A stretch of DNA of 64,000 nt from Alloascoidea hylecoeti. Taxonomy: Eukaryota. Below the pieces are notes generated by a model, which saw only the letters and a program-made list of their open reading frames with translations, was not told where the DNA came from and made no database searches. The number at the start of each line of letters is the position of its first letter. Position 1 is the first letter of the stretch. Below are positions 1 to 64,000 of this stretch, piece by piece. The stretch lies in contig BCKZ01000004.1 of assembly GCA_001600815.1 (NCBI GenBank), positions 1 to 64,000 on the forward strand. Reading direction: 5' to 3'. Made by a program: the position numbers and the translations under genes.

Positions 1-450
1 AAGTGATCATCATTGTTCAAGAAAGTTCTGGAAGGTTCTATCACGTGACCTTAGTTATTCATGAAGGTTGTAGATGGTTCTGGAATGTTCCATGACACGT
101 GACTTACATATATTATATAATTATTAGTATAGAAGGACATTCTGGAATGTTCCATGACGTCATTAGAACCGTCAGGAACATTCTAGGACTTCCTGATGGT
201 CATCCATCTCCCCCCATATTTGTCTATATAAGGAGAGCAAAATCCCCCTCAGTTGATTTTAGCTCTTCACCTTTTATTATTTATTTTAAATATATTCAAC
301 TTTTATTCTACAACTTACAAATTATAATAAAAAGAGAAGAAATCCTCCTCAGGATTTCTTTCTCTACCCTTTTATCTTATTCATATTCTTAACTATTAAA
401 AGTTAAAAGTTTTTTATATTTCGTCTCCACATTCGTCATTACGTAGAACA
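1..450 (+). mobile_element. Probable retrotransposon LTR (5' end outside the window; 3' boundary uncertain)
   Basis: Internally repeated TTCTGGAA(T/G)GTTC(CATGAC) units, CACGTG x2 and TGACGTCA, then CTATATAAGGAG (TATA, ~224-235) and a pyrimidine/AT-rich tract with AATAAA. This is a U3-R-U5-like layout with no credible ORF. TG...CA ends and TSD could not be verified. Confidence 0.45.
16..152. promoter_or_regulatory. Cluster of perfect heat-shock elements (alternating nGAAn)
   Basis: TTCaaGAAagTTCtgGAAggTTC at 16-38 (5 units); TTCtgGAAtgTTC at 78-90 and 140-152. Confidence 0.6.
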
Positions 451-2411
451 ATAAGTTTGCTACTTTGATTCCAATATTTCGGGACTTCGGAAACGATTAG
501 TTCGTCATTCTATGCTTGGTGAGCTACCCGTTGGCTAGAGGATGAGCGGCGTAGCATATGATAAATTAAATTCAGATAACGAAAATATGGTCAACTAAAA
601 ATATAAATAAAATTGGGAATGCCAAAACCACGCATACATAAGTGATAAAAATGGCTCTCGAATGTGGCGAAATCAGAGTAGAAAAACTGTGTCTATAATT
701 TACGGAAGGTTATGTACTACATTACAAACAGTCTAAGGCTTTGTAGAATATTTGGTGTCTGGGCATAATATTGCAAATTTTTGGGAGGGTGGTTTCCAAA
801 AGAGGCGCTCCGGTTTAATTAGTAAGAGGCAAATTAATAAATTTGCATAGGGTGAAATATTGAGAAACAAAATACTGAAATATTTGTTAGACAAATTATC
901 TAATAATCGAAAACGAAATTCCCAAACCTAATGTCATCGAATGACGAAATATATTGAAACAGCGTATATGATATGATCCACTCTATACAGTGCACGTGGC
1001 TGATGTATACTCACAATTATGTCGAATTTAGAAGCTAATGGCGAAATAACAAGATGGGTTGTCCCCTGAATACCAATTTTTAATTTCCAATGTGCCGAAA
1101 ATACGCACACGTTCACTAAAGTGACGAAGTATTCTCTCCAACATGCCGAGTTTAAAGTGGAAAAACAGAAAGGCCGTATACCGTATACTGATACATTGAA
1201 AAAATCATATCATGCTGAAGGAACTACGGTAATAATGTTGTATTATGTTTGTCAATGATTGTTATGTCTCATCAAACAGAATGGAAGTAGTTATCACTCA
1301 TTCATTCAATACTATTGTTTTTCGTTTAACACATTGTTTCGGTTATCTCAAGTCTGTGTTAGGTAGAAGTACTAAACATTACCATAAAGTATTAGTATCA
1401 ATATCCCTTTGAATAGTTATCATCCTTGAAATTTATATTTTATCTGTTTATTACAAGTTATTTAGTTTAGAATAATTCTTATATAAGCAAAGATATTTGT
1501 ACTATAGATTTAGTGAGAACAGTTTTGTCGGTAATTATTGGGTGTTTGTTTGAAATATTTAAGTTTGGTTTTTAAGGTTACAATAATCGGGGTTATTATA
1601 CTTCATAAATGTTTTATCAATGTTTTATAAATGTTTTATTTATAAAACATATTTATTTGATCTCATTATTTACCAACCATATTCAAACACATGTAGTGCC
1701 AATTTATAAATATATATCCACAGTAATATATTGTAAAGATTTAGCGGTTTTATAGCTGAAGAATAACTTGTAATAGAAAGAGAGGGAACTACTTATTATT
1801 TATAGGCCGGTAGCTATGGTTTAATTTATATGAGAACCTATTGTAATATAGTATATCACCTAAAATGTATTGGTGTTATATTGATTGTTATAATAACTAA
1901 AGAAAACTATATTCAAACTATGTAGAACTAAAACTAAAGGGAAATGTGAAGATAGTTATACCAAAAGATGAGACATACAAGTGTACTACTAGTTTCTAAC
2001 TCGTATGATAACATTGCAGTAGATAAAGGATCTACTAATCAAGTATTATAAGTCATTTCCTCAACTATAATACACATATATGGTATATAAGATAAAGCCA
2101 TGTATGAAGTTCATCAAATTTAAGATATGTTAATTATGCATACTAATTTATTGTCTATTGTTACAGTGTATTAAAATTGCAAATTGGTATAATTATTAGA
2201 TTTTATAGCTGTAGGATACAATTCTGAAGCATAGTATACCATTACTAATAAGAATATACATTTTGGAATACTCAATAACAAATTGGATGCACGAATATTT
2301 TTATATAAGACCCACTTGGTTTGCTCTTATTCTTAGAGTATTACTTTTAACTTCAATTGAATTCAATAATTATCATATTTTCCTTTAGCCTTAGCCTTTT
2401 AAATTTAAAAA

Positions 2412-3140
2412 ATGTCAACAGTATATTTCATTTCCGGTGCAAATAGAGGAATTGGATTCTCGCTCGTCAAGCAATTATCTTCAGATTCTCAAAATATAGT
2501 TATCGCCTCTGCAAGGAATCCCAAAAATGCTACTGAATTACAAGATTGGTCCAAGAAACACCCTAATACTAAGATTGTCAAACTTGATATCTCGAATAAT
2601 AGGATAGTATTGGAAGCTTACCGGATCAGGTCTCTAAGTTCACAAATGGAATTGATGTTTTGATCTCAAATGCTGGTATCATTGATGAAAAAAATAGAAC
2701 ATTACTGGAAACACCAACTTCCGCTTTTCAAAGATTATATACAACCAATTTAATCGGACCAGTTTTACTTGTTAGGGCACTCAATCCATTCTTATCCAAA
2801 AGGGAATCACCTAAAACCATTTTTATTTCTAGTATTGCTAGATCTGTTGGGGATTTGATATTGATGAATTTAGCGCAGATGGAAGATCCAAAGAGGCACT
2901 CAACTATTATATTAGGATCGAAGAACCATACCTTTGTTTTCATCCACTCTGATATAGTATCTAGTGATATGAGAAATGAAGCAGTTAGATGATTAAAAGC
3001 TGCTAGCTATGATTCTGCTATGGGTATGAAAATTATAACTCCTGAGGAATCGGCTTCTTCAATGTTGACAGTTATCAAGGAACTTCGCATCAAAGAAACA
3101 GGATCATTCTTGGATTGAAGGAGGGCATATACCTTTTTAA
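2412..3140 (+). pseudogene. Short-chain dehydrogenase/reductase pseudogene, paralogue of 36247-36990
   Basis: Near-identical N-terminus (ISGANRGIG). Frameshift at ~2597, further indels at ~2860-2915, stop at ~2990 and an indel at ~3115. Homology continues to ATACCTTTTTAA at 3140. Confidence 0.9.
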
Positions 3141-4550
3141 TGTTAATTTAACTATACTATATTGTATAGTTTCATGAATTATAAGGGTTTCATGTTAATA
3201 TATAGTTGTTTATATAATTTGTTTGTAATTATATATAGAATTGTTATTATATAAGTTAGATAAATGAAAAATCAGAAGTCAATCTACATCTAGTAGGAGT
3301 CTTATCCATTGCATCGACATATTTTTTACAATAGACATAAAAGTTTAGAGGAAGTTGAGGAGGGACTATTTGAAATGGAAGATGACATAAATTGTATTTT
3401 TATTAATAGCTATGTAGTTTTATAAGTGATCGGCAATGTTAGTACTCTTTATATGAAAACGTATAAATAGAAAATATGTGTAATAAAGAAGTAAAGTCAT
3501 ATAATTGAGAAGGATAATTAAGTGTGGGTAAATGAAATGTGGGTTCATAAGGTAATATGATATTTCCTAAGAAAATTTCCCCTATATATAATTTCAAGTT
3601 TAAGATCTTAAGATAACTATAAATTCAACACTAATCACGAATCCCAATATTCATGGACATTGGAATTATTGGGTTGACTAGAAGATCTACATTATTTTTG
3701 AGGGGTAAAATAAATTACATATATATAGAGTAGATGATTTCCACTTATAATAAGATAACTGAGAATAGAGCAATAATTTTCCTATAACACTTTAAAATCG
3801 CTGACACCACAATGAGCTTAGAAATTTACATTAAACAACTAAATGAAACTATGCAAGAGTTTGTGAAGCTCAAGGAGGAGAAGGAACAAAAGGAATCGTT
3901 GTAGCTTGTATGCAGTTTGGTATTCATAGAAATATTAGCAAACAGTTCGGAGATTGATAAGATATCCACGGTATCTATTAGATGAACTAACTAAAATGAT
4001 ATCAAATAATCAATATTTTCCAAATAATTACTACTTATTTAAGTCGTTAATACACAAAGCTTTGTGTATTTCTATGAATGAGAATAGATGATGAGAAAAC
4101 ACGATGGGTACGTCTACAACCGGGACTATGCATACTACCATAGAGAATTAGGTATAAGTTTACTCTATACTATTTAGCCACCAATTTTTCTACTCTTTTT
4201 CAAAACACCCTCTTTCAACTAAACTTTTCGCTGTTTGCTTTTAATTAGATTTGCAAAATTTGGGTTATTATCGTGTTTTAACTTATCATGATCATGCAAA
4301 GTCACTACACTAACGATGTAATAAAAATCTAAGTAGAAATTTGAGTATTTGTGAATTATACTTCAAAATCGTAGCATAATTAGTTAGTTACGCGATTTAA
4401 TTCATTTAGTGTTAAACACAATTTCAATATTAATGCCTAATTAACCACCTGAATTGTAATACAATAATAGTAATTATGTTTATTAATGGGAAGGTAAAAC
4501 TATTACTTTTCTACATTTATTTTTAATAATTGTATAAAATATATTAGTGA

Positions 4551-5651
4551 TTATAAAACTTGTCTAACATTAATATTAACTCTTTTATTCCGTATCCAAT
4601 TCCTAGCTTCTTTCCTAAGTTCATTATCATTACCAACAATATCTCCATCATCAAACAAATCATTAGTTCCTCCCCATATTTTCCCAACACCATGATAAGC
4701 ATATCTTGCACTACCACTCATAACAACAACATCCCCACTTCTTAATATAATCGCTAAAGGTTCCTCATTTTTTGACAATCCTGCATAAAAAACACAATCA
4801 CAACCTAATGATATACTAATTAAATCTTGTGAAGATAATTCACTAACATCTTGGTGAACATTTAATATATCATTTTGATTTGAATTATAAAAATTAATAA
4901 TTGCAGCTTCTGGATTAATATTAAATAAAGGTAATGATAATAAATTTTTTAAATCATTTGGGAAAAATGGGAAAAATTTTGAACCTATTTCAAATGATGG
5001 ATATTTTTTATTTGTCCAATTATATTGACCACCAAGTGTAATCCATCTTAATTTTTTATCAGAAATTTCAAACATTGATAAATTTTTTTGTTTTTTTAAT
5101 TGTGGTACAAGTTGTGAATCTTTTGGTTTTATTATTAAATCATTGTATTTCAATTTTTCTTCATTATCTAATGATAATGATTTTAAAATATATAAAGGTC
5201 TTTTAATATTATAATGTAAATCTAAATTATTTAAATGTTTCTCTGATGGGATATAATTTTTTAATGTTTTTAAAATTAATGATTCTTGTATAGATTTTGG
5301 GAAAAATTTTGATATTATGTATAAACCAGATAATTCATTAATTTTTATTGATTTTGGATAATTTGATTCCTCAAGTAAATTTAAATCTACATTAATATTT
5401 GTCGTATCTAAATCTTGATCATCATAAATAAAAGTTTTAAATTTTTCATTTAATAAATTAATACTTTTATTTTTATCATTTAAATCATCATAATTAATTG
5501 GTAAATAATCTTCAATTTCAATATGATAATTATCATTTTTAAAATTTTTTAAATTATTTAAATTTAATATTTTAAAATCTTTTTCAATTTCATCTTTTAA
5601 TATTCTTCTATGTTTTTTAAAAAAAGGTTTAAATGAATTTTGTTCATTCAT
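4551..5651 (-). CDS. AlkB-family (ALKBH1-like) 2OG-Fe(II) dioxygenase
   Basis: KLRWITLGGQYNW, PEAAIINFY, HQD (HxD), YHGV and RVNINVRQV motifs. Confidence 0.9.
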   Translation of the reverse strand: MNEQNSFKPFFKKHRRILKDEIEKDFKILNLNNLKNFKNDNYHIEIEDYLPINYDDLNDKNKSINLLNEKFKTFIYDDQDLDTTNINVDLNLLEESNYPKSIKINELSGLYIISKFFPKSIQESLILKTLKNYIPSEKHLNNLDLHYNIKRPLYILKSLSLDNEEKLKYNDLIIKPKDSQLVPQLKKQKNLSMFEISDKKLRWITLGGQYNWTNKKYPSFEIGSKFFPFFPNDLKNLLSLPLFNINPEAAIINFYNSNQNDILNVHQDVSELSSQDLISISLGCDCVFYAGLSKNEEPLAIILRSGDVVVMSGSARYAYHGVGKIWGGTNDLFDDGDIVGNDNELRKEARNWIRNKRVNINVRQVL

Positions 5652-5809
5652 TTTTTCATTTTTCTTTGTTAATTTTTTACAATGAAAATTAGATGAAGAA
5701 AATTAAAGCTAAAAATTCATATGTATGTGCACGTGACTAAGATTCCGTGACTTATCTATAACTAAATAGTAAGAGATTTATATACTTTTTTTCAGTTCAT
5801 TTGATAACA

Positions 5810-6623
5810 ATGTTTATCAATACAGATCTCTATATGAGAGAACTGTTTATAAGAGGCATGTTTTATTGTAGATAATAATAAAATGGGGGGGTTGAATACT
5901 AACATAATAAATGAATAGATGATGATGATGAATGTTATGGATATGGGTGTAATTCGACATGGGATTGGTATGTTTTCAGAGGGGATCCCCAAGTGATATT
6001 TTCTGAAAACTAACAAATTTATTGTATTATTGAACAGGGCACGATGGATTTTATTTGTATTATTTGCAGCATTCTTAATATTAGCGGTTTCAGGATCATG
6101 TATTACAAATAGAAAGCGTCGACAAATGGGTAAAACACCAGTGTATGGTACGGCTTGGATGATGCCTCCAGCTTATACGGCTAACACTGCCCCAATTCCA
6201 GCTAATCAGCAATACGATGTCCCGACCTATTCACAAAATGCAGCACCAACAGATGCCGGATATTATGATGCTAATGGGAGATTTGTAATGACCGGACAAA
6301 TGTATTATAATCCTGTTCCTAATACTAATCCGAATCAATATCAATATCAACCACCACAACGCACCGGAGAAACTTTAGAAGAAGGGACCACGGGAGGAAC
6401 ATTTTATCGAGGACCTGCCCAACCAAATGAAACACATATTAATGGGTCTGGGAATAATAATATTGAATTAGGCAGCTTCCAAGCCCCTCCGGGTCCTCCT
6501 CCGGGTCCTCCTCCTGGCCCACCACCTACTACTTCCACTAGCGCCACCAACAATAATCTAGATAGTGAATTACCCAATTATCAGCCTCCTTCAAATCCAC
6601 TGCCAACCGCAAGGAAGAATTGA
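5810..6623 (+). CDS. RCR-family (Congo red resistance/chitin regulation) single-pass membrane protein with PY motifs; exons 5810-5855, 5919-5967, 6038-6623
   Basis: Spliced N-terminus MFINTDLYMRELFIRDDDDECYGYGCNSTWDWARW, then TM, RKRRQMG-PVYGTAW, PPAY/VPTY and YQPPS. Intron 1 is GCATGT..TACTAAC..TAG; intron 2 is GTATGT..ACTAAC..CAG. Confidence 0.8.
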
Positions 6624-7175
6624 TAGCTATATATCTATATATCGTATCGTTAATAAAAATGTTTGAGTTTGACGTTTCAAACGGATAGTCAATTGGTTGA
6701 GTCTCGTATTTGTTCTTGGCAAGAATGGCAATTACAAAATAGATTAATAAAGTGAATCCCATATAACGAGGAGCAAATCCAGGAGAAACACATTCATATT
6801 GACACTATAGATGCAATGGCTCCTTCACAACAATTCTATGAAGCTCTTCTCAAAAGAGGTAGGTTGTATGGTATTTTGGAAGACAAACAGGAAACTAATA
6901 TTAGATCAACCGGCGAAGAAGAGCAAGAGGATCGGCCCCACTGAGGGGAACCACGTGGGGCAACAACAACAACCCTAAGGACGTGGAGCTCCTACACTCC
7001 ACCTCCAGCGACCGAACCCGCACAAAAGCAAGACGTTAAGAAGTGATTTAACTCCGGGCAGAGTTACCCTGCCTGCGCACATCATTTGATCCCTTTAAAT
7101 CATTGCCACCGCTATACTTATAGATTCTTCACATAGCTTCTTCTCAATTATATTTACTTTCCTGTGTGTTTAATT

Positions 7176-8466
7176 ATGTCCACTCACACTTTTACTTGGT
7201 ATGTTTTGTCAATTGTTTTGTATTCTTATCTGCATATGCTAACATGTAGAAATGCATGATAGGCCCTCAGGTCCTGACGATGTATTCGTCACCGGTACTT
7301 TTGACAATTGGTCCAAATCCTTACCTCTAGTTAAACAATCTGATGGTTCTTTTTCTCTAACCACTCCATTACTCTTCAAACCAGATGAAGAGAAAATTTA
7401 TTTTAAATATGTTGTTGATGGAGAATGGAAAACTGGTGATGTTGAAGATAAGGAATTGGATGATTCTGGAATTGAAAATAATATTTTAAAAAAATCAGAT
7501 ATTTCAATTTCATCTCCTGATAAGAAATATATTCCCGAAAGTGGTGGTGTTATATCTGTTGAAGGTTTACAAGCCAATGAAAAGACTTTTAAAACTACTG
7601 TTGAACCAAAAGAAGAACCAAAACAGGTTTCTGTTAAAGGAGAACCTGGTATTGCCATTCCTGAAAACGCACAAGATATCAGTGCTTTTACTGAATTCTC
7701 AACGGTTGATCCTAAAAGTCTAAATGTAGAAGAACCTACAGAAAGCAAGGATGATACGTTCAAAACTACAGTTTTGCCAAAAGAAGAACCTAAACAGGTA
7801 TCAGTGAAGGGAGAACCTGGACTTGTTATTCCTAAGAATGCAGAAGACATCAGTGCTTTTACTGAGTTTTCAACAGTTGATCCTAAGAGTTTAAATGTGG
7901 AAGAACCTACAGCAAGCAATGATGATACTTTTACAACTACAGTCTTACCAAAAGAAGAACCAAAACAAGTTTCTCTTAAAGGAGAACCTGGACTTGTTAT
8001 TCCAGAGAATGCTGCAAACATCAGCGCTTTTACTGAGTTTTCAACGGTTGATCCTAAAAGTCTAAATGTGGAAGAGCCTACAGAAAGCAATGATACATTT
8101 AAAGCTACGGTATTGCCAAAAGAAGAACCAAAGCAAATTTCTGTTCAAGGAGAGCCTGGTATTGTTATTCCAGAAAATTCTGCAAACATTAGCGCTTTCA
8201 CTGAGGTTTCCACTGTTGATCCTAAGAGTCTTAACGTAGAAGAAGCTACTGCAGAAGGTGCAGAAGGTGCAGAAGCCACAACCAGCAAGGACGCAGAGCC
8301 GGTATCGGTCAAGGAAGAGCCTAGTACTGTTGTTCCAGAGAAGGTGCAAGACGCTAGTGAGGCACCAAAGGTTGAACCCAAGAGTTCCAATAGCACACCC
8401 AGCAAGAAGAGCGAAAAGAGGAAATCGTTGGGCGCATTCAGTAAGCTGCGTAAGTGGTTTTCCTAG
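7176..8466 (+). CDS. CRP1/MDG1-like protein with N-terminal AMPK-type glycogen-binding (CBM48-like) domain; exons 7176-7198, 7263-8466
   Basis: Spliced MSTHTFTWPSGPDDVFVTGTFDNWSK...FKYVVDGEW; GTATGT..GCTAAC..TAG intron; basic C-terminal FSKLRKWFS. Confidence 0.85.
7585..8245 (+). repeat. Four tandem coding repeats of 168-171 nt (56-57 aa)
   Basis: Units start at about 7585, 7756, 7927 and 8095: TFKTTVxPKEEPKQVSVKGEPGxxIPENAxxISAFTEFSTVDPKSLNVEE. Confidence 0.95.
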
Positions 8467-8560
8467 TTGCATTGAATTAGATTAGATTATATAAGCAGGA
8501 GATATTATGAATAAGCGGCCGTGGTATGTTAGGTAATATATTAGTCATCGAACTCTGATA

Positions 8561-8592
8561 CTTGGCGTCTTGGCGTCTTGGCGTTTTGGCGT
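8561..8592 (-). promoter_or_regulatory. Tandem PacC/Rim101 binding sites (GCCAAG x3 plus one degenerate)
   Basis: (CTTGGCGT)3 TTTGGCGT, 60-90 nt upstream of the RIM101 ATG. Confidence 0.6.
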
Positions 8593-8653
8593 AGTAATAT
8601 TAATCCTCGTTAGCACTTTCCTCTGCTACCACCATTTGGTACCCAATACAAGC

Positions 8654-9895
8654 ATGAGTTACTCTGAATTCGAAGGGTCTGTGGGGTCTCCGCCGACCTC
8701 GGTCTCCTCCAATTCATCCGCGTCCCCTCCGTCCATCTGCCCCTCGTCAACCTTCGTGTGCGAGTGGGAAAAGTGTTTCCAGTGTTTTGTGTCTCCAGAG
8801 TTACTATACAATCATCTCTGTGAACAGCATGTTGGCAGGAAATCCAAAAATAATCTGTGTTTGGCCTGTCATTGGAATAGCTGTAACGCTATGACAACAA
8901 AAAGAGACCATATCACTTCCCATTTAAGAGTTCACATACCTCTAAAACCTTTTCAATGTCAAATTTGTGATAAGAAATTTAAAAGAAAACAAGACTTGAA
9001 AAAACACGTAAAAACTCATCCAATTCAATCTACCTATAACACTCTTCAAACTGAAAGAACTCCTAATAAACGAAAATTTCTTAATCATCATGAAGATGTT
9101 AAATTTAATGTTAATGTTAATACTGAAGGTATTGGTAACTTCATACATGATGTTAAAAGACATAAGATTATTCCAAAATATGATGTCGATATGGAGACAA
9201 GATTATCCAACCTAGAGGCTATTCTAGGATTATCGGAATATCCTATTCAGCAACCACAACCTCAACAACCTATTCCAAATTATAACTACAATGATTTAGT
9301 AGAAACTGATAATTTCTTAAACCTATTATCACAAGATATAAATTCTTCTTATTTATCAAAACCTTTAAATTTATACCCAACTATTCCAACAACAACAACG
9401 TCAAGTCAACCTTCAACAAATACTTCAACAATTCATCCTCCAACAAGTACTGAATTTCCATTAATTTCTTCAAGATTTAAAGAATCTACTACTGATTTTA
9501 AATACTATATAAATGCAAAGAATTCTTGTTCTGATAATAGCGAAGAAGAAGAAGTAGAAGAAGAAGAAGAAAATGAAAATGAAAATGAAGATGATGGAGA
9601 AATTATTGATTTAATTAAATCTATCGATAAAATAAATATTAATAAGAATGATGCACGTGATGATACTTCGCTTAGATATTTAAAACATTTAGACATAATC
9701 AATGAATTAAGAAAGATCATCAATGGATTATTACAACAAGAATCAACTAGAATTGATACTTTAAAGAATTCACAAAGGAATCTACAATTGCAAGGGACAA
9801 AACAGGAAAATGAAATTTCGGGTTGTAATAGAAATGGGTTCGGATCGGGGTTTGGGTTGGAGAATTTAAATAGAAGTTTATATCCTATTCTATAA
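8654..9895 (+). CDS. RIM101: pH-response C2H2 transcription factor PacC/Rim101
   Basis: Three zinc fingers: [46 protein letters not shown]. YPxL/I motifs (LYPTI, C-terminal LYPIL). First in-frame ATG is 8654. Confidence 0.88.
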
Positions 9896-10114
9896 TTCTA
9901 TATTGCTATTGTTATAAAACCTTTGCTTTAATATATTTATTTATTTCTTTAATTTTATTTCATGATCAATAAATATAATATATATATATGATGATCAATT
10001 ATATATGGACCGATACTTTGTCAACCCAAGTTCCGGGAAAATGTGATAGAAATGTGTCCAAAGCAAGTTAGAAACCTACCAACTCCACCAACTTAGACCT
10101 TCAGGAAATCAGGA

Positions 10115-13100
10115 ATGACAGATTACAATGAAAAGGCCCTTTGGGTGACTCAACTTTGTTCAACTTCTCCTTCAAAGTTGGATTCCTCGGAAATTATAAA
10201 ATTAGGTTCTTTTTTCGCAGATTCAGATCCTGATGTACCACAATCAATTATTGATAATGCTTGTGAAGCATATTATTTATTCTTTACTTTAAAAAATGAT
10301 TCACAAATGGCTTATGATGCTGCAAATATCCATATTGGAATCATCAATAGTAAAAAAGGTTGTAAGAAAGCTTCAGTATTATGTTTGAACAGTATCTTCA
10401 AAGCAGTTGGTTCTTCAATCATGTCTTTGGCTCCATTGGCAATCATTTCTTTAAATAAATCCTATAAATCGAGTGATTCTGATGCTGGTTTAAATGCTTC
10501 AATAGTTAAAACATGTTCAACAATTATTAATAAATCTGGTAAAACAATTGCTGATTCTTCTTTTAAATCTTTATGGAAAATGGCTAAATCTTCATCTTTA
10601 GATAAATCTGTTATTATATCATGTTCTGGTTTTGATTTATTAAAAGAAATTATTTCAACTTCTTATCATTTTAAAATTTATTCTGATCTTGAAGCGGTTA
10701 AACTTTTAATTTTAAAAGGTTTAGCTTCAAATTATTCAATTGTTAGGGAACATGCTTCAAAATGTTTTGCAAAAGCTTTAATATTATCAATCGATACAAC
10801 TTCAACTGAAATTATAAATAACCCTGAAGATGATTCAAAAGCAACTTCAACTTCTAATTCTACAACAACTAATACCAGTAATTCTACTATTAATAAAACA
10901 AAACCAAAGAAAAAATCAAATAATTCTCCTTTAGATTTATCATTACATGATGCTTTTGAATTATTAACAAATCTTTATATTAAATCTTCAATTGATTCTA
11001 CTGACTCATTAAATATTAGATCTGGTATAGTTGAAACTTTTATTGAATTTTTATTCTTAATTGATTCTCCTCAAATCATTGAACAAAATTATTTAAAAAT
11101 TTTAAATAGTTGGTGTTTTGTTTTATCACAATCAAATTTAAATTTATCATCATCATCATCATCATCATCATCAAATTCTTATTCAATTTTAAAAGCAAGA
11201 GAACATTTAAATTTAATTAATAATATTATTTTTAAACAATTATTTGGTGAATTTGGTAGATTATCAGCAATTAAATTAATCATTACAAATTTAATAAATG
11301 TTACAAATACAACTGTTTCAACTTCAAGTGAAACTCTTATTGCTTATTTATCATCAATGTCAAATTTAATAAAATTATTAGGTTCTGCAATTTCTGAAGT
11401 TCAAGATCAAATAAAATCTGTTTTTGTTCAATTATTATCTAATTCATCCCAACAAGTTCAAATTAATACTTGTGCTTGTCTTAAGGTATTTGTTTTAGCA
11501 ATGCCTGCTCAAATTATTCCATTAATGACTATTTGTTTAAATAGTGTTAATAGAGAATTACATGCTTTAAAATCTTCAAAATCAAATACTAATAATAATA
11601 CTGCTGATTCAACTCTTGGTTTTGCTTATGCTCTTGCTACTTTAACAAGTATATCACCATTAAAAAGAAATTATACATCATTAGATATAACAACTAGAAT
11701 TCTTTCAATTGCAACTTCAATATTGAAATCTTCAACAAATACATCATCATTTGAAAAGAATTTAAATCTTTCAATTTTTAAACAGATTAGAATTGCATGG
11801 ATTCTATTAACTGGTTTAATGAATTTAGGTCCTGATTTTATGAAAATTCATTTATCACAAATGTTATTATTTTGGAGAAGTGCTGTTTCAAGACAATCTA
11901 CAAAAGATGATAATTGTAATATTATTACTTTAAGTTATTTATTAGATATTAGATATTCTGCATTAACTTGTATTTTATCTTTTATTAAATCAAATGAAAG
12001 ATTAATTACAAATGATGTTTCTAAAAGATTGGGTGTTATTTTTCAAAATGCAACTGGTTTTATAAATGGTATTCCTCCAGATTTAGATTTAAAACAAAAG
12101 GAAGAAAAAAATAATAGGAAAAATGAAATTTATTGGTCTTTTAAACAATATACATTAATGATTAAAAAAAGAACATTACAATGTTATTTAAAAATGTCAA
12201 ATATATCTTCTGCACAAGATATATTTCATGCTAATGTATTAGTTTCAACAGTTGTTAATTTTGCTGATCCAACTCAATTCACCAAATTTTTAACATCAAA
12301 TATAACAACGAATAGTTCTTCTTCAGCAATAACGCCATCTTCTTCTTCTTCTTCTTCTCCAACTGATAGTCCCTTTATTGGTGATAATTTATCATTTGGT
12401 GTTACAAGTTATTATAGGATTAATTGTACAAATAGAGATTTGATATTCCCAATGGTTTCATTTCATGATTTATTAGATTATATTTTAAAAAAACCAATAT
12501 CTGGTGCATTAGAATATGATTCTGGTGAAATTTATTCATCACCAATGTTAAATATTAATAATAATTTTAATTTATCAAATTTATCAAATGAAAATACAAG
12601 TTATAATTCCACTTTTAATTATTATTATGAAAATAATTTATTAAATTTACCATTATCACCGGAAACTGAAATTGTTGATTTATCAATTGAATTATTTGGT
12701 TCATTATTTCATAAACAAACTCCGAAAGTTCAAGAAAGTACTTTAGAACAAATGGAATCTTATTTAGGTACTTCATCTTCATCGTCATTATCAAGAAATA
12801 ATACTAATAATTCAACAGGATCAAATCATAATGGCTCATCAATAAATTCAACAACTGCTTTAGATCATAGAAAATTAGCGGTTAGAATAAATTCAATTCT
12901 AGCATTACATAATGCTTTAAAAATAAATTCTGGAGTTGAATTAAATCCAAGGGTTTTAAATGCTCTTACATTATCATTAAGAAAATCACTACAAAATCAA
13001 GAATTATTTATATCTTTAACAGCTGCAAGATCAATTGGTCTTGCATGTTCAATTGGTGGTAGTACTTTTATATCAACGCAATTAAAATTTATAATTGATC

Positions 13101-16100
13101 AAATTATTGAAAATAAAAACCCAATATCAAGAGCATCATATTGTTTTACTTTAAGTAGTATACTTAAAAATTTAGGAAGTTTAGCAGCTGTATTACATTT
13201 AAAAACAATTTATAATGTTTTAACTTCATTATCAAAAGATCCACATCCTTTAGTTCATTCATGGGCATTAATTTCTTTAGCACAAGTAATGGAATCAGCA
13301 GGTTTAACTTTTATTAATCTTGTTCCTGAAACTTTAAAATTATTAATTGATTTATTATTATTAAATTCTCATCATGAATTTGTAAGTTCAAGAGCATCAT
13401 CTAATTTATCAATTGAAAATTCTTCAAAAATGAATATATCTCGTGGTATACATGCAATTATTAATATATTAGGTCCAACAAATATTAATATAGATGAAAA
13501 TAAAAATAAAACTCCTTCAACAATTTTAATTATAAATTTATTAAGAGTTCAAAAAATTACAATAATTAAATCTGAAGTTTTTAAAAGTATACAAGAATTA
13601 ATGATTTTTGCTCCTGGTTTATTATCAATAAATGAATATACTTTTGATTTAATGAATTTTTTAAAAATTAATATTGATAATAATAATGAGAAAAATTATA
13701 ATGATTATGAAGGTGGTATATTACCATTAAGAGATGTTGCAATTTCTGGTCTTTTAGGTTTAATTAAATCTCAAAAAGCTGTTAGTAGTCCTGAAATTCA
13801 TAAATATTTATGGCTTGCATTTGATTCAACTTTTAATGATTCAAATTTAAGATCATGTATTGAATGTCTTATGATTGAAACAGCTGGTTCTCATGCTGCA
13901 TTATGGTTAAAAAGATGTCAAATTCTTTTCACTGTAACACGTAATAAACTTGAAGGTAAAGATATAAGTAAATCAGGAAATGGTAGAGAAGAAGATTTAA
14001 GTCTTGCAGATGATGAAGTTGCATCAATGGCAACTGGTGATAATTCTGATTTAAATAATAATGATTCTGAACCGTTAAAATGGCAAACAAAAGTTTTCGT
14101 TTTACAATTATTAAGAAAATTATTACAAATTTCTTTAGCTCATAAATCAAAACAAGAAAAATTAGAATCAACTATTGTTTATAAAGTTGGTGATGTTGTT
14201 AGATTAGCTTTTACTGCTTCAACATCTGCAGTTGTTGAGTTACGTTTAATGGGTGTTCGATTACTTTCTGATGTAATTGAATTATTTGGAGATATGAAAG
14301 ATCCTGAATTTACTGAAGTTTCTTTACTTGAACAATATCAAGCACAAATTGGTTCAGCATTAACCCCTGCTTTTGCAAATGATAGTAGTCCGGAATTAGC
14401 ATCCGAAGCAATTAATGTTTGTGCTAAATTTATTGGTAGCGGAGTTGTGCAATCAGTTCATAGAATGGGACGTATTTTAAAGATTCTTACTTCTGCTCTT
14501 GAATCATCAAGTGGTAAACATCATATTCAAAATAATTTAGAACATAATATGATTGGTGATAACGGTGAAAATTCTACTGGTATAATGGTAGGTGATTTAA
14601 ATCCATTAAGTCCAAATGCACAAATAATGTTAAAATTGGCAATTTTAAGTGCTTGGGCTCATTTACAAACAGCAACAACATCACAAAGTTATTTAACTGA
14701 TGTTGTAAAACCGTATATTACAATTCTTGTACCAATGTGGTTGAAAGCATTAAGAGAATTTGCACAATTAAGATATGAACCTGAAGAATCAAGTGGTCTT
14801 GGTGGCACAGGTACTGCAATTGGTTCGTTAGATCATGTGTATTCATCATTATTAAGAATCGGAGTTATTAAATTTTATGAACAATCTTGGTTACAATTCG
14901 TTGATGCAATTGCTTCGTTAATTGAAGATGATGGTAATATGATATTTGAAATTGTTGATTCATCAAATTCAAAATCTGGTTCAAATTTAAATCTTAGTAG
15001 TAAAAATGATAATGATAAAGCTAATGAAGAAGATGATGATGATGGAATTAATTATGGTGAAGAAACAGTTGCATTTTTCTTTGTTTTATTTGGTATTTGT
15101 TTTGAAGCATTAATTAAACCAATTAGGTCATCAGATGCTAATTCTTCAATACTTGATTCAAATAATCCTTCAGATGAAGTTTTACGTACACTTCGAGTTG
15201 TTAAAAAGATATTCCATCCTCAAATTTGTGGTGATATATTATATAAAGATGCAATTTTTGCAGAATTAATTGATTTATTTGATAGATTAGTTCTAACACA
15301 TGGTTTGGAAATTCAAACAGAGGTTGCAGAGATTGCACGAGCATTATGTTTAAATATTGGAGATGATAAATTACACAAGGAATTAACAGAAGATGTGAAT
15401 AAATCATTTGAATTATTCCGAATTGTTATATCATGTATTTCATCAGTTCTTACAGAAATTCATGGATCAAATTTTTCTAGTAGATCACATTCAATGTCAC
15501 AATCAAGATTTGATTTGAAAAATGCTGCAACTATTAATTTTATTAAAGTTTGTTTCAATTGTTTAGCAGATATGATAGTAAGTTTTCCGGATGTCATTGC
15601 TATTGATTTATACAGTTGTACATTTAATATGTTTGCGCAAATTTTTGAAATTGGTACTTATAGGGAAGGTGTTGCACCAGCGATTTTCATGTCGTTAAAG
15701 AAATCAATTGTTGGATTGGTTGAACTGGCTATGAAATCTGGTATTGATTCCAGTATTGGCGAATCGGCTTCTAGAATCATTAATATTTTTTTCCGACAGG
15801 TTATATTGAATCTTGAAAAGCATGAACTCAAGAATAATGATAATGAAAATGAAAATGCATCCTTGAAAAACACATTATTAGTATCAGTTGTGGTTATTAC
15901 TACAGCAGGAGATATTCTTCAACTCAAGAAACAAGAAATTTCTAATTTTGTTGGACCTCTCATGCATTGTCTTTTCATTCCGGATTGTTTCATCACAACC
16001 GCTCAATGTTTAAAAACGTTACTGGTATTTTCCTCCAACAAAAATATAAAATTGGGACAGGAAATTGCATCACAATTGATTCCGGTTTTGGTGGGATTTA

Positions 16101-16468
16101 TTTCATCTAATTCTAATGAGGATAATAGTATTGAAAATAATAAGATTCGCAAAACAGTTATTGAAATGATTACGATTTTCACAAAAAGTTTTTCAGATAA
16201 AGATGATATAAAGTCTGCATTATCAATAACAATCCCTGTGATAATTTATTACTGGGTTACAAGTGGAGAGACGAAAGAAGAAGAAGAGTACATTCGGTTA
16301 AAGATGAATGAGTTGGCAGCGGTGGATGGAGAGTCATTCCGAGATATTGTTAAGGATGGTCTAAGTGTTCGCCAACGAAACGAATTGGAGAAGATCGTAA
16401 AGAGCGGAGGCAGTAAAACTACGGTGGAGTATCATGAGCCTCAGATACAGTTGAAGATGTTTAATTAA
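10115..16468 (+). CDS. LAA1: HEATR5/Laa1-family AP-1 accessory HEAT-repeat protein
   Basis: 2117-aa HEAT-like ORF with DPHPLVHSWAL, DPEFTEVSLLEQYQAQIGSALTPAF and C-terminal PQIQLKMF. Confidence 0.85.
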   Translation: MTDYNEKALWVTQLCSTSPSKLDSSEIIKLGSFFADSDPDVPQSIIDNACEAYYLFFTLKNDSQMAYDAANIHIGIINSKKGCKKASVLCLNSIFKAVGSSIMSLAPLAIISLNKSYKSSDSDAGLNASIVKTCSTIINKSGKTIADSSFKSLWKMAKSSSLDKSVIISCSGFDLLKEIISTSYHFKIYSDLEAVKLLILKGLASNYSIVREHASKCFAKALILSIDTTSTEIINNPEDDSKATSTSNSTTTNTSNSTINKTKPKKKSNNSPLDLSLHDAFELLTNLYIKSSIDSTDSLNIRSGIVETFIEFLFLIDSPQIIEQNYLKILNSWCFVLSQSNLNLSSSSSSSSSNSYSILKAREHLNLINNIIFKQLFGEFGRLSAIKLIITNLINVTNTTVSTSSETLIAYLSSMSNLIKLLGSAISEVQDQIKSVFVQLLSNSSQQVQINTCACLKVFVLAMPAQIIPLMTICLNSVNRELHALKSSKSNTNNNTADSTLGFAYALATLTSISPLKRNYTSLDITTRILSIATSILKSSTNTSSFEKNLNLSIFKQIRIAWILLTGLMNLGPDFMKIHLSQMLLFWRSAVSRQSTKDDNCNIITLSYLLDIRYSALTCILSFIKSNERLITNDVSKRLGVIFQNATGFINGIPPDLDLKQKEEKNNRKNEIYWSFKQYTLMIKKRTLQCYLKMSNISSAQDIFHANVLVSTVVNFADPTQFTKFLTSNITTNSSSSAITPSSSSSSSPTDSPFIGDNLSFGVTSYYRINCTNRDLIFPMVSFHDLLDYILKKPISGALEYDSGEIYSSPMLNINNNFNLSNLSNENTSYNSTFNYYYENNLLNLPLSPETEIVDLSIELFGSLFHKQTPKVQESTLEQMESYLGTSSSSSLSRNNTNNSTGSNHNGSSINSTTALDHRKLAVRINSILALHNALKINSGVELNPRVLNALTLSLRKSLQNQELFISLTAARSIGLACSIGGSTFISTQLKFIIDQIIENKNPISRASYCFTLSSILKNLGSLAAVLHLKTIYNVLTSLSKDPHPLVHSWALISLAQVMESAGLTFINLVPETLKLLIDLLLLNSHHEFVSSRASSNLSIENSSKMNISRGIHAIINILGPTNINIDENKNKTPSTILIINLLRVQKITIIKSEVFKSIQELMIFAPGLLSINEYTFDLMNFLKINIDNNNEKNYNDYEGGILPLRDVAISGLLGLIKSQKAVSSPEIHKYLWLAFDSTFNDSNLRSCIECLMIETAGSHAALWLKRCQILFTVTRNKLEGKDISKSGNGREEDLSLADDEVASMATGDNSDLNNNDSEPLKWQTKVFVLQLLRKLLQISLAHKSKQEKLESTIVYKVGDVVRLAFTASTSAVVELRLMGVRLLSDVIELFGDMKDPEFTEVSLLEQYQAQIGSALTPAFANDSSPELASEAINVCAKFIGSGVVQSVHRMGRILKILTSALESSSGKHHIQNNLEHNMIGDNGENSTGIMVGDLNPLSPNAQIMLKLAILSAWAHLQTATTSQSYLTDVVKPYITILVPMWLKALREFAQLRYEPEESSGLGGTGTAIGSLDHVYSSLLRIGVIKFYEQSWLQFVDAIASLIEDDGNMIFEIVDSSNSKSGSNLNLSSKNDNDKANEEDDDDGINYGEETVAFFFVLFGICFEALIKPIRSSDANSSILDSNNPSDEVLRTLRVVKKIFHPQICGDILYKDAIFAELIDLFDRLVLTHGLEIQTEVAEIARALCLNIGDDKLHKELTEDVNKSFELFRIVISCISSVLTEIHGSNFSSRSHSMSQSRFDLKNAATINFIKVCFNCLADMIVSFPDVIAIDLYSCTFNMFAQIFEIGTYREGVAPAIFMSLKKSIVGLVELAMKSGIDSSIGESASRIINIFFRQVILNLEKHELKNNDNENENASLKNTLLVSVVVITTAGDILQLKKQEISNFVGPLMHCLFIPDCFITTAQCLKTLLVFSSNKNIKLGQEIASQLIPVLVGFISSNSNEDNSIENNKIRKTVIEMITIFTKSFSDKDDIKSALSITIPVIIYYWVTSGETKEEEEYIRLKMNELAAVDGESFRDIVKDGLSVRQRNELEKIVKSGGSKTTVEYHEPQIQLKMFN

Positions 16469-16586
16469 TTAATAGAATATTACATAACCTATGCTTAGCT
16501 CTAATATGACACAACCGTGCACCCATTCATATGATACCATTCCAAACCTCCTTAGCTTCTTTCCATTCCCTTTACAGGATTGATTC

Positions 16587-17351
16587 ATGAGAGGTATGTT
16601 TTGTTATGCTTGAATTTATTATGTTTCTGGCTAACAGTTTCTTCACACAGACTATAAATTGGTAGTACTTGGTGCTGGTGGTGTAGGCAAGTCCTCACTA
16701 ACCGTGCAGTTCGTCCAGGGCGTATACATCGAAGCATATGATCCAACCATCGAAGATTCCTACAGAAAGCCTGTTGAGATAGACGGAAGACTATGTGATT
16801 TGGAAATCCTTGACACCGCAGGGGTTGCACAATTTACAGCTATGAGAGAACTCTACATCAAAAGTGGTAAAGGGTTTCTCCTGGTGTATAGTGTTACTGA
16901 TGAATCTTCTTTACGTGAGCTTAATGAACTACGAAATCAAGTCATTCGAATAAAAGACTCAACAGATGTCCCTATGGTGCTTGTCGGAAATAAATGTGAT
17001 TTGGTTAATGAGCGTGTTTTATCACCTGAAGATGGAATTGAGGTTTCTCAAAATTGGGGGAAGGTGCCTTTTTATGAAACAAGTGCTATGTACAGAACCA
17101 ATGTGGAGGAGGCGTTCATTGATGTTGTCAGGCAAATAATGAGAAGAGACTCGGCTATAGCCTCCCCAGCCGCTGCCATGTCTCCTCCTCAAGGATCGAC
17201 CACAAATGGATCAGCACCTTTAAACGGATCATCTCCTGGAAAAATTACAGGCCAGCCTAATTCACATGTACAACAGAAATCTACTAGTGGAAAGAGAAAA
17301 ACCACTGGACAAAAGAAGAAGAAGAAGAGCAAAGGATGTATTTTGATGTAA
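16587..17351 (+). CDS. RSR1: Ras-family GTPase Rsr1/Bud1; exons 16587-16593, 16651-17351
   Basis: Spliced [50 protein letters not shown], polybasic tail plus CILM CaaX box. Confidence 0.93.
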
Positions 17352-17761
17352 ATATCATCCCTTATCTTTTTAATAATTAATACTTTAGCCTAAATCCTTA
17401 TTTTTGTCTACTTTTATATTTCGATTGTGTTATTTTTTTAAATTTTTTTTTTTTTTTCTTTCTTCTTTTTATTTTTTGTACTACATGTATGTGTCGGTGA
17501 TTTGATTTGATTTGATTTGATTTAATCTGCCTACTAATAATTAAGTTTGATGTATTGATTTTGTTAAAGTTATAATATTGATCTATTTTATTTGCAATGC
17601 TAATTGTATTTCTTACTGGAAATTTCACTGAGGTTTAGTGCTAATTACAATAAGGAAGGAGAAAACCTTAACCCCTTAATAACTATATTTGAACCATAAA
17701 AATATATCAGAACACATGGTACTAACTTAATTCTTTTTTTTTTTCTCTAATGTTATGTATC

Positions 17762-18472
17762 CTACGTGTTGGTAATAATATTTCTTTTTCTGGCAGCATC
17801 AATGAACTCCCGTATTTTATCTGCATCTTTTTTACCACTTGTTTCAACGCCTCCAGAAACATCAACACCAATGACCCCTTCCACTTGAACAGCAGATGAT
17901 ACGTTATCTGGGTTCAATCCTCCAGCTAAAATATACTTCCCTTTGGCTGAATCTATACCCAACTTATTCCAATCTAGTAATTTTCCTTCACCACCTACTT
18001 CTCCATCTATTAATGGTAATGCATGTAAACCTGTTTGAACTGATTCTTTAAAATCATCAGCTTTGGGAACAAATCTTGCGATTACAGGAACAGGTATCTG
18101 GGGAATATATTGAGAACGATCCTCTGAACCATGGAGTTGGACATAGTCTAAAGGAATCGATTGACAGTATTCAAGTATAGTAGATAATGGTTGGTTTCTG
18201 AAAACTCCTACAAGAAATGGACCTTCCTGCTTAATTCTATTAATGTGTAGATCAAACCAGTCTTTTTCTTTGGTTTCGGTACTTGTAGAAGCTCTAGAAT
18301 CTCGAGCTTCTCGTACTTTGACAGATATCTGTTTTGCGATGTCTAAATCCACCGTTCTTTGCCTGTTTGGGACCATTATCATCCCCAGTAAATCTGCACC
18401 TGACTCGATTGCTACCTCTGCCGCATCAACAGTAGTTAAGCCACATATTTTCACGATGGGGTCGATTGGCAT
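17762..18472 (-). CDS. TRP1: Phosphoribosylanthranilate isomerase
   Basis: VKICGL, VQLHGSE, ILAGGLNPDNV, GVDVSGGVET. Likely start MPIDPIVK at 18472. Confidence 0.95.
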   Translation of the reverse strand: MPIDPIVKICGLTTVDAAEVAIESGADLLGMIMVPNRQRTVDLDIAKQISVKVREARDSRASTSTETKEKDWFDLHINRIKQEGPFLVGVFRNQPLSTILEYCQSIPLDYVQLHGSEDRSQYIPQIPVPVIARFVPKADDFKESVQTGLHALPLIDGEVGGEGKLLDWNKLGIDSAKGKYILAGGLNPDNVSSAVQVEGVIGVDVSGGVETSGKKDADKIREFIDAARKRNIITNT

Positions 18473-18525
18473 TTTTCTTTCCGTTGAAGTGTAGCAATTT
18501 TTTGGTTTTGGTGTTTGTGGCAAAT

Positions 18526-18533
18526 CCGGGTAA
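18526..18533 (+). promoter_or_regulatory. Reb1-type site in the 123-bp divergent promoter
   Basis: CCGGGTAA centred between the TRP1 and NLR start codons. Confidence 0.45.
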
Positions 18534-18595
18534 ATTACGATAAGGGCTTGCTCTCTTATCCTGTGCATTAATACTTCTTTTATACCACACAAAAA

Positions 18596-21500
18596 ATGTT
18601 CCCCAAGCAAAGCAAAATAAGCCTGGGTTTGCCTGGATTTGGACTAGAGGATGCCCTGGCAAGGGTGGCGAAGATATTGTCAGATATTTATACAGTTCAG
18701 GATGAATCAACTACCCATAACTTTTATAGATTTCTAAATATTAGTGGTCGTTTTGAGGAGTGGATTCAAAGACTGATTATAAACACATCCAGTGACCAAA
18801 ATGATGATGATGATGATGGTGATAATAAGCATGACAATAATGAGAAGTTTGTTATTATTGACGATAACTGGAACTGGTCATTATCAAAAATCCTCAATAA
18901 TGCTCTTAAAATAAATATAATTAATAAAGATTTAAATAGTCTTACGAAAAAATTCCAACAAAATTGGTTTACTTTTACTCATTCTTTACTTGGTCCTGCA
19001 GGCATTAATTCTCAAATATTAATTACAGCTGAAAATAATGATGATGATTTTATTTCTGTAAACTTTAAAGAAATATGTTTAGAAGAATTAGATTCTGATG
19101 AATTAAATTCTTGGTGTTTCCTACAAGTACAAGAATTAAGTCAGTTTAAAAAAGCGTTAGGTAATAAAATATCCTGGGATTATTTAAAAGGAAAAAATGC
19201 ATCTTTAATGCTTGATGAGTTAGAATCTGATTTAGATGGGCTATATGAAGGCACAAAAGGAATGAAGAGTAAGTTATATCATATTTTCTTTCTTTTTAAA
19301 TTTCTTTCTTACTAACCTATTATAGTAATAACACATCCCATATTTGATGAAACCGATTCTATGGTATGGTTCCCTAAACTAGACCCTATATTTTGTGGTC
19401 GTAAAGATGAACTATTCCTAGTAGAGAATAGTTTAAACAATGAAAATGGGAAAAACTCTTGTCTGCTATATGGAATGGGTGGTATAGGTAAATCATCTAT
19501 AGCTTTGGAATATGTTCAACAACATGAATCAGATTATGACTATATCTTTTTCATAGATGCTAATCATCAGGAAGACAGTTGTAAAAATGCACTACAAATG
19601 ATTGTGAATCAATATTGTTTTAATAAACCTTATGGTTACACTGAATTAACACATTATCAAACTGGTATTGAATTTTTATTAAGTGTTAAACTAAATGATT
19701 CATTTAAAATTAAAACAATATCTGCTGAAACTGCATCATTAGCTTTATTATCATGGACTGAAAAACAACATCATATAAAATGTCTTTTCGTTGTTGAAAA
19801 TGTTGATTGGAATCAAGAATCTCATTCTAATTTATGTATTTCATTAACAAAAAATCATGATCAACATGTTTTATTTACCAGTAAAAGTATGAATATTCCT
19901 GAAAATTTAGATACAACAATGATTAAAATTATTGAAGTTGATGAAAAAACAGGTATTAAAATTTTATTTGAAAGATCTGATAGAATAATACCTTTTAAAG
20001 ATGATGATATTGAATTAATATCAGCTAAAAATATAGTAAATCAAGTTAAAGGATGCCCATTAGTATTACAATTAATTGGTATTGAAATTCAAAAGGATGC
20101 AATTGCTTTTAGTGATTATTATAAAAAATTAAAAAAGAATTTTTATAAAGAATTAAATCAATTAAGTTTACATCTAACATTATTAGGTTTCAATCTATCA
20201 ACAATTTCACAAATTTTTAATTATTCATTTGATGATGTTGATGAAATTGATCCAATAACTAAATTATTTTTAAATATTTGTGGATATCTTGATAAAGATA
20301 ATATTCCAATTGATTTATTTGAAAAATCACAAGATATGTTTACATCAAAAGATTTAAAAAAAATTATAACAACATTAAAAAATGATTCAATGATTCAATT
20401 ATCAAAAAATAATGAAGAAAAAAAAGAATTTTCATTTCATCCTTTAATTCATTATAGTATAAAATCATCATTGGAAATTAGTCAAAGTGCTATTACAACA
20501 GTTTTACAATTTTGGATATCTGTATTATCAAATATTAATCATGATAATGATCAAGATTGGGTATTTTGTAAAAAAATTTGTAAACATATAATTGAATCAG
20601 AAACGATTTTATTACCAAGATTATTTCAATCACCAATAAGTTCAAATTTATTAAATTCAATTGCAATATGTTATACAACAAATCATAATTATCATTTAAA
20701 AGCAGAAAAATTATTTAAATCAATTTTAAATCAACAAAAGAAAGAATTAGGAAAAGATTCACTTGAGACAATAACAACATTACATAATATTGGAGTTTTT
20801 TATAAATCACAAGGAAAATTTGGGGAAGCTTTGGATACTTTTGATACAGTTTTAGGATTTCGTAAAAGAAAACTAGGATTAGAAAACCTTGATACATTAT
20901 CAACATTATTTGAAATTGCACAAGTTTTTGATTCACAAGAACAATATGAAAAATCGTTAAATTATTACAGAGATGTATTAACATTACAAGAAAAAGTAGT
21001 TGGTATTGACAATATTGATTGTCAAAATACAATTAGAAAAATTGGAGGTGTATTATTAGGACAAGAAAAATATGATGAAGCTTTAAAAACATTAAATTCT
21101 GTTTATTCATGGCAATTAAATCATTTTGGTAGTGAAGATTTGCATACTATGAAAGTTAAGCATGATATTGCAAGAGTTTTGGATGGTCAAGGAAAACATA
21201 AAGAAGCAATTAGGATTTATAATGAAGTTTTGGAATTTCAAAAAAAGAATCTTTCAATTAATCATCCAGATACAATATCAACAATGCATAACTTAGCTTT
21301 AGCATATGATAATGAAGATGAATATGAACAAGCTTTATCAATATACACAGAAGTTTTAGATTTGGAAGAAACCAATCTTGGATCCGAGAACCCTGATACC
21401 ATGAACACATTGTACAATATTGGTATTTTACATGATAATAATGAAGTATATGATAAAGCATTGGAAGTTTATTCTAATGTATTGGAATTAAGGAAAAAAG

Positions 21501-22828
21501 CCTTGGGGATGCATCATCCAGATACTAGAACTACGATGAATCTTATTGCAAGTGTTCATGATACACTAGAAGAATATGATAAAGCATTCAGTATGTATAG
21601 TGAAGTTTTCAATTGGGAAGAAGCCAATTTCGGCCTACGGGACCCAAATACTTTGGAAACAATGAATCAATTGGCACAGGTTTTGGATCATAAGGGTGAA
21701 GATGACAAAGCATTATTATGGTATGATAAAGTACTTGATTTACAAGAGCGGAATCTAGGCCTAGAACATCCCGAAACTATGAATACTATTTATAACATTG
21801 CATCTATTTTGGATGGTGCTGGTCGATATGCACAAGCGTTGGAAATGTATCTTCGGGTTTTGGTCTGGGAGAGTTTGAAATACGGAGCCAATCATCCCGA
21901 TACTCTGGTCACTTCTTATAACATTGCCCAAGTTTACCAGCATTTGGATCGATTCGACGATGCCATCGATGCATACGAATCCGTTTTAGAATCGCAAATA
22001 ACTCTATATGGGAAAGATGATCTAAGAAGTGTCAAGACGGTCAATCAACTTGCAAAACTTTATGAAAAGAAACAAGATTATAACAAATCAATTGATTTAT
22101 TTCAAACTGTTTTGGATTCACAAGTCCAAAAATTGCCAAGTTGTGACCCTGAAATTTTATCAACTTTGAAGAAATTGGCACATTTATACAATTACCAGAA
22201 TGAAGATAATAAAGCGATTGAATGTTACAGACAAATTTACGAAATGGAAAAAAATAAATTTGGTTTTATTGGTATAAATACATTGACAACATATTTTAGT
22301 ATTGGAAAAATGTTGGATTTGCAGTTAAATCGAACTGAGGCAATTAAAATTGATGAAAAAATTTTAGAAACCTATCAAAAAACAAATAATTTACCAACAG
22401 ATTTTCGAGTTGAAGTAATGGAACACATGGGTCATATGCTTGAAAAGGAAAAAAAGCCAAGACAAGCGCTAAAACAATTTAAACAAGTTTGTACATTATA
22501 CAAAGATAAATTGGATCTTGAATACGATGAAAATTTATCAGCAAAATTAATGAGATCTTATAAACATGTTTTGAAAGTACAAAGAAGAGATTTAGGATTT
22601 CTTGATTTGGAAAGTTTTACAACTATGAATGAGATTGCAGAACTTTATAAACGTCAAGGGAATTTTAGAAAAGCTGTAAAATGGTATAAAGAATTGTACA
22701 ATTTGCAAAAGAAATCATTAGGAATGGAACATCCTTTAACTTTTATAACAGAACAAAGTATTAAGGATAGTTCGAGGAAATGTAGCAGATTTGATAATAT
22801 CAGTACGATTTCAAGTGCGGCTATATGA
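18596..22828 (+). CDS. NLR-like STAND protein: HeLo-like N-terminus + NB-ARC + ~16 TPRs (1391 aa); exons 18596-19268, 19326-22828
   Basis: A GTAAGT..TACTAAC..TAG intron (19269-19325) joins the two ORFs in frame. Motifs: FCGRKDEL, P-loop GMGGIGKS, Walker-B-like FVVENVD, GCPL, FHPLIH, and 42-aa kinesin-light-chain-type TPRs (LG..HPDT..TM.NLA). Confidence 0.88.
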
Positions 22829-23137
22829 TTTGTTAATTTATATTATGTTTTATTTTATTTATTTTTACATTTTTTATTTGGAATTGTGTAGAAAAGTTTA
22901 ATTAAGTTTTGGGAAAGAAATATTTATTATTTATTTAAATGAATTGTATACGTATATTTTAAAAACTAATTTATCATAAAATTTGTTGTGTAAGTAAAAA
23001 ATAATTTCCAGTAGATTTATATTTATAGTAATTGCATATTATCAATTTTTATCCCCATTTATCCAGTGCCATGGAAATGAATGTGAGTATATTTATTTAG
23101 CTATTCATGCAAGCAAAACTTTAATTTATGTTAGAAT

Positions 23138-24007
23138 TTACTCTGTTAATAATGGAGCTTGTTCGGCAGATGAAGAAGAATTGGCTTCGATATCATTTCT
23201 AGTCTTTTTAAGGACATTAAAAGCAGCCGCAAGAGAGAAAAGAGCCAACAACCCAGAAATGACAAAGGCAAAGATCCATTGTAGAGCAATAACTTTATAA
23301 GAGAGTTGCCCCCAACCCAAAGCAAACATAAGTACAGATGTAGAAAATCCAACTGCCCAATCATTGTGGATCACAAGGAATAAACCAGGAACAATAAGGA
23401 AATCCCATATGAAGACATTTGCAGTAATTCTTGCAGCCAAGCCTGTACCGGCGTGAATCATGAGAGCACCATTCCAGAAGATTAAATAAAACAACCAGGA
23501 AAGAGGCATTGCAGCTGTTGGAAGGTGGATAAGGACCCAACGACTCAATGGTTTAATAGAATAAGTTTTTTGAGTCAAGTAAAGAATTATAATGTTGAAG
23601 AAGTTGAATATAACAAACAATTCCGAAATGATGAAATGACCGCGAGCGGAAAAGAAAGACCAAAAAAAGCTAAGGATATTAAACAAAGTGAAGTGCCATC
23701 CAACAGTTGTTTGAACATTGATTGTGGAAGAAGTAACAGACTCGATTGAAAAACTTGGCAAGTAGGAGCTAGTTTCAGGGAGATAAAACTGGAGGATAAA
23801 AGCAATTTGCAGAATGTAGAGGGCAATCCAGTAGATGTAGATGAAGAAGACACTTGGGGAATATGGTGTGTAGCCTATTCTTAAGGGGGTGTCGTCACCA
23901 AATGGCGAATGTGTGCCAATTGTGTAACGGAAGGTCCCATAAATGGACAGGAGAAGAGACAGAACGGCACTGACTTTGCTAGTTAGGACGGAATTCGTAT
24001 GAGCCAT
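23138..24007 (-). CDS. Fungal multi-pass membrane protein (DUF1774-like)
   Basis: About 8 hydrophobic segments, VGWHFTLFN, WLFYLIFWNGA, ALQWIFAF, C-terminal EQAPLL. First ATG at 24007. Confidence 0.7.
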   Translation of the reverse strand: MAHTNSVLTSKVSAVLSLLLSIYGTFRYTIGTHSPFGDDTPLRIGYTPYSPSVFFIYIYWIALYILQIAFILQFYLPETSSYLPSFSIESVTSSTINVQTTVGWHFTLFNILSFFWSFFSARGHFIISELFVIFNFFNIIILYLTQKTYSIKPLSRWVLIHLPTAAMPLSWLFYLIFWNGALMIHAGTGLAARITANVFIWDFLIVPGLFLVIHNDWAVGFSTSVLMFALGWGQLSYKVIALQWIFAFVISGLLALFSLAAAFNVLKKTRNDIEANSSSSAEQAPLLTE

Positions 24008-24139
24008 TGCAATGTTAATATATTGCAATTGAGAATTAATATATTGTAAAGAGAAAAGAGGAAGAGCAACCTGGGAAAATGGGTCTATTTATACAAATTT
24101 AATATTTATAATTATGATTGCTACTAATAAAGTTCATTG

Positions 24140-25010
24140 TTATTGCCTGAGGATGTTCCGTTTCCGTATACTGTCACTGTAAAGCGGCGGACCCTCCCAA
24201 ACTTTGGCCTGGCTGTCGGACATTTGGTGCGGAACATACGCTTTACTCTCTGCAATCTGCGATACCTTCACTATTTTGGTCCTCACAACCCTCCCGTCCG
24301 CTCGCGCGCCATTGAACTTCTCATGCGCAACCCTCGCAATTTGGCTGTCCGCAAAAGTAACCTCTGCAGTTACGCTGCCGTCCGCAATTTCTTCGCTCCG
24401 ACAACTATCGACAGGCCCCAACGTCTCCATGAAAACCCGAACGTCATCTCTCGTCGTCCCGTTCGCAAGATTCATCATCCGAACAATATCCGGCCGGCTG
24501 ACGTCTTTTATGGTGTATTGTGGTTTTGGCTTTGATTTTGATTTTGGCTTTTTACTATGTGCTCCTCCTTTCACCGCAAATGAAGAAGAGGCTTTGGGAA
24601 AACTGATACTAAGTGGTTTGCTTTTGAATTGAACTTCTGTATCCCTCTTGCCTTTTTTATTATTAAGTGCTGCGAAAAGTGGATTCATAGCTAACTCCCT
24701 ATTCTTTCCGGATGCCCCTGATAATCGCTCGAATAATGGATTTTCCTTGTGATTCTTTGGCTGTGTCAAAGCTTTTGATGGAGCATTTTTATGTTTCTTC
24801 AATGATGTTGGCTTCGCTATTCTAGAAGCAAGACTCTGTATACATGTTGGCTTCTTCCGCTTCTTTGGTGTTTCATGTGTAGCTCCCTTCTAAACGTATT
24901 GTATTCGTTAGTCGTTAGTCTCTAATACTTTCCAGAACAAGATACAATATCGAACAAAATTAACATACCCCTGGTAAAGAGAGTCTGGATTGTAAAGGCG
25001 TATTTTTCAT
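24140..25010 (-). CDS. Basic RRM-domain protein; exons 25010-24969, 24889-24140
   Basis: C-terminal RRM-like VRMMNLANGTTRDDV...AEVTF...KFNGARADGRVV. A GTATGT..GACTAAC..TAG intron gives an in-frame ATG start. Confidence 0.7.
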
Positions 25011-25512
25011 GTTATCAATATTTGGTTTTGTCAAAAAGCGACACACAAATTTTAATTTCAGAGTAAAGTTAGGTATATATGACACATCACGTGATGTGAT
25101 AGATGAATCAGATTGGATTTCCAAAGCAGCTGTTTAATAGCCTGTGAAAGAATACAGAAAAACATTAGACAAACAGTTCCTGTACGAGTGATGGATTAAC
25201 TGACACTTAAATTGGTCGATTTGCTTTAACCCATTGTCACTAAGATATAATGATCTTACAATCGAGTTGATTTTAAAAAAATGTAAATATCATCACTTCT
25301 GAGGAAAAGTTTGGAACTGTTAGTAACTATTGAAATGATGATGATGAACTAAATTTAACGTGTAAGATTAGATTGGCACTACGTAGTACTACATGCCTGT
25401 AGTGCCTATTCATCAAAATTAATTTTCCTTCTAGTAGTGATGAGATGTTTGGAGGTTGGCTCTACTTGAAAAACTCACACAACCATCAGAGGAACTTAAG
25501 GAAACTAAACAA

Positions 25513-26337
25513 ATGATAGAAAAAAATATTCAAGATACTGATGAAAGTAAGGTGGAAGAATTATCGATCACATCTAATTCTACTCAAGATAGATTAGCAC
25601 GGTTGAAAGAACTTAAAACTCGAAAGGTATGTAAAACATGTTATCCAATACCAATATAATAATAAATACTAATCCTAATGGTATAGGCTGAATCAGAAAA
25701 ACTAAATAAAAAAGCATTATATGAAGAACATAAACGAAAACTACTAGATCCTGCGACGAAACAAAAAATGGTCAATCAAAAGCAAAGAGCAGAATTTGAG
25801 TTAGCTAAACTTGAAGCAGAGGCATCAAATGAAGACTTTGAAAGACAACGTGCTTGGGATTGGACAGTTGAAGAATCAGAAAAGTGGGATAAGAGAATGG
25901 CAGAGAAAAAAGATCGAGAAGAGAATGGTGGATTTCAGGATTATTCACAAGCCGCTGAGAGAGCATATTTAAAAGAGATGAGGGAGTTTAAACCTGATGT
26001 TAAGTCATATTTACAAAGTCAAATTAAGGATTTACAGAAGAATAATATCAAGGAAGTTATAACGACGGAGAATGGACAGATTATAGTATCTGGTGATACG
26101 GAGCCAACTAGATACGGGGAACATAAACCAAGCAAGAGTGATATTGATCGTCTTGTGGGACAGGTGAAAAAAGGAGATGAAAGAAGAATGAAGCGAAGAA
26201 GAGATTCTGATGAAAATGAAACAACTGTGAATTATATCAACGAAACAAACAAACAATTCAATAAGAAACTGGCTAGGCATTATGATAAGTATACTAAGGA
26301 AACAAGAGATGCTTTTGAACGAGGGACTGCGATATAA
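25513..26337 (+). CDS. SYF2: Pre-mRNA splicing factor Syf2; exons 25513-25626, 25687-26337
   Basis: EDFERQRAWDWTVEESEKW, YINETNKQFNKKLARHYDKYT, FERGTAI; in-frame GTATGT intron. Confidence 0.9.
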
Positions 26338-26434
26338 AAACTGTCGTAAAATATTAAGTAACTAATATTTAAAATGATTAAACGTGTGTGTGTGTGCATA
26401 TTTGTACATTATTAAAGAAGAAAATTACATCATG

Positions 26435-27033
26435 TCATATTCGTAGGAATGGTGGAGCAAAGTCCGGATCATAATCCAGCTCAGCCTTGAAAGATTCAAT
26501 AAACTAGAAAATAAAGTATTAGGGATGTAAGTATAATACAGATATCAGCAGTTGGAGTGAAAACTTACCTCGACATCTGCCTCGGTCTTCCCGGCAGCAA
26601 ATTTGGAATACTCATCGAAAATGCCTGCAAGACTCCACCCTTGGAGGACGCTTCTCATCACACCAACGAGAACGCCTACTCTGTGTTTTCCTTTGTTGGA
26701 ATGGACCAATATTGGGTAATTTCGGGTGTCGAGCATTTTAGAAAGAGCCTGTGTGATTGCGACGGGGTCATTCTCTATGAAAGGTTCTTTAACACTTTTC
26801 ATTTTGATGTAGACGTAGTTGATGCCATGACTAGAGGTCCATGAGACATAGTCCGAATTATCGTCCACATCCCCCACATATATGATTGTTTTGAGGTGAA
26901 GAGTTTCAAGAAAAGGATAGTTGATTGGAACAGGGTGACCACTCCGATATATCGAGTCTTCAACGAGGGCAAAGTTCAGTGGTGGGACAAAAACCGACAT
27001 GTAAAATTTATTATGTGTATTTTCAATTGACAT
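26435..27033 (-). CDS. OCA2: Oca2-like tyrosine pseudophosphatase (Siw14/Oca family); exons 27033-26569, 26503-26435; start may be 27000
   Basis: VPPLNFALVEDSIYRSGHP and HSNKGKHR (catalytic Cys replaced by Ser). A 3' GTAAGT intron yields ...DVEFIESF. Confidence 0.8.
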
Positions 27034-27170
27034 TACATTTTTTTATTTCTCATAATATTAATAGTAATATTGATTGAAAATGTGCACGTGACGGTTGTTA
27101 TTTTTGGAAAACTAATGAATCTGTTTTAAAAACCTGACACTCCTACAAATAGAAACTGATACAAAGGAGA

Positions 27171-28265
27171 ATGTCTCGACACCATCATTCTACTTCTCGG
27201 AGAACCAGTAACCTCCAGTGTGTGCTGCTAACCCTGGCTCTTTTGGTCGCACTGATCGCTGCCGACACTACAGGCACCACTGCGACTCAAGCTGCCACCA
27301 CCAAAACAAATGAGGCCACTACCACCCAAGCTACTACTACCCAAGCAGAAGAGACCACTACCGCCAAAACTGCTACAACAACAGCAGATGAGGCCACTAC
27401 CACCCTGCCTGGTCTCACCACGGATGCGACTACCTCGGAGAAAGGAACTACCTCAGAAGACTCAACTTCAACATCAGCTACGTCAACAAGTTCAACGACA
27501 AAAACCACTGCCACTGCGACTGCGACTGCAACTGATAGTGATTTGCCATCTGTTACTTCAGATGCAGAAGCTACGGCTACTGATGAGGACATGCCTAGTT
27601 TGACACAAACGAGTGCCGATGGCTCTAGTTATACGACACCAGCTATAACCATTCCAGCTACAAATGGTAATCCTTATATCCATAGGACATCATCACCTAG
27701 GGGTACGGTGTTTATTGCAGTTGGTTCAGTTATTGGGGGTATTATTTTATCAGTGTTAGCCTGGAACGCGGTTGTAGCGTTTGCCATGAGACGAGAACTT
27801 AAGAACTCAAGAGGAAGTAGTGGAATGTATGATTATAAAGGTCTTAACGATGGTGTTGGTAATGATGATTTCTACGGCCATGAATCAGTCTCCATGGATA
27901 ACCTTACGCCTTCAGGTACAAAACTCTCGATGTATTCTCCTTTGAACGTGCCTGGAAATACTGGTTCCATGTTTATTTCTCCAACGGCAGAAGTCACCAC
28001 CTCGGCTGCAGCTATGACATATGGTGCTGGAAATACTAACAGCATGATGATGAGCGGGAATTCTGCCTCCATGTCGGGGGATATGCGATCCAGTGCTTAT
28101 CTGCCAAGTGGGTATTATCCTTCAGCTGGCCCTGCTCCAAGTAATGCCGACGCTCCTCCACGAAACTCGACCTACGATATGCCCGTTGAGCCACAGCGAG
28201 GACGGGGACGTGGAAGCAATATCCCCCCGAGTATGTATCTGGATGAGATTTTCAAGCAAACTTAA
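27171..28265 (+). CDS. Ser/Thr-rich single-pass membrane protein (Csi2/Prm5-like)
   Basis: Signal-like N-terminus, T/S-rich ectodomain, NPYIH..PRGTVFIAVG + TM, MFISPT and PSMYLDE motifs. Confidence 0.75.
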   Translation: MSRHHHSTSRRTSNLQCVLLTLALLVALIAADTTGTTATQAATTKTNEATTTQATTTQAEETTTAKTATTTADEATTTLPGLTTDATTSEKGTTSEDSTSTSATSTSSTTKTTATATATATDSDLPSVTSDAEATATDEDMPSLTQTSADGSSYTTPAITIPATNGNPYIHRTSSPRGTVFIAVGSVIGGIILSVLAWNAVVAFAMRRELKNSRGSSGMYDYKGLNDGVGNDDFYGHESVSMDNLTPSGTKLSMYSPLNVPGNTGSMFISPTAEVTTSAAAMTYGAGNTNSMMMSGNSASMSGDMRSSAYLPSGYYPSAGPAPSNADAPPRNSTYDMPVEPQRGRGRGSNIPPSMYLDEIFKQT

Positions 28266-28468
28266 GCTCTGGGCGGGTAACGGCTGATATGCGGATGAAT
28301 GCGGATGCATGCGGGACTGCGTGGGATCTGGATGCATTTTTTGTTATTGTTTACATTTAGTCCTATATAAACTTACATAGAGAGAATTTGGAAGCTGAGT
28401 ATTAATCATATTAATTCATTAAATCTTAATTTTCCTTCTTCCTCCGTTTGCCAACCCGTTATGGAATC

Positions 28469-29775
28469 ATGTCGCACGAGCCTGAAGGAACACTTGTCGT
28501 GGTGACGATGCGTGCAAGACACCTGCCGAATAGAAGACGTATAGAAAAACAGAATCCTTTTTGTGTCCTAAGAGTACTAAATATTATTGATCAAACAGAA
28601 GTGGTTGACAGAGGTGGTCAAACTCCACAGTGGAATCATGAATCCCGTTTTACTGTTTTCTCTGGCCAGCCACGCATACTGAAAATATCCATACTTGATG
28701 AAACAAGAGTCAATCCTGAATTAATTTCTAGCTCTGAAATCGATTTCACTGAAGCAATTAATAATACTGTGGAAGAAGGTTATGATAATTGGCATCAATT
28801 ACAATCAAATGGTAGAGATGGTGGTGAAATTTACCTAGAAATGACATTCTATCCTTCTGTAAGTACCATTTTTATTCAAATTTATATTTGTTTCTAATCA
28901 CGAATGATCATTAATATTAATTCGAATTCTAGAAACCAATTTTCCCACTTTTTCTTACCCCGAAACACACGTTAAATGTTTCAAATTCGAGTTCTAGAAT
29001 ACTTGGAAGAAGACCACTCCCTCCTCTGCCTACATCTAATAATATCGGAAATAAATCTACTGACTCTACCCGTTTAAATCATTCTTCCTCATCTGCAAAT
29101 GGCCATGAACGAACCAACATCATACAACCCATCCCTCCCTCAATTATAGCTAAAAGTATTTCCAATAAATTTGGTCGTGGCCGTTTACAGTTTGATGAGT
29201 CAAGATACTCCTCGTCCTCAAATTCAAGTTCCCGATCGGTATTTTCTGATTTCAGCTCTGCTTCATCATGCTCAATGCATCAACAAAGTGTCATGGAAGT
29301 ACTTGATGATATGAATGAAGAAATACACGCAAAACAATTGCCCTCTATCCCTATGTTTGAGTATACCTCTAGATCTAGATATGAGTCGGTTTTGAATTCA
29401 AATGAACACTCAGATCAATTTCGAAATAGATTTTGGAATAAGCATGTTGGACTACAAGATTATAGCATATATCAAAGCCGTAATTATAATAATAACAACC
29501 CTACAGATAGCATTAGTCCATATACATGTGAAGAAAATCCCTTTTATTTTAACATTCACCACTCTAATAAAGTACCTAGAAACGTGGACACCAATCAATA
29601 TAACTCACGTACTAGGAATTATTCATCATCTCCTTCCACTAAATCAGAAAAAAAGTCTGTGTCTGTTTATGATGAATTAGATTTGATCTCTTCTGGTATA
29701 GCAAGACTGGATATACCTTATTCAGATTCGAGATCTAGATCTAGATCTAGATCTAGGAATGAACTTCGCTTCTAG
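28469..29775 (+). CDS. INN1: C2-domain cytokinesis ingression protein Inn1/Fic1; exons 28469-28858, 28933-29775
   Basis: GTLVVVTMRARHLPNRRRIEKQNPFC, RGGQTPQW, GEIYLEMTFYP. In-frame intron; PxxP tail (RRPLPPLP). Confidence 0.82.
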
Positions 29776-30287
29776 TATAATTCTATTGCTTTAAACTTAT
29801 ATATTCATATCATGATCATATTTCCATATTGGGGAAAAAACTTGCTTTAGGTCTTTCAAATTGTATCTGTTTTATTTTTTTCAATGTTTTTATTCATTAT
29901 ATTTATAATGGATATTGTAATTGCATTATTGTACCGGAGCTGTATTTTACATATTCTATATAATACATTTTATAATTAATCCAGATTATATCTCAGGAGG
30001 ATGTTTTAATATTAATATATATTCACCCCTGTAATTCTATAACCATTAAGAAATCGCGATTTATTCCTTATTTTATATATGATATTTTAAAATTGTAAAA
30101 TTGTAAAATTGATTAATTATTATCCATAATATACATATATTACCAAATCATCCCAATTCAATTAACACTAAATAAAATATATATAAAAATCCTATGCTAA
30201 TCAATAAAAATCAAAATTAAGCTGGTTTTCTCAAATCTCAAAACCATTCTTCTTATAATTAATCAATCAATATTTCATAAAAATAAG

Positions 30288-32018
30288 TTACTCCGCATAT
30301 TTAGACCATTTCCTTATTTTAGGTCCATATAAATAAATCAATAATAAAATAGGTTGTAAAGCAAATGAAATACCTGCTAACATACTACAAGCTTGACCGA
30401 TACCCATAACAGTATATAATCTATGAGCAAATAATGGGAACACACTTGCCATAATTGATCTAAAAGCCGTATTTATTGCCATGACAGAAGCAACATATTT
30501 TGGATATGACATTGGTAAATATACCATTAATGTTTGAAACAATAAGAAAATACCAGGTAAATAAAGTGCTGCACCAATTGTTGGAGCAATCCAATGAATA
30601 CTTGCACGAGATGTCCAACCAAAAATAAATAATGAAATAGGAATGAATAATCCTCCAATTAAAGCGATTTTTAACCGATCTTCTGGTTCTCCCCATTCTC
30701 CATTTAGAATTTGTTTATAGTATACTTTATAATAATGATACATGTAGATGCCACTTGTAATTGCACAACTTATTGCTAAACTTAAGAATGGTAACCCAAG
30801 TTCACCAAGATTAAAATGATAAATATTAACAAATACCAGTGGAAATGCTTCAAACCAAAGATAAAACTGTGCATATGCTAGACCAAGATATATATTGCAG
30901 AACAAAACAACTGGTTCTAAACCAATTTGAATTGGTTTTGCGAATGCATCAAATATGAAAGAGGAAGCAGTTGTATGCATTTGTTTAATTTCAGCTTCTG
31001 TTTTGATTAATTTTGCAATTTCTGGAGGTTGGTTTTTTCTAATTTTATCTGCTTTGTGAATCAATAATTTCGGTGCGTATGTTTCCGGAAGAAGGAAAAA
31101 TAACAAGAGTAATGCTATTCCTGTTGCGATTTCTACTTCCCATAAAGGCCATCTCCAATTCAATTTCATCACTGAGTAGCCTCCAATTACTGGTCCGACA
31201 ACAGGTCCAGCGAGAGCTCCAAATGACCATATAATCAATGAAAAAGGTGCATGGGCATAACTAAACATGTCAGCTAAAGAGGCACCACCAGTAGATAATG
31301 CAGGGCTACCAAAAAATCCTGTTAAAAATCTCATAGCCATTAAAGTACTATAATTTTGTGAAAGCGCTCCAACCAAATTGAATATAACAAACAGAGATAA
31401 AGTTACAATATAAACAGGTGTTCTACCAATCGTCGGAATTTCGGTCAAAGGGGATAATATTAGTGGACCAAAACCATAGCCAAGTATATAAAGAGATAAT
31501 CCTAGAATTGCCTTTGTTAATGAAACATTAAAAACTCTTGATATTTCTTCGGTTGAACTTGTATAAATTGAAGCGGCAACATAAACAGAGAAAGTTAATA
31601 CTGATATTAAAGCATTAACTTTGATTTTTCTAGAAGTTGGCCAATTTTGAGGATGATCTGGATCATTATCTTCCCATTCAACAATATAATAACCATAATT
31701 TGAATCCTTTTTTAATATAACGTTTTGTGTTTCCTTTGTTATATTATCTTTCAGGTTTGAATTGACTTCAGTTGATGAATTAAACCCAGAGTCAACCGAA
31801 TGGAGATCCAGATCATGACTGATAGATTTTTCTTCAGAATTTTTCTCAATGACATTCGCTTCGTCAGCGCTCTTGTCTTCATCACTGTTAGATTCGGTTG
31901 AAGCCGGTGTATCTTGGAGTATTACCTTTTTGTTCTCTATATCCTGTATCTTAGAGTCGGACTTTAAAAAGTAATGAATAAGAGTCCCAAAAGTTGAGTG
32001 TGTTAATAAATAAGACAT
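30288..32018 (-). CDS. MFS drug:H+ antiporter, DHA1 family (Flr1/Mdr1-like)
   Basis: WEDNDPDHPQNW, PLTEIPTIGR, MRFLTGFFGSPALSTGGASLAD, LPET, PEDRL. First ATG at 32018. Confidence 0.9.
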   Translation of the reverse strand: MSYLLTHSTFGTLIHYFLKSDSKIQDIENKKVILQDTPASTESNSDEDKSADEANVIEKNSEEKSISHDLDLHSVDSGFNSSTEVNSNLKDNITKETQNVILKKDSNYGYYIVEWEDNDPDHPQNWPTSRKIKVNALISVLTFSVYVAASIYTSSTEEISRVFNVSLTKAILGLSLYILGYGFGPLILSPLTEIPTIGRTPVYIVTLSLFVIFNLVGALSQNYSTLMAMRFLTGFFGSPALSTGGASLADMFSYAHAPFSLIIWSFGALAGPVVGPVIGGYSVMKLNWRWPLWEVEIATGIALLLLFFLLPETYAPKLLIHKADKIRKNQPPEIAKLIKTEAEIKQMHTTASSFIFDAFAKPIQIGLEPVVLFCNIYLGLAYAQFYLWFEAFPLVFVNIYHFNLGELGLPFLSLAISCAITSGIYMYHYYKVYYKQILNGEWGEPEDRLKIALIGGLFIPISLFIFGWTSRASIHWIAPTIGAALYLPGIFLLFQTLMVYLPMSYPKYVASVMAINTAFRSIMASVFPLFAHRLYTVMGIGQACSMLAGISFALQPILLLIYLYGPKIRKWSKYAE

Positions 32019-33480
32019 TGGTATACAAATAATGAAGATAGAGAAGAGGTTTGTTTCTATATAATTTGTTGAGGATTCCGGGTATTTATATAATAACAAA
32101 GGGAATCATTGGGTCTGTGAAAAATCCGGTAATACCGTTTTTAAGATTTACTCATAATCACGCCGTGCTATCTGAGTTTATTATTAAGGGTTCTACAGCA
32201 TGCGATTTTGCGGATTTTGTGGATTTACGGCGTCTACTCTCAATCTGAAATTATAATTAATAAGCAATTGACTGTTACTGGTCCTGCTGATTAATAGATT
32301 TATCATATGGTTGAAAGTTAGAAACTTTGATAGGTCAGATAATTTCATATTATACATGGCATTATTAATACAGTTGCAACTTTTGCAAGCCCGTGTGTAT
32401 TTGGGGTCACAGAAAGTATTGCTGTCTGGCTGCCATGCTGGTAATTACTCAGCGAAAGAAATTGTCTTCCATTTTAGCAATAAACTTTGCAGCGTATTTC
32501 TCGTATTATTAACCGAATTAAATAGTCATACAACTTGATACAAAACGCATAATTCCAACATTTATTCATCTTATTAATATTTCACTTATTCTCAAACACT
32601 TACTGCCTTTACAAGATAATATTAATATGATCAATCACGACTTAACCTGCTGCATCCTCACCTCGATTCGTCAATAAATCATTTACCACCTTCGGCATAA
32701 GAGACATAATTTTAGTGTATAGATGTTTTCACATCACCTCAAATGTCATCCGACCCCTTATACTTTGACAACACCATTCTATTCATTTGGTACTTCACAT
32801 TCAAATAGGACCATTTACATTCCAGAAATCTTCCATGTTCATGTTTTTATAAAAGTACTACTACTTCTTTGACACTAACGTTGAACTTTGAAACCAGTTC
32901 AGCATACCTATCCAAGGGGTAAGTCTTTAAAACACTCATAGTGCGATTCACTATCTGTCAGCAAGCTTTTCGGGCTTTCTAATTTGAGGAGATGTATTTC
33001 TTTATTGTGAACCACAGTACGAATATTCCACTTATATGCCGCAAATAGAGAATTCATATTTCCTCATATTACACATATTAATCCTCTTCTCTGGTCTTAA
33101 TTCCTTTTTAAAAATTCTCTTGTCTGAAATCTCCCCTAACGGAATTCTAGGGATCATTTATGCTATATGGTATTATGCTACATGGCACTGGGCTACTCAT
33201 TTAGAAAATATGGATATGCATATTTGCTGAATTACTGTGTATGGCAATGTAATGAAAAATGGGGATAACAGGAGTATATATGCATATGCATAGCACTTAT
33301 TACCGGTATACGTATGAAATGGCTAGTGCCAAACCTGGCCGAAAATTATTTAATGGGATCGCCGATACCTAGTAATCAGAATGGTCGCAATTAAGTGGAA
33401 TCACGGTACTTCCAATAATGTTGTATTCAGGAAGTATAAGTCCTCCAGGCAGCACACCCTTGTGAATCCACCTCATCATC

Positions 33481-35494
33481 ATGAAAGTGAAAGTCATAGA
33501 CCTCCCTGAAGATATCATTATTCCTTACTCCACCGGATGCATTTTACTTCCTCAAGACATGTACACTACTCTTCGCCTTCTATAAACGGAACTATATTAA
33601 TGACCGACATGCTGCTATTATATTGGATTCCTTCACTAAGGGAAATCAAAAAAAGTGCATCAAATCATTGAAACAAAAGCACAAAAGGATAGTCAATAAC
33701 TTAAACAATGGGGATGTTAAGATCGTAAATCTATTTGATTCTGCTGTAGTTGAGAAACCAACCCTTAAAATAATTGAAAGCAATGCATTATTCATCGAGT
33801 GGCAAAATAAAATTGTTCGGGATTATATTAATAACAAAGAGAGGGAAACTTTGTTCCCGATTTTAACGGAGAATGAGTACGTTGCTTGTGGTCATTTAAA
33901 CTACGCAATTAATGGCCTTTTTGAGTTATCGTCTGTCGAAAATACAATTATTGAACACGATGATCGAAAAGTCGCTGGTGGTGATCATAATATAATTTAT
34001 GATGATACTGATGATGAATTTGTGATACGGATAATCCCATTGGTTAGTATCCTCAGTTATCGTGAAATCTCGAGTGTTTTTTTTGAATCGGATTCAAAAT
34101 CAAAAAGAATGATCAATAAATTATATGCAAAATTCCCACAAACTTCTGCATTAATCAATAAACCTTTAGATCAATTCAATTGGAAAAATGCAATTTCTAA
34201 GGAATCTAATAATACTTCTTGCTCTACAATTGCTAATAATTATAGTAATTGGAAAGTGCCAGTTAACTTTCAGGAGAAATTATACGTAAAGCCACCATTT
34301 TGGTATCATCGAAAAAAGTTTTATGATCCTATATTATTTAACATTCTTTATAAAAAAAGGAAAAAACGAGATGACAAATCTTATGCAGTCCGATACGGTG
34401 AGTTATTCACACCTGAGAAATTTTTGAAAATTAATGATAATACTTCTGGGAAATATCTGATATCGACCAATGCTTTAGGTGAGAATTCTAATTTATATAT
34501 ACCTGTAACTATAAGTTGTTATAAGAAAAACAGCGATAAGGATAACAAATTACAATCAACAATGATTTGGCAAGTTAAAATCAAATTGCCAAAGAAGCGA
34601 ATAGACTCTAATTCCCATCTTAAAATTAAGGAAACCTTATCAATTCCAAGTTTTTTAAAAATCCAAGTATCAGATTTTTATACTTTAATCCCATTAATGA
34701 TATATACATATAATCATAATGAATTGAAAGCTGTTGATGCCTACTTCTGGCTAGTATTTAAAATTACAAACGGTGAATACTTGGGTAATTATAAAATCAA
34801 TTATGATTTAAGTGCCTATCATTATAAGTTGCCAACATTTGGAATGGGAAGTGATGAAGGATTCACAGAAATTAAGCATCTTCTTATTCCTCAGATTACC
34901 ATGATTGGCTCAAACTTATTTCAAATTGATTATAATTGGAAATTTATAGATGTTGCTGTTCAATGTATTGATAATTTTCGGTTATTATGGATTCCAATGA
35001 TAAATTTTTTAAATATGATCAAAAATGATAACAATATTGAAGATCGATATCATCATATAAGAATTGATGTTGAATCTTTTAATTCAGTAACTTCAGATTT
35101 ATCAGATATATCGTATAACTTAAATGTATATCCCAATCCTAGTTCTAACAAATCCAACTGGAAAGCGATACTAGAAACTCCTAAAATCGATACCCTTCTA
35201 CCTCTCGTAAACATCAAGTATCCTGATCGTGAAATAAAAGAAACAAAAGTTTATCCATATTTCTGGAACAATAATAATATAGCAATAAAAGTTCAATATT
35301 ATGTTGGAAGTATCTTTGATCTATATCTAGGAATCATGGTTGATGAATATTTTATACTCTACGATATTGAGACTGAAAAATGGAGATTTATTGAAATACA
35401 ACTACCTCCAACTGGTGACCTTCAATCTTTAATCGTTGATAATAAACTGAACTTTGCTATACTTGGAGAAGATATTGTCAGTATTCCAATTTGA
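33481..35494 (+). pseudogene. F-box family gene with frameshift in the F-box (remaining ~620 codons open)
   Basis: MKVKVIDLPEDIII is followed by a 14-nt deletion relative to the paralogue at 50428, putting the F-box out of frame with the long ORF. The ORF-track start at 33623 is a TTG. Confidence 0.7.
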
Positions 35495-35842
35495 AATTCA
35501 AATAACTAGTCAGACTACAGAGCAAAAACGACATCTCGTCCATTTTGTCGGTAGGCCTTGGTTTTGTAATGAAGCCAGACTCATATCAGATACCCTACGA
35601 GTTGCTGGTGTGTTCTTGTTTGTGTCTGATATTACTTGTCTTCTGAGGTCGCCAATTCCCCCGATACATGATCATTAGCTAACAGTTTTTCTCCTAATTA
35701 CATTCACTCGTTCTTAGTTACTCTAATTTTGTGACACTCTTGTTGTCGTTTCAGGCAGGTTCTGTCCTTACTAGAACATAGCTTTTGACAAATCCCATTG
35801 GAATTTCTTGTACAGTTCATTTGATGTAAATCTTACATTTTC

Positions 35843-35898
35843 GATTACGGCCATATCTAGCAGAAAGCACCGTTCCCGTCCGATCAACAGTAGTTAAG
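35843..35898 (+). rRNA. 5S rRNA fragment (5' half; pseudogene)
   Basis: GATTACGGCCATATCTAGCAGAAAGCACCGTTCCCGTCCGATCAACAGTAGTTAAG matches yeast 5S nt ~2-57, then the similarity stops. Confidence 0.85.
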
Positions 35899-36246
35899 AT
35901 GATTATGAAAATTTTCTAATTAATCGGTCAGTTGATTTTGTTTGATATTATTATTATGATATATGTAACTATTCCGGTGGATATTCATAATCAGCGTTGA
36001 ATTCAAAGTTAACAAATACACTCAACGTTCACATAAGTTCTTAAGCTTACAATTACATATTATAGCGTATAAGAAGTTATGTCTATATTGATTTTCTACT
36101 CTAATTACATTTAGCTTATATATATTTTATAACAATTCTACTGATAATCATATATGTAAACTACTTTTAAAACTAACTCTATATCTAGAAGCCTTTGTAA
36201 TCCATGGAACTATAAATTTACAATTTAGAGTATAATTAAATTAACA

Positions 36247-36990
36247 TTAAAATGGTATATTCCCTCCTTCATAATCCAAAAATGATCCTGAATCTTTGAT
36301 TCCAAGTCCCTTGATAACTTTCAACATCGCAGAAGCTGATTCATCAGGTGTAATAATTTTCATTCCCATAGCAGAAGGATCAAAAATACCCTCCATTTGT
36401 TTAAACGCTTCTTTCCCCATATCACTAGAAACAACACCGGGATGGATGGAAACAAAGGTATGGTTCTTCGATCCTAGAGATAGTGTCTTCATATAATAGT
36501 TGAGTGCCGCTTTGGATGCTCCATATGCACCAACTGCATCAAAATCAAATCCACCAATAGAGCCAGCAATACTAGAAATAAAAATAGTTTTAGGTGATTC
36601 CCTTTTGGATAAGAATGGATTGAGTGCTCCAACAAGTAAAACTGGTCCGATTGAATTGGTCGTAAATAATCTTTGAAAAGCGGAAGTTGGTGTTTCCAGT
36701 AATGTTCTATTTTTTTCATCAATGATACCAGCATTTGAGATCAAAACATCAACTCCATTTGTGAACTTAGAGACCTGATCCGGTAAGCTTCCAATACTAT
36801 CCTCATTCGAGATATCAAGTTTGACAATCTTAGTATTAGGGTGTTTCTTGGACCAATCTTGTAATTCAGTAGCATTTTCGGGATTCCTTGCAGAAGCGAT
36901 AACTATATTTTGAGAATCTGAAGATAATTGCTTGACGAGCGAGAATCCAATTCCTCTATTTGCACCGGAAATGAAATATACTGTTGACAT
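36247..36990 (-). CDS. Classical short-chain dehydrogenase/reductase
   Basis: SGANRGIG, SNAG, YGASK catalytic motif, IHPGVVSSDM. Confidence 0.93.
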   Translation of the reverse strand: MSTVYFISGANRGIGFSLVKQLSSDSQNIVIASARNPENATELQDWSKKHPNTKIVKLDISNEDSIGSLPDQVSKFTNGVDVLISNAGIIDEKNRTLLETPTSAFQRLFTTNSIGPVLLVGALNPFLSKRESPKTIFISSIAGSIGGFDFDAVGAYGASKAALNYYMKTLSLGSKNHTFVSIHPGVVSSDMGKEAFKQMEGIFDPSAMGMKIITPDESASAMLKVIKGLGIKDSGSFLDYEGGNIPF

Positions 36991-38116
36991 TTTTTAAATT
37001 TAAAAGGCTGAAGGTAAATATATGAATTAATGAATTCAATTGAAGTTAAAAGTAAATTAACACCTCAAAAATAAGAGCAAAACTAGTAGGTTTTATATAG
37101 AAATATGTGTGCATCAATTTGTTCTTGAAATTATATATTCTTATTACTAATGAAATCTGCAAGGTGGATTGTAATCGATAACTATACAATATAATAATAC
37201 CAATTTACAATTGAAATAGCAATTGATTACTAATTAATTTACTTCTAATTTGAAAAACTTTATATTTATAAATTAGTATGAACATGGTTGATAAAATTCG
37301 TAATGTAATGATGTGGATTCATATCTACACGTACTTCAATAGATTATTAATACGTTTTTACTATAACAGTTCAATCAAGTAGAATCGAGCAGAGGATACA
37401 GAGCCATCACTTTACATTCAAGTGAACAGTAATTTATATTCGTATTAGAAGCAGAATTATATAAAATAAAACTCAAAGCAACTGTAGCTTATACAATGTG
37501 ACATTCTTATTTGTTGAAATACAAACATTTATTCCACTTAATTGCGGCCACGTGGTACGCTAATATTCGCCCATATCTTAAACCACATATTCGGCTGTGT
37601 GGACTACACAATACCAGTCACTTGTTACAATAATGTTAGGCGACCCATATATTGTAAGTTTCTATCTTCACATTAATGATGTATAAATAAAAATCTAAAA
37701 CACAAAAATCTAAACTAATCGATTATAATTTTTAATAGGTGTAGATCTATATTAAACCGCCTGCCGGAACCAGTTATGCCAAAAAGCAGAACAACTCCTG
37801 ATTGACTGCGCAAGCCTAAGAGTGCTATAATCTAACACCCCCTATCTTTTAAGGCAGGTCAACTTTCCTTAATCCTTATTCGCCAAATCCCTTCACTCTC
37901 AAATATCACAAGCACCTTGTTAATATATAGAAGGTTTATGTTGTTCTGGGAAGAAAGTGACTACTCGTAATTAAAACACTCGAATAGAAGTATAGGTGGT
38001 GGATAAATCGATTTCGCGTATCCCGATAAGACTACAAGTTTTCAAGAAATAATTCCAGCAAGGAATTTTGTAAAAATTGTTTGTTATAATACTTCTTTTT
38101 CTTTTTCTTTTTCTTT

Positions 38117-38217
38117 ATATCTTGCAGAAGGCACCATTCCCCGTCCAATCAACAGTAGTTAAGCTGAGTCGAGTAATGTAGTAAGAGACCATACGTGAAA
38201 CTGTGTTGCTGTAATCT
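38117..38217 (+). rRNA. Degenerate 5S rRNA pseudogene (5' truncated, internal deletion)
   Basis: ATATCTTGCAGAAGGCACCATTCCCCGTCCAATCAACAGTAGTTAAGCTG..CGAGTAATGTAG..GACCATACGTGAAACT..TGCTGTAATCT followed by a T-run terminator. Confidence 0.85.
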
Positions 38218-38402
38218 TTTTGATTTTTATGAAGTTTTGGAATAAGATTTCAAATAACCTGATGTGGTATAACAAAAACAAAGAGAGTAAGATTTTAAAA
38301 CCTACTTTTTTTTTTATTTATTTATGATTCAATGGTTAATTACAATGCTAAAACCTCTGTTACTGCCAACAACAAAAGCCTATAAAATGATCAATTCTAT
38401 AA

Positions 38403-38588
38403 AGAAAGGTTGCAGCTTGTGTCACTGGAATAGTATTAAAAATGGGTTTATATAAACTTATTTGTCGTATATTTGGTTTTGGTATGATATTGACTATTGC
38501 TTTAATTCCATTAGCAGCCCTGCCTGAATTAAAATTGACTAAAGTTGGGTTATTGTTTGTTGCTGCATATGCATTTAGTTGGGCTTGA
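38403..38588 (+). pseudogene. Possible membrane transporter remnant
   Basis: Stop-bounded hydrophobic frame AACVTGIVLKMGLYKLICRIFGFGMILTIALIPL..VGLLFVAAYAFSWA, resembling 14-TM MFS helices. Confidence 0.25.
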
Positions 38589-39748
38589 CATGTTTTTTTA
38601 CCAAGTAGGTTACAGTTGTGCCCAATGGGGATCATTTGGGCTTTGAGACCTTCATTGGGAGTCATTCGATAAGAGCAGTAGATTTATTTATTCGTTTAGA
38701 AAATTAAAGCATTATGATAATATTTCTTATAACTCTACCTCTATTTTTAAAATCGCCTTTCTTTTCTTGTCCATCGGTGACAATTTAGTGTTGTAAGAGC
38801 TCTTCTTATATTGGATTGATAATTGACTCTTTTTGGAATAGCCTTTAATTTTTACCATTACATTAATTAAAGATTCATATTGTTAACGAAGCTGTTGATA
38901 ATAATAATAATATTATTATTGTATTTCATTTATATTTATATTTATAACTGTGGCTAGTGTTAAATATACTTTTATAAACTCTCTATTAATAATTATAATC
39001 TGTTAATAGATAACTATTTGCCCCAGTTCATCAGCAATTACAATACAATTTATAATCATATTTAAATTTAAACATAAATATCTTATGTAATTGAGCCAAT
39101 ATGAACATGAATATGAATATGAATATGAATATGATCATGAAAATGAAAATGAAAATGAAAGCAAATTTGAATATAAAGCGTTAACATTAATAGTAAATCA
39201 ATAAATAAAAAACATTTTTAAGATAAAACAAATGATATAAATAATAAGAATCAAATAATATTCAAAATCATATATAATAAATATATAACATGTACAATAA
39301 TAAATAAATAAATGTGATAAAACTTTTCAAAAATAAGACGTAAAACAAAAACTTTTATATGTAACGAGTTTGCAATTGCAATTGCAAGTTAATCCAAATT
39401 TAAATGTTTAATTCCATAACCAATTTAACAACTCCTTTTTTCTTAATGAAGATCCAATTCTAAATATAATATAGAATATAAATTTTTAAATCTAATAAGA
39501 TTCTTTAAAATCAGATTAAAAGAAAAAAAAGAAAAAAAAAAAAAAAACATTCTGTCATTATTTTTCATCAAAAAATTTCCCCCATTTTAATAATTTCTTT
39601 TGATGATTTATAAGTGTAATGAATATCATAGACCCCACTAAAATCAACTTCACTATTAACAACTTTGTCATTTATCTGGTATTAATTGTTAACCATGATA
39701 AAATAGAAATAGCTAAAGACTTTTCTTCTAATGATTATATGTATAAGT

Positions 39749-41147
39749 TTAATCGATATTAATTTCCATATTACTATCCTCATCTTCAATCTTGACAACT
39801 GTATCCTGGTAAAGAATAATATCATTTTCATTTCTAACCTCATTGTCATTTATATTATTATTTGTGTTGTTACTGTTATAATTATTATCATTATTATTTT
39901 GACTTAATTCTTTATAAGTTAAAATATAATTATCTAAAGTATTTTTTAAATCAATTACAGTATCATCTTTAAAATCAATTAAATTACCAGAATCAATTAA
40001 TTCAATTAAATTTGAAATTAAATTAATTTTTCGTTTTAATAATGAAAAAAGATAATCATCTTCATCTTGTAATTGTGTTTCTGATTGTGATTGAGATTGA
40101 TTTATTGATAAAGGAATTAAATTATTATTTGTTAGTGTTGGTGGCGTTGGTGGACCAATTGGATTTAATAATAAATTATTTATAAATGGTTCAGAGGTTG
40201 GGATTGAAGGAGGAGTTGGAGTTGGAGTTGGTACTGGGGTTGAAAATGGTAATATGGGTATATTTGAAGGTGTATTCGCATTATTATTACTGTTATTATT
40301 ATTAGTTGTAGTTGGTATCGTTTGTTTATTTATTGCATTTGATGAATGAAAATTTAAATTTGAAGGAGATGAAAATGAAGGTTGTTGATAATTATTTGAT
40401 GAAGAAGGAGAAGATGATATTGATAAATTTCTTGAATTTCTAATATTTTGTAAAACTGGATTTGGACTTGATAATGATATCGAAAGTCTTTGTTGTGAAT
40501 TTGATATAAAATTTGATGCTGAATTAGAATTAGAAATTGATGTTGAAGTTGAAGTTGATGATGAAGATGCAGGAGATGGAACTAAAGTTAAAGGACTTTG
40601 AACTGTTGTATTTGAATTTGAAATAGATGTTGAATTTTGAGGACTTGGAATTGACCTTGTATTATAAAATTTAGGTAAGATTTGCTGTGGTGAGATAGCA
40701 TCATCATTTGATGATAAAATTGACCTTATATCAGGTAAATGAACATTGTTATAAGATTTATAATTTCCAACAACATGTTGCAAATCCATTGCATTAATGT
40801 CATCATTTTCTTTGTCATTTTCATCTATATTTTTATTTTTATTTAAATTTAAATGTGTTGATGATAATGTTGATGATATTGATAATGATTTTGATTTTTT
40901 TCTTTGTTGTTGTAATTCATCATCATTAATTATATTTATTGTATTTCTTCTTGATTTTGATATTGAAATTGAATTTCTTTTTAAATTTTTTTTTTGTTGT
41001 TTATTAAAATTTAAATTTAAACCAGGTTCAAATTCTTCAGTTGTTGAAGCATCAATCAATTCATTATAATTAAAATAAAATTTTCTTTTTCTTTCTTCTT
41101 CTAATGTTAATAAATCATTAACATTAATATATTCTTTATCATTATTT

Positions 41148-41220
<73 letters not shown>

Positions 41221-42490
41221 TAGTGTTAGTTGAAGATTTTGTAAATTTTTTTAAAATTGTTTCTAATCTTTCAGTATTGTTACATAAATCATTTCTAATT
41301 AATTGATTATTTTCAACATTTTGAATTGGTAAATCAGATATTATACCAGAATAACTCCAAGATTTAATAATTTTTGCTCTTGATAATTCATTCCAAGATT
41401 TTTTAATCCATTCCATTGCTTGATATAAAGAAATATTAAAATCATAGTTACCATTTACTTGTTGATGTTGTTGTTGTGAATTTTTCTTTTCTAAAATTGA
41501 ACCATAATGAGTAATTCTATATAAACATTTAAAATCATCTAATAAACCCCAACTCATTGGTAAAAAGCCAGAAGTTGAACTTGTATAAAACATTGTAATA
41601 TTGGTTAATTTAACATTTATACAACGATGAGAGCTTGTATCATCAACAATTAAAACAATTTTTCTATTTGATATTGACATTTTTTTATCTAAAGTGACTA
41701 ACCAATCATAAAACATCGTTGAAGTTAAACAAGCAGATTTATTATTTTTATAAATTATACCTAATTTATTTGAAATTCTTTGAGAAGATTTATTTTCAAA
41801 ACAAATATAATTTTCATATCTTCCAACTATTAATGGATCGAATTTTTCAGAACCATCAGCATTTGCACCCAATAATATAGTAATTTTTTTATTTTTTAAA
41901 TTTTTATCATTTTCATTATTTTCAAATAAAGGGAAAGAATAAGTTAGTATAACTTCATCAACAGTGAAAATATCCTTAAGTTTAAAATTTAAAGATTTTA
42001 AAGAATTTTTCAATTCATCTCTTTCAGGGAAATCGAATATTTTATCAGGTTTTTTAATTTGTTTATCTAAATCATGAATTTTAAAATCATGACGATTTAA
42101 GAAATTATTACACCATCTATGGGTGAAAATGCCATTGCCGTCTTTATCTAGGTTATTTAACTTTAACCAAATTGCATTTGCAGCGTTTATGATAATTTGG
42201 GTTGAAATGGGGACACTATCCCAAGCAGATTGAGACATCCATTCCAATAATATTTTGTGGAGCAAAGGATTTTTAACGGGTCTTCTTCTTTTTGAAATTA
42301 ACTCGTGAGACTTTGCCGTTATTAGATCATCTTTCGAGGAGAGAATTCTTGAGATTGTAGTTTGGGAAGGAGGGTTTGGCATTTGGTATTTCTCCTTTAC
42401 CCAGTTGGCCAGATCCAACTGGGTCATTTTGGGGTTAGCCTCAGCTTTAAGACAGATTTCTATTTTCTCTTTTATGGTGTAGGAGGACAT
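39749..42490 (-). CDS. PDC2: Pdc2/Rag3-like transcription factor (CENP-B HTH + DDE_1-derived domain)
   Basis: YTIKEKIEICLKAEANPKMTQLDLANW..PSQTTISRIL, IFTVDE, NADGSEKFDPLIVG, IVLIVDDTSSH. Likely start MSSY at 42490. Confidence 0.85.
41151..41216. repeat. (TTA)22 microsatellite encoding poly-Asn in PDC2
   Basis: Perfect trinucleotide run. Confidence 0.95.
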
Positions 42491-42652
42491 AAAATGAGAA
42501 AAGATGTGATGTGGAGAAGAACAGAAGTGGAGAGAGAGTAAAAACAGAAGGAGTTTGGAGGTACCGATATAATAATGATGGTAAATCTGTGTGGGTGTGA
42601 CCCTAACCCACAAGACAACTGTTGAGCTGTAGGGCCCCGGAGAACCCTCGTT

Positions 42653-42684
42653 CCCCCCGCGGGACCCCCCGCGGGACCCCCCGC
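42653..42684. repeat. GC-rich 12-nt tandem repeat upstream of PDC2
   Basis: (CCCCCCGCGGGA)2 CCCCCCGC. Confidence 0.85.
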
Positions 42685-43488
42685 AGCCCTTGAAAGGGTC
42701 CCCGTGGGAAATGTGGGTGCGTGGATTTGTCAGCATTTCCCTTACATTTAAGCAGAAACTCACGTGTTTTATTCAAATCCACCACATTATTCTGTTGCGG
42801 CTATAGAAGGAGGCGGCGTTCAGCCGTTCTTTGAAAATCTTATTACAAATTAGACTGAGAAGTTAAAACTGAAAACTTCTGTGGTTTGGAAGTACAACGG
42901 AATGCTCTCAATTCAGATGTAAGATGCTTTTTTTCCGTCCTAATCTAGGAAACTGTCACCAAACGGTGCTGGGGTATGAAATCTCCGGCGAAAATACAGC
43001 AGGTCAGAAATTAGTGAAGCGGGGTGGTAGTCAGTGTTCGTATGTCTAGTCGATCATTGGGCCAAGTATTTAGTGTAAAATGTGACCAATGATTATCCTT
43101 CATCATGACCGAACATTATTCCCTTGGACTGTATATAACGGCCTATTATTTAGTATCTAAAATGGTCGGTCATTTAGTGGAACAAAACTTATGCGAGTTT
43201 AAAAATAGCGCCAGTTGCATATGCATGTGAGTGAAAAGGATTTTTACAATAACTTCTGCAATCTAACAATATTGATATAAAACCGAAATGTCTCAAACCT
43301 TCAAAATGTTAGAATATTACTGTCTAAGTCAATATTAACTAATCCATGTTTATTTTCTGATTAGAATATTGCGTTTCAATGTTAATTGTATACAATTTTT
43401 ATATAAATTCCTAAGTTTGCCCTACTTCTAGATCAATTGAACTTGAAATCAAGACCTTGTTGCTCCAGATCAATATACATATTCAATA

Positions 43489-45093
43489 ATGAGTCCTAAT
43501 TTGATAGCAGGACAACACATAAGACATGCTAGTCATGTTGAATGGTTTTACAATGTTGCGACTTGTCGAAATATATTTGGTTGTGTCACACAAAGTTGTC
43601 GTTATTCAAATCCAGTGTCTAAAGAGCGATTGATTTATGCTTTGAGATGCGTTATCATCGAACAGCCTTGGCTTTTGGCTAATATGTTCTATAAATCACC
43701 TGAAGTTAGTTGCAAAGAGGTTAGTTGGAGATTAATTGAAGAGCTTGATATTAACAATATTGTGGAATATCGTTATACTAAAGAATCTCCTGATGATGAT
43801 CCCAAATCGCCTCTTAATTCAAAAGATGTTTCTACTATAGTAAACAGAGGTATGTCTGATAATGACAATAGAATGGATGCTGTTCAATGGAAAATAATTG
43901 TCTATAATGATGTTGAGATATGTCTTGTTTTTGATCATGGTCTCATTGATGGAATCACTGCTTATTTATTCCATGAGCTATTGTTGAAATACATAAGACA
44001 ACAGGAATCTTTAAATATTGATTATTCTTTAGAAAAAACAACTGTTGGAATTAAAGATTTACCTGCTGATGGTGATGCTACGTTGTTGTTACCACCAGAT
44101 CCAGATTCTCTTATAAAATACTGGCCATCTACATTGTTTCTAATTACTACACTTGTTTCCCAATATTTACCTCGTTTCTTCTGGCCTAGTTCTTGCAGAA
44201 GTCTTTGGGCTGCTCCAGGTGCTCTGCCCAAAGCATCTGAATATAAAGTAATTCCAAAGAAACCGGATGTCCCTCCAGTTCACTCAGAAATCATAAATCT
44301 AACAGTGGAAGAAACTAAAAATATTATTAAAGCCTGTAAGAAGCACAATGTTACAATTACTGCATTTTTAACTACATTAACAACTGAATGTGTCTCACAT
44401 TATTTAAACTTAAATCCAACGAACACAACTCCAACTCCAATAAGATTTAATATACTTGCTAATACCAGGAAATGTATTTCTCCTTCAAATCCTAAATTGA
44501 ATGGAATCATACCAAGCCGTGTATGGGGGTTTCATGCAACAGCAGTTAGTGGTACATATCGTGATGATAATAATTCAACAACTCTTGGTGAAAAAATCAT
44601 AGCTTTTAGTTCTGAACTTCATGAAATGGTTAAACCCAAATATCTTTTAACAAAATCTTTCAATTCTTTAATTGAAGCTGTACCAAAAGTTTTTAATTTT
44701 TTTACAGGTTGGTTTACAGATCCAAGTATAAATCCAATATTTTGGTCTAATTTAGGTTATAAAAAATTTGAATATGATTCTAATTCAAAATATAATATTG
44801 AAAGAATGTCATTGGTTACAGGAGTTCCAGGAATTGGTTTATTGGTTGATGCTGTAACAACAAATTATAAAGATTCTCCAATTATGACATTATCTTTAAC
44901 AGCTTCATGTATGCTTTTAAGAGGTGCTAAAACTAAATTAGAAAAAAAAGATATTTCTGATTTAGCTAAAGAGATAAGGGAACTTTTAAAATCTCCTGAT
45001 AAAATTATGGATTTTAATAATGATGATTCTTTTGAGATCGGTGATATTGATTCTAAAAAAGTTTCTGCCGAGGAACAAAGCTCTAATATTTAA
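43489..45093 (+). CDS. Alcohol O-acetyltransferase / Sli1-like CoA-dependent acyltransferase
   Basis: HGLIDG (HxxxDG), IIKACKKHNVTITAFL, WSNLG. Confidence 0.8.
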   Translation: MSPNLIAGQHIRHASHVEWFYNVATCRNIFGCVTQSCRYSNPVSKERLIYALRCVIIEQPWLLANMFYKSPEVSCKEVSWRLIEELDINNIVEYRYTKESPDDDPKSPLNSKDVSTIVNRGMSDNDNRMDAVQWKIIVYNDVEICLVFDHGLIDGITAYLFHELLLKYIRQQESLNIDYSLEKTTVGIKDLPADGDATLLLPPDPDSLIKYWPSTLFLITTLVSQYLPRFFWPSSCRSLWAAPGALPKASEYKVIPKKPDVPPVHSEIINLTVEETKNIIKACKKHNVTITAFLTTLTTECVSHYLNLNPTNTTPTPIRFNILANTRKCISPSNPKLNGIIPSRVWGFHATAVSGTYRDDNNSTTLGEKIIAFSSELHEMVKPKYLLTKSFNSLIEAVPKVFNFFTGWFTDPSINPIFWSNLGYKKFEYDSNSKYNIERMSLVTGVPGIGLLVDAVTTNYKDSPIMTLSLTASCMLLRGAKTKLEKKDISDLAKEIRELLKSPDKIMDFNNDDSFEIGDIDSKKVSAEEQSSNI

Positions 45094-47994
45094 ATTTTTA
45101 ACAATATTCAAATAAATAACCATTTAATCATAATATTATATAATTATATTGAGATATTTAATGCATGCTGAAGGTTAAGGTAGCCGATGTTTTAATTAAC
45201 GTTATTACCTATTTTAATTAGCCTGGCGCTTAACGTAATGTGTCTCCAATTAATATACAGCGAATTCACCAAATAGATCATCTCCTCAGGACGGACTCGG
45301 GAGGATCCTTCATTCATCTTATGCGTGCCCGGAGGTACGATAAACGGTTTCTAAAGAATGTTAAGTTATACAACATAAAGAAGTCACTAAGGAGATGAAA
45401 GGACGAACCTTTACATAACCAAGAAATCTCATAATTAGAGTTCTTATTATCACTCAGGAAACTCCGTGAAAATGGTAGATACAGTCAGTATTAGTTTCTC
45501 TAGATCTATATACATGTATAATTTGATTGCATGCTATGCTCTATTCTAAAATTAATATACAATGTTTCACTGTAATATCCTTGGAGTGGGATTTTCAATA
45601 TTACCATTGGAAGCTTCACTCTTCGTCCCTTTAACTCCTTTGCCTCTCTATATGCACATTGCACACTCTGCATACGGAAAGAATAATCACATTTTCAGTA
45701 AATTATTTTCGTTCATACCAACTTTTTATTTAATTCATCAATACACAATGCTTTCTAGAAACCGGGGTATTGTACTATTGGTATTTCATACACTGCTCAT
45801 GCATCATGATCAATAGTAATATTGGTGGTATAGATAGCAAAAATTTAAAGTTCTTTTTTCTATTGCCGAAGTTAAGTTATATTTAATCATTGCATTATAA
45901 TTTAAATTTACAGAGTGTGGTAACATTAACTGCTTAATTAAATTTCCTAATATTAGTATACCCATCAAATATTATTAAGGTTGATCAAAATCGTTACAAT
46001 TGCAATTTCTGATATGAAGCATTCTATCAAAATCGAAAATTAACGCTCAAGAATAATCGGCATGCATATGACCGCCAAAGGTCATATTAATTACTTTTTC
46101 ACAACGCAGTTGCATTATAAATATAAAACTTATTAAAATGAACCTTCAGACATAATATTAATGATATCGCGATATGATAATAATATATATTGGTTTACCG
46201 AGCGTGAGCCTTAATTATACCTTTCTCCTGAACATTAATATTTAATCTGGTTATGTCATAAATAACTTATAATTACTAGAATGAAAATTTAAAGCTCATG
46301 ATCAGTCAAATAAAGCCCTTAATTGATAAATAGCATGTGTGAAATATATGTGGCGCATCACGAGGCCAAATATTTAGTGCAAAATGTGCCAATAATTATT
46401 CATCAACTTGTTGGAAGTTAACGTTTGGATTGCGTCATCCAACGTCTAAATTAAAATCAAATGTGGAGTAAATATTAGGCCGCTTTTTAATTTGGATAAG
46501 TGGAATGGTAGGAATTTATACATAGGCGCTCCATCTAAACAGCTATACTGCCATGGATGTTTATACATAAAGGCATACCACAAACCAATGATAGTGATAA
46601 CTAACTACTAGTACGGCTTGATGATTATTACTATATGTAAAAATCTTTAACAATAACAGCTCTCCCGTTTGTACCGCTTAAAGCTCGATTTAAGTATCTT
46701 CCTTTATTTTTATATCTGCTTTATTGAAATTTCTAAGATTTCAAGGTTTTAGTTTAGAGCAAAGTAGATTTGCATCTTAATTTGATTCTTTTTATAAAAG
46801 CTACAAGCACACTTATTATGACCTTATATTCAACTTTAAAATGGTTAAAAGTAGTGGGAGATTATTTTGTTACAATTGGTTCTTTTATCATGAAAATTAA
46901 CACCTGCTTGTTGGGCATGGTTTACAAAAGCTATCACAGTGGATAATGAAATTTTTATTGTATTAAGAATGTTTACTTCATAAGAGAAGTGAATCTGATG
47001 GTTTCTTAACATCCACTTTTCAAATTTGAAAGATATGGTTTAGATACAGAGTTGATCCCACAGGCAAGTAATTTAAATTTACGGCTGTGGCTGGAATTAA
47101 CTAATAATTTAATATAGATGTATACCTTGTTGCTTTATCAGTCAAAATAGGTTTGAAAATTGTGAATCCCATGTTCGTTGGAGATTCTATAAAGATCTAG
47201 AATCTAGATATTGTATGGTAACTTAACATGTTATACTTCATCTTACTCGTATACGCGATTATTTTTAGAAATAATAATTTTATTAAATTAGAGATTATCA
47301 TCTTAATTTGTTAACAATGTTTAGATGTAAAAATCTTATCCACTAGCTATTTATATTGGGAGTTTTGAATAATACAGTTAGATCATCAAAACTTATTTTT
47401 TATTAAGAAGTATCCTGTTTGCATCAAAATTATTAGGACCTAAATTATTTTCACATCCCCACATCAAACGGGTTTTGATAAAGCTATGTTTCCGTTTAGC
47501 TTGTGGTTTAAGTAAGTAATTATTAATATTATCAATTGGGTTCAATTAACTAATATGAAGGCTTTCTAAATTTTAGTTCCACTTATTCTTTCCTTTTATA
47601 GGTACCGGTTCTATAATTGAAGTCTATTTATGTCGTTCTGAACTTGCCATTTTCTATCCCTATCGATACCTAATTATTACCTATAATAAGCCGAGTTACC
47701 AATATAATAATGCGCTATGCGTAGATAAATGGCAACTCTAGCAAATACTAATTATTTTACTTACAGATATAAATCTTTCTTTTTCATGTATCATGGGTAT
47801 TGCAGCTCTTCTTTAATACCCTGTTATTTAGATATAAATAGCTTATGTACTAAAACTAAATAGGCAATTACAACAGATTATATTCAATTTTATAATTATA
47901 TATAAAAAGACCATATACCTGATATATATCGCAATCGATACAGGAGCTTAAAAATTACAATTCAACTTTACAAAAAACAGAAAGGTAATTGAAA

Positions 47995-49035
47995 ATGAAT
48001 GATTTGTCTTCAGAATTGATCTTAAAAATTGCTAAACACTTGATCATAGTAAACCCGGAAGATTACAAACGTGATTTCATCAATTTTAGTATGGCTAATC
48101 AATATCTCAGGTCAGTCTTAGAATATGAGGTATTTTACAAAATTGTATTAAATCATGAGTTTAGCTTGAAAAAACTTTTGGAGTTTGAGGATGGTGCTTT
48201 CCTAAAAAGAATTGGCCAATTTATAAAAAGATTGACCTATTACGTTCCCGCGTATTTTGGCATATATGATTTTAAACTATTTCCAAAGTTATTTGATTCA
48301 AATTATAATTGTTCAAATATCAAATATCTCAACATAACGGCATATAGTATTTTACGGGGTGAATCCATCTCATTTTCTGACTTGCAGGATTCTATTTCCC
48401 TTAAAAAATTTAAAAATTTTCAATCGGTAACAAATGTTTATTTATGCTCCATCGCTGGTGTCGGAACAAAAAATAAGTCCAATCTTAAAGGAACACCAAC
48501 ATTGTTTTCTAAAAAGACATGCTTCAATACTCATAGTAGAAATGATCAGATACCAGAAATTTTGCTAAACCTATTTCCAAATATAAAAAGGTTGACTCTA
48601 AGAGGCTTTAAGTTTAATAGTTTCCTTCACTTTTCTAACAAATTTCAAAAGTTAGTAATTTACGATTGTGATATTGATCTTGATACCATTAATAGTTTGG
48701 AAACGAACAAAACAACAATATTACTGGTGATTAGCTATACTAGATATAGGCATCAATGCGCCCAAAATTTAATATTGAACTTACAAGAGCTTTTATCACA
48801 GTTTGAATCAATCCAGCACTTGGTATTACAAATTCCGAAATCTACCCCTGAAAAAACTTTAGATGGAGCTCTAGAGCGTTTGAGGATTGTAGATCTACCG
48901 CTTTTAGGAGATCAATTAAAGAAGATTACTCTATTCGGTTTTGATGTGTTGAAAAAAAAAGGAAATAATCCTTTTTCGGTATACAGAGATATGACTTATT
49001 TTTATAGTCGATCAGAAAATTGTTACCTGCTATAG
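47995..49035 (+). CDS. F-box-like protein with leucine-rich-repeat-like C-terminus
   Basis: MNDLSSELILKIAKHL...FINFSMANQYLRSV; FPNIKRLTL and LQxLxL-type repeats. Confidence 0.65.
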   Translation: MNDLSSELILKIAKHLIIVNPEDYKRDFINFSMANQYLRSVLEYEVFYKIVLNHEFSLKKLLEFEDGAFLKRIGQFIKRLTYYVPAYFGIYDFKLFPKLFDSNYNCSNIKYLNITAYSILRGESISFSDLQDSISLKKFKNFQSVTNVYLCSIAGVGTKNKSNLKGTPTLFSKKTCFNTHSRNDQIPEILLNLFPNIKRLTLRGFKFNSFLHFSNKFQKLVIYDCDIDLDTINSLETNKTTILLVISYTRYRHQCAQNLILNLQELLSQFESIQHLVLQIPKSTPEKTLDGALERLRIVDLPLLGDQLKKITLFGFDVLKKKGNNPFSVYRDMTYFYSRSENCYLL

Positions 49036-49398
49036 CCTTTATATGTTGATATATTTGAACAAACATATAACAATAATTACAACCCATCATTAAGTATATA
49101 TAAACTTTAAATTCCCTATAAATATGATGCTATACCCGTACTGTGTAATCGGGTCTATTTATTAATTACTGGTAACTCGGTAATATTTTAAACTTGACGA
49201 GCATAGAAGGATACCCGGCACATTTGTCAGCTCGGCCACGCGTGATATAGTAAATTTTCATTTTGGCAGTTTTCATTCTGGCAATTTCACAGTAGTTTTA
49301 TATGGATATGCATGCCTCATCTTAAATATCGCTATATATTCTAATTTTGTTTTAGAGAGAGATACAATTCAGAAATATTTATTATATATAGCTGTTAT

Positions 49399-50428
49399 TT
49401 ATCTATAAGTTGGAATACCTACACTGTCTTCACCCAATAAAGCGAAGTTCAGTTTATTATCAACGATTAAAGTTTTATATTTATTACCTGGATTCTTAAA
49501 TTTAATTGATTTCAATTTATCAGTTTCAATGTCGTATAGTATGAGAGATTTAAACAATATTTTTTTACTAAGTTCGAAGGGACCTTCAAGGTGATGTTGA
49601 ACATTTATTGCTATATTATTATTGTTCCAGAAATATGACTCAACTGTGATTTCCTTTATTTCATAATCAGGATACTTCATATTTATTAGAGGTTGAAGGG
49701 TATCGATTTTAGGAGTTTCCAGTATGACTTTCCAATTGCAATCTCCACAATTGTCATTGTCATATATATCGTCTTCAATATTGTTATCATTATTGATCAT
49801 ATTCAAAAAATTTATTAATGAAATGCATAATAACTGAAAGTTATCAACACAACACGTATAATCATCATCCATAATTTTCCAATTATAATTAATTTGAAAT
49901 AAATTTGAACCCATCATGATAATCTGAGGATAAAAGAGACGTGTATTTTCTATGGACAATAACTCCACAACTCCAACAGTTTGACGAGTAACAATCATAA
50001 AATTCGTCTTTGGATAAACCCGGGAAAATCGCTTTAAGACTCATATCCTCTAATATATCAATATACATGTAATTCCGAACAGTTAAATTTTTCCACAAGG
50101 TGAATTTCGCATTTTTGTTTTCGATTCTTTCAACGGTAGTAGGTACTTCAAATGTAGTAGGATCAAATAAATTTAGGATCTTAACATCCCTATTGTTTAA
50201 ATTATTGACCATCATTTTGTGCTTGTGTTTCAATGATTTGATGCACTTTCTTTGATTTCCCTTGGTGAAGAAATCCAATATAATAGCAGCATATTGTTTA
50301 TTACTATAGTTCCATTTATAGTAGGTAAAAAACAGTGTACATATCTTGAAGAAGCCAAATGCATCTAGTGGAGTGAGGTTCGCGGCGATAAGAATAATGA
50401 TATCTTCAGGAAGATCTATGGCTTTCAT
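49399..50428 (-). pseudogene. F-box family paralogue of 33481-35494, with frameshift and large internal deletion
   Basis: Intact MKAIDLPEDIIILIAANL F-box. Frameshift at ~49985. ELLSIENT is joined directly to YPQIIMMGSNLFQ, so about 310 codons present in the paralogue are missing. Confidence 0.8.
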
Positions 50429-50654
50429 GGTGAGCTGTCTGAGGAATCACACGCCATTCATATATTAATAAATAGGTATACACAAGTATGTTGAGATTGC
50501 TTTACGAACGGAAAGTATATCCAGACGCAACTTAACTCAATTTTACGTAGTTCTAACGGATATCGATAGCAACGGATGGGCTGCATCTTTAGATAGATAT
50601 GTAAAATTGCTCGCTAGCTGTCTCACCTTCTTTAGGATTGTAGATTCCTCTGTG

Positions 50655-51097
50655 GAATATATTTACAATGCAGAAGATACCAGTTGCATTCTCGGGGATG
50701 TTGGAAAGTCCAGGAACCAGCGGAATGTTCGTATGTTCCCTAGTTGATCCTTCCTGTGGAACTTATCACTTGCGATGAATGCGTCATTGTCATGGGTGAT
50801 TCCACCACCTTCCCATGACTATATGTATATCTATAATTTATTGCCTGATGATATTAAAGATAAGTATGATAAAATTAGGAAAAAATGGTTCCTTTCTAGA
50901 CCAGATAGTTATTATTTTGAATGAATAAAAACTGATTCCTATAAAAAGATGAGAAAACCGTCCTCAGCTTAGATGATCATGGATCTCATACAAATATAAC
51001 TAATAGATACCTTCAAAAAACAGATAATGTATTTTGTATTCTTCTGGCACATACGACGGAGATATTACAAGTTCTTGATGTTTCTTCTCTCCATTGA
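50655..51097 (+). mobile_element. Degraded pogo/Fot1-like (DDE_1) DNA transposase relic
   Basis: Colinear fragments EYIYNAEDTSCILG (cf. IYNxDETG), ELITCDECVIVMG (cf. E.VT.IECI.A.G), VLSLDDHGSH and LLAHTTEILQVLDV (cf. LPPHxTHxLQPLDV), broken by stops and frameshifts. Confidence 0.75.
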
Positions 51098-52971
51098 AGA
51101 GATTTGCGTGAAATAACTCAGGAGTTTTACCTAAGAGAGACCAAACTCCTCATATTCCAAAAGGATGGTCTATAGAAAAACAAGAAGATGTAAGTACCAC
51201 ATTTGGTTTTGGACCGGAAAATAGTACCACAAAAGGTCAGTAATTACACTGATACATATGCATAGGCCATTGGAATTACATGCATGGATGCATTTACATG
51301 TATGTCTAGTCTTGTCAATCCATATTTACAACATTGTAAATGTTATATAGGATTATTTTTAATACATTTATAAATATATACATGTATCTTATACTGATTT
51401 GTAGATTAATAGGAAATATTTATATTATATAAAGAAGCGATTTTCCCTAAATTATGGGAAATCAATATATATTTTGAAGCCTTATAGGGAATCTGAGAAA
51501 TAGTATTTTCTTGATAATACTCACTTTATTTCCGTTGGAATGATCACATCTTAGATTTATATAAATTTGTGCCATTATTGATCTTATGTTTACCATTTAT
51601 TAACTGTTTGAAGTGTTGAATACTAGCGAATAATATGTAATGTAACTATTATTGATTGTATTTGATCATTATGATAAAATTCAACGGCAGATTCCAGTTA
51701 CTAGGAATATAACAATCCGTAGAATTAATATTGGAAGTCTTTCCAGTTTTAGAGGATAATTAAAGATTTTTCTGTAATTATGGAAGTTTTAAAGTATTTT
51801 TCATGTATTTTATGGACCAATGTTTTCGATATAGAACAGAAAATTAAAATACATCGGAAATGCATGTGAGAAAAGAGATAAATTCAAATTAACCATAGTA
51901 CTCTATAGATATCTACCTGTGTCAGTAATGTAGTAACCGAAGACTTTACAACATTAGGGTATTGGTTATCATGTAATATTTAATTTCTGAAAAGTTTGAT
52001 TTTGCCATGATTTTTTAGATGGGGGTTAAACTGAAAAATAATTAAAAAAGTTCATGATCATATTTTTGAAGGGCTAATTGTTTTAATTCGGGAATATTTT
52101 GTTTTGTTTGTGTTTAAAAGGTTTTATGCACCGGGCCCGTTAACAGCTGAATTCATTATAAAAGCAACATTTTCTTTATTAAAGGTATTGAAGTTCTCGC
52201 TATAGTATAAAGAGATCAATGTTTATGCATAGATCAATATAAGGGCCTTGATTGTAGTAATATTCCTTGCAATGAGAATAGTGATCGATATATCCCCTGA
52301 GGAAGGTTTATTAATTGTCAGCTGTAACAGTAGACGTAATCTTCTCTTACATATTTTATCCATGGTATTAAAATAAAAGCACGCTACACTGCTACAGTAA
52401 CGTTAGAGCGTCAAATGTGCCTTACTTCATGATCGATAAGGATGTAATTGGCGATGATTACTAGAGTCTTATATAGTCAAGTATTTTCCTTTCATATAAG
52501 CTCATACAGTATGATCTGAATTAAGTTTAGGTTAACCTCAAAATGGACTCCTCATTTGCCTTCAACATTGCCACCACACATATTTATATATACATGAAGA
52601 TCTGTTGAAAGATCAAGACATACTTCAAGCTTTGAAACGAAAAAAGGTGTTAATGAGGGAGTTGCCAGTGAATAATAGCAATGACTGGTACTGTTGGCTA
52701 TACTCTATCCTTGGATACACTTTCAGAACACCCCAGAAGACCATCTTCAGCTATACGTTACATACTCCAACTCTGCTACACAGTTACGGTCCATATCTAC
52801 GAACACGCCATTGAGGACGATGCTCAGCCTTTTAACAGCAAGCGTTGCCAGGTATTGGTACGGCCGGAGAGATTAATTGGCACGGTGGCAGTGCTGTGGG
52901 AGCGTGGTAATAAAAACACATGATGAGTGAGCTGACAAATGGGGCTCACGTGACGGATCAGGCCACAGAAA

Positions 52972-55900
52972 ATGAATTGTTATTTATTTGCTGAATTCTC
53001 CTTCCAAGCCTGTGTTTTGTGGAGGGAAGCGACTAAAATGTTCCGTCACAACTTCGATTTCGAGTATAGTAGCAGTCACCATCAGCAGCACAGCCAGGAC
53101 ACGACAACAACCCCGTTCACCATCGAAGACTGCGATGCGTTTCTGGCCTCGTTGGACCCCATTCCAACCACCGAACCTGATTTCAACATCCACATGGACT
53201 TAGATCCACTGGGGACTCTGACCTCGCTGGACTTCCCGATGGCCGATGTCGACATGAATGTGAGCACCTCGACTCCGTTGAATGACGACCGTCATGTGTA
53301 TCCTTCAGGCACAGGTGTACCAGGTCTAGCCGTGCCCAGTTTGGCTAGAAGTTCGACTTCAGGACCTCCATCTGCGTCGTCTGTTTCTGGTTCAACTTCG
53401 TCTCCGGCATCTTCTCCAGGAACAACAGGATCCGCAGGATCAACGAGATCATACTCTTATACGAAATATCCAACATTAAGACCGATCTTGCCGATATCGT
53501 CAATGCCTCCACTTCATCCGCATTCAAACAGCCTTCCTATTAATACTCAACACCAACATGTAACCTACTACGCGACTGTAAACTCCAGAAATCGGATCTC
53601 AAAACCAAAGAAAGAAAAATCCGCCCATAATATGATTGAAAAACGATATAGAACAAATATAAATGATAAAATCCTAATCCTTAGAGATTGTGTACCTAGT
53701 TTAAAATGTTTAGTTGAAGGTAAAGATGAAAATGCAGATCTAGATGGTTTATCTGCCGCTACAAAATTAAATAAAGGTACAATATTAACTAAAGCAACTG
53801 AATATATTAAGCATTTACAGAAGAAAAATGAAGAGTTAATAAAAGAAAATGAAAAATTAAAAGCTGATAAAACTGGTAGTAAGAAGGAAATGGTTGATAT
53901 TGATGTTGATATGGATTCTAAGAAAATAAAGATTAAATCCGAGTCTCCACAACCACAACCAATTACACCGAGATCAGATTCTTCACCATCAGAATCAATA
54001 TCTTCGCCAGAATCATCAACAACAAATACATCTTTATTATCGCCAAGAGCTCACCAAGATTCTTCTTCAAAATTAGTTATGACTGCAATGGCTGGTATCG
54101 TTGCAACCGGACTTATTAACGATCTTGACTCTGCTGCATCTGATAGATCTTCATTATCATCAATACCAACGCCGATTGTAATGACAATCTCTGAAATGAT
54201 GGGTCTTAAAACATTATTTTGGGCTTTTAGATTAACTTTATTAATGGTTACTGTTTTTAATATTTTATCTCCTGATAATAAAAATAAAAAATATAATAAA
54301 TTTAAAAAAAATAGAAAAATTCATCATGCAACTACAAACAATACAACAAATGATTCTGATAATAATGATACAACTAATAGTTTAAAAGGTAAAGGTATAT
54401 CAATACATGATTTAAGAATTAAAATTTGGAAAATAACTACTAGAAATGATTTATTCTTATCATCAAGAAATGATACTGATGTAGGATATTATGATGATAA
54501 TAAATCAACTTCAATTTTTAATGCAATTATTCCTTTCTGTTTATTAATTCTTAAATTATCAATGATTTTTATTATTGGAAGAGAGAATTTCCAATCATTA
54601 TTATACTATACTGATTCTTTAACTTCATTTGTAACATCATCTTCAACAACATCATCAGTACATGAAAACAATACAGATAATAATAAAAATAAAAAATTTA
54701 AAAATCAAGATGCTCAATATGTTTTAATATCAAGATCAATTGATTCTCAATTAACAGGTGGTGATTCAAAAGTTTCATTATCTAGATTAATTTATACTTT
54801 TTTAATGGGATTTTTATTACCCTCAAGTCCAATTAGATTAATGACATCAGCAATTCATTCAAAATTAATTTGTGAATGTTATTTTTCAAATTCAAAAATT
54901 TTAAATAAAACTTGGAAAAAATTTTGGTTTTCAATATCAATTAAATGTTGGATTTATGCAAGACAAATGATACAAGAATATGAATTTGATTTATCATCAC
55001 AAAATAAAAAAATTGATTATTCAAATATAACTGATATTGATTCATTTCAATTATCAAAACATTTAAGAGATTTATTGATTGAATCTGATGAATTTGAATT
55101 TTTTAATAATGATATTATTTGGATTAAAATGTTACAATTAATTTTTATATCAAATAATATTGAAAATTATCCATTAATTTTATTAAATCATAATATTAAT
55201 TCAAATAATCGAAATAATAATAATACTAGTAATAATAAACAATTATCATTTTTAATTGAATCTGATGATGTTATAAATAATTTTGATTTAAAAAGTCCTT
55301 TAGATATTTTATCAATTTGGTACTCAAAATATCTATTAAATTCAATTTTAGAAAAAATTATTATTTATGATCAAAATCATATGATAAATAAATTAAATTA
55401 TGATGAAAATTCCTCTGATTTTGATTTTGATTATGATTTTGATATTGATTATTTAAATTCAAAAATTATGATTAAAAATGATATTGATTATGAATTAAAT
55501 ATTAAAATTCAAGATATGATTAAAGATTCATTTATGATTATTCCAAAAATTTGTACTGATATGGTTTTACAATGTTATTTTATAAAATGTTTATTTAAAG
55601 ATAATTTGGAAAAAACAAATTTAATTGATTTAGTAAATTTTATTAAAACAAATGTTTTAACCAACAATAAAATCCATGATAATAATATTAATAACAATAA
55701 TTTTGATAATGATGATAAAGGATTTGAAAATTCTTTAAATTTAAATCAACAAATTTCATTATATTCATGTTTTACAATATATTATTTAAAAAATTCAAAT
55801 TTTAAAATGATGTTTTATTATTTAAAAAAATTAAATTTATTAAAAAAATCAATTTATAATCAATTAAATTATTTTGAAAATAATAATTTTAATAAAATTA

Positions 55901-56385
55901 ATAATGATTTAATTCAAATTAAAAATAATACACAAAAAAATATTATTATTAATGATATTAATGATGAACCAGAAATTTTTGATTTAATTAGTTTTTGTGG
56001 TTTAATTACAATAATTCGAAAAATTGAAAAATTATCAAATTTAGGCAAAATTCAAATTCACAATAATGAAAATGATAATATTACATTAAATAATAGTGAA
56101 TCTGAATCTGATGATGAGCCAAAAACTCCTTTATCTTCTTCACAATGTTATAATTGTGATGATGATTTTCAATATGATTTTCAATTTCAAGATGAAGAAA
56201 ATTTAGCAAATTATATTGAAACTATTGCTGGAATTTGTAGAATTTGGGTTGGTTCTGATAATAAACGAATAAAAAATTGTGGTTTGGAAATGAGTACTAG
56301 AAGAGAAATTAGTGATTGGTGTGTTAAAATGGGTTGTTGGTTTGGCGGAGTGGATTTTATTGATGAAGGATATGCAAGTTATTAA
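52972..56385 (+). CDS. SREBP-family bHLH transcription factor with transmembrane segments and long C-terminal domain (alternative start 53038)
   Basis: KSAHNMIEKRYRTNINDKI with the SREBP-specific Tyr, KLNKGTILTKATEYIKHL, two hydrophobic segments, DSQLTGGD..SRL motif. Confidence 0.88.
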   Translation: MNCYLFAEFSFQACVLWREATKMFRHNFDFEYSSSHHQQHSQDTTTTPFTIEDCDAFLASLDPIPTTEPDFNIHMDLDPLGTLTSLDFPMADVDMNVSTSTPLNDDRHVYPSGTGVPGLAVPSLARSSTSGPPSASSVSGSTSSPASSPGTTGSAGSTRSYSYTKYPTLRPILPISSMPPLHPHSNSLPINTQHQHVTYYATVNSRNRISKPKKEKSAHNMIEKRYRTNINDKILILRDCVPSLKCLVEGKDENADLDGLSAATKLNKGTILTKATEYIKHLQKKNEELIKENEKLKADKTGSKKEMVDIDVDMDSKKIKIKSESPQPQPITPRSDSSPSESISSPESSTTNTSLLSPRAHQDSSSKLVMTAMAGIVATGLINDLDSAASDRSSLSSIPTPIVMTISEMMGLKTLFWAFRLTLLMVTVFNILSPDNKNKKYNKFKKNRKIHHATTNNTTNDSDNNDTTNSLKGKGISIHDLRIKIWKITTRNDLFLSSRNDTDVGYYDDNKSTSIFNAIIPFCLLILKLSMIFIIGRENFQSLLYYTDSLTSFVTSSSTTSSVHENNTDNNKNKKFKNQDAQYVLISRSIDSQLTGGDSKVSLSRLIYTFLMGFLLPSSPIRLMTSAIHSKLICECYFSNSKILNKTWKKFWFSISIKCWIYARQMIQEYEFDLSSQNKKIDYSNITDIDSFQLSKHLRDLLIESDEFEFFNNDIIWIKMLQLIFISNNIENYPLILLNHNINSNNRNNNNTSNNKQLSFLIESDDVINNFDLKSPLDILSIWYSKYLLNSILEKIIIYDQNHMINKLNYDENSSDFDFDYDFDIDYLNSKIMIKNDIDYELNIKIQDMIKDSFMIIPKICTDMVLQCYFIKCLFKDNLEKTNLIDLVNFIKTNVLTNNKIHDNNINNNNFDNDDKGFENSLNLNQQISLYSCFTIYYLKNSNFKMMFYYLKKLNLLKKSIYNQLNYFENNNFNKINNDLIQIKNNTQKNIIINDINDEPEIFDLISFCGLITIIRKIEKLSNLGKIQIHNNENDNITLNNSESESDDEPKTPLSSSQCYNCDDDFQYDFQFQDEENLANYIETIAGICRIWVGSDNKRIKNCGLEMSTRREISDWCVKMGCWFGGVDFIDEGYASY

Positions 56386-57836
56386 CATTATTAACAAAAC
56401 GTTATTAACAAGATGTTATTAATGATTAATGATTGTTGTAATTGGTACCAACGGGAAAATGTTTTTTATATGAAGAATCTTTTTTTTTTCTCTTTTTTCT
56501 CTTTTTATTTTAATTTTTATTATCTTATACCTATATAAATTTCTATTCATTCATTATCTACTTAAAAAGTCCCTTAATTTATTATGATATCATTTATACA
56601 CATTAATTTACCCTTCTTATTTATTTATTTACTATAGTAAATAGTTATATATACTTTAATTTATTTTGTCTTTTTCTATAAAATATGAAACTTACATATT
56701 CTACAAATCTCTATCATTTGTACCTGTTAGTTATATATTATATATAATGTTTGCAATTTTACCGAGTTGTTTAAATTAACTCTTACTTAGAATTCAAAGT
56801 TTATTGGATATTTACTTTTTGTTACTTGACTATAATTAGCTATAGGTTAGATTGTGAATCTTTTTCAAACCCCGTATTTAAATTTCATTTAAAAGCTCTT
56901 TTTTTTTTTATAATAACTAACAGCCCTATGTTTTAAAATCTAAAAAATTATTGCCTATATAAAAAGTCTCCTCTAAGATGAGACACAGCAGAATCTGGCA
57001 TATCTATGAGGTAGTACCGATGGGTCGTCTCGAATTTATTTGTTTTATGAAATATATAACCATAACTCGAATAACTACAACATTAATAACCTTAATAAAA
57101 TTGTCTACATAATTTATAATCGGCGATAAAATCTATTTAATAAGAAACATTAATAAGTATTGTGAAAAAGAAAATTCTTTATTACATTAGCCGCCTAAGA
57201 AATATAGTTATATATTAAGAAATCAACCCAAATAACACTTCCCTCTGTACACATAACAATTTTACATATGATCCTCTCATTTAAATTTTTCTTATACCTA
57301 TTCAAACAGTAATTTTTTTATACCTGATAAATTTAAAAAGATTGATGATAATACTGCCATGAAATACCTACTATCAATTATATTCTAGATAAGGATATGC
57401 TTCGACATAAAATTATAAATTTTTTAAAAAAAATAGTGATAAATAATAAATCACACTTAACAAATCGTTTGGTAAGTTAAAATCCAATTACTATAAATTG
57501 GAGGTTTATTGCATAACTTAAATTGTTTATTAAAGCCATAGATTTCAATGGTAAAACTTTTAAGTATGATCACAATTCATAACTATATGTATATCGATGA
57601 TTATGATTTAAAAATTGATGTCGGTGATTCAAGATACATGTATTGAGATTTATATTTAAATAACAGATATTACAGCTTTTTCCCCTTGTAGCGATATCTA
57701 TGGAAATATTAGCGAAACTTTTGAAAAAAAATTAGTATGAATAGTTATAACCCATCAATATATATAATATGATTCACTTTATACGTGTATAATATAATTT
57801 ATATTGAAAGTTTCTAGCTTGTATTAAGTTTTATAG

Positions 57837-60800
57837 TTATCCAACCAAAAGTAAATTTGGTACATTACTATTATAATTTTGATCGAGAGTTAATTGAATA
57901 ACTAATTGAATATAATAATATTTGGGATGACACATTGATATCTTAAAGTTTATTTGGCCTTCAAATCCATTATCTGTATCTGTACCTGTGCATTCTAAAA
58001 GTTTAATATTGCTCCCAGTTATAATTTGCTTTAAATTTCCATTATCATTATTATTATCAATATTATTAGAAGATCTAACAATTTTTCTGATTTCTACAAT
58101 CTCATCACTTGCTATGATTAGATAACCGCATAAATATTTAACAGTATTAGCTTTACTTAAGTAATAAATAAAGTTATTCGGTCTTGTAATCAACATAAAT
58201 TGATTGCAAAATAATGCAAATTCATTGTAACATAGAATATATTCAATTTCTGATATACGGTAAATCGATAGAGGTTTCGGTTGATTAAGAGAAGTTGCAG
58301 AAAATGTAAGTTGTTCAACCATTTGATTTAGATTTGCTGTCTGAAATTCATAATCATATTTATCTAGTATTTGTTTTTCTGTATATGGTGCGGGTGAAAC
58401 GCCTTGTGTCTTTCTATCAATACGTTTAAATCCATGATTTGTATGTAATACTATACCATTATCAAAAATAGTTAAACCATGACAATCACATTCAAGTGTG
58501 AACTCTTTTTTAGAAAATTTCTTTCGATATAGCTCCATACTATCAATCCCAAGAATAATGTTTCGAAATTGTGATGATGAAGATAATGAAAATATTTTCT
58601 TTTTCAAATAAATAATCTCTGATCTAGCATTTCTCATTCCTGTTGATTCAAATAATTGAACATCTTCTTTTGCTAATTTAGTAAGGTGTATTAGAGGTAT
58701 AATATTACATTTTTCAAAATAATAGATTGCGACATCTAAAACGAATCCAATAAGTGATTTTTCATACAAAATTACAATTGAATATTTATGATCATTTATT
58801 CCATTGGGTCCTGTATCATATTGTTTATGTCTATTAAAATTAGATGTTGTAATTATATCCATTTTTATTATATTTTTTAAATCACATATTTTCCTCCATG
58901 TTTTTGAATCATTTGTTTTACCCATGAAAATGCCATTTTCAAACCCTAATAATGTATAGCTAGTATCAGTCACTGGATCTGAAAATGATACTGAGCATTT
59001 AATCTCAGTTGAATTCAAGCGTTTGCATTGATCAATATTTTCTCTATCTTTTTTTTCAGCTACAAGTGTAGATATTGTTCTGGAAACTGAATTATCACTG
59101 TCATCATCACGATCGGTAAGTTCAAATAATTGGTAATTGTAACCAGAAGTACTAGTAAATGTATTTTTAAATGGAGTTATCGGGTCATAATAAAAATTAC
59201 AGTCACTTATTATCTTGAGTTTAAAAGGTTCAGTATTATTATTAATCGTATATGAATAATAACTCTTTTTGGCATTTAAAAGACATTTAATCCAATCATC
59301 TCGTACGTCCTTATTTGAAGCACCGAATGTATGGACTGTATTGCCGATATGTGTTACTTTGAACGGAAACTTAAATGATGTCAAAGTTGATGGGAGTTCA
59401 TTCCCTTCTCCATTTCGATTGATATTTTGGACGCTATTTTTACTAATTCTTCTCAAAGATGAAGATCTATTCATTTCAGTTTGATTTGCGCAGATAACCT
59501 TACTTGTCAGTAAGGGTATTGGAATTGGCTAGAATATTAATATTGTTTCTTATAATTTCAAATTTCGACTTTTTAACTTACCATTGCAATAAGGTTATAT
59601 ATTTCAAATGGTTTTGTTATTGTTATTTCACAAATCAACAAACAGTTATCAAATAAAAACAACCGATATCTTTTATAATTTTGTAACCAATTATTAGAAT
59701 TTTTATAGATGATTTCACCTTCTTTAATCAATACTCTATAAGGTTTAAAAAAATCATCAACCTCGTTTAACTTGAGCTCAAATTTAATATTATTAAATTT
59801 TAATCGTTTTTTATTAGTAATCCTATTAATTATTTCTCCAATATGCTTACATTTTTCCAATTTTTTAAGCAATATTTCAACTTTGTTTGATATAGATTTT
59901 AATTGAGCAAATTCAGTTGAATGGAGATTATAATCGGATTTAATTAATTTTTCTATCATTAGTGGATACTTAACCAATAATCCACTGACCAATGTTAAAA
60001 GTAAAGCATCAAAAGTGATATTTCTATGAAATAACCTATCCATCTCTTTAACCCACTTATTAAATCTAGTATCTTTACCATTATCATTCTTTGAGTTTAA
60101 CTCCAATAAATCAAGAAGTTTTGGGTAATTAAATGAAAATTTCAGATATGAACTTTCAGTGTCTTTATTAGTTATCCAATTGAATAGTATATCAATAACA
60201 CTATTAATATTGAGGAATTTTCCTTCTTCTTTTAACATTTTCAATAATGGATCAAGCACTAGCGCCTTATGTATATTCATAATTGGTATCCAATTCCCAA
60301 ATGTAGATTCCCAAAATTCCAACTGTAAAATGCCATCATTATTATCCCTATGGCCAATCAATGATGGGTTTACAGTTTTAAAAGACTTGCCATACCAATC
60401 AATAAAAATTTGATGCCTCTCAAATCTCTCCTGCTCAACTGTTATAAATTCAAAAATTGAAAATTGCAATTCTTGAACATTTTTAGGGATTTTTGATAAT
60501 TCTTCTTTGCCAATATTCCAATACTTTGACCAATCATCAAATTTACCTATACGCTTATATTTCTCAGTGATGTATGATTTATTCAAACAATAGTCAGGTT
60601 TTGATGTAAATCTCCAATCAATTCTGGTATTCACTTCACCTAATATAATATCCTTTTCAGTGTTATCTGATAATTCCTTAATCATTACTAAGACATTTTC
60701 TAATTTCTTGTTCGTTTGGTAATCATTATTATTTTCAAAGGTTAATAACTTTTCAAAGAAAATTATATATTTTTTTAATGAAATAATTGATTTTAGTAAA

Positions 60801-61564
60801 TTAGGAAAATTATATTCAATAATATTAATTTCATTTCTTTTTCCCTTTGAACTTTTAAATTTTTCATTTTTTTTATTAATCCAATCAATAAAAGAATTTT
60901 TAAATTTTGATTCATATTTAAAAAGATTTAAAAGATATGAATAATTTAATGAATAGTTTAAATATAATTTCGCCTTTTTTTTAACTTTGATCCCATTAAT
61001 CACTTTATCACATATTTCATTAATTTTATCATCATTAACAATTTTATTTTTTTGTCTTATTTCTAATAATGGATTGATTAAATTGACTTTATTATATGTA
61101 TTAATTTCTGTTAATTCCTTAAATGTTCTTTTCCAGTTAAAAGCATTATTTGTACTAATTATACTAGCATAATTATAGAATTCAATTAATTCATTATTTT
61201 TTTCGTATTGTAACTTTTCATCACCAATAAAATCAAAGATAATCGTTTGTTTATTTATAACGTTTATTCGTAACCTCTGGTCTAATGAAAATTCATCTGA
61301 GATACTCCAGTATTTAGCCCAGTTGGAATTTCCAATTGCTTTTGAATATTCAGATATAAACTTTTTACTCTCATTTTGTGAACGTGAAATGGCACTTTGT
61401 CTCCTTAAGCCTACGGGTACGGGTTTGCGCTTATAGAAGTCCTTTATAGGTAATGAAATAGTATTTGAGCGTGCTCCAGAATAATCAAGGCCATAATTGC
61501 TGTTATGATGAAGAAGATCGCGAGGCTCAGATCTATTTAAAGGAGCTGTAGAATCAGTACCCAT
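57837..61564 (-). CDS. Divergent Rom/Tus1-like RhoGEF (DH-like x2, PH, CNH; 1224 aa); exons 61564-59582, 59528-57837
   Basis: A GTAAGT..TAG 53-nt intron gives YNLIAM|PIPIPLL. Motifs: QFSIFEFITVE, LVKYPLMIEKL, LFLFDNCLLI, FPFKVTHIG, EYILCYNEFALF. Confidence 0.8.
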
Positions 61565-62397
61565 TGTATAACAATGTGATATGAGTTTAGAATGATACTA
61601 TAGTTACTATACTAAGAAAGATAAAAACGTGTGAGGTATAAAAGAATTGTATATCATTCATTATGCTTTAGCCTACAAACACTGGATTCTATACACTCGA
61701 TTAATTATAAGTGCAATGTTTTTTTCATGTGTTTATGGAGACCAAATAAATTAAAAACCAATAAAAAACATGAATAATACTTATAATATAACCACTTAAT
61801 AAACTTGTAGTTGGTGATAAGAGTAATCTCAAATGAATTAGAAAAATATAATTTGCGGGTACTGCGACAGATGGCAGACGAGAGACGTAGCTATAGTAAA
61901 AATGATACAGTTCTTTGAGCTCGAGGAGTACCCGTAGAACACATTTCCACCACTCTTCCAAGGGAAGGCTGAGATAGAGAGGCGGATAACCCTTCTTCGA
62001 TCCTTATTCCAGGAAACGATATAACACATTTAGTGGGAAAAGGGAAACACTAACAGACTCAAATCCTGAAGGACACAGGTACACGTAAAATTCCACGACC
62101 CAGCCATCATCATTGATACTACTCCACCAGAGAGTTGGTTTCATCGTGTAAGACATCCACCGAAGCGACCATTTTATATATAGGTGAAGTCTGAAGAGTA
62201 CACAAAACTTGTTTATGACGATCAAACTTCCTATATAGTCCAGGGCCAGCCTCCAGAATCCATAACTGATTAAAATTGTAAATTATTTAATATAATAGAG
62301 GAACTGTTTTACCCCCTCATTTAGATCTGTCCATCTTTAATTTAAATTTAATTTCTTCAAATGTTTTCATTCTTTTCAAAGAATCCTTAAGAGTAAA

Positions 62398-64000
62398 ATG
62401 AATATAACTATAGTAGAAAAAGACAACCATGGATGTATATTGAGTGAATATGATCCATCTTCTACTATTTCTTATTTCTCAAGTCAACAATGTAATATTA
62501 ATACTACATTTTTAACGAAGCATAGATTGAGAATATTTCGAAATATTCATATTAATATGTATTTACCAAATACTTCAGCTATTATAAGGAAGGTACAATT
62601 ACAAGATAATACAAATACTAGAACTTCTCCTAAATCGCATATTCATGTTCATAATTCTGAATCGAATTTAAACGAAATTCATATTATGAATGAAAGGGTT
62701 GATCATGAGTCCCAACAAACGACAATTTCAACACAACCAACCGTTTTTCAATCATTAATAACAATATTTTTACCATCGGGATATCCAAGGACAGTACGCT
62801 CTGACTATAAATATTATCAAATATACTGCATTTTTCAAGCATTTTGTAGCTCAATTTCAAGTTTATTTGCAAATAGGTCGGTTCTTGATATTGTTGGTGT
62901 TGGCGATGAAGACGCAAACTCAACAGTAGCTTTATATTATACTGTAATGCAACAGGTTTTTGGTAGATTGACAACAATTTTATTCGCTTGGAAAATTGGT
63001 GAGTGGATTGAACCCGAATGTAAAAAATGGAGATTTATGGGTGATATTTATAATGATGGTGCCATATTATTAGATGTATTAGTTTCTTTGGTATTACGAC
63101 AACTGCAATTAGACCACAAAGGATACTCAACAAATTTTAAAGTGTTAGGATTGTTATTGAGTAGTGTTTTGAGAGCTTTGTGTGCTGTTGTTGCTGCTGG
63201 AAGCAAAGCAGCACTGACTGTTCATTTCACATTAAATGAAGAAGGTGGAAGTATCAGTGATGTCAGCGCCAAACAATCAAGTCAAGAAACCGCTATTACT
63301 TTATGTGGGATGCTTGTTGGAACCTGGCTGGTATATTTGGTTCCATCGGATAGTTCAGCATTGTTAATTTCTTCAATAATGATTATTTTAACATTAATCC
63401 ATTTATACACCAATTTCAAAGCGGTAGCAAGTGTGGTTATGACTGGATTAAATAGGCAACGAGCTACAATCGTATTTGGTAATTTTATAGCGAGTCCGAA
63501 CCATCAGATTTTATCTCCAAGACAAGTATCAAAATTAGAAACAATTGTTCCAGCTAGAGATGATGAATTATTTATTGATATAAAATCAAAAGAAGTTATT
63601 GGATTTGCTAAATTTGTTACTTTTGGAAATTTTCTAGAAACTGTATCAAACTCATTAAGAACTATCAATGATGAAGTTGCAGATACTTTTGATGTTGAAA
63701 GTTTATTGATTGAATGTCATTTTGGATATTATGTTATTTGGCCATGCAGTAACAATAAATTTGAACACACCACGTGCAATATTTCTGTGCTTGTGAAAGA
63801 AGGTGGAGATAACTGCCAAAAAAGATGGTTGGAACTTATAGCTTGGTTGCATGCTCTTCTACTTTGCAAATCTATCGACGAAAACCTTAACCCAGTAGCA
63901 GATAAAGATGAAAAAACATATGAGCTTGAGTCTGATCCAAACGCAACAGATAGATTGTTGCAATCACAGTTTGATACAATAAGAAAACATATTGATTCAA
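62398..64000 (+). CDS. RUS1/DUF647-family protein (runs off the window end; absent from the ORF track)
   Basis: Open frame from ATG 62398 with FLPSGYPRTVRSDYKYYQIY..QAFCSSI, GVGDEDA, EPECKKWRFMGDIYND, KAALTVHF, AKQSSQET, LNRQRA. Confidence 0.88.
   Translation, partial: MNITIVEKDNHGCILSEYDPSSTISYFSSQQCNINTTFLTKHRLRIFRNIHINMYLPNTSAIIRKVQLQDNTNTRTSPKSHIHVHNSESNLNEIHIMNERVDHESQQTTISTQPTVFQSLITIFLPSGYPRTVRSDYKYYQIYCIFQAFCSSISSLFANRSVLDIVGVGDEDANSTVALYYTVMQQVFGRLTTILFAWKIGEWIEPECKKWRFMGDIYNDGAILLDVLVSLVLRQLQLDHKGYSTNFKVLGLLLSSVLRALCAVVAAGSKAALTVHFTLNEEGGSISDVSAKQSSQETAITLCGMLVGTWLVYLVPSDSSALLISSIMIILTLIHLYTNFKAVASVVMTGLNRQRATIVFGNFIASPNHQILSPRQVSKLETIVPARDDELFIDIKSKEVIGFAKFVTFGNFLETVSNSLRTINDEVADTFDVESLLIECHFGYYVIWPCSNNKFEHTTCNISVLVKEGGDNCQKRWLELIAWLHALLLCKSIDENLNPVADKDEKTYELESDPNATDRLLQSQFDTIRKHIDS

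Follow-up and report, generated by a model that had tools for sequence, protein, structure and literature searches.

A predicted two-exon NB-ARC-TPR gene with NLR-type layout and an orphan N-terminal domain in a Saccharomycotina genome

Introduction

Fungal NLRs in which an NB-ARC module is followed by TPR repeats are known from Pezizomycotina and Agaricomycetes, including the Podospora anserina loci in Dyrka et al. 2014 and the proteins P0018 of Aspergillus and P0015 of Amanita. They share a tripartite layout with 42-residue repeats of the TPR_10/TPR_12 kind and number tens per genome, and the available text of the 2014 survey states that NB-ARC in fungi is preferentially paired with TPR (Dyrka et al. 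2014, PMC4986451). In its available passages, the same survey counts no NLRs in 38 Saccharomycotina genomes (PMC4986451). Among the accessible statements of four surveys and reviews of fungal immunity (PMC4986451, PMC5658179, PMC9815663, and PMC10197012), NLRs are described as occurring in filamentous fungi alone and as lacking in yeasts, an updated survey of 882 strains calls them 'absent in yeast genomes', and one source takes this distribution as an argument for linking NLR-controlled cell death to multicellularity. Three further systems bear on such proteins: the bacterial XRE-HTH/NB-ARC/TPR proteins with the FxSxx-COOH system TPR family (NF040586), the Apaf-1, CED-4, and plant CNL resistosome proteins, and the HET-S/HeLo, HeLo-like, and MLKL 4-helix bundles.

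Here we describe a gene found in a 64-kb window (the whole stretch of DNA analysed) of an AT-rich, isolated Saccharomycotina lineage. The original prediction had read it as a complete HeLo-NB-ARC-TPR receptor, hidden by an intron, in a group of fungi regarded as largely lacking NLRs, and on this last point the published statements above agree with it.

Results

Comparison with described systems

The predicted protein resembles the fungal NB-ARC-TPR NLRs in its tripartite layout and 42-residue repeats, in an MHD motif of the hHPLhH type, and in its score against the NCBIfam model NF040586 (NB-ARC plus TPR), which was 316 bits for the whole exon-2 protein (cut-off, 300), compared to 331 and 369 bits for the Aspergillus and Amanita proteins, respectively. 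Unlike them, it is encoded in a genome of the Saccharomycotina, a group in which surveys counted none, it is single copy as far as seen, its nucleotide-binding oligomerisation module (NOD) is only about 20% identical to theirs, its N-terminal domain falls in no described class, and its repeats are not internally conserved.

The bacterial XRE-HTH/NB-ARC/TPR and NF040586 proteins have the same layout of a NOD followed by KLC-type TPRs and provide the best NOD matches by sequence. In contrast to these, the gene here is eukaryotic with a spliceosomal intron, encodes no HTH and a different N-terminus, has Glu-Asn instead of Asp-Asn at Walker B, and contains an additional insertion of some 35 aa. 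With Apaf-1, CED-4, and the plant CNLs it shares the NB-ARC fold, as predicted by modelling, and the P-loop and GxP regions align; by analogy, the same mechanism would be expected, namely nucleotide-dependent oligomerisation with activation of the N-terminal domains by proximity. Unlike in those proteins, the sensor is made of TPRs rather than WD40 or LRR repeats, no CARD, CC, or TIR N-terminus was found by any search, and the identity is 12–16%. The likeness to HET-S/HeLo, HeLo-like, and MLKL bundles goes no further than N-terminal placement in an NLR, size, and a structure that is probably helical, whereas no profile match to HeLo or HeLo-like domains was obtained at the thresholds tried and no strongly hydrophobic N-terminal helix appears to be present.

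Gene model and intron

The ORF list of the window contains two neighbouring forward-strand ORFs, of 239 aa (18596..19315) and 1155 aa (19361..22828). A putative spliceosomal intron of 57 nt (19269..19325, +) was recognised from its sequence motifs, with the donor GTAAGT at 19269–19274, the branch point TACTAAC at 19310–19316, and TAG at 19323–19325, whose AG is the first one past the branch point. Its removal joins exon 1 (18596..19268, +; 673 nt, comprising from the ATG 224 codons and 1 nt, based on the ORF list and the sequence) to exon 2 (19326..22828, +; 3503 nt, of which 2 nt finish codon 225 and the rest form 1166 codons and the stop), restoring the frame and giving a predicted spliced CDS of 4176 nt, that is, 1391 codons and one terminal stop. 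Without splicing, the reading runs into a stop at 19313–19315 and yields the 239-aa product. Donor, branch point, first AG as acceptor, and frame restoration are all as in a Saccharomycotina-type intron.

The pattern GTAAGT-N15-45-TACTAAC had a single match in the whole 64 kb, located at this very site, whereas shuffled sequences gave an expectation of 0.02 (2 of 100 shuffles matched). The 224 open codons of exon 1 have a chance probability of about 1e-8 at the base composition of the window. Further, the GC content at codon positions 1, 2, and 3 was 0.41, 0.28, and 0.24 in exon 1 and 0.40, 0.27, and 0.16 in exon 2, a coding-type gradient in both that resembles the adjoining genes. Elsewhere in the window lie further candidate introns built alike, with ACTAAC and a GTATGT, GTAAGT, or GTGAGT donor, and one of them is found 5ʹ-terminally in a gene for a Ras-type GTPase. 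Long genes, for example LAA1 (2117 aa), have no interruption. The 239-aa read-through ORF is a separate entry in a public protein collection; automatic gene calls therefore do not join both exons, and it seems that the gene calls of this collection ignore introns and that the entry is a read-through into the intron. Judged by these sequence features, 18596–22828 (+) is one two-exon gene in which the predicted intron joins both ORFs, as the original prediction had proposed.

NB-ARC module and its relatives

The Pfam search of the exon-2 protein gave an NB-ARC match (PF00931) at 19421..20152 (+; residues 32–275 of the exon-2 protein), with an E-value of 1.1e-8 and 35.0 bits against a cut-off of 23.5, and the NOD as a whole extends to about 20640; on the NOD alone, NF040586 scored E 2.5e-23. 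The presence of motifs was assessed in an alignment with 18 relatives and invariant columns in 15 sequences, including 14 of the 18. The P-loop or Walker A motif GMGGIGKS (19472..19495, +; aa 274–281 of the spliced protein) has its G, G, G, I, G, and K columns invariant in all 15 aligned sequences. The Walker B region FVVENVD lies at 19787..19807 (+; aa 379–385), with Glu382 where at least 90% of the aligned relatives have Asp, and sensor-1 has Lys411 where at least 90% have Arg, both being conservative changes. The GxP (GLPL) motif reads GCPL (aa 467–470), its Pro and Leu being invariant in the alignment, as is His596 of the MHD-type motif FHPLIHY (20435..20455, +; aa 595–601).

The NOD structure model reached a pLDDT of 73.3, with the yeast-specific insert of about 35 aa poorly modelled. 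By sequence, the best solved chain was Apaf-1 (E 0.0017), with an alignment spanning the GxP region. When the model was used for a Foldseek search, Apaf-1 again ranked best (E 3e-12), followed by the plant NLRs NRC, ZAR1, and Sr35, and CED-4 and MalT were also matched; the top matches (Apaf-1, the plant NLRs, and CED-4) had a probability of 1.00 and TM-scores of 0.39–0.44, which are modest, as expected with multi-domain chains. From its motifs and modelled fold, exon 2 is predicted to encode a true NB-ARC module.

Bacterial-type proteins of the XRE-HTH/NB-ARC/TPR layout took the first ten places in the NOD search, with E-values from 2e-10 to 6e-5; the top one had an E-value of 1.9e-10 and 22% identity over 96% of the region, and the two named fungal matches reached only 6e-4 and 9e-4. 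No relative above 24% identity appeared in this search, and the sequence searches returned neither a paralogue nor an orthologue in another yeast. As far as seen, the gene is single copy without family expansion. In the NB-ARC tree, the NOD sat on a branch of 5.39 changes per column with no supported placement and no supported grouping with the bacterial proteins. The long branch could reflect relaxed constraint or altered function. The deviant catalytic-site columns, the insert, and this branch count against the reading as an NLR-type STAND protein.

TPR array

The C-terminal part of the protein is an array of 16 units of 42 residues of the TPR_10/TPR_12 kind (20642..22732, +; aa 664–1360). 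TPR_12 was matched in 12 stretches with an E-value of 7e-96 in the Pfam search, and the autocorrelation peaked at lags of 42, 84, and 126, corresponding to a 42-residue period. Fifteen units are in register (aa 664–1293), and one further unit follows after a shift (about aa 1318–1360). Compared pairwise, the 15 in-register units were on average 24% identical at the amino acid level (maximum, 48%) and 47% at the nucleotide level, and no 126-nt tandem DNA repeat was found. By their sequences, the units are old and diverged; near-identical, recombining repeats, which mark only the allorecognition subset of NLRs, are not what is seen here. Taken with the Pfam match, the motifs, and the modelled fold of the NOD, the 42-residue period upholds the predicted NLR/STAND architecture of an N-terminal domain, a P-loop NB-ARC, and about 16 TPRs.

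Genomic setting

The NB-ARC-TPR gene sits among housekeeping genes. Its left neighbour is a monofunctional TRP1 (PRA isomerase; 17762..18568, −), identified from the ORF and its relatives; these span about 84% of the ORF, so that the true start is probably an internal Met near 18472. The right neighbour, convergent with the NLR gene, encodes a DUF1774 membrane protein (23138..24007, −). Among the matches listed, 38 of 120 for TRP1 and 33 of 120 for the DUF1774 gene carry an organism name, and every one of these names belongs to genera that we take to be Saccharomycotina (Ascoidea was checked); the best named match of the DUF1774 gene among those listed was Ascoidea rubescens with 49% identity. 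The TRP1 search was confined to proteins of 146–468 aa, and the long fused TRP1 forms of other fungi could therefore not appear. A budding-yeast setting had been predicted, and the named matches of both flanking genes are in line with it. Flanking genes, intron style, and codon composition point to the gene being a resident of an isolated Saccharomycotina lineage.

N-terminal domain

Exon 1 (224 aa) contains a Gly- and Leu-rich stretch at aa 8–17 and an acidic low-complexity stretch at about aa 63–90. The original prediction had assigned it to the HeLo domain on the basis of pattern strings; the quoted peptides are indeed present, whereas the likeness is a comparison with consensus strings and is not a test. 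The profile check proposed against HeLo (PF14479) was negative: Pfam-A, which we take to include the HeLo, HeLo-like, SesA, and Goodbye models, gave no family for exon 1 at E≤1; when the limit was relaxed to E≤10, neither the whole exon nor its residues 1–65 matched a family, and a search with just the final 135 aa yielded two sub-threshold matches, to the unrelated families DUF4435 and RUS6_N. No family was found in NCBIfam or PADLOC at the curated cut-offs, and at such cut-offs in Pfam, NCBIfam, and PADLOC exon 1 matched none of the described fungal NLR effector classes (HeLo, HeLo-like, Goodbye, sesB, PNP_UDP, HET, patatin, prion motif, and others). Likewise, no solved structure was matched by sequence at E≤10, and an exhaustive phmmer search of 1.84 billion proteins returned exon 1 itself and two chance matches to coiled-coil repeats. 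Protein-atlas look-ups did not list the HeLo family, with a recognition of 1378 compared to the 2300 usual for known families. The HeLo assignment is not sustained by these searches.

The single-sequence model of exon 1 (pLDDT 34.6, pTM 0.25) was too poor for fold comparison, and in this poor model the chain was mostly helical (aa 17–31, 37–48, 53–62, 91–103, 113–135, 181–188, and 203–221). Over the first 260 aa, the Kyte–Doolittle maximum (19-residue mean) was 0.93 at aa 10–28, where several charged residues lie, so that a strongly hydrophobic N-terminal helix appears to be lacking. As no family, relative, or usable model was obtained, we call the domain an orphan. Many fungal NLR N-termini carry no annotation according to the available text of Dyrka et al. 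2014 (PMC4986451), so that the absence of a class match is compatible with membership in the NLRs.

Discussion

We consider it likely that the product of this two-exon gene, which belongs to an isolated Saccharomycotina lineage with AT-rich DNA, is a STAND protein of 1391 aa built like a tripartite NLR: an orphan N-terminal domain (about 250 aa) is followed by the NB-ARC module for nucleotide binding and oligomerisation and by sixteen TPR units of 42 residues each. By comparison with Apaf-1, CED-4, and plant NLRs, whose NB-ARC structures are solved, and with further STAND proteins, the TPR array would keep the protein switched off with ADP bound and would sense a ligand. Ligand binding would then lead to nucleotide exchange at the P-loop and to oligomerisation, and the oligomer would gather the N-terminal domains, whose activity would be the output. 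An output in defence, non-self recognition, or cell death is the likeliest single guess by analogy, because the functionally known fungal NLRs have such roles; it is held with somewhat less than even confidence.

What the N-terminal domain does, and whether it belongs to the protein at all, can be read in other ways. It is unlikely that it forms a HeLo or HeLo-like bundle of the HET-S/MLKL type that kills via membrane permeabilisation and makes the protein an all-in-one executioner. The domain has a fitting size (about 225–250 aa) and position, its low-confidence model is mostly helical, the Gly/Leu-rich stretch lies near its start, and HeLo-type domains are described as common fungal NLR N-termini in the available text of PMC4986451; yet the same text gives HeLo as 1–4% of annotated N-termini and HeLo-like domains as 'almost invariably' paired with NACHT, not NB-ARC (Dyrka et al. 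2014). The failed profile, structure, phmmer, and atlas searches and the apparent lack of a strongly hydrophobic N-terminal helix also speak against it, and the motif strings were a consensus comparison, not a test. We regard as very unlikely that there are two separate genes, or an upstream ORF and a real gene, with no splicing and with the NB-ARC-TPR protein starting at Met 19361 without an N-terminal effector. Such a start would agree with the separate public entry of the 239-aa ORF, with the position of this Met 11 codons past the acceptor site, and with the short N-termini of some bacterial and fungal NB-ARC-TPR proteins (the P-loop region of Amanita P0015 begins at about aa 55). However, the only match to the intron pattern in the window lies exactly here, removal of the intron restores the frame, the 45 nt between the stop of the first ORF and the Met of the second leave no promoter room, and the public entry seems to come from intron-blind gene calls.

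Provided that the spliced protein is made, it may also be a working STAND switch in a non-immune job, for example regulatory or scaffolding, with the orphan domain signalling to an ordinary cellular pathway, a reading that we find possible without favouring it. Precedents exist in bacterial NB-ARC/TPR regulators like MalT and AfsR, the former also matched in the fold search, and in single-copy proteins of the Apaf-1 type. In sequence, the NOD comes closest to bacterial proteins that carry an XRE-type DNA-binding domain. The apparent single copy without family expansion, the diverged TPR units, and the housekeeping surroundings fit as well. On the other hand, Pfam and NCBIfam detected no DNA-binding or other regulatory domain at the N-terminus, and all functionally known fungal NLRs act in non-self recognition or cell death according to the available text of PMC4986451. 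It is highly improbable that the gene reached the genome by recent horizontal transfer, from a bacterium or a filamentous fungus, or that it is a contaminant of the assembly, rather than an old yeast resident. The bacterial-type matches that lead the NOD search and the missing homologue in other yeasts would suit it, whereas the yeast-type intron, the codon-position GC shared with the neighbours, the yeast genes on both flanks within one window, the MHD-type motif nearest to that of the Aspergillus protein, and the NF040586 score akin to those of fungal proteins all oppose it; with a best identity of 24% and a branch of 5.39 lacking supported placement, any transfer would be ancient and its donor could not be named. 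More specifically, the STAND protein may be a working yeast NLR-type receptor whose orphan domain is a new defence or death effector, which we hold to be doubtful. The intron bears a stop codon, and splicing would therefore, for such a receptor, choose between the full protein and a free 239-aa N-terminal domain. If true, this would overturn the rule that yeasts are without NLR immunity and provide a single-gene model for it.

Given the published absence of NLRs from yeasts, a protein of this known kind was not to be expected here. The predicted NB-ARC-TPR gene, intact, with its yeast-type intron and its position between TRP1 and a second yeast gene, is a counter-example in gene content. Genes of this sort can escape ORF-based or prokaryote-style gene calling, since the N-terminal exon has been entered as a 239-aa protein of its own. 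The locus offers a one-gene system for probing the role of an NLR in a yeast-type fungus, and the orphan N-terminal domain extends the list of candidate NLR output domains. Some Saccharomycotina form hyphae, and if the host lineage is hyphal, the gene would fit the argument from multicellularity.

Gene structure and intron

The NLR gene (18596-22828, + strand) encodes an NB-ARC-TPR STAND protein of the kind found in fungi and bacteria, here in an unexpected lineage and with an orphan N-terminal domain. It is made up of two open reading frames (ORFs) on the + strand, one of 239 aa (18596..19315) and one of 1155 aa (19361..22828). The sequence between the two ORFs was read for splice signals, and a GTAAGT donor (19269-19274), a TACTAAC branch point (19310-19316) and a TAG ending at 19325, whose AG is the first one 3ʹ of the branch point, were found. 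Excising these 57 nt fuses 673 nt and 3503 nt into 1391 codons with one stop, which is terminal, while the unspliced intron gives an in-frame stop at 19313-19315. Across the 64 kb of the window, the combined donor and branch-point pattern was found at a single site (0.02 expected), and 2 of 100 shuffles matched; TACTAAC by itself showed no enrichment (10 observed, 6.9 expected). The 224-codon open frame of exon 1 has a P of about 1e-8 at the base composition of the window, and in both exons GC declines from codon position 1 to 3, as in the neighbouring genes. The pattern count, the open-frame probability and the codon-position GC argue against chance, and the intron that had been proposed to join the two ORFs is thus upheld at the sequence level.

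Exon 1 read through into the intron is listed in the public protein collection as a stand-alone protein of 239 aa (NCBI and Logan, from one 19402-nt contig), and the exact 1155-aa ORF is absent from this collection, indicating that automatic calls split the gene. An alternative genetic code was considered and rejected, as CTG accounts for only 5 of the 166 Leu codons and the two alignable ones sit in hydrophobic columns. The standard code was therefore kept for this gene, but no tRNA was found in the 64-kb window.

Exon 2 encodes a divergent NB-ARC-TPR module

When exon 2 was searched against Pfam, NB-ARC scored 35.0 bits (curated cut-off 23.5), together with TPR_12 (E 7e-96, 12 stretches) and TPR_10. 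The NB-ARC module (NOD) was aligned with its 18 database matches, and a second alignment with 14 of the 18 gave the invariant columns. These alignments placed the P-loop GMGGIGKS at aa 274-281, a Walker B region FVVENVD in which Glu replaces the Asp of at least 90% of relatives, FTSKS with Lys at the position of the relatives' sensor Arg, GCPL at aa 467-470, and an MHD-type FHPLIHY at aa 595-601 with an invariant His. Between Walker A and Walker B, the yeast protein alone carried about 35 additional residues. The Asp-to-Glu and Arg-to-Lys changes, which fall in two columns of the nucleotide site, are conservative and might alter hydrolysis.

The best solved chain for the NOD by sequence was Apaf-1 (E 0.0017). 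When the NOD region (460 aa) was modelled with AlphaFold2 from this alignment, pLDDT reached 73.3, the poorly modelled part being the additional residues, and Foldseek with this model again returned Apaf-1 at the top (E 3e-12), followed by tomato NRC proteins, ZAR1, Sr35, CED-4, MalT and an archaeal STAND-TPR protein. A sharp periodicity of 42 residues marks the C-terminal half of the protein, with 15 in-register units from aa 664 and one more past a shift. The mean identity of the units is only 24% at the amino acid and 47% at the nucleotide level, and no tandem DNA repeat was detectable in the TPR region. Against NCBIfam NF040586, a family of bacterial proteins that combine NB-ARC with TPRs, the whole exon-2 protein scored 316 bits (cut-off 300), compared to 331 and 369 for fungal NB-ARC-TPR proteins from Aspergillus and Amanita, respectively. 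Taken together, the Pfam matches, motifs, fold matches, TPR period and NF040586 score indicate that exon 2 is a standard, very divergent NB-ARC-TPR STAND module. The NLR architecture of the original prediction, a P-loop NB-ARC and about 16 TPRs behind an N-terminal domain, holds.

Exon 1 encodes an orphan N-terminal domain

Exon 1 had been read as a HeLo (HET-S, MLKL-like) membrane-permeabilising killer domain, and the motif strings cited for this reading do occur in the protein. Their likeness to HeLo fails in Pfam, the sole membership test available: exon 1 drew no family at E<=1, and at E<=10 neither the whole exon nor its first 65 aa drew any. Two sub-threshold matches at E<=10, both to unrelated families, came from a search with just the last 135 aa. 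No family was returned by PADLOC and NCBIfam, and among the sequences of solved structures there were 0 matches at E<=10. In two look-ups in the protein atlas, recognition was low (1378) and HeLo-type families were absent from the results. According to Dyrka et al. 2014, HeLo makes up 1-4% of annotated NLR N-termini, and HeLo-like domains are 'almost invariably' paired with NACHT, which lowers the prior for HeLo in an NB-ARC protein. We therefore consider it improbable that exon 1 is a HeLo domain or a related bundle, and this part of the prediction was not borne out.

Searching exon 1 with phmmer against 1.84 billion representatives recovered three proteins: exon 1 itself, in the form of the read-through ORF of 239 aa, and P0140 and P0141. 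These last two, which carry bindin and coiled-coil type Pfam matches, were rejected as relatives: both are long and repetitive, and exon 1 matched them 13 and 9 times, respectively, at about 21% identity, indicating chance matches amplified by repeats. At the top of the atlas results stood bacterial or viral clusters without names, with Bac_thur_toxin or Evf on half of the members; they had 155-158 of 256 features in common with exon 1, where true family matches usually share 170, and were likewise taken as chance. A single-sequence AlphaFold2 model of exon 1 (pLDDT 34.6) had mostly helical secondary structure, which is a hint only. The maximum 19-residue hydropathy mean over the first 260 aa was 0.93, indicating that a strongly hydrophobic segment is absent from this region. 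As far as its sequence can tell, exon 1 encodes nothing recognisable.

Host genome and origin of the gene

The left neighbour (17762..18568, - strand) is a monofunctional TRP1, whose best match besides itself reached only 54% identity in a search restricted to proteins of 146-468 aa. Organism names stood on 38 of the 120 TRP1 matches listed, and all 38 belong to genera that we take to be Saccharomycotina. The right neighbour (23138..24007, - strand) is a DUF1774 membrane protein; names stood on 33 of its 120 matches listed, again all from presumed Saccharomycotina genera, and the best named match among those listed was Ascoidea rubescens (49% identity). Genes ordinary for a yeast, including LAA1, an AATase-family acyltransferase and a bHLH/DUF2014 protein, are also present in the window. 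Its long genes run without interruption, and candidate introns with ACTAAC branch points adjoin short exons at 5723-6037 (+) and 25299-25478 (-). This is a budding-yeast-type genome, and the protein collection contains no named organism close to its lineage; the yeast setting of the original prediction stands. Four DNA runs from three studies contain at least 0.99 of the words sampled from the stretch, but each of them is flagged as a potential source of the window and so lends no independent support.

NLRs are described as missing from yeasts: 0 NLRs were counted in 38 Saccharomycotina genomes (PMC4986451), no NLR is encoded by some genomes, 'largely Saccharomycotina' (PMC5658179), and an 882-strain update calls NLRs 'absent in yeast genomes' (PMC10197012). 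Full-text searches of the literature listed no paper describing an NLR in Saccharomycotina, although the supplements of the papers cited may list rare yeast matches, and a review of cell death in fungi from 2025 (PMC12881547) did not contain the yeast terms searched for.

With candidates pre-selected by word sharing, the top NOD matches were bacterial-type XRE-HTH/NB-ARC/TPR proteins (E 1.9e-10, 22% identity), and the named fungal matches were weaker (E 6e-4 to 9e-4). In JGI metagenomes, 566 pattern matches were obtained for NOD relatives, with 0 confirmed. A quick maximum-likelihood tree built from 19 NOD regions gave the yeast sequence, which has an odd composition, an end branch with a length of 5.39 changes per column. 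The sequence joined only other long branches and fell in no supported set, so origin is not readable from this tree. The spliceosomal intron, the long branch and a codon composition like that of the host argue against recent transfer or contamination. The data do not distinguish an ancient transfer from vertical retention accompanied by rapid divergence.

By analogy with solved NB-ARC proteins, we infer that the TPR array would hold the NOD closed and ADP-bound pending a ligand. Ligand binding would then lead to nucleotide exchange and oligomerisation, which would cluster the N-terminal domains, and the output would be the activity of these domains. With its diverged repeats and what seems to be a single copy, the gene is more in keeping with a conserved sensor than with an allorecognition gene under rapid evolution.

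Other features of the window

TRP1 and the NLR gene are divergent (18473-18595), with only 27 nt between the longest ORFs; should TRP1 begin at an internal Met, as relatives suggest, the gap would be about 123 nt. Any shared promoter region is very short. A Ras-family small GTPase of RSR1/Rap type (16594-17351, +; P-loop GAGGVGKS, C-terminal CaaX-like CILM) has a candidate 116-nt 5ʹ intron (16594-16709, +; GTATGT, CACTAAC, CAG), a second yeast-style example in the window. An intact 994-aa Tc5/pogo-like ORF (39749-42736, -) with Tc5-type HTH and DDE_1 transposase domains contains a long ATT/AAT microsatellite (about 41149-41220); terminal inverted repeats were not found around it, and it has the appearance of a pogo-type gene that has been domesticated, not of a transposon that is still active. 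A Thr/Ser/Ala-rich ORF of 364 aa (27171-28265, +) has a single hydrophobic segment, matches no Pfam family and resembles a surface or membrane protein of the mucin type. In the translation of 7252-8466 (+), an AMPK-type glycogen-binding module is followed by about four long tandem Lys/Glu/Pro-rich repeats.
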